Shown here: positions 1-64,000 of the stretch, one piece after another
How positions within the stretch are numbered: the stretch's first letter is position 1
Layout of the letters: every line of letters begins with the position of its first letter
Assembly: GCA_010093605.1 (NCBI GenBank)
Contig: MU004195.1
Coordinates: forward strand, 1,379,566 to 1,443,565
DNA from: Lophium mytilinum
Lineage: Eukaryota
Length of the DNA stretch: 64,000 bases
Direction of reading: 5' to 3'
Program-made: the position numbers and the translations under genes
The notes under the pieces: model-generated
Seen by the model: only the letters and a program-made list of their open reading frames with translations
The model's database searches: none
Told to the model about the DNA's origin: nothing

Positions 1-326
1 TTGCCGCGGTCGTTGGTGTCCGGGCGAGAACGCTTAGCCGGAGGCTCTGCCATGTGTCCTGCTCCCACTGCTTTGGCTGGAGCGGAGGGTGGCGGAGTGA
101 GGTCTGCGGCTTTGCGCTTGCCGAGATTCGAAGCCAGGGCGTTGGTATCTTGGGGTTTCTCGTAGGGCGGGGTGGGCAGTCCAGCTGGCTCAGAGGGAAG
201 CTGCTTCGAATCCGTAGACTCCGGAGGGCTGGTTTCTGCTGCAGTAGTAGTTGAAGAGCTGCTCTTAGTTTTGACAGGAATGATGAAGCTGTCTGTCGTC
301 AGCTTGATGAGCGCTTTGCGAGCCAT
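1..326 (-). CDS. 5' part of a hypothetical, probably nuclear protein; runs off the window edge
   Basis: ATG at 326 opens a stop-free frame to position 1: MARKALIKLTTDSFIIPVKTKSSS...LGKRKAADLTPPP...EPPAKRSRPD. Ser/Pro-rich with NLS-like KRK and PPAKRSR. Not in the supplied ORF track. Confidence 0.6.
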   Translation of the reverse strand, partial: MARKALIKLTTDSFIIPVKTKSSSSTTTAAETSPPESTDSKQLPSEPAGLPTPPYEKPQDTNALASNLGKRKAADLTPPPSAPAKAVGAGHMAEPPAKRSRPDTNDRG

Positions 327-667
327 GCTTGCAAGCGAGCACGTGAGTGCGTGGGGGTGAGTAGATATGCTGTTAGTGTCTGCAATTTCCACAAGAGCAC
401 GCTCACAATAGTGAATTGGAGTCGTGATCAGTGTGGTGAGTGTAGTTGGCAGGTTTCGAAGTGAGAGCAGCGGTCGAGAAGTGTTTATTTAAGCTCGTCG
501 TGACATTTGGAAGGTGCAGTAAAGTCTTGGCATGTCTTGGCAAATTCATCGTGACTATGTTTGCCCTTGTGTACACGCACACGCCGGTGTCAGAAGGGCC
601 TAGCGAGCCTACGTATCGTTCAGAGTGAATATGATCCTGCACTAGACTTGGTTTCCTCCCCTTCACC

Positions 668-1660
668 TCAGATCTCATCTTCCTCTTCATCAAAATCGTC
701 CTCTTCTCCCATGTCGTACAGGATCCGTCCACCCTCACCACCCTCACCTTTCTGAGCATCAAAGTATGGAAGCACGACTCCTTCTCGATCCCTCCTCTGC
801 TTTTCAGTGAGCCCTAGATTGAACGTCGAGTCCATGCCAACTTCGTCGATACCGTTCCAGCCCTCATTCGCCGGACTTTGTCGATAGAGCGGGTGATCAT
901 CGAGCAGAATGGCTATCTCCTTTCCCTTGGAGACCTGTGAAGTGGCATTAGAGTGCACTAATGATGGCAAGAAGTACCACTCATGGACACCCCGCCCCGA
1001 TTTGCGCCTATACTCCATTTCCAGTACCACTCCTCTGGGATCGTTGCTCCCCATTCCCTGTACGATCCCTTCAACCTCCTCTGCCAGTCCGAACACAGGT
1101 TCCGCAAGGCTACGACCTCTTGCGGACTTTTGCGCGAGAACATGGTGGAGTGAATGTGTCGAGAAGATCGCAGTTGAGAGGTACTTCAACAGGGTGAGTG
1201 GATGAGGACTATGTGATGACTCAAGAGGACGTGACAAAGGGATATCTTGATGATATACGGCTAGCAATGGCGTGTTTGGAGAGATCAGGGATGATAGAAA
1301 TGATGAGAGATTCAAAGATGAGTCTCCAGCGATCCAATTCAACGTGTCGAAGACTAAGAGGTTTTTGCCTTCCGACGCCGCGGTAGCTATCTCCTTCTGG
1401 AGAGTTGGAAATGGCTTCCTGGTGGCCTGGATGAAGATGTCCACGCCCTCGGGTGCTTTTAGAGTCTCATAGGACACGAACAGAACTTTGGTCTTTGAGA
1501 GTTTGGCTCTCCGGACATACTCTTTGACAAACGGCTTTGCAGACTGCTCTAGGGAATCGATGACCAAAGTAAAAGGTGACGAGGCATCCCGCTGATTGAG
1601 AAGCTTTGAGATCAGTAGAAGATTGTGCGAGCGTCTTTGCTCCAACTGGGCTGGAGCCAT
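668..1660 (-). CDS. ELP5: Elongator complex subunit 5 (Elp5/Iki1)
   Basis: Intronless 330-aa ORF. N-terminal SPFTLVIDSLEQSA, internal EYRRKSGR, and C-terminal TFNLGLTEKQRRDREGVVLPYFDAQ...ILYDMGEEDDFDEEEDEI, as in fungal Elp5. Confidence 0.9.
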   Translation of the reverse strand: MAPAQLEQRRSHNLLLISKLLNQRDASSPFTLVIDSLEQSAKPFVKEYVRRAKLSKTKVLFVSYETLKAPEGVDIFIQATRKPFPTLQKEIATAASEGKNLLVFDTLNWIAGDSSLNLSSFLSSLISPNTPLLAVYHQDIPLSRPLESSHSPHPLTLLKYLSTAIFSTHSLHHVLAQKSARGRSLAEPVFGLAEEVEGIVQGMGSNDPRGVVLEMEYRRKSGRGVHEWYFLPSLVHSNATSQVSKGKEIAILLDDHPLYRQSPANEGWNGIDEVGMDSTFNLGLTEKQRRDREGVVLPYFDAQKGEGGEGGRILYDMGEEDDFDEEEDEI

Positions 1661-1867
1661 CTTGGCCTGCGCGCAGATAGTCTCCTTTCAAGGCTAGGAC
1701 CACAGTCAAGAGGTCACGATTGCGGATCCAGGTGTCGTTGATGAACGGGTGTTGCTTTGTCGTCTGAAATCTGCACAAGGATAGTGCGGCTCTAAACCTA
1801 CCTAGCCGGTGATAGGCAGTTGGTAAATCCAGGGTCCAAAGACCAGCCTCATTCATTCCTTACCACC

Positions 1868-1936
1868 ATGGCCCAGCTCGCAGAACTCTCCCCAGCTCGG
1901 ATGATGATGCTTCACCTCCAGCTCCCCCGAACATGA
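1868..1936 (+). promoter_or_regulatory. Upstream ORF (22 aa) whose stop overlaps the SDR start codon (ATGA)
   Basis: CACCATGG at 1864-1871; MAQLAELSPARMMMLHLQLPRT; TGA at 1934-1936 overlaps ATG at 1933-1935. Confidence 0.5.
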
Positions 1937-3340
1937 CGCCTCCTCAATCGGCCACTGTCTCCTCGAAACCCCAGCGCCCGCGCTCTCCCAAATTCCCACC
2001 CCACAACGCGCCCCGCGTCTGGTTTATTACGACGGGCACCTCGCCCATTGCGATTGCTCTCGCTCGTCAAGTACTCGAACACGGAGACTATGTGGTTGCC
2101 GGGGTACTGCCTATCGAGTTTGAGAAGCATGAGGAGCGGAGCGAGGAGTTTCGTGACTTCCTGGAAGACGTGAAGCGTACGGAGCGGTGGAAAGAAAGAC
2201 TACGTGTTGTAGGACTGGATGGAAGGTAAGGCCTGGGATAAGACCAACGGCATATTGCAGGGTAGAAAAGGCACTGATGACAGAGAGTAGGTCAGTTGGA
2301 CAATGCCAGGCCGCAATTGCAGAAGCAATTGAAGCATTTGGGAGAGTGGACGTTTTGCTCGGTTGTACGAGCGAAGGTATGTATTTCTATCTAGTTTCTA
2401 TAGCTCCAAAGTTCATACCATCTCTTAGCCTTACTGGTGCTTCTTTACTGACTAGCATCTTTGTTCTATAGCGGTGGTCGGCACTGTTGAGGAGCTTGCC
2501 CAGTCCCCTCGTACCATTAGTCTCGTCCAAGAGCAATTTGAAACAAACTTCTTTGCGAACGTCAATGTCATCAAAGCCGTTCTACCGAATATGCGACAAA
2601 TGCGGAATGGCCATGTCATAATGGTGACGGGAATCAGTCAGTTCTCTGAACTCCCCTTATACAGCTCTTCGACTAAAGCATCATATAGCTGCCCATCTCG
2701 GCACACCAGGTCTTGGGATGTACTGTTCCTCTCAATGGGCTATAGAAGGATACTGTGATGTAAGTCTTTGCCCATAAACCCATCAGGAAACTGCCCAGCT
2801 AAGTCAATCCAGAGTCTCGCCTACGAAATCGCCCCCTTCAACATCAAAATGTCCATCGTCCAGCCAAACATGGAAGTCAACGTCCTAACAAACCGCATCA
2901 CCTCCGTCCCCCCTCTCCCACAGTACTCACCAGACATCAACCCCGCGCCGCTCGCCCGCGAAATCCTCTCCGGCATCCTCGACAAGATCGACCTGAGCAA
3001 CCACCCCTACCCCGAGATGTCGCCAGGCACAGAAAAATCCCCTGCCAGCGCCGACATGGACGTCCACATGCCGTACACAGGCGATCTTCTGAGTTCTCCG
3101 CAGGTCACGTCTCTATATCCGCCGCTGTCGCAGACCTTCAAGGCCGCCTTGATTGCGGAGACTGTGCACGCTCTCACCGCAATCGGCGGCCATGACAACC
3201 CCCCGGCACGGCATATTGTTGGGTTTGAGGGCGTCACGAGTGTGAAGGAGAAGCTGAAGACGGTGAGTGAGGAGTTGGAGGATTTCATTGAAGTCAGCGG
3301 TGCGGTCGATATCCGTAAAGGGGAGGACACCACGATCTGA
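1933..3340 (+). CDS. Atypical short-chain dehydrogenase/reductase-family protein, 380 aa, 5 exons
   Basis: Exons 1933-2225, 2291-2376, 2472-2636, 2689-2759, 2813-3340. Motifs PRVWFIT, FGRVDVL, QFETNFF, GHVIMV, MYCSSQWAIEG, SLAYEIAPFNIK, PPARHIVG follow the SDR fold. Confidence 0.85.
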
Positions 3341-3799
3341 ATCCGGAGCGCGCTCGCCATGTCATTGGGGTCGCTGCTTGTTGTGACGGATTGGAGCTGC
3401 GGCGTAGTTTTGTGTGGGTTTTCACGGCATTCGTAGTCTATGACGCTAATTGGATTTATTTAATGATGTATACCTACTGTTGCTCAAATCCTTGCAAGAG
3501 GATTTGTAGCCGCGCAACTTGATGGATCTAAGACTGTGGTTTTTGACGTGTTATGAACCCCTTCTGAGCACGATCACGATGTGAATTGAGCTTGACACGC
3601 CCTCCAAAAGCGTTAGTCCCGGTGATACACGCAATCAGCAAGTCAGACGACTGGGGACTGTAAGTCAAGCAAGAAGTAGGTGCATCAATAGTAAACGGGG
3701 GTACACACTTAGTGGCCCCTTCATTCAATGCTATCCAGATGTGCCTAGTCATATCCAAGCCGCTCATATAACAAGCTCTTGCCCCAAGTGCACCAATCA

Positions 3800-6700
3800 T
3801 CAAATCGGGCTGGCCGGTCGGTCCGCCCACAGCGAGTGATAATAACTCGCAAGATCATTGAGCTCGTCGCCCAAAGTCGCGTCCTTGCCTTCTTCATCCG
3901 CTGCTAAGCTCAAAGCCTCCATGCCTTTCCCATTCCAAGCTGCCCGCTCAGTATTCCTTCCTTGCCGAAGTGGTTCATAACCCAACACTCCGATGTCCCA
4001 TCGCCGATCACATTTCAAGCACCTTAACATGTTGGTCTCGTTAGCGACCACAGCAGGACCCCCACAGTGCAGGCAGTCGAAGTTGCATCTTTCACAGAGA
4101 GCGTCTGTCCCGTCGTCGATACTTGGCCGCGCAGGACGCCCGCAATGCGAGCATTTTGATTTCCCGGGGACGACGGCGACACTCGAGCCTGCTTTCCACG
4201 CCTCGCGAAGCGAATCTGGAATGCGATCTTTGCTCCGGCCCGAGTCTCCGGCTTCTTCGAACGTCAGCTTGGCGATGGAGTCAACGCAAGCAGCAATGTC
4301 GCACTGCGGTGCACCGGGTCGTAATCTCATCTTCCGCTGGAAGGCGTAAGATTGTTCGCGGAGTGCGGCGGCGGCTTCTGATGTATCGTAAGGACCAGAA
4401 TACTCAGTGCCTTGAACCGCCTGACGAATTGGGAGACCACCGAGAGGGACGATGGCCATTTGGCCAGTATGAATGAGATCATTTGCGATGGATACACCGG
4501 AGGCAGGATCCACTGTCATCTTACGCGATGATGTAGTTGATGGTTCGTTCGCGGGAATGAGTCGAAGTAACTCTACGTCTTTCGCAGAATCATCCTCTCG
4601 ACCAAGCTCGAGCACGTTCACAGAGCCATTCACCTCCCCGATAAGCAGGCTCGTCTTGTCTGGGCTGAAAGCGGCAGACATAACGCCAGAGTTCAGAGTG
4701 ACTAGATCACTGACAAAAACGTCCTCTGAAGCATGCGTTATGTCCCAGGACTTCACCACTCCGTCCGAAGAACCTGTGTAAAGGCGCCTTGAGTTATCAC
4801 CCCACGCACAGAATCGAACTCCTGTATCTAGCAGTTCGCGAGGCTGATTCCCGTCTAGTGGCATCAGCGGCTCGCCATGGGAAAGGGTGTAGATCCAGCA
4901 ATCCGGCCGGCGGATATCCCAGACATAAGTGTTGCCGTTCGTGCATCCCGCCGCGAGGTATACGTCGTCGTAGGGACAGTAGATAACGTCATTCATGTCT
5001 CGCGCTGGGCACTCAAGTTCCATAAAAGTTGAGTACTTAGTTCGTAAGTCGTACAAGCGGACGACTGAGTTAGCTTGTCTGTTAGCATTGGACCCGGCGA
5101 CGCACCCCACGGCGAAAAGGCCCCCTTCTTGCTGTCTAGGATTGAAAGCTAGGTCGAATACGTTGCGATTGCCTCCATAGACATCAAGTCTCTGTTCGGT
5201 CGAAATATCCCAAAGGCAGATCTCGCCAATGGTGTCTAAGCCGTCCTCCTTGGTATTGGCGCCGAAGCCTGCCAGTAGGAGGTTGCCATACGTAGGTTCA
5301 AACTTTAGTGCTCTTGGCATAATCCTTAAATCTTGCCGCTGGAATGCTTTCTGGGATCCAAACGAGACAGGTTTCTTCTCGGAATCGAGACTAAGCACCT
5401 TTATAGGGTTTTTGTCACGTTGACTAGCTGTGGCAAGAAATCCGTCCTTGCTAGTTGCGATCATGTCGATAGGCGCTTTGTGATTTAAGGAATGGGAAAG
5501 ATCGAATTTGCGGTTGTCATCTCTAGACTTGTAAACACGGACGACATTGTCGTATCCTGCTGAGAACATGTAACGGCCGTCGTAAGAAAATTCTACCATA
5601 GATATAGTAGTGAACAAGCGAGGGTCCTGTGAAACGTGCATAGAATGCCGTGAATTCACACCGCTCTCGGCTCGCGGTCGTGTGACGTGGTGATCCGGGA
5701 TCTCTCGAAGAGTCTTGGTCAAAGTGTCTCCGATTAAGAGATTATTGGGTCTATTGTACTGCATGCTATCAGCATCCACTACACAGGCTGCACCGGCGGC
5801 GAAACGCTGCCCATCCGGATGCCACGCAACGCTGAGAACGTCGTTACTCATTCCAGTAAAGCTGTAGGCGGGACCAAATGTGTCAAACGTTCGTTGCCGG
5901 ATATCGTTGGAGCCAGGTTTGTGATATGTGGCCCAGCGTTGTCTAGAATCTGCGCCTAACTCGCGTTGCCGAAGCAAAGACGACATTGAACTTCGGATTC
6001 GTTGTGGTATAATAGTTCCCACTCGTTCAATATGGGAGAAGGGTTCTAGGTGCCCATCCGCAGCGTCCTTGAGAAACGCTTCTACGCTCCGACGGCTTCT
6101 AGTTGCCAGTCGACGGCCCCGCCTGGCTTCCCATGATATCTGGTACAGCTTGTTATCTGGGATGTCCACCAGCATCTGATGGATCCTTTTGCGAATTGAG
6201 ACCGATTCTGGCACGTGTAAGCCAAGGACTTTGATTATGGCCTTCTCCAACACCTCCATCTCCGCGACCTGGAAATCGACATGTATAATACTGCCTGGCC
6301 AATGACCGAACAATTGAGAATTCCATTCTCCGTTGCTCAATCCTAAGCGTGTGGAACGTCGCTCTATATGGCTGAGATACGGGTACTTTTTCACGTCTCC
6401 GTCTCCTTTTCGTCCGGAAGGCGCTGCAGTGTTAATACCAATGAGTGCAGCCTCTCGGTGATAATCGACCTGGGCGGGTAAACTAATCCCTTCATTGGCG
6501 AAGATATCTTCGGATACTATGTTCTCTGACTCTGAGGGCATCCGACTTGGCCTGCTAGGCGATGCTGATTGAGTATCGTCTGCGGGGGTGGAGAGTTCGG
6601 AGGCGCGTGGAAGTCGCAATCGCTGGTGTACCGCATAATTTACTTCCTGGATGACTCTTCGTGGTCTACCCCTAGGTCTCCCGGTCGGATTATGCTTCAA

Positions 6701-8621
6701 TGTAGACTCAGGCGTGCGTGACGGCATACCACTAACTAGAGAATCCTCCAATTTCCGCGTACTAGCCAAAAGTACTGGCGTATGAGAAGGCGTGCCGCCT
6801 ATGACTGAGTCCTCCGAGCTTAGTATGCCGCCCGTATCCATAGGAGTGGACACCGACTCTGATACATGGTCAACATCGTCTTGACCCGCTGGCATGTAGC
6901 TAGAGGCCATATGGGTGGGTGTGTGATCAACCGTGGCATGAGCAGTGACAAGACCATATTTTGCCGCTAGCTTCTTGGATCTCCGAATGGTCGAATATCT
7001 GGTGGCTAGAGCTCCGGGAGTTCTCAGAGGGAAGGCCTTCGCTAATTCGGGCCAGGGGCTATTTTTAACACTTCTTAGGTAGATTATTCGGCGGTCTTCT
7101 TCCTCAGTCCAAATGAACCCCTTCCCATGCTGATTAGAGGCGCCTGCTCCTTGCAAATCCTCAGGGGAGGAGACATGGAAGGATCTTCTATGATCGTTCT
7201 CTTTTGGCGAAAGGAGGTCATTGACAGCTGCGACAGAAGATTCGCTTGCAAGAGTTAGAATCGGCGGGGCGTATGCATTGGGAGATGTCGCTGGGGGCAC
7301 AGGGGGTTTCGGTCCTGATAATGTTGCACTAACTGCTTTGTCAAGTTTCCCTATCGAAGAGCTTGTAAGCTCATTTGGGCGATAGGGCTGTGTCTGATAA
7401 GGCCTTTCTATCAAACTGTCCTCCTGGTGATGCAGACCTACTTTAGAAAGCATGTTAGAATCTGGAATCGATATCTTGGCAAGGGCAACTTACTATTAGA
7501 TTGTGGGTGTGGCGCCACCGTTCCCTGCTTCCGATCTTGCGCTTTCCTTTTCGGTGACAGCATGGAGGTTCCTAAGTCAAGGGTTCCACGAGGACGTTCG
7601 GCGTCACTAGAGCTTTCATCTTGGCGATCGTCTTCGCAAGTAACAATGTCCGTAGTAAAGGATGTTGAGCTGGGAGGTACTGCTGGCCTCACGATCCCCA
7701 AAGTCTCACGTTGACGCTCTCTGGATTTGTTATTTCGGCGTTCTGACCGTGGCTTGAAGGCTTGCAGAGCGTCTGTTACATTTTCAGAATTCTGAGATTC
7801 TGCGGATGAAAGAGACGCAAAAACAGGCGCAGGTCTTTTCGGGTTCGACTTATGGCGCAGAGGCTCGCTTCTCGGTTCCGATCGAAACCCGGCTGGGGCG
7901 ATATATTCTAAGCCTATCTCACCCATATCTGCTGTGCTCGTAATTATAGCTCTATTTTGACCTTCATCAGGCCCAGCGCCATTCGAGTGGGTTGTCCCGT
8001 ACCCTCCAAAGGCCCTACCACGGCTACGGTCGTCCGTTTGAGGTCTGCCAGGAGCATCCAGCCGATCCTGCGACCTTCCTTTCCGAGAGTGCAGTTTTCG
8101 TCGCTTCTCTGTGTGTGTCTCCCGAGATCCATTCTGTCCGATCGCCTTGAGTTTGTTCGAATCGATTGAACTCTTATGCTTAAGTGTCTTTTTAGACGCA
8201 GGGGCAAAGGTACCTTGCTTCGGAAGTTTAGAGGAAGTTGACGCGGCGTTCGGTGGGTTCGTTGGTGGGTAGGGTGAGAAGGAGCTTCCCGCATGACCTC
8301 CCGTACTAGAGAAAGGATTTGCTGCGTGTGACGGAACCATAGGTGCTGGATGGCTGGCGTTGACGGCCATGGTTTGCACTGGGGAGGGTTTAGGTTTGTG
8401 AGGTGACTTCAGCAACGTTTCGACAGATGGAAGCTCGTCTTCGGAATCTTCGCTGGTATCGAAACCTCCGGTGAGATCTACCACTTCACTGTGACTTCTA
8501 TGAGGCAGTTAGTACATATGGTCGGAATAGGCAGGCTGGCGCAAAGCTTAGAAGCGCGTCGCGCGCGTAAACAGGCTAGTGGATGGTGGATATAAGATGA
8601 GGGGAAATACCTGTATGCCAT
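3800..8621 (-). CDS. Raf1/Dos1/DIM-9-like WD40 protein (putative CUL4-DDB1 adaptor) with Myb-like domain, AT-hook and C-terminal Cys-rich region, ~1551 aa
   Basis: Exons 8621-8611, 8497-7494, 7440-3800. Myb-like WTEEEDRRIIYLR...WPELAKAFPLRTPGALATRY; AT-hook GRPRGRPRR; WD40 region with AAGA...SMQYNRPNNLLIGD, a WDxR box (YVWDIRRP), TGSSDGVVKSWD; several CxxC pairs near the C-terminus. Confidence 0.75.
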
Positions 8622-9779
8622 AGCGCGCTTCTAAGTAGAACGCGTCCATGAGTCTTTCAGTGGCCTTGCCAGCTTTCGGAGGTCCAAGCAGAGGTGAAGA
8701 GGTAGTTTCCAAGGTTGAGGTGGAGAGAGGCAGATGAGGCTGATGGAGGGTGGCTGATACTAGCGCGATTTCTCCCGCCCGCCCGTCACGTGAGAACCCA
8801 TTCACCCCTAGCACATGGATTATAAAGTGTGTGACATCCGGACTTCAGTTATGAGGCGCCCCTACTGAGAGTAGTTAGTACATGATATGGCATTTGATCA
8901 CTGTATTCATTATCTTGCCTGTAGGTACGGAGAGCATCTTCGAGTGGCCTAAAGGATAAAACAACTCACGGTCCACGTTTTGAAACGTCACTGTCAGACT
9001 GTGATGTAAAGATATGGGCAATCTATGTCGAATCTACGCCTTGAAAGTTGTCAGAGAGTCACATCTGCTATTGGAGCGCCCCCAAAGCCCGGAGTTCAAG
9101 CGGCGCGCAAGGACATGGTGTGAAGAATCGTACGGACCGAATCGAGTCTAGAACTACATAGTCAGCAACTCTAGGCATTGCTCTACAGATACTGCCAAAG
9201 CGCCCCTATAGTCTGGAAAAGTTTCTTGATAGGCATATAGAAAATGCAAAACACTCTGTACTATCAGGGTTTTTTTGAGGACCCTAGAAGTCTTGAAAGA
9301 GATTTAACGAGGTACCATTTCCTGATACGATGAATGAGCATACTTGATTCGCCGGATAAGGTAAGAAACATTGCTATGCGAGCGGCATGTACGATGCCCG
9401 TGAGAACCGCCGCAGGGCGATGGAGTACTCTTTGCGCCACATTATCGTGAATCAGTCGTTCGATGTTCGAGATTGTAAAAGCTTACTACTCCCGATATGG
9501 TAACTGTACCCCTGCCGCTAGTGCAGCGGGATGACGAACGGGGCGCTCCTGGGAGTTACCTCCGCAGTGCTCCCTCGCGTTGACAGCACCGTCTGACACC
9601 GGACTTTGTCTAGAGACTTCTTGGATAGCCATCCCCACGCTACTTCAATAACGGCAGCTGGAAGCTGGGAGAGCCAAGAGCCGCAATGCTGGGTGGGTAT
9701 ATAGCGTGAGCCGCCTGTCGCGTGGGTTTGGCGAATACTTTATTTGTACTCCGTCGCTCTTCGTTGCTGGAGGATCAAG

Positions 9780-9869
9780 GTAAATGCTTCTTTCCTTAGC
9801 CTACATGCTATATCATCAAGCCTTCTGCCCAGCGACATCCTCCTAATAACAAGCACACCAATTGACCAG
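9780..9869 (+). other. Probable 5' UTR intron of the permease gene
   Basis: GTAAAT donor at 9780, CTAAT/TTGAC branch candidates, CCAG acceptor at 9869, about 60 nt before the ATG; TATATA near 9698. Confidence 0.5.
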
Positions 9870-9928
9870 GCCTAGAGTCAATTCATCCAAAGTCTTTCTT
9901 CTACGCGATCGTATTCTTATTCGCAACC

Positions 9929-11625
9929 ATGCGGAAGGCATCTTTAACGCCGCGGACTGGCTCCGTCGACGCCCATGCCGATGCCGCCCTAGCAAAGATG
10001 GGCTACACTTCAGAATTGCCGCGTAACTTGTCCATGTTGAGTGTTCTGGGCATGTCCTTCGCCATCATGGCCGTTCCATTCGGCCTCAGCACCACCATGT
10101 ATATCACCCTGACCGACGGCCAATCCGTGACCATTCTGTGGGGATGGGTACTGGTTTCGCTCATATCCCTTGCCATTGCGGCGTCGCTGGCTGAGATTTG
10201 TGCTGTCTATCCTACAGCAGGCGGTGTCTACTATTGGTCGGCTATGCTCTCCACCCGGAAATATGCGCCCGTTGCCAGCTGGATCACTGGATGGCTCACT
10301 CTTGTGGGGAACTGGACCGTCACACTATCTATTAACTTCAGCGGAGGTCAGCTGATTCTTAGCGCGATCACGCTCTGGCGCGAAGATTTCGTGGCCAATC
10401 AATATCAGACGATTCTGATGTTCTGGGCAGTCATGCTGGTGTGCATGGCAGTCAATATCTTTGGAGCAAAGTACCTGGACTTGATCAACAAAATATGCAT
10501 CTACTGGACGAGCGGGAGTGTGATCATCATCCTGATTACACTCTTGAGTATGGCAGACCACAAGAGGAGTGGAGAATTTGTGTTCGCGCACTACGATGCT
10601 TCAGCAAGTGGATGGTAAGCTAAAATTTTATCTTCTGGAGATTTTGAGAATATTTTTTGTTTGCTAATCAACCCCATGACAGGCCTTCTGGCTGGGCCTT
10701 CTTCGTCGGGCTTCTACAAGCTGCGTACACACTGACTGGGTACGGAATGGTCGCATCTATGTGCGAAGAAGTCCAAAACCCACAGAGGGAAGTACCAAAA
10801 GCCATCGTCCTTTCCGTTGCCGCCGCTGGAGTCACCGGCGTCATCTACCTCATCCCTATCCTTTTCGTTCTCCCAGACGTCCAAATGCTCCTCGATGTCG
10901 GCAACGGCCAGCCAATTGGCCTACTCTTCAAAACCGTGACCGGATCCGCAGGAGGCGGGTTTGGACTTCTCTTTCTCATACTCGGTATCCTCTTCTTCGC
11001 AGGCATCGGAGCTCTGACCGCTGCCTCACGCTGCACCTACGCCTTCGCTCGAGACGGCGCGATTCCCGGGTCCCGCTTATGGAAACAAGTCGACAAACGC
11101 TTCGACATCCCCCTCTGGGCCCTCGTCCTCTCAACCGCCGTTGACTGCGTCCTCGGCCTCATCTACTTCGGCTCATCCGCCGCCTTCAACAGCTTCACGG
11201 GCGTTGCCACAATCTGCCTCTCCACCTCCTACGGCATGCCCATTCTGATATCCGTCCTCCGCGGTCGCGAAGCCGTGAAAAACAGCACCTTCTCCCTTGG
11301 CAAATTCGGCTACGCCATCAACATCTTCACGCTGTGCTGGATCTGCCTCGCTGTAATTCTGTTCTGTATGCCAGTAAGTCTGCCAGTCGATCCCACCACC
11401 ATGAACTACGCCAGCGTAGTCTTCGCCGGGTTCGCAGCCATCAGTGTCGCGTGGTATTTCATCCGGGGGCGAAAGGAGTTTCACGGCCCGCCGGTGCCGC
11501 AAGACGTCTCCCCTGGGGAAGAGATCCTGGTCCCAGGCGTGGCGGTGACGGACTCGAATCATGAGAGAAATGGGGATTTGGAGCACAAGCTCTCGAATGG
11601 GCATCCAGGGAATGCGAAACTATGA
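9929..11625 (+). CDS. APC-superfamily amino-acid/GABA/choline-type permease, 542 aa
   Basis: Exons 9929-10614 and 10683-11625. LAKMGYTSELPRNLS, SLAEICAVYPTAGGVYYW, MCEEVQNPQREVPKAI, SRCTYAFARDGAIP, MNYASVV; many hydrophobic segments. Confidence 0.92.
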
Positions 11626-12282
11626 GGTGGTGTTCATGTAGGGCTGATACGTGCTGGGGTACTTCAATAGTGTACATAAGCTTCCAAACCTAGAGCGCGC
11701 TGTTCTCAATTTACGCTGTTCAGTTCGCAACATGGTGAGGTCGTTCGCAATCGTTGGGTCGGGAGTGCCCCAGCATACTAACCCGGCTTACCTAAAGTTG
11801 AACGAAGAGAAGGTCTGATATGAAGGCTTCAGATTTCTACATCGTAAGCTCGTTGAGGATGGATAGGCCGGGGGTGCCCTAGTAGGCCGCACATACCTCC
11901 AGGAGAGCAACCTACAAGTCCCGAAACACGCTCGCACATCTTAGCAGTACACAGGTCTAATCTGAAGGGTCAAGAACGTTACATCGTGAGTTCTTCAAAG
12001 TTGATTAGTCCAGGGGGGCTCAAGATTGTGCGTACAGGCCCAAAATAGCACTCTACAAGCGCTAAATCACATGCTCATATCACCGCAGTACCATTATATT
12101 AAAAGAAGTCACATCAGTTCCAGGTAGTCCCATATACGGTCAGACATAGTATCATTCACGCTTCCTGTCTGACTACCTGAATTATCACCAAAAGCAACCA
12201 CTCGAAGCTACCAAAGCTCTCACGAATAGCCACTAACAGTCCCCAAGACACCTACCCCCCAGCCTCCCCCCTCTCCGCAAGC

Positions 12283-15200
12283 CTACTTCCTACCTTGTGG
12301 TCTGATGTACGTCTTCCTGATCATATCGGGGGTGTCGACATCCATGATGTGTGCGAACTCATCCAACCACTTGTGCATCTTGAAGGGGTGACAGACGAGA
12401 AAGCGGCGGCAGTAAATCGACTCCGCCTCACAAACATCTTCCGCGAACCAGTTGACAAGTGCGTCGGTTGCTTTTGCCGGATTGTCCTGCCAGAGCTTCT
12501 GGTACTCCGGCCATTGTATCGGGGCCCAGGCAATCACTTGTGCGAACTTGTTCGGCGTGTAGTCAGGGTTGTCCGGCATGTACTCAGGCCCACAGAGGAG
12601 GTTGCACCACTGCGGGGGGCAGATATCGTTCCTAAAGGCCTCGACGAGGTTAACGCGTCTACGTTTACGTTAGATATACGACTGTAAACGAGGGGGTAAA
12701 AAGGGAAACTTACGCATCGTGGAGGGTTTTTGCCTCCCCTTCGTTCTCGTTCACGAGATCCTGGAGCCACATGATTAGGCCTGGGCGTCCTACCAGTTTG
12801 TGGTTTAAAGGCACTCCTTCTGGTAAGTTCCTCAAGAGTCGCCACCGCATGAAGTCCTGCACTAGCTTCCAGGCTTCGACCGGTTGGTGCGCGAACAAGT
12901 CGTCAGTTATCAAGATGAGGGACCCCCCTGGAAACAACTTTTTGCAGGCGTATTCCCAAGGAGGTAGATTTTCTGGCATGAGGATGCCGTGGAAGCGCCT
13001 GAACTCATAATCGGCCGCATCGTAAACAGGTTTGCCGACTTGGAAGAAATTGTACCGTCCCTTGAGGCAACGTCGAAGCTGAGTTAGATTACGGTAATGG
13101 TAATCAATGATGTCGGGGTGAAACTACGCGCAGTCAGAATTTGCTACCAAGCAATTGAAACAGTAGTACTTACTATGATTACTCCGCTCTTAGTGTTCTT
13201 CCTGAAGTAATCCCAACTACCTGGAGTAACGTCCTGAAAGACCTTTGCGCCCATACCTTGGAGACACATGGTGACAAGCTTCGTTTCTTGTACGTTCTTT
13301 TCGGTAAAGAAAAGGAACACGACCTTGTCAAGAGTACCGTCTATCCAACTAAAGAGTCGATCCGGATCGAGTTTGAGTCCCGATTGAAGCTTTGTCTGGA
13401 TATCTGTCGGCTTGGCTGTGTTCTTGGTTTGGACAATGGCCCCAAGGCGTGGCACCGACGACCTAATGTTGAATCGCAGCTTGCGTTCTGATTCGTAGGG
13501 CGACATCGCAAAGCTGAAATTGTTGAGGAAGTTCCAGGTTTCTTGGCCGGCTGGGTACACTATGATGGTGTATCTCTCGTGGGATATGACCCCAGCAAGA
13601 TCGCCACGACGCTTCAAGCTGCGGGCATAAGTTTCGAGCAGAGCGTCATCTGACGCCAAAGACGGCATGACATCGCCAACAGTCACGCGGGGGGGAACGG
13701 GCGGCTGGTTGTTGTCAGTAATTGGAGTAAGAGGCTCTCTCAGGGTGTACTTACTTCGAGGCAATACGCCTCCCAGCCAGCTGGTGAACAGTTGTGACTG
13801 ATTGTCAGGCGGGGTTTGGCACCCAGTGTAGCTCTGAGTTCATCAAGAGAAGGGACATCTAGTCCCATTAGCAGTACGTCGACTTCGCTAACTTCACCAT
13901 CCTTTGATGCCGGTAGCACCAATCGCACCTTGACATGGGGTACATCTTCCAGCATTTGCTGCTGAAGCGCACGAAGAGGCTGTGGCATGGCTAACGGAGG
14001 TGCTGGCTTATTGAATTTGACCTGTTTCGTCGCCGGGTTGACGGAGACGCCAGCATCTTGGAGGACCCGTGGCAGTGACTTCCTACGCTGCATATGTTCC
14101 GCAGGATCTGGCTCCCTAATTCTAGGCTGCCTAGTCGTAGTTTGGACTGAAGTACCAGCAGCGTCCTGGGGAACCCCAGGCAGTGACGTCCGACGCTGCA
14201 GAGTTTGGCCTACAGGGCCTGAACCGACGTGACTGTGCATGAATGGGTAATGGTCGCCTGGAAAAGAGCAGGTATGGGTGAGCCATGCCAGACATGTCAA
14301 TTTTCCTCCAGTACGAGGAGGAAGCCTAAATTTGTCCACCGTCTCGGTATCTTTATGTCCCGGTGCACCTGCAACAGTTCCAGTGTTCCAGTGAGCGAAG
14401 GGGCATGCCTCTGAAGTCTTGAAACAGCCATCCTCATTGTTCCACCAGAAATAGCATGTCAACGGGACTCTTCCCACCTTTTGAACTCGTTTCATGTCCT
14501 CGGAGGTGAATTCGACGTCTCGGTGAAGGAATCTGCATTTCTCGTTGAAACGACATGTCCCGTTTCGCCACTCGAAACAGGTGACCTGCTCTTTCCACTT
14601 TTCATCTTCACGCACGGTATGAGTGTGCCCAGTAGGCTCCTCTTGGTGGGCCTGCTCTCCCCGGCTCAAAGCGGTTCTCTCATCGCCGCGCAAGGAGTAG
14701 GGATTCGTAGTAGTAGAGGACAGCTCACGGGCGGGCGGGGTCTGCTCTCCCCGGTTCAAAACCGCACTCTCATTGCCACGCAAGGAGTAGGGATTCGTAG
14801 TAGTAGAGGATAGCTTACGGGCCGGCGCCCCTAAGGTTCCACTAGCCTCGCTAGGTCGGTCAGTTCGAATGAATTCCAAGACACTCGGATCTGGGTTGCC
14901 TTCCTGCGCTGCCTTCTTCCGTGCATTATTTTGATGGCTCAGACTATTGTACTCGCGCTGCTTCGTAGGCTTGCGTTCTGGCTTCGGAGGCGGTATTGCA
15001 GACATGTTCATCTTGATACCACCTCCACCTCCGGTTCTCTTCATCATTGTCGCTGGAGGATTTTCCGGTGGCTTAGCACCTTGTGCAGAAACCAGCGCAC
15101 CCACTGATGGACGGCGGATGTTGACTGAAGAAGAGCTTCTCGGTTCTGTAGAAGAACCGGGGACAGCAGGCTTCTTTAGCTGAGTAGGAACTGGCGCTCT

Positions 15201-16663
15201 CACTGGCGGAGGACGGTCCGTGATCAAAGGGGAGGCGGTCGGCCCCTTGGAAGGAGGGGCTATGGGAGGCTTCTTCTTCAAACCAGAGCTTGCGCCGGCG
15301 ATAGCCGTGGAAGGTGATGGTTGTGGTACGCGCGGCTTGTCTTTAGCAGGTGGAACGGCACGACTCGCTGTAGTCGGCAGGGTGGAACGAGATTTCGGAT
15401 CGGCATTGCTGTCAACAGTCTTTCGAATTATGTCGGCTGAGCGCTTAGATGCCTCCTTCGAGAGGGGGACGTCGGAGGACGATGATAGTTGCGGAGGGCG
15501 ATTGACTTGAGTCTCCACCTTCTGAGGTCGATCGACGGTGCCATCAATAGGTTTACGAATCTTTTGGGTAGTGCGGTTAGGTACAAGAGGAGCGTCGCTA
15601 TCAGTAGATGACTCTCCATTACCCATATTCGATGGCTGCCGGTTTCCCTCCCGCTGTGATGGCAGCTTAGAGCTCTTCTGCTTCGGTGGACGGGCGTCGG
15701 TGGAAGCTGACGAATGTCCAGCAGCATCAACGGTCTTCCTCTTTAGCATCCCCCGCGTCGGCTCTGCTCTGGACTTCTTTTGCTGTTTTAGCTCTTCCAT
15801 TAGGGAGTCGCCTGAGAGATCAGCCGATGAAGCGCGGCGAGATAGAGCCTTCCGAGGAAGTGGGCGTCTCGCATCTCGCTTTCCTTCGTCGTCATCACCA
15901 CTACTACTCTCTTCAATGAAGGGCATAGAACCTTTCCGGACAGGGTTGGGCGCAGCCACGCTCGCGGCAGGCTTAGAGTCGCGCTCCTTGGCAACGTTTC
16001 CAGATGCAACCTTTAATCTTGACTCGTTGGTCGATTGTCGAGGCTTCGGTACAATGATAGGTTGCTCATCAGACTCGTCATCGTCGGTGTCGGAGTCTGA
16101 CTCTTCTTGCTCTGTATCAGACTCGACCTTGACTGGTAGGCCAAGTCTGATGCGCTTCGCACGTCTCTTCAAGCGACGATCTTTCTTTGCCTTTCCCCAC
16201 TTCATGTAGGCTTCTTCAAAGGCTATGATGTTGCTGTCGTTATATGCATGCCAATCCTTATACTTTCTGCCACGCTTGTCTTTCAGGCCTCTCAGTACTT
16301 GCATCTTGGTATCTTTCCATTCATTCAGAACAATCTTGTCTGAAAACATGGCCGCGGGCTCCCACGTGCACCTGGGGGTGTTGTCAGTGTTACAGTCCCA
16401 ATGCGAATGCGTGAAAAGACAACAGATATATAGGTGACTTACTCATGCATTTCGTAGCCACCCCATTTAATGAGGTACTCGAGGCCTTTGCCTTCCTCGT
16501 CGTCCTTCTCGGCCAAGATTGCTTCGACAGGGTACTCTTTTTCGGGGTCGTACTCTTCTACGGTTGAAGTGAGAGATATCGTAGAAGCGACTGATTTAAT
16601 GTCCGAATTTATGTCCGAATCGCTGTCCCCGTCGAAGAGGGGATCCGGCTGGCTAGACGCCAT
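12283..16663 (-). CDS. Chromodomain + CCCH zinc-finger protein, Chp1-like, ~1384 aa
   Basis: Exons 16663-16443, 16371-13755, 13704-13174, 13123-12714, 12658-12283. Chromodomain EYPVEAILAE...YLIKWGGYEMHECTWEP; fingers CFEWRNGTCRFNEKCRFLH and CYFWWNNEDGCFKTSEACPFAH plus a degenerate third; globular C-terminus (PGSWDYF...GVIIFHPD...LFPGGSLILITDD...LVNWFA...RRFLV). Confidence 0.8.
14652..14826. repeat. In-frame 90-bp tandem duplication inside the chromodomain gene
   Basis: CTGCTCTCCCCGG...CAAGGAGTAGGGATTCGTAGTAGTAGAGGA at 14652 and 14742; encodes PAR(K/E)LSSTTTNPYSLRG...RGEQ twice. Confidence 0.9.
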
Positions 16664-17238
16664 GGTGCCAGCGTCCAGGTCTGGAGTAGCTCGGCAGAAG
16701 CGAGACTTGATGATGTTCCAAATCGGGGTCGGCAACTACTGCCTAGCGAACATGGTGGGCGTCCGTGGGTGAAAACGTTAGTGAAGAGTTGGTCAGGGCA
16801 ATTGACCAGCTGCTGCGACGAGAGGGCACAGCTCAGATGCAAGCAGTACCCGTGGCGTGGATGCAGTGAACCTGGAGTTGGCCCACGGATGAAGCTGTGT
16901 TGTTGTTGGTTGGTCGTTCGCTGGTCTCGCTGCGCGACTTTAAGCGAAAAGACGCGGTCTAAGGAAGTGGGCGGTTTAAGCGGGGCCAGGGCGCACGGAC
17001 CAGGCAGCTCTCCACGCCAGCTTTCACGACACCACAGCCGCTTTATCCCACGCCTGGCCCCGACCGCGAAGGCATCCAGATACTGCCCCATCCTCTTCCA
17101 AGCCCACCACGCCCACGACCCATACAGTCCTCTTACCGCACCCGCCCGCCGCAGTCTCTTGGGCACTACCGCGCTACTCTCGCAGCAGCACCGCTCCTTC
17201 AACCCCTCTCACTACCCTACCTCCTGCCCACCGCAACT

Positions 17239-18257
<1,019 letters not shown>

Positions 18258-19075
18258 AGCCCTGTCGCTTCTTACTCACTACAAAGTCAAACTCCTTTCA
18301 TACGAAATGACTGTACTCTGCGTAACGGAAATGGTATATCAAGCGGACGAGCAAGAGGGCAATGACAGCAGCGGTTGAGGCATGAACATTTCACGCATGT
18401 CTCTCTTGGCATAACTCCCTTTCTCGTTCTCAACACCTACCCCATCTGCTCTACCGCGTACTTCACTTCTCAATGCAACGTGTCATTCATGCGAAGGTTG
18501 GCGTCTGAGAGGAACTGCTGGACATTATTGTTTTTCCTGTTTTGCTTCTTCTACGTAGTTCCTTGTATCTGCTTGATGGAGGCAGGGGCGGCTTTGAGGA
18601 ATGCATGGTGGTGTCTTTCCGGGCTGCGAGTAATTTTGGCTTGGCTGTATGATCATGATACAATGAGCAGCTAAAGAATTCCTTCATTAATCATGCTCTA
18701 ATCGCAGTTGAGTGAGTGATATATTACGTTGCTTTGGGGCCGCCTGGGTATACGGATTGTTGAAGTGCTTGTTGCATACTCTGTCCTGGTTTCATGGGAC
18801 GCATCAAATGACTTCAGACATGTGAATAACTGTACAGAGATACTAGGCTTCAACGGATGCTTCTGTTCTGATACTGAGATAGAGCTGACCCATGCAACAC
18901 ACTATATTACTCCTATGCACCTCCCTGCCCCAATGGTATACATCTTGCCACACCAGCCGGACCCTAGATAAAGAACCTCCGAACCGTTTACCAATCTCTT
19001 ACTCATACAAAACGCCGGCTAGAAAGCCAAACCCAGTTCCGAAATCCAAACGCTGAACAGGACTAAGGAAAGAGG

Positions 19076-20408
19076 CTATAACGTAGCAGTCGGGAAGTAG
19101 TACTGGTCCCAAAGGAACTCATAGTCCTCAATTACGGTCCCCACAATGTCCAGGAGGGGTTTGCCGCGTAGTTTGCCAGTGACGGAATGAATCCAGGCCC
19201 TAATGCTTGTTAGCAAATGCTTTGTATAACGATACCCGGAGGTTGAATGAGCACGTACTTTGTGATATTCTCATAAAAGGCGCCCCTCATCATCCACCAC
19301 CCAAGCGCCCACCCTCTCTTCTTCAACTCCTCTCTTTCGAGACCGGTTAGGCCCCTCAGCCCGCCAGCCAAGCGCTCCTGGAAATCCTTCTTCGCCAGCT
19401 GGCGCGCACCGTATTCGATGCTCAAGCCCAGCAACCACGGCTTCCACGTCTTTCGGTCGCCTCTCCACTGCTGCATCGCGAGCGCATAGACTACAGGACG
19501 AATGATATAAAGACACTCCGCTAGCTCGCCCTTCCCACTCACACGATGCAGCAGCGCTTTCGGCGGCTTGATATCGTCCGCTGTCAGCACTTTCGAAAGG
19601 AGATAGCTCGAGATGTCGCCCGAATCCGGCAAGCTCGGCAGACTCAGCCCCGTCCGTGGCATCGCCCAGTTCTCGGCCTCCACCTCGCTCTCATTCGGCG
19701 GCGTGTCCATCCCATCGGGCGACGCGGCACTCTCCTCTAGAGACGAGGGATCGACTTCGCGCTGCGGCAGCGGTGGGCTGAGTAGTGGGCGTGAGTTCGT
19801 TAGGCGCAGGAGGAGGAGGCGACATATCGCCTTCACGGCTTCCAGGACTACGACGACGCGCCACCGGATTTTCTCGCCGCGGCGTTTGGCGGCCATTTCC
19901 CAGAGTAATTCGGTGTACTGGATCATTTGGAGCAGCAGCGCGGTGCGCTTGTAGGTTGGCGAGGTAGAGGTCCAGAACTTGGTGTAGCGGTTGTGGGGGG
20001 AGGGGTGCTGCTTCGGGGTGCCAGGCATGCGCGCGATGGCTTTTGCGAGTAGGGAGTCATGGTAGAGAGAGAGGAGCTGGACGCCGCTGTGGACTAGGGA
20101 GTTTGTTAGTATCGTTGCGCTCGTGGTGTTGTGGGCTGGAGGGGGGAGCATACGCGACTCGGATGCGATTTCTGATTCTCTAAAGCGCCCTGCGATACTG
20201 TTAGAACCTGGAGGATTCCAGATCAGAGCGTGTTATATCGCGTACCGGGAATGATGTAGGTTAGCGAGCGCAGCGCAGACTCAATCTGCGACACGGCGCT
20301 GGCGTTCTTGGTGATAAAGTCGCTGTAGAGACTCAGCCATCTCGGCGACTGCGATAAGGCGTCGGGCAGGCGCTGGGTGCCCAGCTTCGCCTGTTTGTAC
20401 ATGGCCAT
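19076..20408 (-). CDS. PEX16: Peroxisomal membrane protein Pex16, ~385 aa
   Basis: Exons 20408-20246, 20189-20154, 20093-19259, 19199-19076. YSDFITKNASAVSQIESALRSLTYIIPGRFRESEIASE, YTELLWEMAAKRRGEK, MRGAFYENITK, DYEFLWDQYYFPTATL. Confidence 0.93.
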
Positions 20409-21293
20409 CACATCAAGCCCTCGGGGAGCTGTGCGATGGGTTGGGGTAGAGCGTGGTAGGGGGAAGGTGGAGGTGGTTGGCGGGAATCTGGGGATACTTG
20501 GAAGCACGTCACGTTCTCGTCTCGTGCCGAGGTTGCGGAGAGTAGCCCCTTTGACAATGACTTTTTCGACATTCATGTTGACTTCCTTCTCGAGATAATT
20601 CATCTCTTTCTGAAACCTCCAGTAAGTACTTTTTTCATATTGTGTTCATACAATTGCATGGATAAAGAAGCTTGAGGTTCCCGTCTCAACTTACTTCTGA
20701 TGAGCCTATGCAGTGAATACAGTCCGCTGTATAACATCGTTCTCGTTCTAGATTCGAACCTCAGGGCATGCTTCAAGGTGTAAACGTTACGAGCCTACAA
20801 CTCTCTTATTTATTCATACCTCGACATGCCCACGAAAAATTGAACCATGTGACTTCGCGCAACCGTGTATACGCGTCTGGAGCAAGAACTTTTTGCTTCG
20901 GCCATCTCCGTATCCTTGTCTGGACAATTACAAAGCATTGTAGCACGCGTTTCGTCTTATGACTCTTTTCTCCTTCTGCATTGGGTGAGGCTCAGCAAAA
21001 TCCATATCTCCAGAATCTTCACCGCTTTCGCCAAGCGTTGCCTAGCTGCCTGGGTATCTGCTATTATATTCCATGAGCATTGCGCGGCTATATTGTGTGT
21101 CCAGCATTCACTTTCTCATTTATAATTCACAAACATGCAGCGTGACACGAACTGTCCGCATATATAAACAGCTTCCTCTTACCCCTGTTCCTTCATTCTC
21201 TCATCTTCGTCTGTAACCGCCTCCCCAACACCAACCCACATCAAGATCAACACAAGGATCGTAACACTCAATACCATCACTTCTCACGCCAAG

Positions 21294-21953
21294 ATGGAAA
21301 ATGCGCTCCCAATTCCTACCGAGAAGAAGGCTGTCTTTGCCAAGGTCCGGGAGTTCGTGGAAAACTACATGTCCGCCTACGATTCATCTCACGATTGGTC
21401 ACATATCCAACGCGTGACCTCCAACGGCCTGCGAATCTTCCTCGGTGAGAAAGAAATCAACCCTTGGTTCACGGAATCACTCGACCCCACAGCCATCTTT
21501 ATGGGTTGTCTGATGCACGATGTCGGCGACCACAAGTACGTCACCGGCGTCCCCAACCCCAACGAGATCTCAGATGCTCTGGTCAGCCTGGGCGTCGATG
21601 CTCAACTTGCGATGAAGGTGCAGGAGATCGGCACTTGGGTCTCCTACTCCAAGGAGGCCAAAGATCCCGAGACCTCGCATGCTATGCTAAAGAAGCATCC
21701 GGAACTGCGGATCGTCCAAGATGCGGATCGCTTGGATGCGATTGGGGCTGTGGGTGTGGGTAGGTGCTTCACTTATCATGGAGCCAAGGGCACGGGTTCA
21801 ATGCAGTACTCGATCGACCATTATGACGAAAAGCTGCTAAAGCTTGAAACCATGATGAAGACGGAAACAGGAACAAAGCTGGCGCGGGAGCGGACAGGGG
21901 TCCTGAGGATGATCAAAGAGGCTTGGGAGAAGGAGACAGAGTTGGCCTTTTAG
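21294..21953 (+). CDS. HD-superfamily metal-dependent phosphohydrolase (YedJ/YpgQ-like)
   Basis: Intronless 219 aa. SHDWSHIQRV, LMHDVGDHKY, VQDADRLDAIGAVG, KLLKLETMMKTETG; TATATAAA at 21161. Confidence 0.9.
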   Translation: MENALPIPTEKKAVFAKVREFVENYMSAYDSSHDWSHIQRVTSNGLRIFLGEKEINPWFTESLDPTAIFMGCLMHDVGDHKYVTGVPNPNEISDALVSLGVDAQLAMKVQEIGTWVSYSKEAKDPETSHAMLKKHPELRIVQDADRLDAIGAVGVGRCFTYHGAKGTGSMQYSIDHYDEKLLKLETMMKTETGTKLARERTGVLRMIKEAWEKETELAF

Positions 21954-22707
21954 AGGTCAATGAGTGAGAAAGGACGTCGCTGCAAAGCGGTGATGTTCTC
22001 CAGCTGGCAATGAGTCTTCACAGACGAGCGTGATTGACAGTGCCAGGTAGTCTACTGATTCTTGTTGGAGTATCCCACTACGATCTCTATCATCACATGA
22101 AGGTGATGATTGGGCCAGTGATTATTTGAGTTTCCCCTAGGTTTGCTTCCCTTGCGATTGTGTGATCATATGCATACCGAACTCAGTATCTGAATTGAAT
22201 ATCATCATTTCCGCTATCCTACATTTATATCAATATACTGCATGTCTGTAACTCTTTTCCTATCAGATACTCTTTGAACGTGTCTCTCGCTCACATGCGA
22301 GGTGTGAACTAATCATGAACTTCAGTCAATTTGGTGCAGACGGATAGCCTATTGAGCATTTATTGATTTTCGAGCGAACAGCATTTCTAAGATCGCTGTT
22401 CCACGGTTCCATCTACTTATATCATTTAGCATTCGGTTCTTACGCTGTGTCAAGTGAACGCTACACCTTCACAACTTCCTTGATTGAAGCTACTCTCGGT
22501 ACACATGGTCACGCAGCTCTGGTTCTCGAGGAGTTGTAGCTTCACTATACTAAGGTGAGTGGTAAGGAAGACAATGTGAGAATAGAACCCGTTGATACCA
22601 ATATAGGGAGCCATTGAAGACAAACGAACCGAAACAATTGATCTAAGCAAGAAATCTTTCCGAAAGTTCCCGAATATGATCGCCACTGCCTTCATTCATG
22701 CGGCCCC

Positions 22708-23641
22708 CTACCCCCAAGTTCCCCTAGAATTATAACTATGCTGCTCAAAGTCTCCACTACGGTGTCTCTTCAACAGATCGTATGCGAGACCGGGTATGTC
22801 CTTAACAACCGCCTCAACCTCCGGCTTGTCCAGGATCGCCGAATGCTCCAACATAACCTTCACAAGCGGCTCCCGTAAGCCTAAGTCCACATCCAGTGTG
22901 GTTTCAAAGACGACGCGGATAGCAGTAGGGAACTCTTCGTGTGTCCAGCCAGTCGTCACCGCAGCGGTGAATCGCTCCTGTGCGAGGAGCTTCAGGCCCT
23001 TGATATTGTATTTGTCTGCTATGGCGTACATCTTCGCGTGGAAGACGAGGCATGGGAAGCCTTCCGAGGGCTTTGGGAAGTCTTGTGACCGTCGTACCTT
23101 TTTCCCCCTTTTTAGAACTAGTGGAACAGGTCGCGAGCTTTGTGCCCTGGGTGCAAACGGATCGAAAAAGTCGTCAGGACTTGCTTCCATACCAGGGTCG
23201 GGCGCCTGTGCTTTGTCGCTTGTAGGCTCTCCCCGCGTCATATTGAGCACCGAGTAGTCGAGATGGTAAAAGTAGTATACCATAGCCTTGACGTGTTCGG
23301 GTTCGTCATCATGCAGCGTCATTTCAGCACTTTCAACTTCCTGCGATTTACAACACCGTTAGTCTAACTTCTAGGTTCGTACTGGGAAAACACGAAGGGA
23401 TCTACCTTGCCACCAAATCTGGAAGATGCAGCAAAGACCTCGGACCGCGGAAAGACGATTGCCCGGTGGACATTGTGTGTCTCGGACCCACAGATGATTT
23501 TGAAATCAGAGTAATCTGCGGACTTGAACACACTGATTGAAGTTTTGATGAGCGTGACAGCCTCGTCCCTAAACATGTCTGAACTTACGAGGCTAAGGAC
23601 TGGAGGAGGTCAGACTGCAGCGAGGCCTGCAGTTCAGCCAT
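22708..23641 (-). CDS. BTB/POZ-domain protein, paralog 1, 270 aa
   Basis: Exons 23641-23589, 23532-23406, 23340-22708. YSDFKIICGSETHNVHRAIVFPRS...GKE...LHDDEPEHVKAMVYYFY...HAKMYAIADKYNI. Confidence 0.9.
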
Positions 23642-24145
23642 GATGGCCGGGGAACGCGTACGGCAAAGTATTAGCTCCACAAAAGGTACGAGGTGACGCC
23701 TTCGTGTGAAGGAGAAGGGAGGATGATGAAAGGAAGTGGACTTGGAGGTTGCGAGTGTGCTGCATGGAGCTGCAAGGCTGAGAGTGACGACCAATCATCG
23801 TGCTTCAGCCGCCGTTGCACTGCGTCCATCTGGCTACCAGCATAATAGATATTCAAAGGCTGCGATGGAACCGAGAGACTGCGCTTACTGAAGAAGTACG
23901 TACTTATCTAATGCGCGGTTTCTTCTTATACAACGTTAGTAATTCGAAGAATATGTTTACGTGACTTCTTTGCTAAAGTATCAACGAATCCCTGGACTTC
24001 GTAAGTTTGATAGTAGTGCACACTTGCATTTGATCTCAACATTGACGCAGAATCTATTACAAAAAAACTATAAAAAGTCCTTAGACAAAGAGGACATAAA
24101 AATGTACTGGTAGCCCTAAATGCGTCTCATGGCCATGGAGGTTGC

Positions 24146-24931
24146 CTAATCATAATCATATTCATCTACTGCTTCTGGAATCTCCACAGCAAGATGGCAA
24201 GAGTAATCCTGGCGATGTCTCCTAAAGAGCTCATACGAGAGCTCAGAGATGTCTTTCACGACTGTCTCTACCTCCTTCTTATCCAGAAGCGACGACTTCT
24301 CAAGCAAAACATCCACTATGATGTCTCGAAGACCAAGATCCGTTTCCGGCGTCGTCTCGTAGGCAATGCGTATCGCGGTGGGAAACTCGTCGTGCGACCA
24401 ATCCTCTTCCACGGCTCCAGTGAAGCGCACCTTTGCCGTCTGCTTCAGATCCTCGATGTTGTACTTGTCCGCTAGGGCGTACATGTGGGCATGGAAGACA
24501 AGACCGGGGGCGGAAGGAGTGGGAACAAGGTAAATAAGATGGTAGAAATAGTAGACCATAGCCTGGACATGCTCAGGTTCGTCGCCGTGCAGAGTGATCT
24601 CGTCTCTCTCAGCTTCCTATAATTTGGGAACTCGTTAGTAGAGAAGACTTCTCTAGGCTCTTTCTAGTGTTTTCTCACCTGGCCACCAAATCTGCAGGAT
24701 GCAGCGAGATATTCGCATCGCGGGAAGATGATCGCCTTGTGTACGCGATGCGTCTCAGATCCACAAATGATTTTGAAATCGGAATAGTCCTCGGATCTGA
24801 ATAAACTAGTTGCGGAACGCCTCAGTAAAATGCCTTCATTTTTATAGGGATTTATAACAGCGAACTTACGTATCTAAGGATGCAACAAGCTGGGTTTGTA
24901 GCCTTTTCTGTAATCTATCCATGGAGGCCAT
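24146..24931 (-). CDS. BTB/POZ-domain protein, paralog 2, 219 aa
   Basis: Exons 24931-24870, 24805-24679, 24616-24146. YSDFKIICGSETHRVHKAIIFPRC...LHGDEPEHVQAMVYYFY...HAHMYALADKYNI. Confidence 0.9.
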
Positions 24932-25350
24932 AGATGACGACAACGAGAAGTTTTTCGCAAGAGTTCAGATCTACAAGAGCATGGAAAGGGGATTTTCGTT
25001 GATGTGCAAGGAGTGAGGAAAGCAAGAAGTAGAAAGGATTGCGGCGAAGACAGCTGCGCGCGGCTGCCAGGCTGCAAGGCCGACGATGGCCGCCAATCAC
25101 CACTGGGTGTCTATGCACAACCTGATGTAGCACTAGAGCACATCTGGCTACCTGGATGATTTCGCTATCGAAAGGATTAGGCAGAAACATGACACTCTTT
25201 TCTATAGTCTGACGTTGGACCCAAAGCGTGCTGTTAAGTTAGAAGGTACGTCGATCAAACACGCATAAGGTAAAAAGGGACGAAGAGAAGTAGTAGCGCC
25301 CCAACTGAAACTAAAGCGGTATTATTTTACTACTTTTCTGTCCCCATGGC

Positions 25351-25686
25351 TCATTGCACGCAGCAAGTATCCTTCACATCAATGTCCTCCTCATCCCCAC
25401 CTTCCTTCCCGACCTTTAACTCTCCTCTCCCACCTCCAGCAATATAGTACCATCCAGTAACAGCACCGTCGTTCCTAAACTCCCGCCTCCCCGTCCTGCT
25501 ATGAATGGCACCACTCTTCCACGCTTCCCTCGCTCTCCGCCACATCTCCCGCGCCGTCACAAAACCCAGCCAGGAGAGGAATATTACGAGGAGAACCCCG
25601 CTGACGGATCCTAACATTGTATGCTCGAGATCCGGGTAGGTGAGGATCATTTCCACGTCTTGATATACCAGCGCTACTCCAGCCAC
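25351..25686 (-). CDS. Possible small single-pass membrane protein; 5' structure unresolved
   Basis: Hydrophobic LGSVSGVLLVIFLSWLGFVTA followed by basic residues; ends TCCVQ; G-rich 3' codons like genuine genes here. Upstream region 25690-26520 has stops in all three frames. Confidence 0.35.
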   Translation of the reverse strand: MAGVALVYQDVEMILTYPDLEHTMLGSVSGVLLVIFLSWLGFVTAREMWRRAREAWKSGAIHSRTGRREFRNDGAVTGWYYIAGGGRGELKVGKEGGDEEDIDVKDTCCVQ

Positions 25687-26980
25687 CGCTCAGGATCCGA
25701 CGTATCCGCAGATACCTGCCTCTTCTTCTTCGTGAAGGAGATGCTTCGGAGTAGGCGCAGCGGCCTTGCGGGCTTATGCTGATGCGGAGCTGGCGGAGCT
25801 GGCGAGCGAGGGTATAGATGCAGGCTTTTAGAGTTTGTGAACACGTCTCCGGTTTGCTCTTGCGTCAGAGGCGGGTCGTGGAAAGACGTGGCAGGTTTGC
25901 GGTTCGCCCGAATGAGGATGAAAACGTAGGCAAAGACGGAGGGCGGGCGCTGGACGTGGTGTTGTGGATCGCGGTACATGGAGTGCGCTACTACACCTTC
26001 AATATGTGTAGGTAGGTAACTTAGACAATAGATTCCGAGTGTGGTTCCAAAGAGCTCCGGAGATGCTACCGTGCTTTGGTGCATGAGGGGACGATGTCGG
26101 AGCTGTCCAGCGCCTCCGAGACATTCTGCGCACTTTATCGATGTCTATGTTCTTTATCGAACCTAATCTCTTTGATCTCGCCATCGAGGTCTTCTTGGCT
26201 GTGGGGTGCGCGGTAAGCGTGGTTGAGCCTCCGCATCCGGTGCGTTTCTTTGTCCCGACACCACTTTCTCTTTGCTACCCAGAGGCGTTCGCTTCGCTAT
26301 TGGGTTTCGATTTCGAAATCTAGGCTCTCCGAATGTCTCGCCTTATGGTATTCTGGCCTTTTGCAAACCTTTTCTCGACCTCGAGCGGGTGTGGGACATC
26401 CCCAGATGCTGTCTTCTTTCGGGCGACGACGTAAGATGAGTCCGCGGAGGGAGTTCCGGACGGTGTAGGGATATGTATCTCTGATTTCAGCTGTTGTTGA
26501 AATGTCGAGCTTCGCTGTAGACATCTGGCAAGCGCGCTAAGCCTGTCGGACCGCGAGAGGTTGGGGTGTTAGTCGAGTTTCTCTTGAGACTCTGGAATGT
26601 CTGAGGAACTTGATTCGCGTGAGAGCGGGTAGATGGACGAAGGCACAGAATTATCGGGTAGCTGTAAAGTTTTAGTGCGTGGGAAAGACCAAGAGAGAGA
26701 AAAGTCAATTACGACTTTATTTTCAATAACGCGTGTATACAGAGAGGCATACGCCGTCTAGAGCTTCTGTGTGCTGGCCCGAGGTTTCCTATAGGCTTGG
26801 ATTGGGGTCTATGTTAGAAGTGAGCTCACTCCTTCCAGGAGATTAGTGTTGTAGAGCGGTAACCGCAAAAGAGCAAAAAGACGGCCTATTACAAATAACC
26901 TTCTTTAGCCCACGACCACCGCCCTAAACACCACAACGCCTCTCCATATAATAGATATGGCAAAAAAAGATTAAAAGAGC

Positions 26981-27201
26981 AAAAACACCACCTCCCCCGA
27001 TGGGAGGTGTAGAAAACCCGTTCTCCAGGTTTTCTCCGTAGCCGGTTCACTTGCTCACGCCCGTAGGTTAGCTTATTGCAAGTACCGTATATGCTAATTC
27101 TCGCTTTGGGAATCGAACCCGGGGCGAGTTGGCGACGTCGGCCGGCTCGGTTGGTGTGGGGCGGTGCTCGGAGGGAGAGCGGGACCAACTAGGCAAAGCT
27201 G
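26981..27201 (-). ncRNA. Candidate RNA polymerase III (type-2 promoter) structured ncRNA, unknown family
   Basis: On the minus strand: A-box-like TTGCCTAGTTGG (27196-27185), perfect B box GGTTCGATTCC (27119-27109), hairpins at 27097-27068, 27035-27011 and 27009-26989, then T5, T4 and T7 runs (26985-26962). TATA-like TATATAA about 40 nt upstream. No plausible ORF. Confidence 0.7.
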
Positions 27202-27646
27202 TTTGTTAGTGATATACGGCCAAAATAAACTCAATTATATACCCTGATTCAACGCGCCACGCCACAGGTATATACAATTCAGTGACTAGGCCTCGGGAAT
27301 CTACTCGGCCTGTGTACGACTCTGTCAGCGAGGTTCTCAAAATGCAATATGCTCATCTCACCTCACTGTATGTTGCTGCGACGACGAAATCCGTCCTTCA
27401 CGCCCCAGCAGCGCCATCACCACTGCCCAAGCCATCTCACCCCCGCCATCCGCCTGCGCTCGCCGCTCATAAAGCTCAACGCGACTTCACCACCGGCTTC
27501 ATCACCGACTTCTCCCGCCCCTGTGTCTCCCCCCTGAATCTCACCACGGCCACCGACAACGCCGGCATTCTGAGGATCTAGCCACCATCACCACCCTCAA
27601 CGCCCTTCACCAGCCAGCGTCGCGACCCAGGCCGCACTGCCGTCCT

Positions 27647-27698
27647 CCTCAACGCCAGACCTCAACGCCAGACCTCAACGCCAGACCCCAACGCCAGA
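27647..27698 (+). repeat. Tandem 13-mer (CCTCAACGCCAGA) x4
   Basis: Three perfect units and one single-mismatch unit; related CTCAACGC words also at about 27475, 27596 and 27756. Confidence 0.9.
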
Positions 27699-28285
27699 CC
27701 CTCGCGGCAACCTCAATGCGCACCTCGCTCTCAGCTCCGACGTCACCACACCCAGCTCAACGCCCTTAATCACAGGAATGCAAGCATGTCTCACCTTACG
27801 GAATGCATACGCGGCGATGATATGCCAACCTTTACACTCCATGGAACAGGAATGGGAAAACATGAGAAGGCGATAAGAGAAGCTGGGAGTAGTAGGGGAA
27901 GGCATGCATGCATTAGGGTAGGGTGGGATGATGAGATGAGCGAGGCATGTACATAGGGGAGGGAATACAATGAGGCTAGGCAAGGCGATGATATGAGCGC
28001 GGCACCAAGATATCCTTCTTTCTTTCTTTCTAGAGAGCACGGAGGGAATGCGCGAGGCGGTAGACAGATAGATAAGTAGAGGAAATCATAGCATTCGTCG
28101 CGAAAGCCTACAAAGTCATACCATCTGATCTAAACCCAAGGAAGCAAAGGAGAGAAAGTACCAAAAGAACGATATACACAAAAGGACAACAAACCATAAC
28201 AAACCAAATACACAAGAAGCCTTCCAATCAATTTGCCCTTCCCTCTCCCTCCAATCCCACCGTCCCACCAAACCCCCTCTCCCCT

Positions 28286-29173
28286 CTACTTCCCACTCCG
28301 ATACATCCCCCACATACTCCTCATCCGCGCCACCTGCCCCACCGTAAACCCGGTATAACACGCATCCGTCGAATAATCCATAATATTATGCACCGAATCC
28401 ATCCCGGGCTGCGTCGGACAACTATCCTTCCCGGGACTCCCCGTCGGACACCCATCCGTACTCGTACTCTGCACCGGCGTATCGTCAATAAAATCCCCCG
28501 TACCCGCGCAGCTATTCCCCTCAAACACATGCAGCAACCCCAACCAATGCCCCGTCTCATGCACCGCCGTCATCCCCTGATCATACCCATCCACATCCCC
28601 GCCCGGCATCGTGCCCGCCTGCACACTACACCCATCATTCGCATAAACCGACGGCGCTGGCGTCCCGGGCCCGATAGACGACGGCAGCGTGCACTTCCCG
28701 AGCACGGACCCGGCGAGGTCCGTCTGGAAGTAGAGGTTGAGGGTGCTGTATTTCCCCTGGCGCAGGCCCTTCTTCATCGCGAGGTCGTCGGCCCCCGCGC
28801 CCACGGCCCACGCGTCGTTGACGGTCCAGGTGATGTTGAGCAGGTTGAAAGCGATTTTGTAGGGCGCGTAGGCTGTGTTGAGCGCGTCGAGCTGCTTCTG
28901 CGGCATGTCGGACGTGATGTCGTCTTTCTTGTCGCTGGTCGCGATGATGTGGAACACGGCGTCGACCTTGATGGGGGTGTTGGCGTCGTCGCGCGCGAGA
29001 TGGGCGGCGCGGGCGGCGGGCGAGCCAGCTTTTTCGTCCGTGTGGAGGTCGTTGAGCGTGGACATGAATTCTTTTGTGGCGGCGTCGACGTCGGTGCCGC
29101 AGTCGAAGTGCTTGTATTCCGTTGCTGCGGCCGCGAGGGCCAGCGAGGCAAGGAGGAGCGGTTGGAATATCAT
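28286..29173 (-). CDS. Secreted M43 (pappalysin/ulilysin-like) zinc metalloprotease
   Basis: Intronless 295 aa. Signal peptide MIFQPLLLASLALAAAA, prodomain CGT, MKKGLRQGKYSTLNLYF, zinc motif HETGHWLGLLH, Met-turn NIMDY. Confidence 0.93.
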   Translation of the reverse strand: MIFQPLLLASLALAAAATEYKHFDCGTDVDAATKEFMSTLNDLHTDEKAGSPAARAAHLARDDANTPIKVDAVFHIIATSDKKDDITSDMPQKQLDALNTAYAPYKIAFNLLNITWTVNDAWAVGAGADDLAMKKGLRQGKYSTLNLYFQTDLAGSVLGKCTLPSSIGPGTPAPSVYANDGCSVQAGTMPGGDVDGYDQGMTAVHETGHWLGLLHVFEGNSCAGTGDFIDDTPVQSTSTDGCPTGSPGKDSCPTQPGMDSVHNIMDYSTDACYTGFTVGQVARMRSMWGMYRSGK

Positions 29174-29837
29174 GGTATGTAGGAACAGGGGTGCGGGACA
29201 GGGGTAGGTGATGGAAGAGGGCGCAAGGATGGACGAGCAGGGGTAAGCGTCTGGAAGAATGTATGCGCGGACTTGAGATTGTTCTCTGAGATTGAGGTGA
29301 AGGGAAAGACAGGAAAGGCTTCTCCGGCTGCCAGTTTGATGATTTCTGGAAAGCCAGGGACAGAATGCAGATTTATACCTACGCCATCACCACGGCCTGG
29401 ATTCCTTGGACTTACTTGGATTGACTGAGGCAAACGGGGTAAGATTCTGGAAAGACTCTAGAAGGTCGTCGTATGGCGGCTGGACCATGTGGTCAGCGTC
29501 TGAAAACGGTAATGTTCTTAACGATGTCTCATAAATCTTCAGCAACAAAGGCCCTTGTTTACTCTCGATCCCTCTCGGCGGAGTCTCGATCTCCTCCCCG
29601 TGTTGACTTAGGCACCTAGACTCTTGCGTGAACGTTTTCGTAGATGAAATGACAATACTGGTCTTATTTGTGCAAAGAAACTTCCAAAACGCCTAATTGT
29701 GAATGCCCATAATACAGTACATCACCAAAACCCCAGAAGACGGTATAATTCAAGCAGAGACAAGAAATAGAAACGAGGGTCTCAATTCCTTTAATCGTGA
29801 GACTCCCACCTAACCTTGCGAGGGTCAGCACTTAATA

Positions 29838-31410
29838 TCATGCCGAGTCACCCGGTCTGACACTCCGCCCGGTTGCAGTTGCAGTGGAAGGCTGGTCATT
29901 ATTCCAGGTAAGATAGGTATGATCGCCAAGTTTCCTAGGATAAGAGAGTCAGAGAGCGGCGTCATAGCCAGTTGGGGTTTGGAGACTCACCTTGGTTTGA
30001 TGAGGTGAGTGGCTGTGAACAGCGCGCCTAGCAGTATACAAATGCCGCCCACTACGACGTAAGCGATGCCCAAGAACGGATTCTTGCCACCCATGACCGT
30101 TCTTGTTGAGATTAGGATGGACTTTGTGCCGCCGTATTGCGAGACCTCAAAATCTTCTTCGAGTTAGCCGAGTGTTGTAGAGAGAGGCAAGACGGTAACA
30201 TACTCTCCCAAATCTTGATTCGGTAGGTACCCGTCTTCAAGACGTCATGATCATTCCTCGCCGCCAGCTTGCTGAAGGTAGGCAGACCAGCTGTCCTCAT
30301 CCAGACCTGGAAGGCTTCATCCGTGTGAAGGTCCGGAATGCCCCGCTCATCAGTGTATCCATCCTTCGGATATCTGTTTCGCCAGTTCGGCGGCACTGCA
30401 ACTTCCTTGGCAGTGTACTTTGTCTTCCCGTAGAGATCGGCTTCGCTGCTCCAGGCAATACCCTTCTGTGTCAGGTTATAAGGTGTGGCTTTGCCGTTAT
30501 CATTCTGGGTCAGAGCGGTGAAATTGTCGTAAGTATCATTGAAAAGGGAATTGGCGATTAAGCCGCAAGGGTAGTAAGGGAGATGAGTGTCCGGGTCCAA
30601 TTGAAGAGGATCGCAGTCTCCAGAGTTGATTGCGCTCGCGGATTTGGCATCTCCCTTCAGCTGATCAGTGTCTATGGACTTGACATATCGTCGATGGTTC
30701 TGGTAGAAGTTTGTGAGGCGGTAATAGAACAGGATTGGAGGATGGATGTCGTTAGGAATGTCGAACTGAAGCACGCAGACGTTCGTATTCAGCGACACTT
30801 GTGAGGAGTAACTGTAATTCTCGGTGGCATGGCCCCATTTAGGGTGTTGTCCACCATTAAGCGCAGTCTTGAAATGCGATGTCACACGGCTCGAGGGCAT
30901 TGGGTCAAGCGAATCTGTTTTGTTCACATCACGATTGGCTGTGGTCGGAGGTGACTTCGTGAAGCAGTCGGTGTAGTCGATGGCAAGCTCTTGCACCTAG
31001 ACCGCGCCATAGAATAAGCACTTTCCCTCTAGCATCTACGAAAGCAGTGGATATGTGTATTGGACTGACCTGCGAGCTAGCCCATATCAGGAGACCTCCG
31101 ATAGGTGCAAATAGGATGCCGACGATGAAGAAGAGAGGGAGGACGGTTTTTGGGGTGAGGATGGGTCTGAGGTTCAGTCAGCTTGAGAGTTTGGGAGCAA
31201 AACAACACAGCTGTGAGAACATACTGCCAGGCCTTTAGCCGTTGCTGCCGGAACGCGGTATCTAATTCACGGTGAGTATGGGCTCTCGAGAATGGGTATT
31301 GGAGACGTCGCACTGGCGGGCCTCCTGCTCTTTGTCTTCTTGGTGTCTTCGTTGTGGGGATCCTGCGTCTCTATCGAGTCCTCGTGGCGGACCTGCTGTG
31401 TCTGCGACAT
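29838..31410 (-). CDS. CDC50: CDC50/LEM3-family P4-ATPase (flippase) beta subunit, multi-exon
   Basis: Begins MSQTQ at 31410. NTAFRQQRLKAWQ, FYYRLTNFYQNHRRYVKS, YPCGLIANSLFND, VWMRTAGLPTFSKL, MGGKNPFLGIAY, KLGDHTYLTWNN; TGA at 29840-29838; several GT-AG introns. Confidence 0.93.
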
Positions 31411-32600
31411 GTCGTCAAAGCCGCGCTATTCCGCGCATCCGACAGACGTGGGGTGTTTGGAGGGAGATGGTTGACGATGAGGGAGGTCGGTCGTCTGCAG
31501 CGGTGTTGCGCCGCCCAGGGTCTTAGGGCTGCGCCATCCCAAGTCCATTTTTAGCTGCTGACCTCATCCAAAGCAACACATGCGTTTCACCTCCGGACCG
31601 CAGGCACCGTAACTCCGAGTACAGAAAGCGACGATTTGGAAGAAACTCTGAGAACCTACGCGGCACCTCAAGCAAGAGTACAATGTTTTATAGCGAGACA
31701 CTAGGTATACTCACAGACATATCGTCATGCAAGTAGCTGCCTTCTTTGCACTCGGAATTGTCCGCGCAGACGTGATGCAGGATCTGATACGGCAGAATTG
31801 AGCCTCCTAGGGATTGATTGGCAGGCTACCTGACCGTAGGACAGCTCCTGACAGCCGTACCTAGCATTCAAAAATGGCAATCAAGCCGTAAGATATCGAG
31901 CCTATCCGCCATGACCTGCACGGTAGAGGGCTAAGAGCTAGTGCGGTAATTCACGGATGATTAGTCTTCAATCCCCTCTATTCTTATGAATCAATGTCTA
32001 CGGAGGATGAGTTAGCTGCAAATTCACGAGTGGCTCATGCGTCACGTTTCGTTCTTCTAATGAGTTGCGCAATTGTTATTTCCAATTTAGAGCCTTGGTG
32101 GCCAATTCCTTTGTTCTATCGATAGCTAACTACGCAAGAGGTGATAATGAAGACACCAATCAGTCTTGATCGACGTGTAGTGCAAAACAACAATCCAGCG
32201 AGCCCGTAGAAATCCAAGATGCCATACATGAGAACATCAATTGGGGACGCTAACGTGGGTATAGGTATGGGGGGTATCAAACACACAACCTGGCGCGGGA
32301 GCCGCATGCCAAAATGAAAATCGGAATAGACTCCGTTCGTGACCGATGCTATAGCCATAGACGGCTTATGCATAATGAGTGGGGTATGAACCATACCGCC
32401 GATGATGAATAATGTAACGCCGTCATGAGATTGGGGAATTCCTATCCAGTGCCGCCGTGATGATGCTGGGAAGATACAAAGGAAATCGTGAGGGCGGATC
32501 ATCATATGAAAAAGAGGAAAAGAGCTGATCTGTCGACGAAATCGGAATGCGATGGAAGATCAATCCAGAAGTCGGCCAGCGATGTTGGCGAGATCTTGAT

Positions 32601-33803
32601 TTAGAGGTGCTGGATGAAGTGCTCCTTGCGGAACCATCCAACCTTCTCGTAAGCAGTCCAGAGCTTGCTAGCTTTGTTGACGTCGATCTTGCAAGCCTGC
32701 TGGGCGTCCGTCTTGCGGAATTCCTTGCCAATGCGCAGGGCATCAATGCGAGACTGGAAGATGCGTCGCTTGCTGCAAAGGTAGGTGGCGCAGGAAAGGC
32801 GGAGTGTCGAAGCCAGGTTGACCTCATTCTCGTGGATCAGATGCCGGTCGGGATCGTTGGAGAGGTCGAGCTTCTGGCCCTTCCAGTCGGCGTGCAGCGT
32901 CTTGCTGTTCGGAGCCAAAGTGTTGGGTGGCGAGAAATCTGGCAGAGCGTTGTAGTCGGTATCGTCGCGGTTGGTAGCTAGTTTCGCAGGCTTTGGCGAT
33001 GGCGAGGCAACCTGCACGAAAGAGTCATAGACGCGAGTCTGAGGAGTGCGCTTTGGCTTTGTCACAGCGCGAGACGGCCGGGGGAGTTGAGTCTTCTGCT
33101 TCCTCGAGCTAAACGCGGGCTTTGGCGCTATGTTCCTGTACGGCTTGGAGACGGCCGAATTCGACTTGGCGACACGGTTGGCGTTTGAACCGTACATTTT
33201 GGCGTACTCTCGCTCCTGGGCATACCATGCGCGGCCTCCTATTCTACGGCTTGCCGCAATCACTTCCGAGAAGAAGGTAGCGACGAGCTCATAATCGTTT
33301 GTGCTTGGCTTTGCTGGGAGGCTCGCGACGCTCGGAGAATTCATATGCGCGACGATGGCAAGTTGGGTGGCCTTATTGACGGTTTCGCCGGCTAGCTGTG
33401 CATGGATAGCAGGCTGGGTGGTCGAATTGACGGTTTCGACGGGCGGGAAAAGTGGCAGGTCCGAATCGATCAGGGCAGCGGTGTCGTTGGCCTTGAAAAG
33501 CGGCGGGTCGCGCACCTCGTCCTCCTCGCTGCGATCATTGTTCTCCTTCTGCGAGTGTGGGTCATAGTCTCCGATCGGCGGGGAAGGATATGCGTCGCCA
33601 GTCAGGAAAGCCGCATGAATCGACATCGGGTCGGTGGCGAAGGAGTGATTTCGCTGCGAAGAGAACGAGGAAGCCGGCGTTCGCGTCATGGTCGTAACCA
33701 TGGGGGACGTGAAAGAGTCGGGCCTCGTCTCTTCCGGCGAGAGGAGCGAAGAAATGGCCATATTCTTGGTGGGTGTGGTGGGAGCGTACGAAGACGACGC
33801 CAT
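32601..33803 (-). CDS. SWIRM-domain protein, Fun19/YOR338W/Laf1-like
   Basis: Intronless 400 aa. ALPDFSPP, WKGQKLDLSNDPDRHLIHENEVNLASTLRLSCATYLCSKRRIF, FRKTDAQQACKIDVNKASKLWTAYEKVGW. Confidence 0.9.
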   Translation of the reverse strand: MASSSYAPTTPTKNMAISSLLSPEETRPDSFTSPMVTTMTRTPASSFSSQRNHSFATDPMSIHAAFLTGDAYPSPPIGDYDPHSQKENNDRSEEDEVRDPPLFKANDTAALIDSDLPLFPPVETVNSTTQPAIHAQLAGETVNKATQLAIVAHMNSPSVASLPAKPSTNDYELVATFFSEVIAASRRIGGRAWYAQEREYAKMYGSNANRVAKSNSAVSKPYRNIAPKPAFSSRKQKTQLPRPSRAVTKPKRTPQTRVYDSFVQVASPSPKPAKLATNRDDTDYNALPDFSPPNTLAPNSKTLHADWKGQKLDLSNDPDRHLIHENEVNLASTLRLSCATYLCSKRRIFQSRIDALRIGKEFRKTDAQQACKIDVNKASKLWTAYEKVGWFRKEHFIQHL

Positions 33804-34159
33804 TGTCGCGACGAGCGGTTGGGAATTGATGTAGACGTGCTGGGGCGTTCTGTCGATTGCTGCGGCGATTGTGCGCAGTGGGCGTGGGCGTGGTGTGAGA
33901 GCGATGTGGCTTTGCTAGATGGCGGATACGGCTCTTTAAGTAGTAATTGTGCGGGCAGTCAGGTTTGATGATTGGAAGTGAGTAATTGAACCGTGGAAGC
34001 GAGAAGAAAAAAGATCAGAGCGCGGAGAGAACGGTGTTAAGGCACTGTCGGAGCCGTGGGTGAAGGTGGCGGAGCCTGCACTTTGTACCAGCGGCAGACG
34101 ACGTTGCTATTGTGAGGCGTGACAATAAGGCTAAGGCGTGACGGTGGAACAGCGCGGAC

Positions 34160-37100
34160 TTGACCAATGGCCGAACAATGCTTACAGCAGACGCGGCTGG
34201 CAGTGGGATTAGTCAATTGCGAGCTGGTCAGGCTCTGCTGTGAGGGTGTGCAGTAGGACGGGGGGAGTGGAAGAGGGCCCGAAGCAGGAGGGGGGACAAG
34301 GGCGGCTTAAGAAGGGTGGTCAGTCGGGCTGTGTGTCTCAAAGAGCAGGCTCCAACAAAGAATGACCACGGGGCAGATGACTGGTTTCATGGTTATTCGC
34401 TTGATCAATGGGATTCTTCGCTGGGCGCGGGCAGCTGCGACAGCTCACAGCCTTCAGGCATCATCAACGTCGTCTTACGCGCGCTGTGCTGACGAATTGG
34501 GAGTGGCCAGGAAGGCAATGGAAGAGGTCCGAAGCGTGGCAGCCTCTGGGGGGACCACGGCCAATGGGAGCGGGCAATTGGGGGCGGGCGCTCTGGCTGC
34601 GGCGTGCCCTCCAGCAGCGGGAGAGTGCGTTCGGGGTGCGGATTGCGGATTGCGTGAAAGGCGATCAATGGGTCAAAGAGGTGGTGAGTCAAGGGGGAAG
34701 GTTGCTAGAATCTCTCCACACTGGCGCCGCACGGGTGTTCCGCTAGGGAGAAGACTCCACCACGTCCACCACGCCCAGCGAGCAGAGGCCACGCCGACGA
34801 TGCGCCCGATTCGGTCCGCATCTGCTCCCCGTTGCATTCAATTGCATTCCAATTGCCCTCCCATTGCGCTGTGAGTTGCTTCTGCTCGCCCTCAATGGCC
34901 CTCGATCCCCCAGGAGGCGTCCCAGGCGCCGCAATTGGCAGCCTTGCCTGCTGTCGGCTCGCAATTGGGCCAGACGTTGCCGCCTACCGTGTACGTGTCG
35001 AGCACCGCCCTCCACCGTCAGGCCTCTCCCGCTCTTGTTCCAGATGTTTGCTACCCGCGCCAAGCCGACGGATGACTCCTAGGCTGCCCAGGTGCCCTTC
35101 AGCGAGCAGACTCCCTGTGGAACGGTGGCATTGAGTCTGCGGCAGGCCATTGAGCACCTCTCACGCGCGCGGCGACGAATTGGCGACTGACGACTGACGG
35201 CCGGGATGGCAAAGCACTCCACTCGCAGCTTGATGTCATTGCCCAACGCCCTCCTCTTCTCCGACCTCGAGTCGAGCTCAGTGATTATGGCGGCTATACC
35301 GGACGCATCCCCGCCGTGCTCTGGATGTCCGCTGGCTCTCGTCCGTAATGTCCGCCGGCTGGGAGGCAGCAATTGCCCCGACTGCTCGCCCCAGGACTGG
35401 ATTTCGGAGACCGTTAAGAGCGAGACCTGGAGTACCAGCACGAATCCTGCCTCCATGTCTTGCCGGCGCATTGATGTCCTGTGATACCCAGCGTTCCCAT
35501 CGCCACAGCCACGCGTCGCCGGCTTCAATTGAGCCCTGGCAGCGCGGGCCGGTCAAACATGTCGTGCAGCTGTGGCCTGCGTGAGGGGTCCGTCCCAACA
35601 TCGCGTCTATTCCTGGCCGCCCATCTGACAGGTCGTCCTGTGCCCCTACATTCCCCGTGTCGCATGTGAAAGCGTCTCCAGGCCTCAGCTGAGCTGTGAG
35701 GCCGCCTCCCCCACGCAGCCCTCGTCTGATTGCTGGCCTCGCGGATGGAGCACCTGAGGCCTCACCAGATGCCCGTCACACCATCAGCGATGGAAGGGGG
35801 TCACGCCGCGATGTCCACAGCAGCCGCTTTGGGACAAGACGAGACGCTATGGGCCCGTATCGATAACGCGATAGTGATAAGAAAAGGTGTGGGGTAGCCC
35901 TGGCGTGCTTGAGTTTGGAAGCCTGTAAACCAACTCTTCTTAGCGTGCATAAGCCCAGTTGGCAGGATAACGCTGTGTACCGTCGCCAGGGTAAGCTGAC
36001 CACATATTTCAAACACTCTGTGAGAGCTTAATAGGCTGGAAGTGAAATGTATTGTATTGGTGTTCAGGTGAGGAAGCTAGCTAGCCGTGAGACGGAAAGA
36101 TTTGCGGAAGCTGCTGAGTAAGCGGCTACACCGGGAAAGGGCCAACAACTCTACATACGGTTTGCGGGGTGCGTATAGTGCCCAGCGCTACCGGTCCAGA
36201 ACCTCCTCTTCTACACACCAAGGGCGGCACAGTTTACAGATGTCCCTGAATTATGGTCGGGTCCCGCGCTCCACCTCCCACCTCCTTCACCCCGGGTGCA
36301 TGTGAGCATGACGGGCTCTTCAGATGACCGACTCAACACACCCGATGGTAGCCAGAACGGCCTCCTCCGAAAGCCATATCTATCTCGCCAATTGATATCG
36401 TGGATGGCCTCGACGACAGCACCCGGCATCTAGATCACGCTGCCCCCCTCCAATTCGAATCTTATACTCGCCGCTGCCGCATCCATGACTATATCATGTC
36501 GCAGCAGGTCGAGGACCCGTCGGTTTGTTTGGCAGCATCCATGCACGACACCTGCACGCCGCCCGGGCCGCACATGACTGCCTCCCCGATAGGCCAATGG
36601 TCGCCTGTTTGCCCTGTGCCGGCCGTCTGCCTCGCCCTCCATCCCGGCCGCCTGCCGCTGCCGGCGGGGAGTCCCTGCGTCGCGAACCAGCCTGCCAGCC
36701 CGCAGTCTCTCTGCGCCTCTCGTCCAACTCTGGGAGGCCTGTCTGCCCTGTTTCGAATCCTGTCGACGGCGATGCAGACGCTGTTGTTGCCCCGGTCCTG
36801 CAATCACGGCATGGGCCACGTCGTCAATGGCGTCTGCTGAGACGAGACGACGGCGCCACACGTCAGACGTCGAGGGAGTGTTCGACGCCAGGTGTTGAGG
36901 TGTGAGAGGTTGGGGGCTGCGCCAATGGTGGTGCTGTTTCTGGAACGCTGCACTGTGCGTCCTTTGTGCTTCGGGGCTGTCTTATTTTAGGTGTCCGTGA
37001 CACAGAGTAGGGAGCAGCTGTGCGCTAGATTCCTAGATGAAGGGAGATCGTGTCGCATTACGAGCTTGATGATTCAATTGACTAATGCAGGCAGTTTCTC

Positions 37101-37230
37101 AGCGATTGAGAGCAATTGAACTAATAGAGTAGCAAGTATGAATTGTAAGTAAGTCGGCAAGCATTCCATCTCGTCTTTTAAATATGAATTTCCTAATCAG
37201 ATCCATCGTCACATATTCTCAGATCAATTG
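34160..37230. promoter_or_regulatory. Long upstream region of the SWIRM gene with a CAATTG/CAATGG motif cluster
   Basis: About 3.5 kb without a credible gene; 12 CAATTG and 11 CAATGG/CCATTG counted by eye. Confidence 0.65.
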
Positions 37231-37421
37231 GAAGAAATACTTGATTTGCAGTACTAGAAAACTACCCTTTCACACTCTCTTACCCTTAGCAGGGAGATTC
37301 CAACTTGCCATTATGATTCGGAATAAGATGTCAATTCAGCGCTTTGGCGATGTGTAGATTCGCAGGGTAAGATATGAACTGCTATTATATCATGCTGGTC
37401 AAGAGCCTCGCCCAGCAACAC

Positions 37422-39738
37422 CTACTTATACAGCACGCCATCCTGTGGCTCTTCCACACTTCCCGCAGAGAATCCGCACTGCGCAAGCCCTCCATTCTTG
37501 ACTCCCGTCACACCCCACTGCACCCGCTTCAGCGCCGCCTCCTCCTCACCCCCAGCTCCATGACACGCCGCCGCAATCGCAACACTACAACCCCCCGCAA
37601 CCGGCATCCCCGTCCCAAACCGCCTCAGCCCCAGCACCAGAACCCACCCCACAAGCGCCACTCCCACCAGCACCGTACACAGTATCCCCACGGGCGACCA
37701 CCCACACGTCATCTGATCATTATAAACATCATGCCTCAACCTCCCCCCATCATCCCCATCACTCTCCCTAAACGCATACCCCTCAATCACGACTAGAAAC
37801 AAACTCTGCGACACCAGCCAATGCAGCACCCCCGACGCCGCCATCAGCGGCATCGCAACCCGATACGGCAGGCTTAGGAAATACGTGCTCCGCTGCTCCC
37901 CCCGCGGCGTCGACACGCGCAGCCCCTTGCGGGCGCGCGCGTAGCGGCTCCATTCGTATGCGTTGTACATGGCGGTCGCGAGGCCGTTGAGGGTGAAGTA
38001 GAGGAGGGAGAGGATGAGTTGGGGCGTGTTGGCGACGAGGACGTTGCTCATGAGTCCCGATACGCCGCGTGAGGGGATGTTCCAGAGGATGAAGGTGAGG
38101 GGGGTGACGGCGCCGAGGCCGAGGTTGAGGAGGGCGCGGGTGGAGAGGTGGGAGAGGGATTGGATGTAGGGGATGAAGTGGATGAGGAGGGCGGCGCAGG
38201 TGGAGAGGGCGGCGATGTACCTTCGAGGTTGTCGGTTAGTTTGGTTTCGTTGAAGGAAAGGAGGTTTAGGGGAGGGCGCACATTGATATGCAGACGATCC
38301 ACCGCGTCTTGCTCGCTGCGGCGAACCATCTCCGTCGCTCAGCCCTGTACACAGGGTTGTGAGTCCAATTTCCACTTTTCCCCTTAACTACATCGTCTTT
38401 GGCTAGCAAGCTCATCCCCTCAGTCGCCGCGTCAGGCCGATCGAGAAACGAAGCAATCGCATCGCCAACCGTCATCAACGGCGTGTTAAGGCCGCTGAGA
38501 ACCAAATATGCAAATATGATAACTTTGGCTAAGTTCAACACGGTCACGATGATGCCGAGCTGGAAGCTAAACTGCAGCTTGCAGTGCTCCGGCACCGTCT
38601 CGCTCAGGCAGTATAGCACGGGGTAGTCGGCTTCGAACGGCTGCCATCCAGACGCATTTGCTTTGATAGCGTCTAGTCTACTCTCGCAAGGTGTGTAGTC
38701 CTTGCTCCGACAACTGGAGCCGTCTTGCTGGCAGATCCAGGGGTATTTCTCGTTGGGACGGTTGCATCCAGCTTCTTCATTTTGGCTGGCTGTCATCTGT
38801 AGAATGGCTGCTGGTGAAGAGTCTCGGGGGTTCGAGGTCGTGTTGACGACTAATAGGAGGGTATTTCTGTCCGTGACGAAGTTTTGGCCGTACGCGGTGA
38901 TGCAGTCGGCTGGGGAGAGCCGTTGAAGAGAGCCATTGTTGGCGTTGGCGAGCGTGTGGAGGCGTTTCCCAGAACAGTTTCCCAGCGTCGTAGCTGCGTC
39001 TTCGCCGCCGCAGTACGGATCTGTGTAGTTGAATGAACCGGCCACGAAGGCAGGGTTGACGGTGAAGATTTGATATTCGTTCGCCGCGATGGAGGAGAAG
39101 ATCACGGAGTTGTAGCTGAGAAGGGAAGGTCAGCATGCTGCATCAGTCCATGTATCTTCTCTGATATCTCCAAGCATTTGAACAGAGGGCTAGAGTCTTT
39201 CTATAAAACTCGAGAAGGATGAAGTAGAGGAATGTCTTAATGCGAATACTCACAAGAGATGCAACGGCAAACTCGTTACTCCCAACAATCCCCAAAGCAC
39301 CACCTTCCTCCTTCCTACTCCCCTCAAGTTTCTCAGGCTCAATACCCCCACATCCATCCACCCACCCTTCACATGCGTTTTATCAAGCTCTCCTCTCGTC
39401 GGCGCGACTAAACACTGCATCGCGTAGTTACTCGCACCAAGCAGGGCAGTGCTGAACACATTTATGAGGACGTGGACGCCGACGTTCAGCGTCCGTGTCT
39501 CGCTGCAGGCGCCATCGTAGAGCGTTTGGCGGCCGTCAGCAGCGTACCCCTGCTTAGCAACGGTAATGACAGTGAAGAGGAAGTTAAGGAGGAAGATGAG
39601 GAAGCTGAGAATTGCGGCGCTTAGGATGCCTACGGGCCATCCGGTGCGCGTGTGGTGCCATGACTTTTGGGACAAGGAAGGGTCTGTATGATCTGAATCG
39701 TCTATGACATGCGAATAGGCGGTTGACTCAGAGTGCAT
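37422..39738 (-). CDS. Fungal multi-pass membrane protein, DUF6536-like, ~705 aa
   Basis: Exons 39738-39254, 39115-38282, 38220-37422. LINVFSTALLGASNYAMQCLVAPTR, WMDVGVLSLRNL, SLPLHLFYNS, PLMTVGDAIASFL, ANTPQLILS, LRVSTPRGEQRSTYFLSLP, LHWLVSQSLF. Confidence 0.8.
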
Positions 39739-40456
39739 TGTTCGAGCAAGTAGAGGCAATGATCACTAGGGAGCACTACATAAAAACGAACAGACGTATA
39801 GGCACTGAGGAGGAATGTAGGGAAACGGAAAACATGCTTACCGGCATTTTGGGGGTTGCTTGCCGTTTTACTGCTGTTAATCATGGGTATGTAACATGGG
39901 GGCTGTGACATCCTGCGCCACTGTACTTATTGGATAACACCTGGGCATCGATACTACTGTAAAGCCTAGGCAGTAATCCGGCCGATCTACAGGCCGTTGC
40001 AGCGCCAAGCTACTATACACATAAGATTGACGAGGGCAGACAGGAGAAATTCGAGAAATTGAGAGCAAGGGAAGTAGAGAAGAGAGTAAAGACGAAGATT
40101 GAACGTGGAGTGCCTGGTCAAAGCTTTGAATTGCTCAGCCACTTTCTTCTCACAATGTATTCCAGAAATCCGTACAACATGAAAATCTCCTAGCTTGTCG
40201 AGCCTAGAATCATTAGTCTTTCTCCTACAGTGCGAGACCTTTTGTATCTCACCCAAGAATGACGTGAAATGAATTACCCAAAGGAGGTCGTTACCACGTG
40301 CTTCCCCAGATCGATCGCCGTTAGCTTCCGATCTGAAGATTGAAGCTTGACCTCAAATCCAACCTCGACGACATTCAAAATCTCCGCACCTCACGCGTCC
40401 AAACAGCCCCCAAGCGAACCGCTCACATCCAGCATGCCCCGCCCACAGCAATCCCA

Positions 40457-41296
40457 ATGCCAGCTCCACCTCCAACCCCCCGCGCCCTCCTGAAGGACCT
40501 GCTCGCCAGCATCCCCGCATCGTCTTCCGCAGCCTCTACCCCACTCCCAATAGCCGCAAAGCCGCTACTCTTAACTCTACATGTGCTCTTCCCGACTGAG
40601 TTCCTACCCGCCCTCGACCTCCTCGACCGAGGCCTTGTGACGCGCTTCAGGATCCGCGAAGACGACGTTGCTAGCACTATGCCTCATGGACACCGCAATC
40701 CTAGAAAAACCGACGGCGGCACAGGACCACGAGCACCAGGCCTAGAGCTCGTCACGTCACGGAAAGCGCCGGGCGAAGGCGCAGCCATCATCCCACTACA
40801 AGATGAGGACACAGAGATGCTGGAGGCGGCTGCTCCGCCCTCCCACACAGTTCAGCAGGAGGAAGGCATAGAAGGAAGAGCTGCACAGGAGCACGATTGC
40901 GCATGGCCTATATACCATGTCCGCTCTGCTCAGCAACCCCGCACCTCGCGCTTTAGCTCCTCCGTAGACACGACTACGTCTTACGAGGTCCGACTTAGTG
41001 CGTGGAATTGCTCGTGTCCGGCGTTTGCGTTTGCGGCGTTCCCGTCTGGGGCCGGTTCTGGGCAGGGTGTTGAAGGTGGAGGATGGGGAAATGGGCATGG
41101 TGGGGTAGAGGCAGGAGAGGAGGATGACGGGTGGAAGTTTGGTGGGCTGAGTGTGGGGGTTGCGACGCCGCCTGTGTGCAAGCATCTGCTGGCGTGTGTG
41201 CTGGTCGAGAGATGCGGGCTGTTTAAGGAATGCGTGCAGGAGAGGGAAGTTAGTATCGAGGAGGCGGTTGGGTGGGCTGCTGGGTGGGGGGATTGA
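40457..41296 (+). CDS. SWIM zinc-finger protein, possibly Sws1/Shu-complex-like
   Basis: First in-frame ATG at 40457. LLTLHVLFPTEFLPALDLLDRGLV; YEVRLSAWNCSCPAF...VCKHLLAC gives CxC-x(n)-CxH. Confidence 0.8.
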   Translation: MPAPPPTPRALLKDLLASIPASSSAASTPLPIAAKPLLLTLHVLFPTEFLPALDLLDRGLVTRFRIREDDVASTMPHGHRNPRKTDGGTGPRAPGLELVTSRKAPGEGAAIIPLQDEDTEMLEAAAPPSHTVQQEEGIEGRAAQEHDCAWPIYHVRSAQQPRTSRFSSSVDTTTSYEVRLSAWNCSCPAFAFAAFPSGAGSGQGVEGGGWGNGHGGVEAGEEDDGWKFGGLSVGVATPPVCKHLLACVLVERCGLFKECVQEREVSIEEAVGWAAGWGD

Positions 41297-41556
41297 AATG
41301 AAGAATCGACTTTCAAATATCATATGAAGCATGATGCATATGTGATATTTATTGTCCGTACTCCATGGATCAAGAGCATGAACGTGCCGTCGTTTCGATT
41401 GGATGTCTATGCCATGCCATGTGCAGATTATATAGTTTGCAGACTTGATCGCACACCGACCAGATCTACGAACCTATCCATGCGTCAGCCATTCCAACCA
41501 GCGCCAAAAGTGTGGTATAATACACTTCGATGCAGCCAACCCTGCGGGATCTTCTA

Positions 41557-42826
41557 TCAGCCCTTCTTTTTATCTGCCTCCTTGCCTTTCTCGCCCTTCT
41601 CTCCCTCCTTGGCCTCACCGTTCGCCACCCCGTTCTCCTTTTTCTTCTCCACCTCTTTCCCCTCCTCCTTCGCTTTCTCCTTCTCTTCCGCCTGTTGCCT
41701 GTTCTGAATCTTGTTATCGATCAGATCGTGGAACGCAGTTATCGCTCTAATCAAACTTGACAAGTAGATCGCCATCAGTTGGTCATTCGTCTTGATACTC
41801 ATCGCGCGCGCCAGTTCCGAATTATCTGAGACACCAGCGGCGGGACCTACGCCATTGGTCGCGCCGCCAATTTCCTTCGCTTTCGGTGTCGAGAGGTTCG
41901 GTAGTAGATTGAAGACGTCCTGCAGGTTGCCCAGGATAGCGTGATTGACGGGCAGATCGCCGTCGAGGACTTTCTGGAGGTATGTGCCGATGTCGCGTAG
42001 GCGGAGATGCAGCCCTTGGAGCGATTGCAGCTGGGATGTGATGCGGGTGGAGAGGGTGCCGACGGCGACGTCGCGGATGTCGCGAAGGAGGTGCTCTACG
42101 CCGATTTCCTCGGCCTCTTCGGCTTCGATTATCGAGGGGGTGTGCACGAAGGTTTTGGAGGTGGTTGTGCCGTCCTAAAATCGTTGCGCAGTCAGCATTC
42201 TGAAAGTATTATTCCAGCAATGTCCTCTCTCTGGTATATGGAAGAAGGTCCAGAGAAGAAAATGCAATGAGACTCACATCCTTGATCTCTTCCACCGCGA
42301 AATACGCATCTGTTGGCACGCCCACTTCCTTCGGCTGCACGTCGATAATTACCAGTAACGGGTTCGGCGTGTATCGCTTGAACAGTTCGTTGATCTCCAG
42401 ATCCGACGCTCGTAGCTTAGGCCCCGTGTGATACCATCCGATGAGCTTCTCCCGCGCGTTCACCTTCTTGAACATGTCGTTCATGGACTCGACGTAGTTG
42501 TGGTCTAGGAACCATACTGAGGGGTCCTTCTCGTCTTCTTCGAAAGGAACTGAATATTACCATTAGCCAAAGCTCAGCAATAAACGCCGCAACCTCAGAC
42601 CCGTAGACTGAGATTTAGGTAGCAGCCGCCACGTAGACATACCAGCGAAGCTGTTCGACACTCTCACGTTCTTGCCGTCATTTTGCCCTAGTAGCACACC
42701 GACTACTCGTTTCCGCGTGCCCTTTGCTTGTCGTCCGTAGTGGTCTGCGGCGGAAAGGAGGACGAGAGGCGCAACGGATACGTTCCGTGTGACCAGCGAT
42801 AATGTCTCCGCTGTGGTGGCAGGCAT
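41557..42826 (-). CDS. RPN8: 26S proteasome lid subunit Rpn8, 357 aa
   Basis: Exons 42826-42643, 42549-42278, 42174-41557. [68 protein letters not shown]. Confidence 0.97.
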
Positions 42827-43473
42827 CGCTGCGGCTGTGTGGGAGGCGAGGAGCAGGAGGGGATGAGGCTGTTGGATGGGCAGTAAAGGCTCAACGACTG
42901 TACTGGGGCGACGAGGAGAGAACGATGGAAGGCGGTGGTTGTGGATGTCTCGTTGAAGCTTCGCGGAGCTTGAGTGCACGAGCCACTTTTCGTGGGCTGT
43001 CACGTGGCTGTTTCACGAGTGAATGGTCCGCGTTCCAATCGGGTCTGCAATATACCTTCATAATCACTGGAATATGCTAGACATCGCAGGAGATAACTTG
43101 AATATGCATCAAGTTTGTCAAGCGCATAGTATCCCCCGACATACTCTAAACCTGCGTTCTTCAAAAGCACTTTACGCCCGCTACTTCTCGCAAATTTTGA
43201 TGGTGCAGATGATTACAGTCATCCGTTCGCAATTTCTTTCAACCCCCAGATATCCTGCAAAGGCATATATGAGGGCTCGAGGCGAATGCATGTCTAATTG
43301 CGATCGTGAGTCACTCATCACACCTCTCCCGTGTCACAGATCAGGGCAATTTCCGAATCAATCATGATCGATTTTCTATGCCGTAGTGGTCGTTCAGAAC
43401 ATTCCAGTTAAGCAAAAGGCAATCCCCAGTAAGGACATGTGTTGAACTCTCCATCTCACTTCCATCATCCCGA

Positions 43474-44847
43474 TCAGTTGCCCCTTAGCTCTTCCCATCT
43501 CGAGCGGTCAACGTCCTTCCCGATTGGACCAGAAGATATGAAGATCCCATCTAGGCGTTGATGCCATTCCCACTTCCCCTTCCTCTCACCTAAAGGTTCA
43601 GATAGCTCTTTCAAGTACCACGCCGTCGCTTCGTCGTATCCCTTTCCGTCGAGATGGCCTACCAAGAAAGTCAAGAACTCCTGGCTCTCCGAGGGAAGTC
43701 CCAAGTCAACCTCCTCAGACCATAGCAGATTCAACAACTCAGTCGCAGGACTTAGGGGATTTCCACCAAACTGGTAGACTGTGTGGTTGCGAACAATGTC
43801 TATCCCTTGCTCAATGGCCCAGCGCCAGAATGAATAGATTTCTTGCAGTTGTCCGTGGGATCTGAAGACGCTACGGCCGTTGTACCACCTCATCATTGGT
43901 TGCTCCGCAGCATTGAACCCATCAATTCGCTCTGCATGAACATTGGCACCTCGACTAGCCAGAAATCTGGCGATGTCCCAGGAGTGCGATTCCACTGCCA
44001 ACAAGAATGCGGTGTAGCTATCGTGATTTTCCTTGTTTATGGGCGTTCCGGCGTCGATAATAAGGCCTAGGAACTCAATAGCGGTGTTCTCGTCTCTTAC
44101 ATACGCTATGCTTGAGTCGAAGCATCTGTGTAGCAAAGTCTGTCCGTATGATTCGTTCAGTGGGTCGACGCCGTAGGTGAAGCATAGCCTCAGGAGCTCA
44201 GGTTTCCAGGAACGCAGGACCAGGTTGAGGAGGGGATGCATTATATCATGGGCCTCAATCTCCATCTCAAAGTTCGCATCTCCGCCATTGAGAAAGAGTA
44301 GCTCAGTAACCTTGAGAATTTGATGCACAGAAAGCCGAGAAAAGTCGGCGCGGTCGCTCGTGCTGGCTTCGATGAAGAAGTAAGTGAGGTTGTTCATCAA
44401 TCCTTCGTAGCCGGGCCAAGTTCTCGGCTTTCCCTCGATGTGCTTCAGGAGGAGAACAAGCACGTCTGCCAAGGCTGCTGCTTCGAAGGGTTCTTTGATT
44501 GACAAAGTCTCCCAAGGTACTACCATCGGGGCATGACAGTAGTCGCAGACGTCCTTGTAGCAAGATAGCACAACGGCCAATGGTTCCCACTTAGTGCCAT
44601 CGACCCAGTCGTCGGCCTTATGGGACAGTAAGTAGTGAGCTTTGATGAGATCCCGAGTCAAGACTGCCGCTTGCAGGGCCGATACTCCCCCCACTTCTGC
44701 AATGGCTAGTTTGTGGAGCTCTTGCTGGAGGACCTCATGATGGTACTTCTGAGTCCGTATCAAGGAACTCAGTTCGCTCGGTTTCAGGTATTCGGCGATC
44801 TCAAGTGTAAGCTCCGCTGGGAGCGAGCCAAGCAAGTTTGGTGGCAT
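43474..44847 (-). CDS. F-box-like + ankyrin-repeat protein
   Basis: Intronless 457 aa. LGSLPAELTLEIAEYL...LSSLIRT; ankyrin-like YGQTLLH, TAFLLAVESHSWDIARFLASRGANVH, LFLNGGDAN. Confidence 0.75.
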   Translation of the reverse strand: MPPNLLGSLPAELTLEIAEYLKPSELSSLIRTQKYHHEVLQQELHKLAIAEVGGVSALQAAVLTRDLIKAHYLLSHKADDWVDGTKWEPLAVVLSCYKDVCDYCHAPMVVPWETLSIKEPFEAAALADVLVLLLKHIEGKPRTWPGYEGLMNNLTYFFIEASTSDRADFSRLSVHQILKVTELLFLNGGDANFEMEIEAHDIMHPLLNLVLRSWKPELLRLCFTYGVDPLNESYGQTLLHRCFDSSIAYVRDENTAIEFLGLIIDAGTPINKENHDSYTAFLLAVESHSWDIARFLASRGANVHAERIDGFNAAEQPMMRWYNGRSVFRSHGQLQEIYSFWRWAIEQGIDIVRNHTVYQFGGNPLSPATELLNLLWSEEVDLGLPSESQEFLTFLVGHLDGKGYDEATAWYLKELSEPLGERKGKWEWHQRLDGIFISSGPIGKDVDRSRWEELRGN

Positions 44848-45128
44848 TGTTGGCGATTGGGGGAGGGTGTTGTCTTGTGAGGTGATGTTGGTGTAGTAGA
44901 AGGAGTCGCATTTCTGTCATGGCGTGTAGTCGGACACACCACGGTCTTCGCCCGCCACCTTCACCTAGAATCTTCCCCGCCTCGAAGCGGCTCGTTACGC
45001 AATGAGCACTGACCCTTCACTTGCAACCAACCTTTTTAAGCTCCCATTAGATCTCCCACCTTGCTCACTTTTGCAAACACCACAAACACCACAAACCCTG
45101 CAAACACCACAACAAACACACCGCCACC

Positions 45129-46312
45129 ATGGTCCGATATGGGTCCGTGGAGGTGATGGTGTACCAGCCGCAGGTCCCCGATCCTAACCAAGCTCAGACG
45201 AGTGACTCTCCTGATGAATCGGATGACAGGTCGTGGGTCCAGGCGCCTGAGCGCCTCGTCAGCGTCTTGGTGCGTGGAGAAGAGGCGAATGTTGAAGTAC
45301 ACGACGGCCACTTCGGGCTCAAGCTCATATGGCATAACTACCGCCATCAGAGTGCTCACATGTAAGTTTACTCCAAAACTCTCAGCGTCCGGACCAGTTA
45401 GAAGAAGGAGGCTAACAATTGCTGCTTACTAGATACGTTACTATCGACGGCCGCACTTTCGATTTGTGGAACGATATGGATATTGCGAACTACGGAGTTC
45501 GCTTTTGGCAATCCCCGATGATGAAAGGACTACAGTACTACAAAGCTCGAAACAAACCATGTATTCGACAGTTCAACTTCGCTCCGATCACCAAGTCCAG
45601 TCTGGATAACACCAACTGGGAAGGCTACGATCAGGGCGGCACAATCACCATCAAGGTCTTCCGCGCAAAGCTGAAGGCGTTAGAAAAGCCACGCAGCCTG
45701 AACTTTACAAAAGCGGAGCATCGTTCGTGGGACGACGTTCCTAGTGTGAGCGCGGTGGACGTAGAGAGAGAATATATCAGCCATCTGGTCACTCTTGATC
45801 CAGAGGAACTGATTCAGGGACCGCCTGGAGGAGGGATGAAGATGAGCTATAAGGGCCGGCATTTCGCACCTGTTGATATCAAAGAGCCAGACGGGAAACC
45901 ATATCGGACTTTCAAGATCAATTACCGTTCTCCAGGTATGTGTGCCATGATGTCATAAGTATTTGGGCCTTTTACTGACAAATTTTTTGCAGCCGCTCTT
46001 CAGGAGGACTATATCACACCGATCGAGATGCCTCATGCTGAGATCAAGTGCTGGGAGAAGGACGAGCGTGACAAGGAGTTGAAGTACCTCAGAACCGAAA
46101 TCAACAGGTTCAAGCAGCTCCTGGATGGCGTATACGAGGACCAAATTTTGGTTGAGCAATACGGAGGAGGCCCTGAGCTCGATGAGCCCATCGAGGTAGC
46201 TGAAAAGGCCTTGGATCGGTTCGAGCAAAGGTACGAGAAACTGAAGTTCGAGAGACCGGCCGGCAAGAAAAGCAAAAAGCGAAAGGCTGATGCTTTTCAT
46301 TCCACTCCTTGA
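45129..46312 (+). CDS. Hypothetical fungal protein, 351 aa, possibly DUF7918-like
   Basis: CACCATGG start; exons 45129-45361, 45433-45935, 45993-46312 splice in frame. YVTIDG, FNFAPI, GTITIKVFR, TFKINYRS, C-terminal coiled coil and KKSKKRK. Confidence 0.7.
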
Positions 46313-47013
46313 ATATCATGAGATTCGTGTTGGAAAGGCGATACCCTTGATATCGAGATGATAGGTTGCTCATTCTTGGAATGGGTAGATAGGATCAATA
46401 CTCTCTCTATGCCTGTGTTCGCTTGCCTACGACCGCTTGAAATCCTCTCGTACACGACCAGAGACTATAAAGCGACAATTTTGACCATATTGATAGCTTT
46501 TGGGCTGCCTCAGATGATATGGTGTTGGACTGCTACGTACCTTCAACAGTACCTGGTAGATCCTGCATCAAGCGACCTATCTTAGACTCGACTGGCGGCG
46601 ATTTTCCTTCGGATTTCGTTCAAGAAGTCCAGCAGGTTATTGAAATCGTGTACTAGACGGACCAGTCGTCTGGAGATTCTTCAATTGGCGGTTTATTCTT
46701 GGGATGATGTTGTTCCTGGACGACTCAAAGGACGTCGTCGGATTTAGCGCAATACACAGATTTTGCTAGACATCGGGAACTATTGCCTCTTCAGGAGCTC
46801 CCCTCGGCGACATTGCACCGAGACTCCAGTGCATGCTCGGTGCCGCCATCCGTCACCCTCTTGATAAAATGATGAATAGCCTAGGTTCTATGATGGTTTC
46901 TTCTGCATCTCCCTCCCCATTGAAGCTTCCCCAGCCCTTAATTGAAAATCGCATCACCATCATTACCCAACCTCCAGAGCTTAAGAGTGGGGTCCTCCAA
47001 TCCCACCAGTAAC

Positions 47014-48887
47014 ATGGCTAAAGTCTTTGATTACGCAGAAGGTGTGATCCTCTGAAGAGCTTCTGGTTTCCTAGGTACTAATAGTTCTTTACAGTGGCCA
47101 AGCACAATACAGCAGAAAGTTGCTGGGTGATTCTCTACGGCAATGTCTACGATGTCACAGAGTTCATCCCCGACCACCCCGGTGGCTCGAAAGTGATTCT
47201 CCAACTCGCTGGAACCGACGCCACCGAGGAGTACGACCCCATACACCCTCCAGGAATTCTAGAGGAGACTCTGAAGCCTGAAAACAAGCTTGGAACCATC
47301 GATGCCTCCACCCTCCCCTCCTCTGAGAAGTCCCCCGCGCAGGATACACCTGAAGACAGTGGCCCGCCAGACCTAGAGAGCCTGTTGAACCTAGATGAGA
47401 TAGAAGAGGTGGCAACAAAACAGATCAGCCGTAAGGCATGGGCATACTACTATTCCGCCGCCGACGACCTCGCCTCCAAATCCTTCAACAACACAGTCTA
47501 CCGGCAGATTCTGCTCCGGCCACGCGTTTTCGTTGATTGCACCGCCTGCGACACCTCCACAACCCTAGTGGGACACAAAGTTTCTCTCCCAATATACGTC
47601 TCGCCCGCAGCTATGGCACGGCTCGCGCATCCGGACGGCGAGCATGGGATCGCGCAAGCTTGCGGCTTGTTCGGGGCTATGCAACTGATTTCGAACAACG
47701 CTTCGATGACAGCCGAGCAAATAGTGGCAGATGCACAACCCGGGCAACTCTTTGGGTGGCAGCTATACGTGCAGAACGACCGTGCGAAGAGCGAGGCGCA
47801 GCTGGCGAGGATCAAGAAGCTTGATGCTATCAAGTTCATATGTCTGACGCTTGACGCACCGGTTCCAGGAAAGCGAGAAGAAGACGAGCGGAGTAAAAAT
47901 ATTGGAGCTATCCTGCCCGTTAAATCAGCGGTTCAAGGTGGCGAATCTACATCCCAGACCAGCACCTCGCCGCAGACGAACTTCAATCCAGAAATAAAGC
48001 CAGGTGGTATCGGTCAGAGCTTGTTTGCCGGGACTGCAGCAGACTTGACGTGGAAGACTACCCTGACATGGCTTGCGAAGCATACCGATTTGCCAATTCT
48101 TCTAAAGGGGCTACAAACACACGAGGATGCATACCTTGCCAGCTTGCATGCACCGCAGGTGAAGGGTATCATCCTATCGAATCATGGAGGAAGGGCACTG
48201 GACACGGCCCCACCTGCTGTGCATACCCTACTAGAAATCCGAAAGTACTGCCCAGAGGTTTTCAACCGCATCGAAGTCTGGGTAGATGGTGGCATCAAGC
48301 GAGGAACAGATGTCGTCAAGGCGCTGTGTCTGGGTGCGAGAGGAGTTGGTATTGGACGGCCCGCATTGTTTGGGCTTGGAGCCGGAGGAAAGGAGGGCGT
48401 GGCCAGAGTGCTAGAGAGTAAGCATTCTTGTTGCTGTTGTTGCCATAACTCGAACACTCCCTGATGCTGACCTTCTTTAGTCCTTAAGGCGGAGACCGAG
48501 ACCTGTATGCGCCTTCTGGGCGTAGCCAAGGTTGAAGATCTTGGCATGCAATATGTAAGCAACATCTTCTCTTCTGAATCATTTAGTATCGCCCAGGCTC
48601 TACTCTTGCTCGTTCGAAAACACTACTCCGGATTGCAGGAAGTTAGTCAGTCAGAAGGCAGCCTAGTATCCATCGCAATCACTTTGCATTGGGCTCAAAT
48701 CCTTCAAACATTTCGGGCTACCCCAAGCAGTGACATGATGGATATGCCCGGGGTTTCAAGAAAACAATTGTAGAAGCACCGCTAACTATGCCAGATCAAC
48801 ACTCGCTCGGTTGAACGCGACATATACGACGGACCTGCTAGCCTTGAGAAGCCGAGTCTGTGGGAGAAAGCGAGGGCGAAGCTATGA
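47014..48887 (+). CDS. Flavocytochrome b2-like FMN alpha-hydroxy acid dehydrogenase with cytochrome b5 domain and PTS1, 505 aa
   Basis: Exons 47014-47041, 47095-48417, 48481-48554, 48795-48887. HPGG heme motif, [34 protein letters not shown]; ends WEKARAKL. Confidence 0.92.
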
Positions 48888-49097
48888 TAGAGCCAGCGAC
48901 TGTAGACACAAGAGATCTGCGCATCATATCATCCCAAAATTACCCATGATTCCAGCCTAATAATCCACTATCATGCGAAGAAGGTGTTTCCCGACCGCTT
49001 TCGGAACTCCAATGCACTGAAACAAGTTTGATATGTATCATTTGAATTTATTAACAGACTATCGTGTAGCTAGGCTATCCAAACTACCTTCGCCATC

Positions 49098-49982
49098 TCA
49101 AATCTTCCTCGCACCCGCCGTACTCGACGGCAAAACCGTACTCGCCGTCCCCGTCGCCGTAGGCTTCGCTACCGTCGCCTGCACGACCTGACCCGCCGCA
49201 TTAAAAATAATCTTCACCAACGCACTCAGCGGCGAATAGTTATACGTCTTCTGCACCAGCCCATTCCCCAGCTGCTCCGCCGTGCCCGTCTCCGTCATAT
49301 TCTGCACATAATTCCCCACGATACTGCTCACGCCCCCAACTTCCTGGACGATATTCCCCAAATTGTCCACCAAGAACGACAGCGTCGTCCCGCCCTGCGT
49401 CACCGTGCCCAGCAGCCCATCCACAGCGCCCACGACCGTGTTCACAATGGAAGTGACGTTGTTGATCGCGTTGATCAGCAGCGGGTTCAGGTCCAGCGAT
49501 TCGAAAACGCGGTTGACGATGTCGACGAGGTGGCCCAGGCGCACGATCAGTTCGAGCTCGGCGGAGATGTCGGTGATGGTGAGGTTGACTTTTGTTATGG
49601 AGAGCTGCACGCCGGCGTTGATGGAGACGATGCTCGCGACGTTGGCGTTGAGGTTGATGTCGGCTTGCAGGTTGTCGACGTCGAGCTCGATGCGGCCGAC
49701 GGAGAGGTTGGGGACGTTGAGGAGGACGTCGGGGGGGCCGGAGAGGGGGGTTGCGCTGGTTAGGGAGGTGCTGGAGCTTGAGAGGGTTATGCTTGAGGTG
49801 GAGGCGGCGGAGGACGCGGGTGTGAGAGGAGGACTTGAGAATGGAGTGGTTAAGGACGCAGAGGAGGCGGGGGCGGGGGCTGCGGTGGAGATGGTTGAGG
49901 ATTCTTGGGAGAGGCCATGTGGGACGAATGCTAGCAAAAGGACACAGGCAATGCGCCCAAAGGCAATTGAGTTGGACAGCAT
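49098..49982 (-). CDS. Secreted protein of unknown function, member A of a divergent paralog pair
   Basis: Intronless 294 aa; signal-peptide-like N-terminus, Ser/Thr linker, domain PDVLLNV...RLGHLV...ESLDLNP; strong codon bias. Confidence 0.85.
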   Translation of the reverse strand: MLSNSIAFGRIACVLLLAFVPHGLSQESSTISTAAPAPASSASLTTPFSSPPLTPASSAASTSSITLSSSSTSLTSATPLSGPPDVLLNVPNLSVGRIELDVDNLQADINLNANVASIVSINAGVQLSITKVNLTITDISAELELIVRLGHLVDIVNRVFESLDLNPLLINAINNVTSIVNTVVGAVDGLLGTVTQGGTTLSFLVDNLGNIVQEVGGVSSIVGNYVQNMTETGTAEQLGNGLVQKTYNYSPLSALVKIIFNAAGQVVQATVAKPTATGTASTVLPSSTAGARKI

Positions 49983-50604
49983 GGCTTGCGGAACGAGAGA
50001 CGAGAATTGAAGAGACAGAAAAGGGCTGAACGTTTAGGCTTCACGAGAAACAACCTCCCAAGCGCTCCACGGATGGTGGCTCGGTATATGACATGGCAAT
50101 CTACCCTCCTTTTGGCTGAATGACATTAGCGTTCACCGTTGAAATTTCCAGGAGGAGAAACCTGAATGTTCTGGGCCAGGAAGACGGAGCTGCAAGCAGT
50201 TTTCGTGATTCATGCCGGGCCGCGTTTCAGATTGACTCAGGGGAATCCCGATATACTGGGGCCTCACCCTGGTAGATCTGGGGTAGAAACCGGATTTACC
50301 GATCGGCGAGATGCTTAAACAACGCCTCTTAAGGCTGCATCCTGGTCCCCCTCAAATTCCCATCCCTTAATCGCCATGCTCTCAATTTAATTGTCCCTGG
50401 TGGCATCTCGCGTACAGCGTGCGGGTATGTAAGACGGCTTCTTCCAACAGGGCTGTCTCTGCAAAACGGCCACTCTCCCTGTCATCGCATGAATCGGTCA
50501 TTACTTTCTGGATGGTCTTTGTGTTTGTCATTTGCACTGTCTGAATGCCCATCTGTTCTTGAGCGTCTCTTCTCGTTGCTTGATCCGCGCAAACAACCAC
50601 GAAA

Positions 50605-51489
50605 ATGCGGTCCCTCATCGCCAACCTCCTAATCGCATCAGTCTCTATTGGACATCTCTTAGTAGCTGCCCAATCCACCGACGAAGGGGGCTACATCGGC
50701 TACTCCCTCACCCAGCGCGGCGACAACGACGACGTCCTCTACGAAACCGCAAACACCAACGCCAACGTCTCCACCCTCGATCCCGAGCCCGACGTCTACC
50801 TCAACGCGACCGTCCACGTCGGAGAAATCGACATCACAGTCGAGAACATCACCGCCAAAATAAACCTCGACGCGCAAGTCCTCTCCCTGCTGAAGTTCAA
50901 CGCCGGCGTCACCGCCCACATCGACCGCGTCTTCCTCCAAATCCAGAATGTCTCCGCAAAAGTCACGCTGGAAGCCCGGCTCGGGAACCTTGTGCTCATG
51001 ATCAACGACATCCTTGAGTCGCTGGATCTGAACCCCATTCTTGCTACGGTGGGGCAGGACGTGGGGAGTATCGTGAATACGACGATTGGGGGCTTGACGA
51101 CGCCGACGAATTCGCTGAAGGAGAGGAGTTACAATCTGGAGCATAATATACTGTATGCGGTCAATGATTATAGCGGGCATACGCACACGAACCGTGTGCT
51201 GGCGCAGAATGGGGATATTGTGACTGAGTCGTTGGATGATAATGGGGAGCTGAGTCGGGTGACGGTTACGGGGCATTACTTGAGCGATATGACGTTCAAT
51301 GGGTATAATGAGAGCACGACTGTGGATGGGAAGGCGGCGAGGAGGTTGGAGTATGTGTATGTTCCATTTAATGGGCTCAGGGTTGTGAGTGAGGTGTTTG
51401 TGGATGATTCGGGGGCAGTGCTGAGCACGCAAGTTCTGAGCGAGGCGAGTGGTGGAGGGAGTAGCTCCATAGGAGGCCAGGAAGGATGA
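50605..51489 (+). CDS. Secreted protein of unknown function, member B of a divergent paralog pair
   Basis: Intronless 294 aa; signal-peptide-like N-terminus, domain PDVYLNA...RLGNLV...ESLDLNP; strong codon bias. Confidence 0.85.
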   Translation: MRSLIANLLIASVSIGHLLVAAQSTDEGGYIGYSLTQRGDNDDVLYETANTNANVSTLDPEPDVYLNATVHVGEIDITVENITAKINLDAQVLSLLKFNAGVTAHIDRVFLQIQNVSAKVTLEARLGNLVLMINDILESLDLNPILATVGQDVGSIVNTTIGGLTTPTNSLKERSYNLEHNILYAVNDYSGHTHTNRVLAQNGDIVTESLDDNGELSRVTVTGHYLSDMTFNGYNESTTVDGKAARRLEYVYVPFNGLRVVSEVFVDDSGAVLSTQVLSEASGGGSSSIGGQEG

Positions 51490-51667
51490 GATGGTAGATA
51501 ATGGATCAAGGAATTGTGTTTCGGTGTTGTGTTGGAGTTCTTGCTTTATGTGCACATGATGATCAGTCTGGTTGTAAGAAGAGCTCATTAAAGTCCGAAT
51601 GCGTTTGGTATACCTATGAAATCCCCGAAAATCGGTACAAGGAAGCCATTAGCAGCAGGAAAGTTTA

Positions 51668-53416
51668 TCACCACTGATCCATTTCTTGCAAATCCGTATC
51701 GTCAGACGCCGTAGCCGTGAGCCAGTTCAAGCGGGCCCTCTCGGTGAATACGTCATCATCCGTTTCGTCACAGCACAGAAATTCGATGCCTTTACTTTCA
51801 AATGCGGTCCTGAGTTGACCTTGCCTTGGATCATCATCTTCGAGAGATTCGTCGTGGTGCCACCGTCCGTCTTCGCTCAACAACGTTATGTTGACAAATT
51901 TGAGGTTTGGGAACTGTTCGGAGCGAGAGGCCAGGCGTAGTAGCTGCTTGAAGCCACGGGGTATGACGAAGCTCAGGTTGAGTGATACGATCGAAGGCGG
52001 CAACACCTCGGAGAGACAAGTACCTATAATCAGCTCCGGGTCTGTACGATCCAGGTAACCTGGGCCCATTAGAACCTCGTAGCTCATCCAGATCGTCTGA
52101 AGTTTGTCGAACTGCCGCAAAGATCCCAAGAAAGAGTCTTCATTTTGAAGAGGAGGAACGTCTTCGACTTTAAGTAGCCTTAAATGCTCCAAGGAATCTT
52201 TTTGAGAGCGAAGAATGCGTTTTATCGGTCTCGGTGCAAATGGCGGTTCGTCCCCATCGGTCTCTACGGATTCAAGTCCATATCCAAAAGTCTTGAGGGC
52301 GGTACATGACTCTATAAGCCGTCTAGCACCGATTTCGGTTATGCAGGATTCGTGCAGGTCGATAGTAGTAAGAAGCGATGAGGATTTAGAAAAGCACCCA
52401 AGCTTAAACTCCACCAAATCTTCCATGAAAGAGCCACGAAGGATACGCAGCGAAGGCAAATCGAATAGGCAGGCAAATTGTTGCATTGACCATCCTTCGG
52501 GGCCCGGTTCGATATAGAGAGATTGCAAAGCTGGAAAAGGGTTTGCTGAGCCAAGGACGAATTTTCTCCAGTCGAGATGTGGAAGATCAGGAGCGCCTTG
52601 AAGAACGAGACGCTCGAGTTTCGGAAGAAGAGCAAGTAAAAGCACGACTTCGGCATCCTCGACCCCTTCATGGATCATTCTCAGCCAGTCAACGTCTCGC
52701 CGAAGGTGAACACTAGCACTGTTGATTCGATCTTGTCTGGAGCCATAGATGGTGGCCTGGATCAGTTCGTTGTCAAGGTCGTCGTCAGAGTAGTCGCCTA
52801 ATTCGTCCCACTCATCGTCTTCATCTGAATCGCCCAATTCATCTTCCTCGTCCTCGCCGTCCCCATGGCTACTCTCATTGTCCTCTGCATTTGTGAAGAA
52901 ACGTCCGAACTCAATTCCAAAAGGTGTTAAAGCAGGTGCCAGAGCAGGTGCCAGGTTCCCGATGTTGATGGTATCCTCACCTTCTTCATCACCCTGGTAG
53001 TGCTTGCAAAGTGCCTGATAGCTATTCCACTCGAGTTGGTCGTCCCAGTCCCCAGGCTCTGCATCTTTATCGATCACGTTGGCCTGTTTTGCGGCAGCTA
53101 CGAACAGCTCCACGTCTTCTGCGGCGATCTCTCTGACTACTCTCAGAGCCTTCATGGACGCTTCGGACTGCCACGGACGAAGCTGAACCTCTCGAACACA
53201 TCGTGCCAAATCAGGACGCTTGGCTATCGTCCTTAGGAAAGACGTGAAAGGTTGCCAATCCGGAGCCCAATTTCCGTATTCACGGTAGAGGCGGGGATTG
53301 GCTACGGCGTTGAAGTTTCGTGAGACATAAGAAAGTTGGAGCAGGTCTTTCTGGTCGGAAATCCAGCCAGCTATCTCGGAAAGTAGTTCGATAGGGAGAT
53401 CGTGTATGCGCGCCAT
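51668..53416 (-). CDS. F-box/LRR-like protein with acidic insert, paralog 1
   Basis: Intronless 582 aa. IHDLPIELLSEIA...LSYVSRNFNAVANPRLY; LRTIAKRPDLARCVR; LLLALLPKLERL; LRR-like leucine spacing. Confidence 0.85.
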   Translation of the reverse strand: MARIHDLPIELLSEIAGWISDQKDLLQLSYVSRNFNAVANPRLYREYGNWAPDWQPFTSFLRTIAKRPDLARCVREVQLRPWQSEASMKALRVVREIAAEDVELFVAAAKQANVIDKDAEPGDWDDQLEWNSYQALCKHYQGDEEGEDTINIGNLAPALAPALTPFGIEFGRFFTNAEDNESSHGDGEDEEDELGDSDEDDEWDELGDYSDDDLDNELIQATIYGSRQDRINSASVHLRRDVDWLRMIHEGVEDAEVVLLLALLPKLERLVLQGAPDLPHLDWRKFVLGSANPFPALQSLYIEPGPEGWSMQQFACLFDLPSLRILRGSFMEDLVEFKLGCFSKSSSLLTTIDLHESCITEIGARRLIESCTALKTFGYGLESVETDGDEPPFAPRPIKRILRSQKDSLEHLRLLKVEDVPPLQNEDSFLGSLRQFDKLQTIWMSYEVLMGPGYLDRTDPELIIGTCLSEVLPPSIVSLNLSFVIPRGFKQLLRLASRSEQFPNLKFVNITLLSEDGRWHHDESLEDDDPRQGQLRTAFESKGIEFLCCDETDDDVFTERARLNWLTATASDDTDLQEMDQW

Positions 53417-54319
53417 GTTGCTAGAGCCGCCAGATAATCAGTTTCCTCGTCTATGCATGCGTCGTCATCAATGCTAGACATACCCTTCGTATATCTCTAC
53501 TTCAAATAGAGTAAAAGCGTGTTCAGAGGGAAGATTGCGGCCAGCTGTCGGAGCTCGTGCGGATAGGATGCCAGGCTGGGCACCGTGGACGCGGGGTAGG
53601 ATGCAGTCGCCAATTCAGCGTTTGAAACCAATGTGCTAGTCAAGCATCAAGATACGATGCAGCGGATGGAGTTCTCTCACAAATGTGTTCTGGGAACGGG
53701 AGCATTGAAAGAACGGATGGGACAGTGGAGAGGAAGGGCTCACCTGTAGCTGATGACGCCAATCGTAGTGCAACGCGAAAACCCGTGATCTCCGCTCGTG
53801 CACATCAAAACAATGTCGATCTACAGGCAAAGAAACGCCTCCTACATCAGTTACAGCGTTCCTACTCCGAATTGAGCAACCCTGCGGTCAGGCGTGCGTT
53901 CGGGAAGTGAAAAACAAGCCACGCGTAGTCTCCTGAATCAATTTCGCGGAAACCTCACCACCACACCTGACCTCAATCACAACTTTCAAGCCTCTATCAC
54001 ATCTGTCACATCCACGAGAGTCAGGAACAGGTCACGAGAGCGAGCTGACCTTCGGCGAGTGCCGTCCTGCCACCAAGCAGCGAGGGCATGACTCGAGCAC
54101 CGACTCAATCACGAACGCCTCCAATACCACTTCTTCTGCCACGCGTGGGCAGCGTAGAACTGCAAGACGCTTCGCGTGTATTTGCGCTCCATGCTAGTCC
54201 TCAGTCTTCTACAACCAGCAAGCGTAGCTGTACACTGTCCTCAGATCCCTCCTTCTGCGTAATACTATTCTCAATTGCACTTCAAGTACAAAGTAAGCCT
54301 TGTATCTGCGAATGTCGCA

Positions 54320-56308
54320 ATGGCCAGTTTCGTGGACCTACCAGTTGAGCTCGTCGGGGAGATAATCTCATACATTCCCCATCAAGCCGATCGCTGCCAC
54401 CTATCTCGAGTTTGCCGTACTATGAACGCGATAGCGACACCATTCCTCTATCGGACGTATACCAATGATAACCAGAAACATCCGCCTCCATTCACGCCCT
54501 TCCTAAGGACTATTTCACAGCGCCCGGATTTAGCACGTCTTGTGAAGGAAGTCCGCGTTCGACGGTGGTTGACGGAGCGATGCAAGGCGGAGGCTGAACT
54601 CAGCCACGGCCGAGATAGTTCTACAGACCTTGATGTCTTGTTGTTGGATCCGCTTTTTTATGAAGACCAGAAGTTGTTCATAAGCGTGGCAAAGCAAATA
54701 GGCCTCATCGATGTAGACGCTGACGCCGGAGAGTGGGAGATGGATTCTGCAGAGATCAAATACAGTGGATACTTTGGGGCCGATTATTTCGACTTTGATG
54801 AGGGAGGGCAGGGAGCAGCTGAAGCTGGTATAGGAGGCCTCCCTGCGGATGCCATTGAAGAGGGGGCTGTACCAGAGCAAGTCGAGCAAGACGACGACGA
54901 AGAAGACGAAGAAGAAGAAGATGACGAAAATGAAGATGAAGATGAAGACGAAGAAGCAGAAGGAGATGAAAGTGACGAAACCGACGAAACCGACGAAACC
55001 GACGAAACCGACGAAACCGACTCCGACTCCGATTCAGATTGGTCGGCTGGGTATAATTCCCGTCGTCTAGAGCTCTATGCATATAAGGTAGATTTGCCTT
55101 CGGGCGACTGGAATGTTGACGGTACTGCTGAATACAGCGACCCAGATCAGCACAGGCGCCAAATGAGGGCTGCACGATATCTCAGACAGCGATGGGGAGA
55201 AGTGCAGCTGAGACGAGATGCAGATTGGCTGAGAATGCTCTTTACCAGTGTTGAGGATGCGGAACTCGTTCTCTTGCTTGCCCTACTTCCAAACCTCGAA
55301 AAGCTTCAACTGAACGGAATGCCAAATACCCCATTTCTTTGCTGGAAGTCCGTCATTCTAGAGTCATCCTATCCTTTAAGGTGTCTCGAGACTCTCAACC
55401 TCAACGTAGGGTCAATGGGGTGTTCATTAGAGCGCGTCGGCCGCTTATTTACACTTCCCTCGCTCCACACTTTCAACGGTCGAAACGTCTATGGATGGAG
55501 GGGATGGGGCGCTGATGGCTCCTCGTCGAACCTGAAGACCATCAACCTAGACAACTCTTTTCTGACTGATGCAGCTGCAAGAGACCTGATAAACGGTTGC
55601 ACAGGTCTGGAGACATTTGGATTCAGTCACCACAAATACGGTGCACGTTTCACAATCGAAACTGCGCACGACGGGAATTTTCAACCGAGATCTATCATAG
55701 AGATCCTTCAATCACAGCGGCACTCCCTAACCAATCTGAGGATCGAACTGTGGTCCACATCTTTGGGGATTAGGGAAGCACTGTCTCCAACCTTCCATGC
55801 ACCTGACGACGCAAGTGACCTGCTCATGGGCCCCTTGAATGACTTCGAGAAATTGGAGACTTTATGGATAAGCTACGCGGATCTTATGGGCCCAAGTTAT
55901 CTTGAACACAACAACCCAGCTTTATTAGCTCCTTGCCTTTCGGACGTACTACCATCGTCTCTTAACACCCTCAACTTGAGCGGTGTCGTCAAACGTGGCG
56001 TCGATCAATTACTGAGAGTCGCAAATGTTAGCTGGAAGAAGTTTCCCAATCTCAAAGTGGTCAATTTGAGCTTGCTGCCGCCAAAATATGGGGGTTTGAG
56101 CGACTCCGACGTTCATCAGCTTATCTCTGCGTTTGATGCTGCGAATATTGAGTTTTTGTGGTGTTGGTGGCCTGATAAAATCTTCAAAGATCGGACTCTC
56201 AAGAACTGGGGACCTGGCGTCCCGGATTTCACCCAAGCTCAAGTCATGGACTACTTTCTAGATGTCCAGAGACCTGTAATTTCACGTGGCATTGCCCAAG
56301 TGAGGTAG
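54320..56308 (+). CDS. F-box/LRR-like protein with acidic insert, paralog 2
   Basis: ATG at 54320, intronless. FVDLPVELVGEII...LSRVCRTMNAIATPFLY; LRTISQRPDLARLVK; LLLALLPNLEKL. Confidence 0.85.
   Translation: MASFVDLPVELVGEIISYIPHQADRCHLSRVCRTMNAIATPFLYRTYTNDNQKHPPPFTPFLRTISQRPDLARLVKEVRVRRWLTERCKAEAELSHGRDSSTDLDVLLLDPLFYEDQKLFISVAKQIGLIDVDADAGEWEMDSAEIKYSGYFGADYFDFDEGGQGAAEAGIGGLPADAIEEGAVPEQVEQDDDEEDEEEEDDENEDEDEDEEAEGDESDETDETDETDETDETDSDSDSDWSAGYNSRRLELYAYKVDLPSGDWNVDGTAEYSDPDQHRRQMRAARYLRQRWGEVQLRRDADWLRMLFTSVEDAELVLLLALLPNLEKLQLNGMPNTPFLCWKSVILESSYPLRCLETLNLNVGSMGCSLERVGRLFTLPSLHTFNGRNVYGWRGWGADGSSSNLKTINLDNSFLTDAAARDLINGCTGLETFGFSHHKYGARFTIETAHDGNFQPRSIIEILQSQRHSLTNLRIELWSTSLGIREALSPTFHAPDDASDLLMGPLNDFEKLETLWISYADLMGPSYLEHNNPALLAPCLSDVLPSSLNTLNLSGVVKRGVDQLLRVANVSWKKFPNLKVVNLSLLPPKYGGLSDSDVHQLISAFDAANIEFLWCWWPDKIFKDRTLKNWGPGVPDFTQAQVMDYFLDVQRPVISRGIAQVR
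54974..55022 (+). repeat. Coding minisatellite (GACGAAACC) x5 encoding DET repeats
   Basis: GACGAAACC tandem units within a GAA/GAC/GAT-rich acidic tract (54891-55040). Confidence 0.9.
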
Positions 56309-56951
56309 TTGCGAGGTAGTAAAATCGTGTGACCTTAGGAGCTTCGCCAGCAATATCTATACAATAAGAGCCGTCGAGATCTAAGATCACATGTTTAATA
56401 TTTGGAAATATCATAAAACGATGCCGACTTGACCGTCATGAAGAAATTTCAACAACAGACCTACAACCTTGGAAAGAAAGGATATGTCGTGAACTAAAAG
56501 CCGGCCGGTTAGCAGCTTGGAGCTTCTAGGCGCACGGGCCATGCACCAAAGGAAAATTGACCTCTCGTTGAGTCATCGTCGCCATCACAGTCACAGCCTC
56601 GTAGCAGATGCGAACTGTACCAGCGGGAGCAGTGCGCCTAGGCGTCTACACTCATAAGTCGCGCATAGCCACATGAATGGGAGTCACAATCCCGACCGTG
56701 CACTCCCGTAGCGTAGCTGAGCTGAAGTAGGAGCTGTCGGTGTGTATATACTGCTCAAAGTCCAAATAGTACTCACTATCAAATCCGCACTTTCCTTCGA
56801 TTCGTCGGTCCTTCTTTTCTCCGGTGTTGTTATTGTCTTCATCGTTGGAATCACTTGCTTGACCAGGCCGCACAGCTTTATCAGTTACTGTTCTTCAGGA
56901 CCTTTCTTTCCCCCAACCCACCCTCCAGTCCCAATTCGAAAGCTTGCATTT

Positions 56952-59900
56952 ATGGCGGCCGTCGAGAGCGCTCCAGCTCATTTGAGCATTGCTGTGGACT
57001 CCTACGAAACTGCCCTTTGCATTATTCCCCCTGCCGATCTTTGCCACGACTTGGACCGCCTTCGTTCAGTCTACGACAAGCACCATGGGAGATGGCCTCC
57101 CCATATCAACGTTATCTATCCCTTCGTCGACGTCGAAGACCTTCCACATGCGACTCCTTTGATTCGATCTGCCTGGGCCGATGGGCTAGCGGCAGACGAC
57201 CTCCACAAACTCCGCCTCAGCCTCGGACAAGCCGACGTCTTTTCTCAGCCACATAGCAACACCATATTTATTTCTGATGGTGATGACACTCACATCCAAT
57301 CAATATATGCAATTCGAGGTTTAGCCCTGATTGCTCTAGGGCAGGAACCTGGCCCTCTCCATTACCATCTTACTGTTGGCCGGAGCGAAACCCAAGATAC
57401 CGCTTCTCGAGATTTCTTGCTTGAAAAGGCCAAATTGCTTCCTCCGATTGCATGGACGGTACAAGAGCTAGCTATACTTGTTCGTGAGCGGACGTATAAA
57501 GATGGCATCGTGTCAAACCGAATGAAGGTCTGGGGTACTATCCCGTTACCTTCCAGCCACACTATTCTTTCGAAGGAAGAACTATCAGACGAGGAAGAAC
57601 TGCAGGCTGAGACCGTAGAGAGTACCACCACAAGTAAGGCGGTTCAGCCAGGATCTACGTACCGCTTCTCTTCGGAGAGCACTTCGTGGATACTTTACGA
57701 ATCATCCATCTCGCCAGAAAGCCAAGAGGATATGCCAACGTCCATACGAATCTCGAGCTACAACGTACTAGTCGATTCCATGCATCCGCCCCCACGGGAA
57801 AGATACCCGCTTCTTGTCGAGACTCTGCTCTCCGCCTCCGCCCAGGCTGACATCTTAGTTTTACAAGAAGTAACGGATGATTTTCTTTCTCACCTTTTGA
57901 AGATCGAAGAGATCCGAGAATGCTACCCTTACACCACCCACGGACCGGCTCAGCAAGCCGACATTGGTCCCATGTCAAGCCTCCGGAACATCGTCGTATT
58001 GAGCCGCTGGGCCTTTGGCTGGGAATACGTTCCCTTTCAGAGACGACACAAAGGGTCGGCCGTCCTGAAATTCGATAGCATTGGACTCAGGAAAGGATCC
58101 GACTTTTACCCTCTGGTCATTGCCGGCGTCCATCTAACCTGTGGACTCACCGACGGATCTGTCGCTGCGAAGAGGTCACAAGTCCAAACTACGATATCCC
58201 ACCTTTCCCGCACCTATACAAAGAGCCCATGTATCATTGCTGGTGATTTCAACATTTCCACCTCGGAGTACACAATCAATGAAGCCTGCAAGAACCACAA
58301 GATATCTCCCAACACCGAAACCGGAATCCGTTCTCTGGAGGCTATCTTCTCTGACGCAGATTTTTCCGATTCATGGACCGTTGCACGCGTTGAATTAGGA
58401 GAAGCTACGGACAGATATACAGGCAAGGTGCCTCATGATGTATTTGAGGGTGAAGAAGGAGCGACATTCGACCCAACGGAAAACCACCTTGCTGCAGAAA
58501 CATCTGGGAGCCCAAGCAATCGACCGCAAAGATACGACAGGATCTTTCTTAAGGGCCAAGAGTCCTGGCACGTGTGTTCCTTCAACATGTTCGGTCTGCC
58601 TGATGACGAAGACGAGGTGGGACTCTGTGCCAGTGATCACTGGGGCGTTCGTGCCACTTTCAAGACGTCCGCGAGCAATGAAAATCCCAAACCGGCAGTG
58701 GACCTTCATGAATTAGGCCCAGTGTCAGTATCGAGGACCCCATCTGCTATTCTCAGCAATGAATCACTTCTTGCTTGTCTCCAATCCTCACACATGGCTC
58801 CTACGCAAAGTGAAATCAATCAGCGAGAGGACGTGTTCGCCTTGCTAGAAACCATTATGAATACTCGTTCAGACCTTCCATTTATTCTCGTTCCCGTTGG
58901 GTCCTACGGACTTGGAGTATGGACTACATCTTCAGACATTGATTGCATGTTTCTTGGGCAGATCAGCTCGAAGACGTTCTTCGCTCTTGCACGCCAGAGG
59001 ATTCGGAAAGCATCGGATCTAGGTGTTCGGCTCTTGAGAAAGGTCGATGCGAAGACTGGCACTATGCTAGAAATTGATGTCAGAGGCGTACGAATGGACA
59101 TACAGTACTGCCCTGCTGCGAGGATTGTCGAAAGGTATGTATACTTGCCCACCTTTAATATTTTAAATTACAAAAGTTAACCCCCACAAAGCTGGCCTGA
59201 GTCCATCCGGCGACCTCCTTCCGATCCTATCTTCAGTCTAGCCATGCAGTCACTTCGAAAGCTCAAGGCGTTCCGAGACCAAGAATATCTCCAGCGCACG
59301 ATACCTGATCTCGCTGCCTTCCGAACTGCGTACAGATGCATTAAGCTCTGGGCTCAGCAACGCGGTATCTATTCGGCCAAGTTTGGGTACTTCGGTGGTA
59401 TCCATATCACCCTAATGCTATCTCGAGTCTGCAAACTCGTTTCCGTTCTGCGCGGTACAGCTGGGATTACTGCCGCAGATATCGCCAGCGTTTTCTTCCA
59501 TCACTATGCCGAATTCGACTGGAAGTCCGACATGGTGTTTGACCCTTTCTTCGACAAACAAGTACCAAAATATTCACGACTTGCTAGAGAACCTATGGTT
59601 GTCCTTGGATTCCACACTCCTAACTTTAACACTGCAAACACTGCATCTGTACCATCAGTCAATACGTTGGTCGAAGAGTTCAAACGCGCCGATTCCAAGC
59701 TGTCGGAAGAGAGCATGACCTGGTCCAAGTTTCTGGGAGGCAACGTTGGAGACAACGCCAATGCGGTAGAATCTCACCCAGGCGCACGGGACTTTCTCCA
59801 CACATATGACAGCTATATCAAGATTGGCGTCAATTACTGGGGATCGTCTCTGAAGAAAGGCAGCGGGCTGGTTGGTTGGCTCGAGTCCAAGTGCGTGCTA

Positions 59901-60704
59901 CTTCTTGTCGGTATGTAGCATAATCAGAGAACCGATCCCCTGAGCCTCCTCCGTTGCTAACGCCGTATAGATCTCAACAGGAAACTCCCGCACATCCATG
60001 CCCGCATCTGGCCCGCCAGATTCTCAGCCCCCGATGCTGGAGACGCAACATCCGACTACGAAGGCTGCTATCTAATCGGCCTCACCAAAGCCAAGGATGT
60101 CGACTCAAACACTAAGATCGACCATAACGCATCAAAAGAAGCCCTGAAATCAACCCTCGACCGCTTCGAAGAACAAATTCGAAGCGATGACCGCTACTTC
60201 GACCCCAACTCCTCCTGGGTCCAAGTCACCCACGTCAAAAAATCCGCCCTCGGCGACCTCGCACTCGACACCCGCGAATGGGGCGTCTACGCCGCCGACG
60301 ACGACGCGGACAGCGACTCTGAAGACGAAGAACTCGATTCTGAGGATGACCTTCCTGCCGAGATGGCTGCGACTTCGCTGCAGGAGCCGCGCATCACGCC
60401 TGTCGCGGCGGCGAAGCTACGGCCGGCGGCTGATATCCTGTCACGGCTGCGTTGGGATCCTAATTTGGACTCGCAGGACTATATCGTGGGTTATGAGGAT
60501 CGGTTCCTGGGAGCGAAGGAGATTGCGCTAGAGCGGTGGAAGACGGAGCAGACGGATGATGAGTTCATTCCGCAGCATCGAATTCTGTACTTCAAGCGGA
60601 GGAGTGATGGAGTGATTGTTTGGGATCGCAAGATGCGGGTTGATTTGATGTTTGGGAGCGGGGCTAGTGGTGTTGGTGTGGGAGAGGTGAAGGAGGAAGA
60701 GTAG
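56952..60704 (+). CDS. Multidomain RNA end-processing/repair protein: 2H phosphoesterase + EEP + poly(A) polymerase-like nucleotidyltransferase + PAP central + MJ1316/DUF504, 1211 aa
   Basis: Exons 56952-59134, 59192-59910, 59971-60704. 2H: WPPHINVIYPF, YHLTVG. EEP: SYNVL, LQEV, GVHLT, AGDFN, RYDRIF, SDHWG. NTase: GSYGLGVWTTSSDIDC, MDIQY. PAP central: IKLWAQQRGIYSAKFGYFGG. MJ1316: RLRWDP...VGYEDRF...IPQHRILYF...WDR. Confidence 0.9.
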
Positions 60705-60776
60705 AGCAGATTAGTAGGGAAAAAAGAGTAGTCTGGGAGTATATTGCATCCAGCACCACAAAGACCCGGCCTTGTA

Positions 60777-61640
60777 TCACTCGCAGGGTAGAGTGGTCTG
60801 CGACATAATTTCCTTACCTAAGGGCGATACTACCTCGACGATCTTGTTTCGCCAAATTGCACGATGTCCGGTCCTCGCTCGGATGTCGCACTCTTGGAGG
60901 CCTCTCAACTGCCGCAAAGGCTCCAATAGAAGGTCTTGCCAAGTCCAGACGTAGACTTGGAGCGCTAATCTTAGTCGCCGAAGCCCCTTCATCGTCATGA
61001 TAGCTTTGCACATTGGGTACCAATGCCGCGGTAGATACTCTTCATACTTGGCATACTCTATGCTGGTGGTTGGTGGACCGAAAGACCAGCATGTTTGGAG
61101 GCTCGTTATAACGTCGAGGCGCTGGGGGGGAACAGCCTGCGCAAAAAATGTGAAGGAAATACAGGAGTCAAAGTCGAAAGTGGGTATGGAGTAGAGTAAA
61201 TCAACTGCTTCAGTGTAGACCTGTCGACATGTTTGTAGAAGTGCCATCTGTGCTATTGAAGCCCCCCGCAAAAGCACGTTGAACGGCTCAGGGAGCGCGT
61301 AGTACGGACGCAGATCGGATGGCATAATACATAAGCGGTCGATGTCGGTGGTCCCTGCAGGTTCTTCAATCAGGCATCGTTTGTGTGCGAGGCGCTTGCA
61401 CGCCAGGCGTTTGCGCAGGGAATGTGGATGATGTCGCTTGGAGAACCCAGAACGTAGCCGAATATTATAAGTCTGAGTTCAACAGGGAGGCGCGCAAGGA
61501 GCGAGCACGTCTGTGGTCTATGCTTAGGTCTTCGCCTGGAGAATAGGCTTCTTGGTTCTGGTAGTTTGGATAGATCGCGACGTCGTGAGGACCGCCTTGG
61601 AGGAGCTTATTTCTCGAAGTACTTTTGGCACTGCTCATCT
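60777..61640 (-). pseudogene. Disrupted fungal gene with F-box-like N-terminus (DUF7730-like)
   Basis: PQTCSLLARLPVELRLIIFGYVLG...IIHI is in a different frame from LRKRL...ALLQTCRQVYTEAVDLLYS...FDF (frameshift near 61419); in-frame TAA at 61609-61607 upstream. Confidence 0.65.
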
Positions 61641-62917
61641 GTAAGTGAGGTTAATCTACGCAGAGCTATGATTGCTGTATAGCAATAATTGCGATTAAGA
61701 TAGGTGGATGGGTTGAGGTGAAGTTGAGCAGAGAGGCTAGTACTGACGCGGCGTAGCGAGCGGGATGGGACAACTTTCAGCGCGCGGTGCAACCTGACCT
61801 GAGCACTCCTCTCCATGACAATCCATCTCGATACCTCACAGAATCCTTCTAGAACCTCACTTATGACCCCTAGTGTTAAACATACCTTCTCGGTACCTGA
61901 ATACGTATCAGGCGAGTTTCCTAGGCTTTGTCCTTGCCCTCTACCCTCGTGTCGTAGTTTTTCTTTGGGCACTCATTGCGGCCTCTGAGCACGCTGTTGT
62001 TTGTTCTCATTGAGAATGTCGACGCTCGGTCCAAGAGGTTATCCATGTCTGTGTGAGCCATGTAACGCTTACGGATTCTTACTTTTTCTACCGAGCGCGT
62101 TCCAATAAAGGACAACTATTTCCAGTACTATCTTTCTGTATTCAATGGCGCAAGATAGGACGTCCGCTATCGTAGAAGTACCGTTTTTCGTTCAATTTGA
62201 TCATAGTTGTTAGCCCCTTCCCCTTGAGATGGCGTAGATCTCCACATCTATCATGCTCCTCTCGTTAGGCCTCGAGTTGTTGTAGCACGATAGGCGTAAA
62301 ACCAGTCGCATATCATCAAGATGCTGTCTTGTACCTAGGTACACCTGTCTCCGACTGCTCATAGTGCTTCGAAGAGTTCCTACTGAGTCGGTCGTAGTTC
62401 TGAAAATGCATTGAAGCACCCCAAGCAGTAGCATACAAACGCACACCCAAGGCAACTTTATCTTTAGAGGCCACTTCGTACAGGAAACTACTGGTGAGAG
62501 CTTTCTATACGTTGTTTCCGTTCGGGATTGATTCGTTGCCTCCCTTCGTCGTGGCGCACAGATTGGAGATTGATGCCTCCGGACTCGAGTCCCTATAACA
62601 GCCATAGGCCTTGGTGATGTACAATAAACGGAGGAGAGGAGCGGCGTCATACTACACAACGCAAACAAGTCCAGTCAGTTGAGTTCTCTAAAGATGGAAT
62701 GACCCTCTGCAGCCTGTAGAGAGCTTCACCACGTGAGAACCCCGATTCCGCTCCGCTCGGGCTATCTAATATCCGAACCTTAAATGTTCACTGCAACGTT
62801 CGTAGTGAGATTTCAACATCAACTTCCTTCGCTGTTGGTCGACCCTTTGTCCACGCTCCATTGCCTTCTCGGCTGGTGAAACCCATTGCTCAACTTACTA
62901 GCAGCAGCCTCTGAGTT

Positions 62918-63932
62918 ATGACGCCTAACAACTCGAGTTGGCAAGGCGGCATGTCACTGTGGGAGTTCTGGTGGCCCGAGTTGGCCATCAGCAGAAAGCC
63001 TTTCGCGTCTCTAGCAGTCATGATCTCCGATTTTCTCCTCCATATCATCTTGCTTTTCTTCATGGCCGTCCAGACTGCTGCTCTCACTTGCAAAGTCATG
63101 CATCTGCGCGACAGTGGCAAATGGGACTGGCTCAAAGATGGAAGTTCGTGTCCTGGGCTTCAAGTCTCTTACCCGGACAGCGCGATCGTCAACATCGTGA
63201 CGGAAGACGAGAGCAAAGTAAGAACTCCTAGCGACACTGCTGCTTTCTGGAAATCCTTTCTGATGCTAATGGGTGAGGGTCTAGATGCTGGACGACTTAA
63301 CGAGCTTCACGAAGGCGATGCCAAGATTCATATCCGCCCCGAACTCCTTCACTTTCTTCTGGTACATGATAGCACTATGCGCAACATACACGGCCATCAC
63401 TGTCAGATCTCCGAAGGCGGTACTCGCAATATTGCTCGGCAACACGATAACGGCATCGGTAGTGTGGCCACTGTTGTTCTGGAGTGACAACGGGGTCTTC
63501 TGGCTGGTCTTCTTTCCATGGAACGTAACATTGACCATGGGCATGAACATGTTCCTGAGATCTATTGCCATAGCACAAATGCGGAAGCAAAAACAGGCCG
63601 GCCCATTGAATGCCAACGAGTACGACACGGAGAAAGGACCAAAGAAGGGCTCGTTCGTGGAGGGAGTGGCTTCAATGGCGGAGTCCTTCCAGCAAATTGG
63701 TGCTTCAGCCTCCAGGAAGGTCGAGTTCGCTGCAGAGGCGTCCCCAAGAATCCGTGATCAGCAACAGCTCGCGCGGAGCCACGATATCCTCGCCCTCAAG
63801 TCTGCGAACGCAGAGCCCGACGCCAACGAAAGCGATTCCGACCGCACCGGCAGCGATTCCGACGACTTCGAAAGCGGTTCCGACGACGACTACACCCTCA
63901 CACCGATGCGGAGGTGTGGCGGTGTACTTTAA
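62918..63932 (+). CDS. Hypothetical multi-pass membrane protein, ~315 aa
   Basis: Exons 62918-63217 and 63285-63932 joined by a phase-0 GTAAGA...GCTAAT...TAG intron; several hydrophobic segments and an acidic C-terminal tail. Confidence 0.7.
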
Positions 63933-64000
63933 CTTGGGAGACGACCTGGGTCCACAACACAAGAGTTTCTTCCAGGCTGGCCCCATCCTCGATGAGTATC

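Follow-up and report, generated by a model that had tools for sequence, protein, structure and literature searches.

Organisation of the unit

The window (the whole 64-kb stretch of DNA analysed) possesses on its minus strand a compact repeated unit with promoter-like motifs in its head, hairpin-forming complementarities in its 3' part and a T-rich tail. The features of the unit and of the adjoining sequence are, in 5' to 3' order of that strand:

27241-27235, minus: TATATAA, read from the sequence, 25-31 nt 5' of the inferred start boundary
27229-27211, minus: upstream half of a possible target-site duplication (TSD), degenerate, stopping exactly at the inferred 5' boundary
~27212/27210 (5') to 26962 (3', end of T7), minus: whole repeated unit, ~250 nt, delimited by contig depth and contig breaks
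27196-27185, minus: A-box-like TTGCCTAGTTGG, one mismatch to TRGCNNAGTNGG
27184-27120, minus: A-B spacer, C-rich, 65 nt, differing in length between copies
27119-27109, minus: perfect B box GGTTCGATTCC, 65 nt after the A box
27087-27078 with 27054-27043, minus: central helix, identical to an earlier proposed "pseudoknot" pairing, -9.8 kcal/mol alone
27035-27026 with 27020-27011, minus: 10-bp hairpin AGAAAACCUG / CGGGUUUUCU, -13.6 kcal/mol
27009-27002 with 26996-26989, minus: terminal GC-rich 8-bp hairpin CACCUCCC / GGGAGGUG, -16.0 kcal/mol
26985-26962, minus: T-rich tail with terminators, T5-GCTC-T4-AATC-T7, read from the sequence
26985-26981, 26976-26973 and 26968-26962, minus: terminator runs T5, T4 and T7
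26968-26954, minus: downstream half of the possible TSD, overlapping the T7 run, which other copies carry too
26882-26867, minus: second tail motif GT(C)TTTTTGCTCTTTT, 16 nt, ~100 nt downstream of the unit

TATATAA, the A-box-like motif, the B box, the 3' hairpins and the T5, T4 and T7 runs had been listed in a preliminary description of the locus, and all are present on the minus strand where it had placed them. The A-box-like motif was scored against TRGCNNAGTNGG, which we take to be the A-box consensus. The perfect B box, GGTTCGATTCC, is the sole match in 64 kb (0.15 expected; at least one match in 15 of 100 shuffles), and its distance of 65 nt from the A box bears out the ~65 nt given earlier. 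Complete sets of A box, B box and T5 are expected only ~0.0003 times per window when the motif frequencies of the window are roughly multiplied, which argues that the arrangement did not arise by chance. The motifs support a reading of 27212-26962 as a putative Pol III unit of type-2 style, with a degenerate tRNA-like promoter head, a structured 3' part unrelated to tRNA and oligo-T terminators. The A-box-like motif and the perfect B box together correspond to the internal Pol III promoter of a tRNA-derived SINE (SINE2). TATATAA could be a TATA-like Pol III element upstream of the start, or else plain flank sequence.

Copies of the unit

Evidence for further copies is taken from assembled contigs of the public sequencing runs X1 and X3, which both contain the locus; X4 and X5, with small shares, are used solely as sources of relatives' copies. 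None of the runs listed for the locus is recorded as RNA. X1 and X3 are both treated as DNA, and X3, guessed to be RNA, covers the intergenic flank evenly in a DNA-like manner. The two runs are not mutually independent, since both may come from one species, or from the organism that the window was taken from. Summed contig depth, which is no copy number, amounts in X1 to 515-1669 over 26951-27237 (flanks: 158.9 and 121.3) and in X3 to 85-179 over 26951-27196 (flank: 15.7); over 503 nt the flanking contig of X3 does not differ from the window. The excess in X1 and X3 is several-fold and limited to ~26951-27237. Pieces lying only partly on the stretch make up 13 of 28 in X1 and 5 of 11 in X3. 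Loose contig ends at 26962, 26982 and 26988 share the T-rich tail and then continue into at least four downstream flanks unlike that of the window, so that the contigs of X1 and X3 contain dispersed copies with unrelated flanks, as is characteristic of SINE2. The unit is one member of a small, low-copy, dispersed repeat family and not single-copy. The window itself contains no second copy and no LINE tail according to blastn of the unit and of 26300-27900, which returns only the 16-nt tail motif at 26882-26867; gapped alignment of the unit to its own flanks is not significant (downstream, 47 of 300 shuffles score equally; upstream, 45 of 300).

Conservation of the unit is modular, its head and its terminal hairpin plus T-rich tail being found more often than its middle. 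At 27157, in the head, X1 has an all-contig depth of ~2011, compared with 800-1120 at 26994/27004 (terminal hairpin) and ~490-500 at 27022-27090 (body). The A-B spacer shows the highest summed depth of the unit (1314-1669) and carries insertions of 6, 7 or 13 nt at 27165 in other copies.

This distribution bears on the possibility that the copies form a small family of functional Pol III ncRNA genes, in which the tRNA-like head would be only an internal or leader promoter, as in RPR1 and SNR52, the ~120-130-nt structured 3' part (hairpin plus U-tail) would be the stable RNA, and copies would be selected and not retroposed. The body, the expected functional part of such genes, is covered by fewer contigs than either the promoter head or the tail, the spacer varies in length, and the copies agree exactly in the sequence separating the T runs, an agreement that terminators alone would not require. 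The intact A box, B box and terminators, a TATA-like region upstream of one other copy and the presence of the unit at the same locus in the relative X4 all agree with functional genes, and a family of this kind is the main, if unlikely, alternative to a SINE.

In X4 the flanks of the unit are ~7-8% different from those of the window, and small deletions fall in A, G and C runs beside the B box, so that the core can remain intact. A unit at the same locus in X4 fits a conserved gene equally with an old insertion; this, together with the thin 5' boundary, counts against a SINE.

Ends of the unit

At the 5' boundary one contig diverges at 27212 and another merely stops at 27210. Summed depth 5' of the unit, partly double-counted from overlapping own-locus contigs, falls from 945-1669 to 308 and then to 185 within ~100 nt. 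Record 6 of X1, another copy, shares 27213-27258 with the window, i.e. ~46 nt including TATATAA, at ~85% identity. This upstream sharing counts against retroposition, since a retroposed Pol III transcript should be without such sequence. A separate 114-nt repeat at 27220-27333 is found elsewhere without the unit.

Similarity that reaches beyond the start (to 27258 in record 6 of X1) and the 114-nt repeat would be expected if the unit had been multiplied as DNA, through segmental duplication or within another mobile element carrying a decayed tRNA-derived piece; present-day Pol III transcription is then not required. The second tail motif 100 nt downstream and the lack of a clear TSD in the stricter of two tests point in the same direction. 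However, most contigs covering the head stop by ~27212 on the upstream side, the limits of the repeat are those of a Pol III start and terminator, and neither terminal inverted repeats nor Helitron-type ends are visible by eye, which makes DNA-level spread decidedly improbable.

A gap-tolerant flank test, with scoring chosen afterwards, gives 15 matches and 3 gaps, equalled by 35 of 2000 shuffles and by 8 of 2000 random 21-mers. The stricter, earlier TSD test is not significant (330 of 1000 shuffles equal). These values are no more than suggestive of a target-site duplication around the unit. The preliminary description had named many dispersed copies with TSDs, as in a SINE, as a ground for refuting it: the dispersed copies are largely there, while the TSDs are suggestive only.

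Secondary structure

The 128-nt 3' part folds more stably than its shuffles (z = -3.2; 1 of 200 equal), which is in favour of functional RNA genes; the 221-nt unit reaches z = -2.5 (4 of 200 shuffles equal). The terminal hairpin is kept by one linked compensatory change: its pair C27004-G26994 is replaced by U-A, with both changes in the same contigs (three of X1, two of X3 and one of X5). In the neighbouring 10-bp hairpin the X5 changes at 27022 and 27024 both lie within the loop, and the stem contains a 1-nt insertion in one copy. Closure of the 5' domain through GCTTTG/CAAAGC, as described earlier, is possible in the window, but C27198>G breaks this helix in most copies, and its 3' side lacks three A's in the relative X4.

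The pairing of 27087-27078 with 27054-27043 had been proposed to form an H-type pseudoknot with the loop of a first hairpin (27097-27089 with 27076-27068). The complementarity is real. The first hairpin, however, reaches just -2.8 kcal/mol versus -9.8 kcal/mol for the central helix, and the nested fold containing the latter reaches -15.0 kcal/mol. In the pseudoknot geometry, L1 would be 1 nt for crossing a 10-bp helix. The commonest variant of the family, A27051>U (minus strand), creates a U.U mismatch at 27081/27051 in the central helix; one divergent copy retains the pairing via wobble at 27044, 27045 and 27052. Coexisting helices, adequate loops and support from variation, as expected of an H-type pseudoknot, are not found at this site. 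The pseudoknot reading is unsupported because the competing nested helix is far stronger and the majority variant mismatches the helix, and the pairing is better read as an ordinary nested helix.

These results also bear on the original view of the locus as a unique, unrecognised structured ncRNA gene with such a pseudoknot. All its motifs and complementarities are present and no known family is matched; yet the contig depth in X1 and X3 and the at least four flanks contradict a unique gene, and the weak first hairpin, the connecting loop of 1 nt and the mismatched majority variant speak against its structure. This view is very improbable. For a small family of functional genes the evidence from pairing is divided: the compensatory pair of the terminal hairpin and the wobble pairing held at three positions of one divergent copy would suit selected RNAs, and the U.U mismatch in the majority variant would not.

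Searches for known RNA families

The 5' domain forms no cloverleaf, in agreement with the preliminary description. ARAGORN reports 0 tRNA genes in the 64-kb window; scripted runs likewise give 0 at three standard/intron settings and at -ps70, and -ps80 with -i0,150 yields only two calls, both implausible, with introns of 26-69 nt. The Rfam tRNA model has no match at E<=10 in 26700-27500, and the acceptor, D, anticodon and T arms of a tRNA gene are not found in the unit. The earlier statement that no known family is recognisable holds as well: Rfam gives 0 matches at gathering score over the whole window, and in 26700-27500 at E<=10 just four weak, unrelated matches (mir-335, MIR9672, SNORD95 and U7). 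None of the Rfam covariance models for 5S, U6, SRP, RNase P/MRP, snoRNAs and ribozymes provides a family match for the unit.

Several candidates were rejected individually. A C/D or H/ACA snoRNA would lack its C/D boxes and its 3' ACA (by eye), a U6-like gene is limited to a ~12-nt resemblance and has no Rfam match, and a 5S fusion as in Yarrowia has no 5S match in Rfam. The core motifs of a hammerhead-type ribozyme are absent by eye and there is no Rfam match; a MITE or Helitron would be without terminal inverted repeats and without a CTRR end (by eye). Six strings of 16-21 nt from the unit do not occur in a full-text search of papers, and this result, like the absence of an Rfam family, tells against a family of functional genes. 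A 23-nt pattern from the hairpins has 0 hits in prokaryote genomes. The sole match of a 20-nt pattern of B box plus body, metagenome locus L001, is attributed to chance: it is a GC-rich bacterial stretch with no tRNA and otherwise unlike the unit.

Comparison with known systems

The yeast genes RPR1 and SNR52 are driven by a tRNA-like but degenerate 5' segment with A and B boxes, and the non-tRNA RNA downstream of it terminates at oligo-T. Both are single-copy, and their downstream RNA belongs to a known family (RNase P RNA and C/D snoRNA, respectively), whereas the unit is multi-copy and has no Rfam match. A single copy with a conserved, functional downstream RNA, as in this type, is not what the contigs contain, the body of the unit being less shared than its ends. 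The tRNA-5S rRNA fusions of Yarrowia resemble the unit as dispersed, multi-copy Pol III units of an ascomycete that combine a tRNA-type promoter with a downstream RNA. They possess a genuine tRNA head and, downstream, 5S rRNA (~120 nt), in contrast to the unit with neither cloverleaf nor 5S match.

AfuSINE2 elements of Aspergillus fumigatus are low-copy elements of 140-493 bp, with internal A and B boxes and with heads that do not fold into a cloverleaf (PMC5063351). They share with the unit an ascomycete host, the size, the very low copy number, the A and B boxes and a tRNA-unrelated region after the head; in AfuSINE2-1a the B box, also preceded by a long A-B spacer, is GGTTCGATTCC as in the unit (PMC5063351). 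Beyond the B box, comparison by eye with the sequences printed there reveals no similarity, and the motifs CCTAGTTGG and GCTCTTTT of the unit are absent from that paper (PMC5063351). AfuSINE2-1a ends in ACT repeats and has its 3' end in common with a Tad1/I-clade LINE, and the unit ends in T runs (PMC5063351).

Au-like SINEs possess T-stretch 3' ends and share with RTE LINEs 3' hairpins with compensatory mutations; T stretches also occur near their insertion sites (PMC6007223). With these Au-like, RTE-related SINEs the unit has in common a tRNA-type head, a 3' end formed by a short T stretch in place of poly(A), and a hairpin at that end with compensatory changes (PMC6007223), represented here by the T5/T4/T7 end and the replacement of C27004-G26994 by U-A. 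Au-like SINEs are described in plants, lizards and mammals and not in fungi, and membership needs 3' sequence shared with an RTE-clade LINE of the same genome (PMC6007223). The likeness of the unit to them is one of features.

Interpretation

The unit (~27212-26962) is probably a copy of a low-copy, T-tailed, tRNA-derived SINE that combines AfuSINE2-like with Au-like features. We infer transcription, retroposition and a partner LINE for it from what is directly seen, namely the promoter and terminator motifs, the hairpins, the copies with different flanks, the variable spacer and one compensatory pair. In such an element the degenerate tRNA-like head would be bound by TFIIIC at its internal A and B boxes; Pol III would initiate ~10 nt before the A box and stop in the oligo-T runs, with T5 perhaps partly read through as far as T7. 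The resulting RNA of ~250 nt would carry two stable 3' hairpins and a U-rich end, and these could serve as the handle for a LINE-encoded reverse transcriptase that copies the RNA into new sites.

Conservation of the locus in the relative X4 and the compensatory change keeping the terminal hairpin argue for a family that is not, or no longer only, mobile, i.e. a small ascomycete set of Pol III genes for a stable RNA of ~120-250 nt with a hairpin-plus-U-tail 3' end; the chance of this is small. BC1, BC200 and snaR, which are SINE-derived or lineage-specific Pol III RNAs, are offered as counterparts. Should conservation and expression of the copies prove true, study of the family as a lineage-specific Pol III RNA would be worthwhile.

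The unit is an actual Pol III-style element and a member of an ascomycete repeat family, from which its striking Pol III features stem. Of the preliminary interpretation, the type-2 style unit with a degenerate head and an unmatched 3' part is retained; the unique gene of a novel ncRNA class and the pseudoknot are not supported. Fungal SINEs are rare and have been catalogued poorly, and we know of no T-tailed SINE with a conserved 3' hairpin described in ascomycetes. For the probable SINE, a T-tail with a conserved hairpin would indicate a particular kind of partner LINE. Once catalogued, the family would provide insertion markers for strain typing and account for some of the orphan Pol III promoters found close to genes.

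The second tail motif downstream of the unit contains a 13-mer with two occurrences in the 64 kb, both at this site, and none of 500 shuffles scores as high. It may be the remnant of another tail.

Architecture of the unit

The preliminary description of the unit had its motifs and coordinates right, and the whole series lies in order on the minus strand of the window between 27241 and 26962.

Features of the unit (window positions)
27241-27235, minus: TATATAA, sequence read
27196-27185, minus: A-box-like motif TTGCCTAGTTGG, sequence read
between A-box-like motif and B box, minus: C-rich spacer of 65 nt
27119-27109, minus: perfect B box GGTTCGATTCC, sequence read
between B box and 10-bp hairpin, minus: unrelated sequence of about 70 nt
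27035-27026 paired with 27020-27011, minus: 10-bp hairpin
27009-27002 paired with 26996-26989, minus: 8-bp GC-rich hairpin
26985-26981, minus: T5
26976-26973, minus: T4
26968-26962, minus: T7

The B box is the sole match in 64 kb (0.15 expected; one or more in 15 of 100 shuffles). Complete sets of A box, B box and T5 are expected by chance about 0.0003 times per window, a product of the frequencies at which A-box-like words and runs of at least five T occur in the window itself. The earlier statement that no signature of tRNA, 5S, U6, SRP or RNase P/MRP is present is borne out by ARAGORN and Rfam 15. ARAGORN detects no tRNA in the window, either with three standard or intron settings or with -ps70; -ps80 with -i0,150 gives only two calls, both implausible and with long introns. 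With Rfam 15 nothing in the window reaches gathering score, and E<=10 brings up only four weak, unrelated matches in 26700-27500, none to tRNA, 5S, U6, SRP, RNase P/MRP or a ribozyme. Six strings from the unit matched no paper in a full-text literature search.

Copies in public contigs

Parts of 26800-27400 are present in five public runs, four of which, all consisting of contigs, were compared with 26500-27700 at >=80% likeness. Two of these, X1 and X3, carry the window's own locus, and two air metagenomes, X4 and X5, contain copies of relatives. Depth, which adds up contigs and does not measure copy number, is 158.9 (left) and 121.3 (right) in the X1 flanks and 515, 787, 915, 726, 1669, 1314 and 945 across the bins between 26951 and 27237, followed by 608, 308 and 185; X3 possesses a flank depth of 15.7 and values of 179, 145, 147, 104, 112 and 86 over 26951-27196. 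Contig ends fall at the unit borders, the 12-kb own-locus contig of X1 stopping at 27002, and the flanking contig of X3 equals the window letter for letter over 26500-27002. Pieces lying only partly on the compared stretch make up 13 of 28 in X1 and 5 of 11 in X3. Loose ends at 26982 (X1 and X3), 26988 and 26962 (both X3) all run on through a GCTCTTT-(G/A)ATC-T6-7 tail, past which they split into at least four flanks differing from that of the window. At the 5' end, one contig of X3 departs from the window at 27212, some 9 nt upstream of the tRNA-like +1. The relatives in X5 are represented by two 151-nt contigs, one with 9 differences in 143 nt, the other with 4 in 122 nt plus a 13-nt insertion. 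In X4 the unit occupies the same locus in a contig of 4.9 kb, with flanks that differ by about 7-8%.

The unit is a repeat with several copies in different flanks; no second copy was found within the 64-kb window. This multi-copy evidence comes from one organism and two low-depth relatives, since X1 may be the source sample of the window and X3 comes, at the least, from the same species. The unit-confined excess depth and the differing flanks do not support the unique, unrecognised ncRNA gene proposed earlier, a reading that we regard as very improbable.

Ends of the unit

Under strict local alignment the two flanks show no significant similarity, 330 of 1000 shuffles doing equally well. With gaps tolerated, a 21-nt query ending at the 5' boundary matches the tail region (27229-27211 against 26968-26954; 15 matches, 3 gaps). 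Under this scoring, picked after the strict test, equal scores arise in 35 of 2000 shuffles and for 8 of 2000 21-mers drawn at random from the window. Part of the downstream half lies in the T7 run, which other copies have too, and the alignment is only suggestive of a target-site duplication. Another copy (X1 record 6) has 27213-27258 in common at about 85% identity, TATATAA included, which is not predicted by a simple retroposition model. Duplication at the DNA level is rather improbable as an account of the copies.

The tail motif GTCTTTTTGCTCTTTT occurs again at 26882-26867 (minus), some 100 nt downstream from the tail of the unit (0 of 500 shuffles score equal), its 13-mer core being confined to these two sites in 64 kb; the second may be left over from an older, truncated copy. 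A 114-nt stretch immediately upstream of the unit (27220-27333) recurs at about 87% identity in another, 5.6-kb X1 contig (record 7) with no unit beside it, and has the look of a short repeat in its own right.

Secondary structure and variation among copies

The 221-nt unit folds at -80.5 kcal/mol (z = -2.5; 4 of 200 shuffles equal), the 128-nt 3' part with z = -3.2 (1 of 200 equal). An H-type pseudoknot had been proposed, in which the loop of a first hairpin (27097-27089 with 27076-27068) pairs downstream (27087-27078 with 27054-27043, here the central helix). That hairpin reaches -2.8 kcal/mol and the loop-to-downstream pairing -9.8 kcal/mol; the latter nests in the ordinary way with a small inner hairpin (-15.0 kcal/mol), a fold that recurs in the minimum free energy structures of both larger pieces. 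The pseudoknot geometry would leave 1 nt to span a 10-bp helix, and the pseudoknot finds no support.

Among copies, the head is present in the largest number of contigs (all-contig depth 2011 at 27157, other letter in 6 contigs), followed by the terminal 8-bp hairpin (800-1120 at 26994/27004), and the body in fewest (about 490-500 at 27022-27090). Spacer insertions of 7, 6 or 13 nt occur at 27165, and the window's copy has the minority letter at 27198, 27202, 27157, 27051 and 27090. The suggested GCTTTG/CAAAGC closing helix is broken by the majority letter at 27198, a point against conserved structure, and in X4 its three A's are absent. The X4 differences listed include small deletions at 27105, 27118 and 27121; these fall within runs of A, G and C next to the B box, whose core they can leave intact. 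Both X5 changes in the second, 10-bp hairpin are located in the loop. One divergent copy has changes at 27044, 27045 and 27052 by which the central helix stays paired through wobbles, and a 1-nt insertion in the stem of the second hairpin.

In the terminal hairpin, positions 27004 and 26994 pair with each other and always change jointly, from C-G to U-A (3 contigs in X1, 2 in X3, 1 in X5). This compensatory pair is suggestive of a kept terminal hairpin, with a chance of a few percent by rough estimate, and is not proof. Together with the upstream region in common in one copy and the locus conserved in X4 it favours the main rival reading, in which functional Pol III RNA genes form a small family; the less widely present body and the U.U mismatch that the majority letter at 27051 introduces into the central helix, which counts against conserved structure, speak against such a family, and we consider it unlikely.

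Affinity of the unit

The observed features of the unit are confirmed, and the data lend no support to a unique novel ncRNA containing a pseudoknot. We favour, as fairly probable, a low-copy tRNA-derived SINE of the fungus with a T-rich tail, because of the cloverleaf-less Pol III head, tRNA-unrelated body, conserved 3' hairpin and T-rich tail, and because the copies are few and stand in different flanks, the head and tail are commoner than the body and the spacer varies in length. Such an element would imply Pol III transcription, retroposition and a partner LINE. AfuSINE2 of Aspergillus fumigatus is characterised as 140-493 bp long, of very low copy and lacking a cloverleaf, and AfuSINE2-1a has the same B box as the unit, likewise after a long spacer (PMC5063351). 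Au-like SINEs end in T-stretches and possess 3' hairpins with compensatory mutations, common to RTE LINEs (PMC6007223); the unit resembles them in its T-rich end and 3' hairpin with a compensatory pair.

Neighbouring sequence

Adjoining ORFs at 22708-23358 and 24146-24616 (minus) encode clearly similar proteins (e.g. ...HGDEPEHV.AMVYYFYHL..., ...ADKYNI..LK...) with no Pfam match at E<=0.01, and look like a tandem paralogous pair of no assigned Pfam family. At 26698-26829, in intergenic DNA downstream of the unit, the X4 contig has 70 other letters for 130 nt of the window, an indel or replacement. The window also contains an intact gene for a secreted-type Peptidase_M43 metalloprotease (28289-29173, minus), its exact sequence being contained in the ESM Atlas; the nearest Atlas clusters are ascomycete, so the host is an ascomycete fungus. 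A CDC50/LEM3 family gene (30112-30996, minus) adjoins it.

Follow-up and report, generated by a model that had tools for sequence, protein, structure and literature searches.

The window, a 64-kb stretch of Lophium mytilinum DNA, carries a plus-strand gene that encodes a 1211-aa protein in a single frame, from the first in-frame ATG at 56952 to the stop at 60704, after removal of two GT..AG introns (Table 1). The joined coding sequence has 3636 nt and one stop codon, the terminal one. Because both introns contain in-frame stops, the open reading frame track breaks the gene into three pieces. A 5086-nt contig from public run X1, which is only presumed to be an RNA run and which contains 0.96 of the sampled words, covered positions 56700-60900 with 0 mismatches and omitted exactly 57 and 60 nt, each with GT..AG ends. 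Both exon junctions were gap-free in an alignment with 55 full-length relatives. The single spliced 1211-aa frame of the original prediction was thus borne out by the transcript contig and by the ungapped junctions; since the contig omits exactly the two introns, all of the domains lie on one spliced mRNA. The locus is a real, expressed fungal gene.

Table 1. Exons, introns and protein domains of the gene, in window positions (aa, residues of the 1211-aa protein).
Feature	Position	Strand	Content	Evidence
Exon 1	56952..59134	+	aa 1-727 and 2 nt of codon 728; 2H, linker, EEP, first NTase half	ATG and open frame; contig, 0 mismatches
2H phosphoesterase domain	57027..57491	+	aa 26-180; H51-I-N53-V-I-Y56, H139-L-T141-V-G-R144	PF13563
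EEP (endonuclease/exonuclease/phosphatase) domain	57756..58640	+	aa 269-563; N271, E306, H394, D432, N434, D529, D562, H563	PF03372
Pol-beta-type nucleotidyltransferase (palm)	58737..59134	+	aa 596-727, continues into exon 2; G650, S651, D662, D664, D716	ortholog profile, triad
Intron 1	59135..59191	+	57 nt, GTATGT...AAAG; in-frame TAA; splits NTase domain	sequence; contig skips 57, GT..AG (cut +4); 55 relatives ungapped at aa 727/728
Exon 2	59192..59910	+	aa 728-968 (first nt of codon 968); NTase end, PAP central, RBD-like start	sequence; contig
PAP central domain	59319..59726	+	aa 771-906	PF04928
PAP RNA-binding-domain-like part	59811..60248	+	about aa 935-1060, approximate; contains intron 2	P0108 model; profile to PAP residue 456
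Intron 2	59911..59970	+	60 nt, GTATGT...GCTAAC...TATAG; immediate in-frame TAG	sequence; contig skips 60, GT..AG (cut +1); relatives ungapped at aa 967/968
Exon 3	59971..60704	+	aa 968-1211 and stop; RBD-like part, acidic linker, MJ1316	sequence; contig
MJ1316 domain	60420..60629	+	aa 1118-1187	PF04457

Pfam analysis of the three exon pieces gave the domain order 2H-EEP-PAP-MJ1316. PF13563 (1.5e-22, 80.7 bits against a cut-off of 27), PF03372 (3.6e-9, 37.1 bits against 24.5), PF04928 (4.8e-17, 62.5 bits against 27.1) and PF04457 (8.9e-21, 74.8 bits against 26.3) all exceeded the curated cut-offs, whereas the nucleotidyltransferase (NTase) scored below them (PF01909, 0.0058, 17.4 bits against 21; PF20750, 0.0082, 16.5 bits against 27). 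The identity of the NTase is nevertheless secure, because a profile built from 55 orthologs matched poly(A) polymerase (PAP) gamma at 1.1e-40, spanning PAP residues 42-456, and because the model of the PAP module of the ortholog P0108 superposed on bovine PAP (1f5a, 463 residues) with a TM of 0.80 normalised by target. All five of the domains that had been predicted were therefore present, four by Pfam and the NTase by profile and fold, but the count of five fell short, as what appears to be a sixth module, resembling the RNA-binding domain (RBD) of PAPs, lies between the PAP central and MJ1316 domains. No ligase or kinase family was detected by Pfam in any exon piece at E values up to 1.

The catalytic motifs were located as first described, namely PHIN at residue 50, YHLT at 138, SYN at 269-271, QE at 305-306, H394, GDFN at 431-434, D529, SDH at 561-563, GS at 650-651 and DID at 662-664, with D716 as the third carboxylate. 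The catalytic residues are intact, and those of all three enzymes were invariant in 56/56 aligned proteins except for D432 (55/56), a pattern that points to selection on each of the three activities. The invariant positions comprise H51, N53, Y56, H139 and T141 in the 2H domain and G650, S651, D662, D664 and D716 in the NTase (56/56 in each case).

Among 40 orthologs, PF01909 matched 35 and PF20750 matched 32, and PF04926 (PAP RBD) was detected by Pfam in 0/40 and not in the window protein. In the PDB, the PAP central domain matched PAP gamma (1.3e-12), yeast Pap1 and S. pombe Pla1 by sequence, and the P0108 model contained strands and helices at 917-1041. Judged from the profile and the model, the polymerase part appears to be a whole canonical-type PAP that includes an RBD-like part. 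Its NTase, central and RBD-type domains superpose on those of the canonical PAPs (bovine PAP alpha 1f5a, human PAP gamma 4lt6, yeast Pap1 and S. pombe Pla1), with which it has the GS...DxD...D triad in common; it differs from them in its low identity (about 20%), in its placement between EEP and MJ1316 and in the lack of a PF04926 match. We know of no cleavage/polyadenylation-factor context for a PAP module of this type.

The canonical motif of the 2H superfamily is H-x-T/S. In the window protein the first motif is H-x-N (H51-I-N53), with the T/S replaced, and the second is H139-L-T141, so that both histidines are present. B. subtilis YjcG (2d4g) was the sole 2H match in the PDB for the ortholog profile (5.2e-6). 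Both YjcG and ThpR, which are bacterial 2H enzymes of the RNA 2',3'-cyclic phosphodiesterase type, have an aromatic side chain at +5 of the first motif and an arginine at +5 of the second, as does the window protein, and HxTxxF and HxTxxR of E. coli ThpR resemble its HxNxxY and HxTxxR; in contrast to their H-x-T, its first motif has an invariant N. ThpR is reported to turn RNA>p into RNA-2'p (PMC4201822).

For the EEP domain, an AF2 model of residues 255-580 was used (pLDDT 85.5, pTM 0.88), which matched 38 EEP entries at Z 15.8 or more. The nearest folds by VIA-align were TDP2 (Z 26.1, rmsd 2.6 A, 241 aligned residues) and neutral sphingomyelinase (nSMase, Z 25.2); the scores for Nocturnin, CNOT6L, PDE12 and ANGEL2 (6rw0) were 22.9, 22.8, 21.1 and 21.0, respectively. 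Foldseek placed TDP2 at 3.8e-16, and TDP2 was also the only EEP match of the ortholog sequence profile (E 0.27, not significant). TDP2 heads all three methods, yet it ties with nSMase within 1 Z unit, and its sequence matches (E 0.27 to 0.96) are not significant. On the strength of the model, TDP2 and nSMase are the nearest folds to the window EEP domain, and Nocturnin, CNOT6L and ANGEL2 score 3 to 5 Z units lower. The likeness to TDP2, its best structural match, is one of fold only, at 18 to 22% identity, and the C-terminal D-R-I / SDHW region was the only part matched by sequence. TDP2 is a 5'-tyrosyl phosphodiesterase, and Nocturnin has 2'-phosphatase activity. The earlier statement that EEP enzymes remove terminal phosphates was too simple, since the nearest fold, TDP2, is a phosphodiesterase and stands beside nSMase. 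ANGEL2 and Nocturnin have the EEP fold in common with the window protein, and their chemistry is that proposed below for its EEP step, but they lie 3 to 5 Z units farther away than TDP2 and gave no sequence-level match. According to the title of entry 6rw0, dephosphorylation of 2',3'-cyclic ends is an activity of the EEP enzyme ANGEL2.

The MJ1316 domain is the best-conserved block of the window protein. MJ1316 is described as a predicted RNA cyclic-end recognition module, both by its Pfam name and in PMC6514570.

The window gene is one ortholog of a gene that is conserved, as a single ortholog, across Pezizomycotina. The 2H, EEP, PAP_central and MJ1316 domains were present in 40/40 full-length fungal relatives scanned. 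The Pezizomycotina orthologs, such as P0108 of Aspergillus flavus and P0007 of Clohesyomyces aquaticus, are about 1200 aa long, show about 50% full-length identity and have the same domain order, length and catalytic residues; they are annotated as 'polynucleotide adenylyltransferase', 'DUF455 domain protein' or 'poly(A) polymerase pla1'. The nearest relative is P0001 of Mytilinidion resinicola, a truncated model of 972 aa with 84% identity in the exon 1 part. Nothing of substance sets the window protein apart from these orthologs; at +5 of the second 2H motif, the window and Mytilinidion proteins have R and 55/56 of the aligned sequences have Q. The window gene is thus an ordinary ortholog within a widespread, already named RNA-repair family whose function is predicted. 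No biochemistry or genetics on any family member was found in the published literature.

Homologs were also found in bacteria, where NCBI names them 'RNA repair domain-containing protein' or 'poly(A) polymerase'. The protein of Nonomuraea gerenzanensis (P0390, 972-973 aa) has the order MJ1316-EEP-2H-PAP and matched the window protein by BLASTP in EEP (4e-15), 2H (1e-7), PAP central (2e-8) and MJ1316 (8e-11, 34% identity with the N-terminal MJ1316 of the Nonomuraea protein). It has a WPPH-x-N first 2H motif and the EEP and NTase residues in common with the window protein, and its NTase, too, is closest to eukaryotic canonical PAPs. On the other hand, the alignment with the fungal EEP contains large gaps around residues 440-499, and the bacterial proteins are about 240 aa shorter than the window protein and differ from its order, 2H-EEP-PAP-MJ1316. 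Because of this departure in domain order, we place the window protein in a rearranged eukaryotic branch.

In Nonomuraea, the start of the homolog overlaps the stop (ATGA) of a gene that encodes an RNA ligase (PF09414) and a P-loop kinase (PF13671). Such an RNA ligase-kinase gene was found directly upstream and on the same strand in 73/73 actinomycete loci, and its end lay within 150 nt of the homolog in 65 of the 73. These loci are the best tblastn matches to one Nonomuraea query and all belong to Actinomycetes, and are therefore related; none of 11 other flanking ORFs was common across the loci (0/73), which argues against plain synteny. Whereas the bacterial proteins have this upstream partner, tblastn of the 64-kb fungal window gave no ligase-kinase homolog better than E 2.7. 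The neighbouring gene in bacteria supports a role in RNA repair but lends no support to a ligase-free, self-contained reading.

We consider that the product of the window gene is probably an RNA 3'-end repair enzyme with several functions, a member of the MJ1316/EEP/2H/PAP family that works in a stepwise order, healing first and tailing afterwards. The C-terminal MJ1316 domain would dock an RNA end bearing a 2',3'-cyclic phosphate, and the 2H domain would open this ring to give a phosphomonoester, in all likelihood a 2'-phosphate as in the case of ThpR. The Mg-dependent EEP domain would then take off the phosphate to leave a 2',3'-diol, and the canonical-type PAP module would add untemplated nucleotides, probably A, to the healed 3'-OH. 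We infer the chemical steps, the substrate, the added nucleotide and the fate of the RNA (sealed, stabilised or degraded). In favour of this scheme are the likeness of the 2H motifs to those of ThpR, the intact EEP fold and the precedent of ANGEL2 as an EEP enzyme acting on cyclic ends. Weighing against it are the N of the first 2H motif, the merely predicted function of MJ1316, the bacterial context, which points to sealing, and an EEP domain nearer to TDP2 and nSMase than to the RNA-end phosphatases, although by only 3 to 5 Z units. For the RNA-end role that had been predicted, repair is backed by the ligase-kinase gene in the actinomycete loci, but tailing as the end point is not. The notion of a self-contained, ligase-free pathway was conjectural, and the sole contextual evidence links a ligase and a 5' kinase with the family. 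That ribotoxin attack is the trigger is speculation.

A bolder form of the proposal, which we offer tentatively, holds that the protein is a stand-alone, ligase-independent branch of the RNA-damage response in filamentous ascomycetes, and a reshuffled descendant or the donor of the bacterial MJ1316-EEP-2H-PAP gene. Where ribotoxins or stress nucleases leave a cyclic phosphate, the end would be healed and adenylated, which would decide between rescue and destruction of the fragment, and the TDP2-like EEP domain would represent a new kind of RNA 2'/3'-phosphatase.

The same enzymology might instead serve sealing, a reading that we regard as rather unlikely. The protein would prepare 3' ends, and the polymerase would restore lost nucleotides for a separate ligase, either Trl1 or another. 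The proximity of the ligase-kinase gene in the actinomycete loci, including the ATGA overlap in Nonomuraea, speaks for it, as does the fact that fungi are described as possessing Trl1, the tRNA ligase of fungi and plants and a ligase-kinase-2H enzyme, which is stated to heal 2',3'-cyclic phosphate ends via its 2H cyclic phosphodiesterase. The window protein resembles Trl1 in having a 2H domain that would serve end healing, and the whole bacterial cassette amounts to ligase, kinase and 2H, the enzyme set of Trl1. However, Trl1 already has a 2H healing domain of its own, and the window protein differs from it in adding EEP, the PAP module and MJ1316 and in having its 2H domain in PF13563 rather than in the Trl1 CPD family. 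No ligase or kinase is fused to the window protein, tblastn found no ligase-kinase homolog in the 64-kb window, and a processive PAP of the canonical type that includes an RBD-like part suits tailing better than gap filling.

It is improbable that the protein has no part in damage repair and instead matures or turns over the 3' ends of one specific class of stable RNA or mRNA, with the 2H domain as a USB1-like trimming exonuclease and a deadenylase-like EEP nuclease that offsets the polymerase. USB1 is a 2H exonuclease, both the 2H and EEP superfamilies contain 3' exonucleases, and CNOT6L (Z 22.8) and PDE12 (Z 21.1) are among the fold relatives; the single ortholog across Pezizomycotina is also housekeeping-like. 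Nevertheless, the 2H domain belongs to PF13563, the window protein gave no match to the USB1 (HVSL) family in Pfam at E values up to 1, the EEP domain is nearer to TDP2 than to the CCR4 family, and the ligase-kinase partner in bacteria is a signature of repair.

We give very little credence to a two-ended RNA clean-up, perhaps directed against viral RNA, in which the TDP2-like EEP domain strips a covalent 5' adduct while 2H and PAP serve the 3' end: TDP2 heads the profile (E 0.27, not significant), Foldseek (3.8e-16) and VIA-align (Z 26.1) results and, according to the title of entry 4puq, accepts RNA/DNA 5' ends, but it ties with nSMase within 1 Z unit at 18 to 22% identity, a common fold is no proof of a common substrate, and the bacterial partner already brings a 5' kinase for 5'-OH ends. 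A nucleotide-signal enzyme, in which an OAS-like transferase makes 2'-5' oligoadenylates and 2H and EEP degrade them to reset the signal, the analogues being OAS, AKAP7/NS2 and PDE12, seems just as remote: 2H and EEP (PDE12, here a fold relative at Z 21.1) are reported as the two families that degrade 2-5A in mammals (PMC8406329), yet the transferase resembles canonical PAPs across the three domains of the latter (1.1e-40, TM 0.80), no OAS chain occurred in the 24 profile-matched sequences or among the structural matches listed, the ligase-kinase operon and the MJ1316 end reader suit polymer ends rather than small molecules, and it is hard to see why one chain should hold both a synthase and its degraders.

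If the chemistry proposed for the preferred reading, healing followed by tailing of RNA 3' ends, proves true, a 3'-end repair-and-tailing route would be defined in eukaryotes, MJ1316 would gain its first tested function, and the TDP2-like EEP fold would acquire a new activity. The family unites two predicted phosphoesterases, one of them a cyclic phosphodiesterase, with a complete PAP of eukaryotic type and a predicted end reader in one protein, and it is conserved in many filamentous fungi and many actinomycetes, where the two-gene bacterial cassette offers a simple entry point for genetics and biochemistry. What the window itself adds is a verified gene model and a sharper hypothesis. Proteins with only two domains, 2H-MJ1316, were observed in a Streptomyces plasmid and in Calothrix.

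The window is eukaryotic, fungal-type DNA of about 52% G+C, and the gene is split among three stop-to-stop frames. In-silico splicing of the three coding exons, beginning at the ATG at 56952, the first in-frame start, gave a joined CDS whose only stop is the terminal one. All of the motifs named in the original prediction were present in the spliced 1211-aa translation. Only one public run, designated X1, contained this stretch (0.96 of the sampled words were present); X1 was taken to be RNA by guess, not on record. A 5086-nt contig of X1 aligned with 56700-60900 without a mismatch and with exactly two skips, of 57 and 60 nt, both bounded by GT..AG and both located at the predicted introns. 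We read this contig as cDNA of a single mRNA spanning all three exons. Because the contig continues 896 nt past 60900 across the convergent DUF7730 gene, the two genes may overlap at their 3' ends; the 3' part of the contig may also merge two transcripts, and contigs give no transcript ends. Three separate genes were ruled out by the spliced contig joining the exons, together with the gapless alignment of relatives over both junctions.

Positions of the frames, exons, introns and protein domains in the window, and of the bacterial counterpart at locus L001 of Nonomuraea gerenzanensis
Feature	Position	Strand	Details
Stop-to-stop frame, first piece	56721-59180	+	
Stop-to-stop frame, second piece	59181-59918	+	
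Stop-to-stop frame, third piece	59961-60704	+	
Coding exon 1	56952-59134	+	joined CDS of three exons, 3636 nt, 1211 aa
Coding exon 2	59192-59910	+	
Coding exon 3	59971-60704	+	
Intron 1	59135-59191	+	57 nt; GTATGT...AAAG; fungal consensus ends (junction sequence)
Intron 2	59911-59970	+	60 nt; GTATGT...GCTAAC...TATAG; fungal consensus ends (junction sequence)
2H, PF13563	aa 26-180		Pfam 1.5e-22, above cut-off
EEP, PF03372	aa 269-563		Pfam 3.6e-9, above cut-off
PAP_central, PF04928	aa 771-906		Pfam 4.8e-17, above cut-off
MJ1316, PF04457	aa 1118-1187		Pfam 8.9e-21, above cut-off
Nonomuraea homolog ORF	L001 8168-11089		973 aa; order MJ1316-EEP-2H-PAP_central
Nonomuraea cassette	L001 6213-11089 = NZ_LT559118.1 7311212-7316088		ligase-kinase, then MJ1316-EEP-2H-PAP

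Five domains had been proposed. When the three exon translations were searched against Pfam, 2H, EEP, PAP_central and MJ1316 were recovered above their cut-offs; the nucleotidyltransferase remained below them (PF01909, 0.0058; PF20750, 0.0082), yet a profile built from 55 orthologs matched PAP gamma in the PDB at 1.1e-40, and also PAP alpha, across PAP residues 42-456. The same profile matched the Bacillus subtilis 2H protein YjcG (5.2e-6) and, weakly, TDP2 (0.27). An NCBIfam search of the window protein gave nothing near the cut-offs, and PDB sequence searches with exon 1 alone and exon 3 alone gave no significant match. Because the AlphaFold2 model of P0108, the Aspergillus flavus ortholog (pLDDT 79.1, pTM 0.72), superposes on bovine PAP 1f5a with a TM of 0.80 over the 463-residue target, the polymerase module is predicted to be a complete PAP of the canonical type, with an RNA-binding-domain-like part invisible to Pfam; PF04926 was detected in 0/40 orthologs.

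With exon 1 as query, a word-indexed search retrieved 391 relatives, and 55 of the 120 listed were at least 1150 aa long, coming from Dothideomycetes, Eurotiomycetes, Sordariomycetes and Geoglossomycetes. The closest among the relatives listed was that of Mytilinidion resinicola (84% identity). Pfam scanning of 40 of these 55 long relatives, the other 15 being left out, detected 2H, EEP, PAP_central and MJ1316 in all 40. When the spliced window protein was aligned with the 55 long relatives (56 sequences), the 2H residues H51, N53, Y56, H139 and T141, the EEP residues N271, E306, H394, N434, D529, D562 and H563, and the polymerase residues G650, S651, D662, D664 and D716 were present in 56/56, and the EEP residue D432 in 55/56. 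Since both H51 and N53 were invariant, the first 2H motif of the family is H-x-N, not H-x-T/S. The extended patterns of the window protein, HxNxxY and HxTxxR, recall those of the bacterial 2H protein ThpR, which are HxTxxF and HxTxxR (PMC4201822). At position +5 of the second motif (aa 144; region of codon 141, 57372-57374), R was shared by the window protein, the Mytilinidion protein and the bacterial homolog, and the remaining 55 aligned fungal orthologs had Q; in Escherichia coli ThpR, the R at this position contacts phosphate.

An exhaustive phmmer search returned 1014 representatives at E <= 1e-3, of which 161 were at E <= 1e-30. Among the lower-ranked ones, 10 were looked up and 5 bore organism names, all fungal; no bacterium was seen in these 10. 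Five fungal-looking relatives of 820-960 aa (P0236, P0239, P0264, P0257 and P0229) were without the N-terminal 2H domain and retained the PAP part and MJ1316; among them only P0236 and P0264 gave an EEP match, and P0239 has ASH in place of the family SDH. These proteins may form a paralogous branch that is partly inactivated, or their gene models may be truncated.

According to a language-model look-up, Actinomycetota and Rotifera may contain clusters of these families. A first scan of prokaryote genomes with the fungal motifs gave 45 pattern matches, none of which was confirmed; the bacterial homologs were found by tblastn against PLSDB, followed by a second scan that used the Nonomuraea protein as query. 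In PLSDB, the EEP and MJ1316 parts matched adjacent places in an 11.85-Mb record of Nonomuraea gerenzanensis, and MJ1316 alone matched Embleya, a Streptomyces plasmid and a Calothrix thpR gene. The Nonomuraea homolog carries the same motifs as the window protein (WPPH-V-N, HLT, the EEP residues and GS/DxD/D), and compared domain by domain the two were significantly similar in EEP (4e-15), 2H (1e-7), PAP (2e-8) and MJ1316 (8e-11). Eukaryotic PAPs were the closest to its nucleotidyltransferase.

The gene immediately upstream of the Nonomuraea repair gene codes for a protein with an RNA ligase domain (PF09414, 2.8e-34) and a P-loop kinase domain (PF13671, 3.8e-21) in one chain. The repair ORF starts at an ATG that overlaps the TGA of this gene and is preceded by GGAG. 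The ligase-kinase protein had no match in the PDB. With the Nonomuraea protein as query, a scan of species-representative prokaryote genomes gave at least 553 confirmed stretches, and the best 80 of these resolved into 73 loci in ten genera, all Actinomycetes and the closest relatives of this one query. A ligase-kinase homolog was located upstream on the same strand at all 73 loci, and at 65 of them no more than 150 nt separated its end from the repair gene; in the other 8, the ligase part alone passed E 1e-5 (six loci) or the repair match was partial (two loci). Because the pair was found at 73/73 loci and the 11 other ORFs on either side of the Nonomuraea pair at 0/73, the ligase-kinase and repair genes behave as a two-gene cassette in Actinomycetes. 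In NCBI the bacterial homologs are labelled either 'RNA repair domain-containing protein' or 'poly(A) polymerase'; the label of the partner is 'RNA ligase family protein'.

Shorter forms were also observed. On the Streptomyces sp. NBC_01361 plasmid NZ_CP109590.1 (locus L002, 9013-9921), a 302-aa ORF without a listed gene in the PLSDB table combines MJ1316 (8.6e-16) with 2H (1.8e-31), and the thpR_2 gene of a Calothrix plasmid has an MJ1316 match. These two genes are minimal forms that combine the predicted reader with a phosphodiesterase. An atlas search with the MJ1316 part, from which EEP and PAP clusters were excluded, gave stand-alone MJ1316 clusters only.

The best-supported reading of the window protein is an RNA 3'-end repair enzyme acting in four steps. 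MJ1316 would locate a 2',3'-cyclic phosphate end, the 2H domain would convert the cyclic phosphate into a monoester, the EEP domain would remove the monoester, and the PAP module would extend the 3'-OH. The product of ThpR is 2'-PO4 (PMC4201822). What the data show directly is the domain set, the intact catalytic residues, the single transcript and, in bacteria, the link to a ligase-kinase, whereas each chemical step is inferred. The bacterial gene context speaks for repair. It also bears on the first alternative, in which the protein heals ends for a separate ligase: the pathway had originally been proposed to be ligase-free, and the bacterial ligase-kinase linkage speaks against this as a family property. 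The ligase-kinase gene was absent within the 64-kb fungal window. Instead of repairing ends, the protein could be dedicated to the maturation or turnover of 3' ends. Since 2-5A is degraded by 2H as well as EEP enzymes (PMC8406329), a nucleotide signal resembling 2-5A also comes into consideration.

The EEP domain of the window protein was modeled with a pLDDT of 85.5 and a pTM of 0.88. Its best match was TDP2 (Foldseek 3.8e-16; VIA-align Z 26.1, rmsd 2.6 A, 241 residues), which would fit the fourth alternative, a TDP2-like action on 5' adducts, but neutral sphingomyelinase reached Z 25.2 and is therefore tied with TDP2 within 1 Z unit. Nocturnin (Z 22.9), CNOT6L (Z 22.8), PDE12 (Z 21.1), exonuclease III (Z 21.0) and ANGEL2 (Z 21.0) followed, and the TDP2 match was 3 to 5 Z units above the RNA-end phosphatases.

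The window gene is an ordinary ortholog whose architecture already exists in many annotated fungal proteomes, and the wider family is already named in NCBI. The literature searched contained no biochemical or genetic study of the MJ1316/EEP/2H/PAP family, and no paper on the actinomycete ligase-kinase cassette was among the matches listed; for a 2H phosphoesterase with a nucleotidyltransferase in fungi, only Trl1 and general papers were found. Burroughs and Aravind 2016 (NAR 44:8525), which is cited in PMC6514570, most likely describes these fusions. The present results are of value for the verified gene model, the TDP2-like EEP domain, the HxN motif that never varies, the completeness of the PAP module and the linkage to a ligase-kinase; together, these allow concrete experiments to be designed.

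Upstream of the gene, an F-box (6.6e-8) and leucine-rich-repeat (2.4e-13) protein is encoded at 54320-56305 (+) and contains a long acidic stretch in which TDE and SDSD units recur. The convergent downstream neighbour at 60780-61478 (-) encodes a DUF7730 protein (3.8e-20). The highest G+C content of the window (0.614 vs about 0.52) was observed at 34001-36000, with strong GC-skew swings on both sides.
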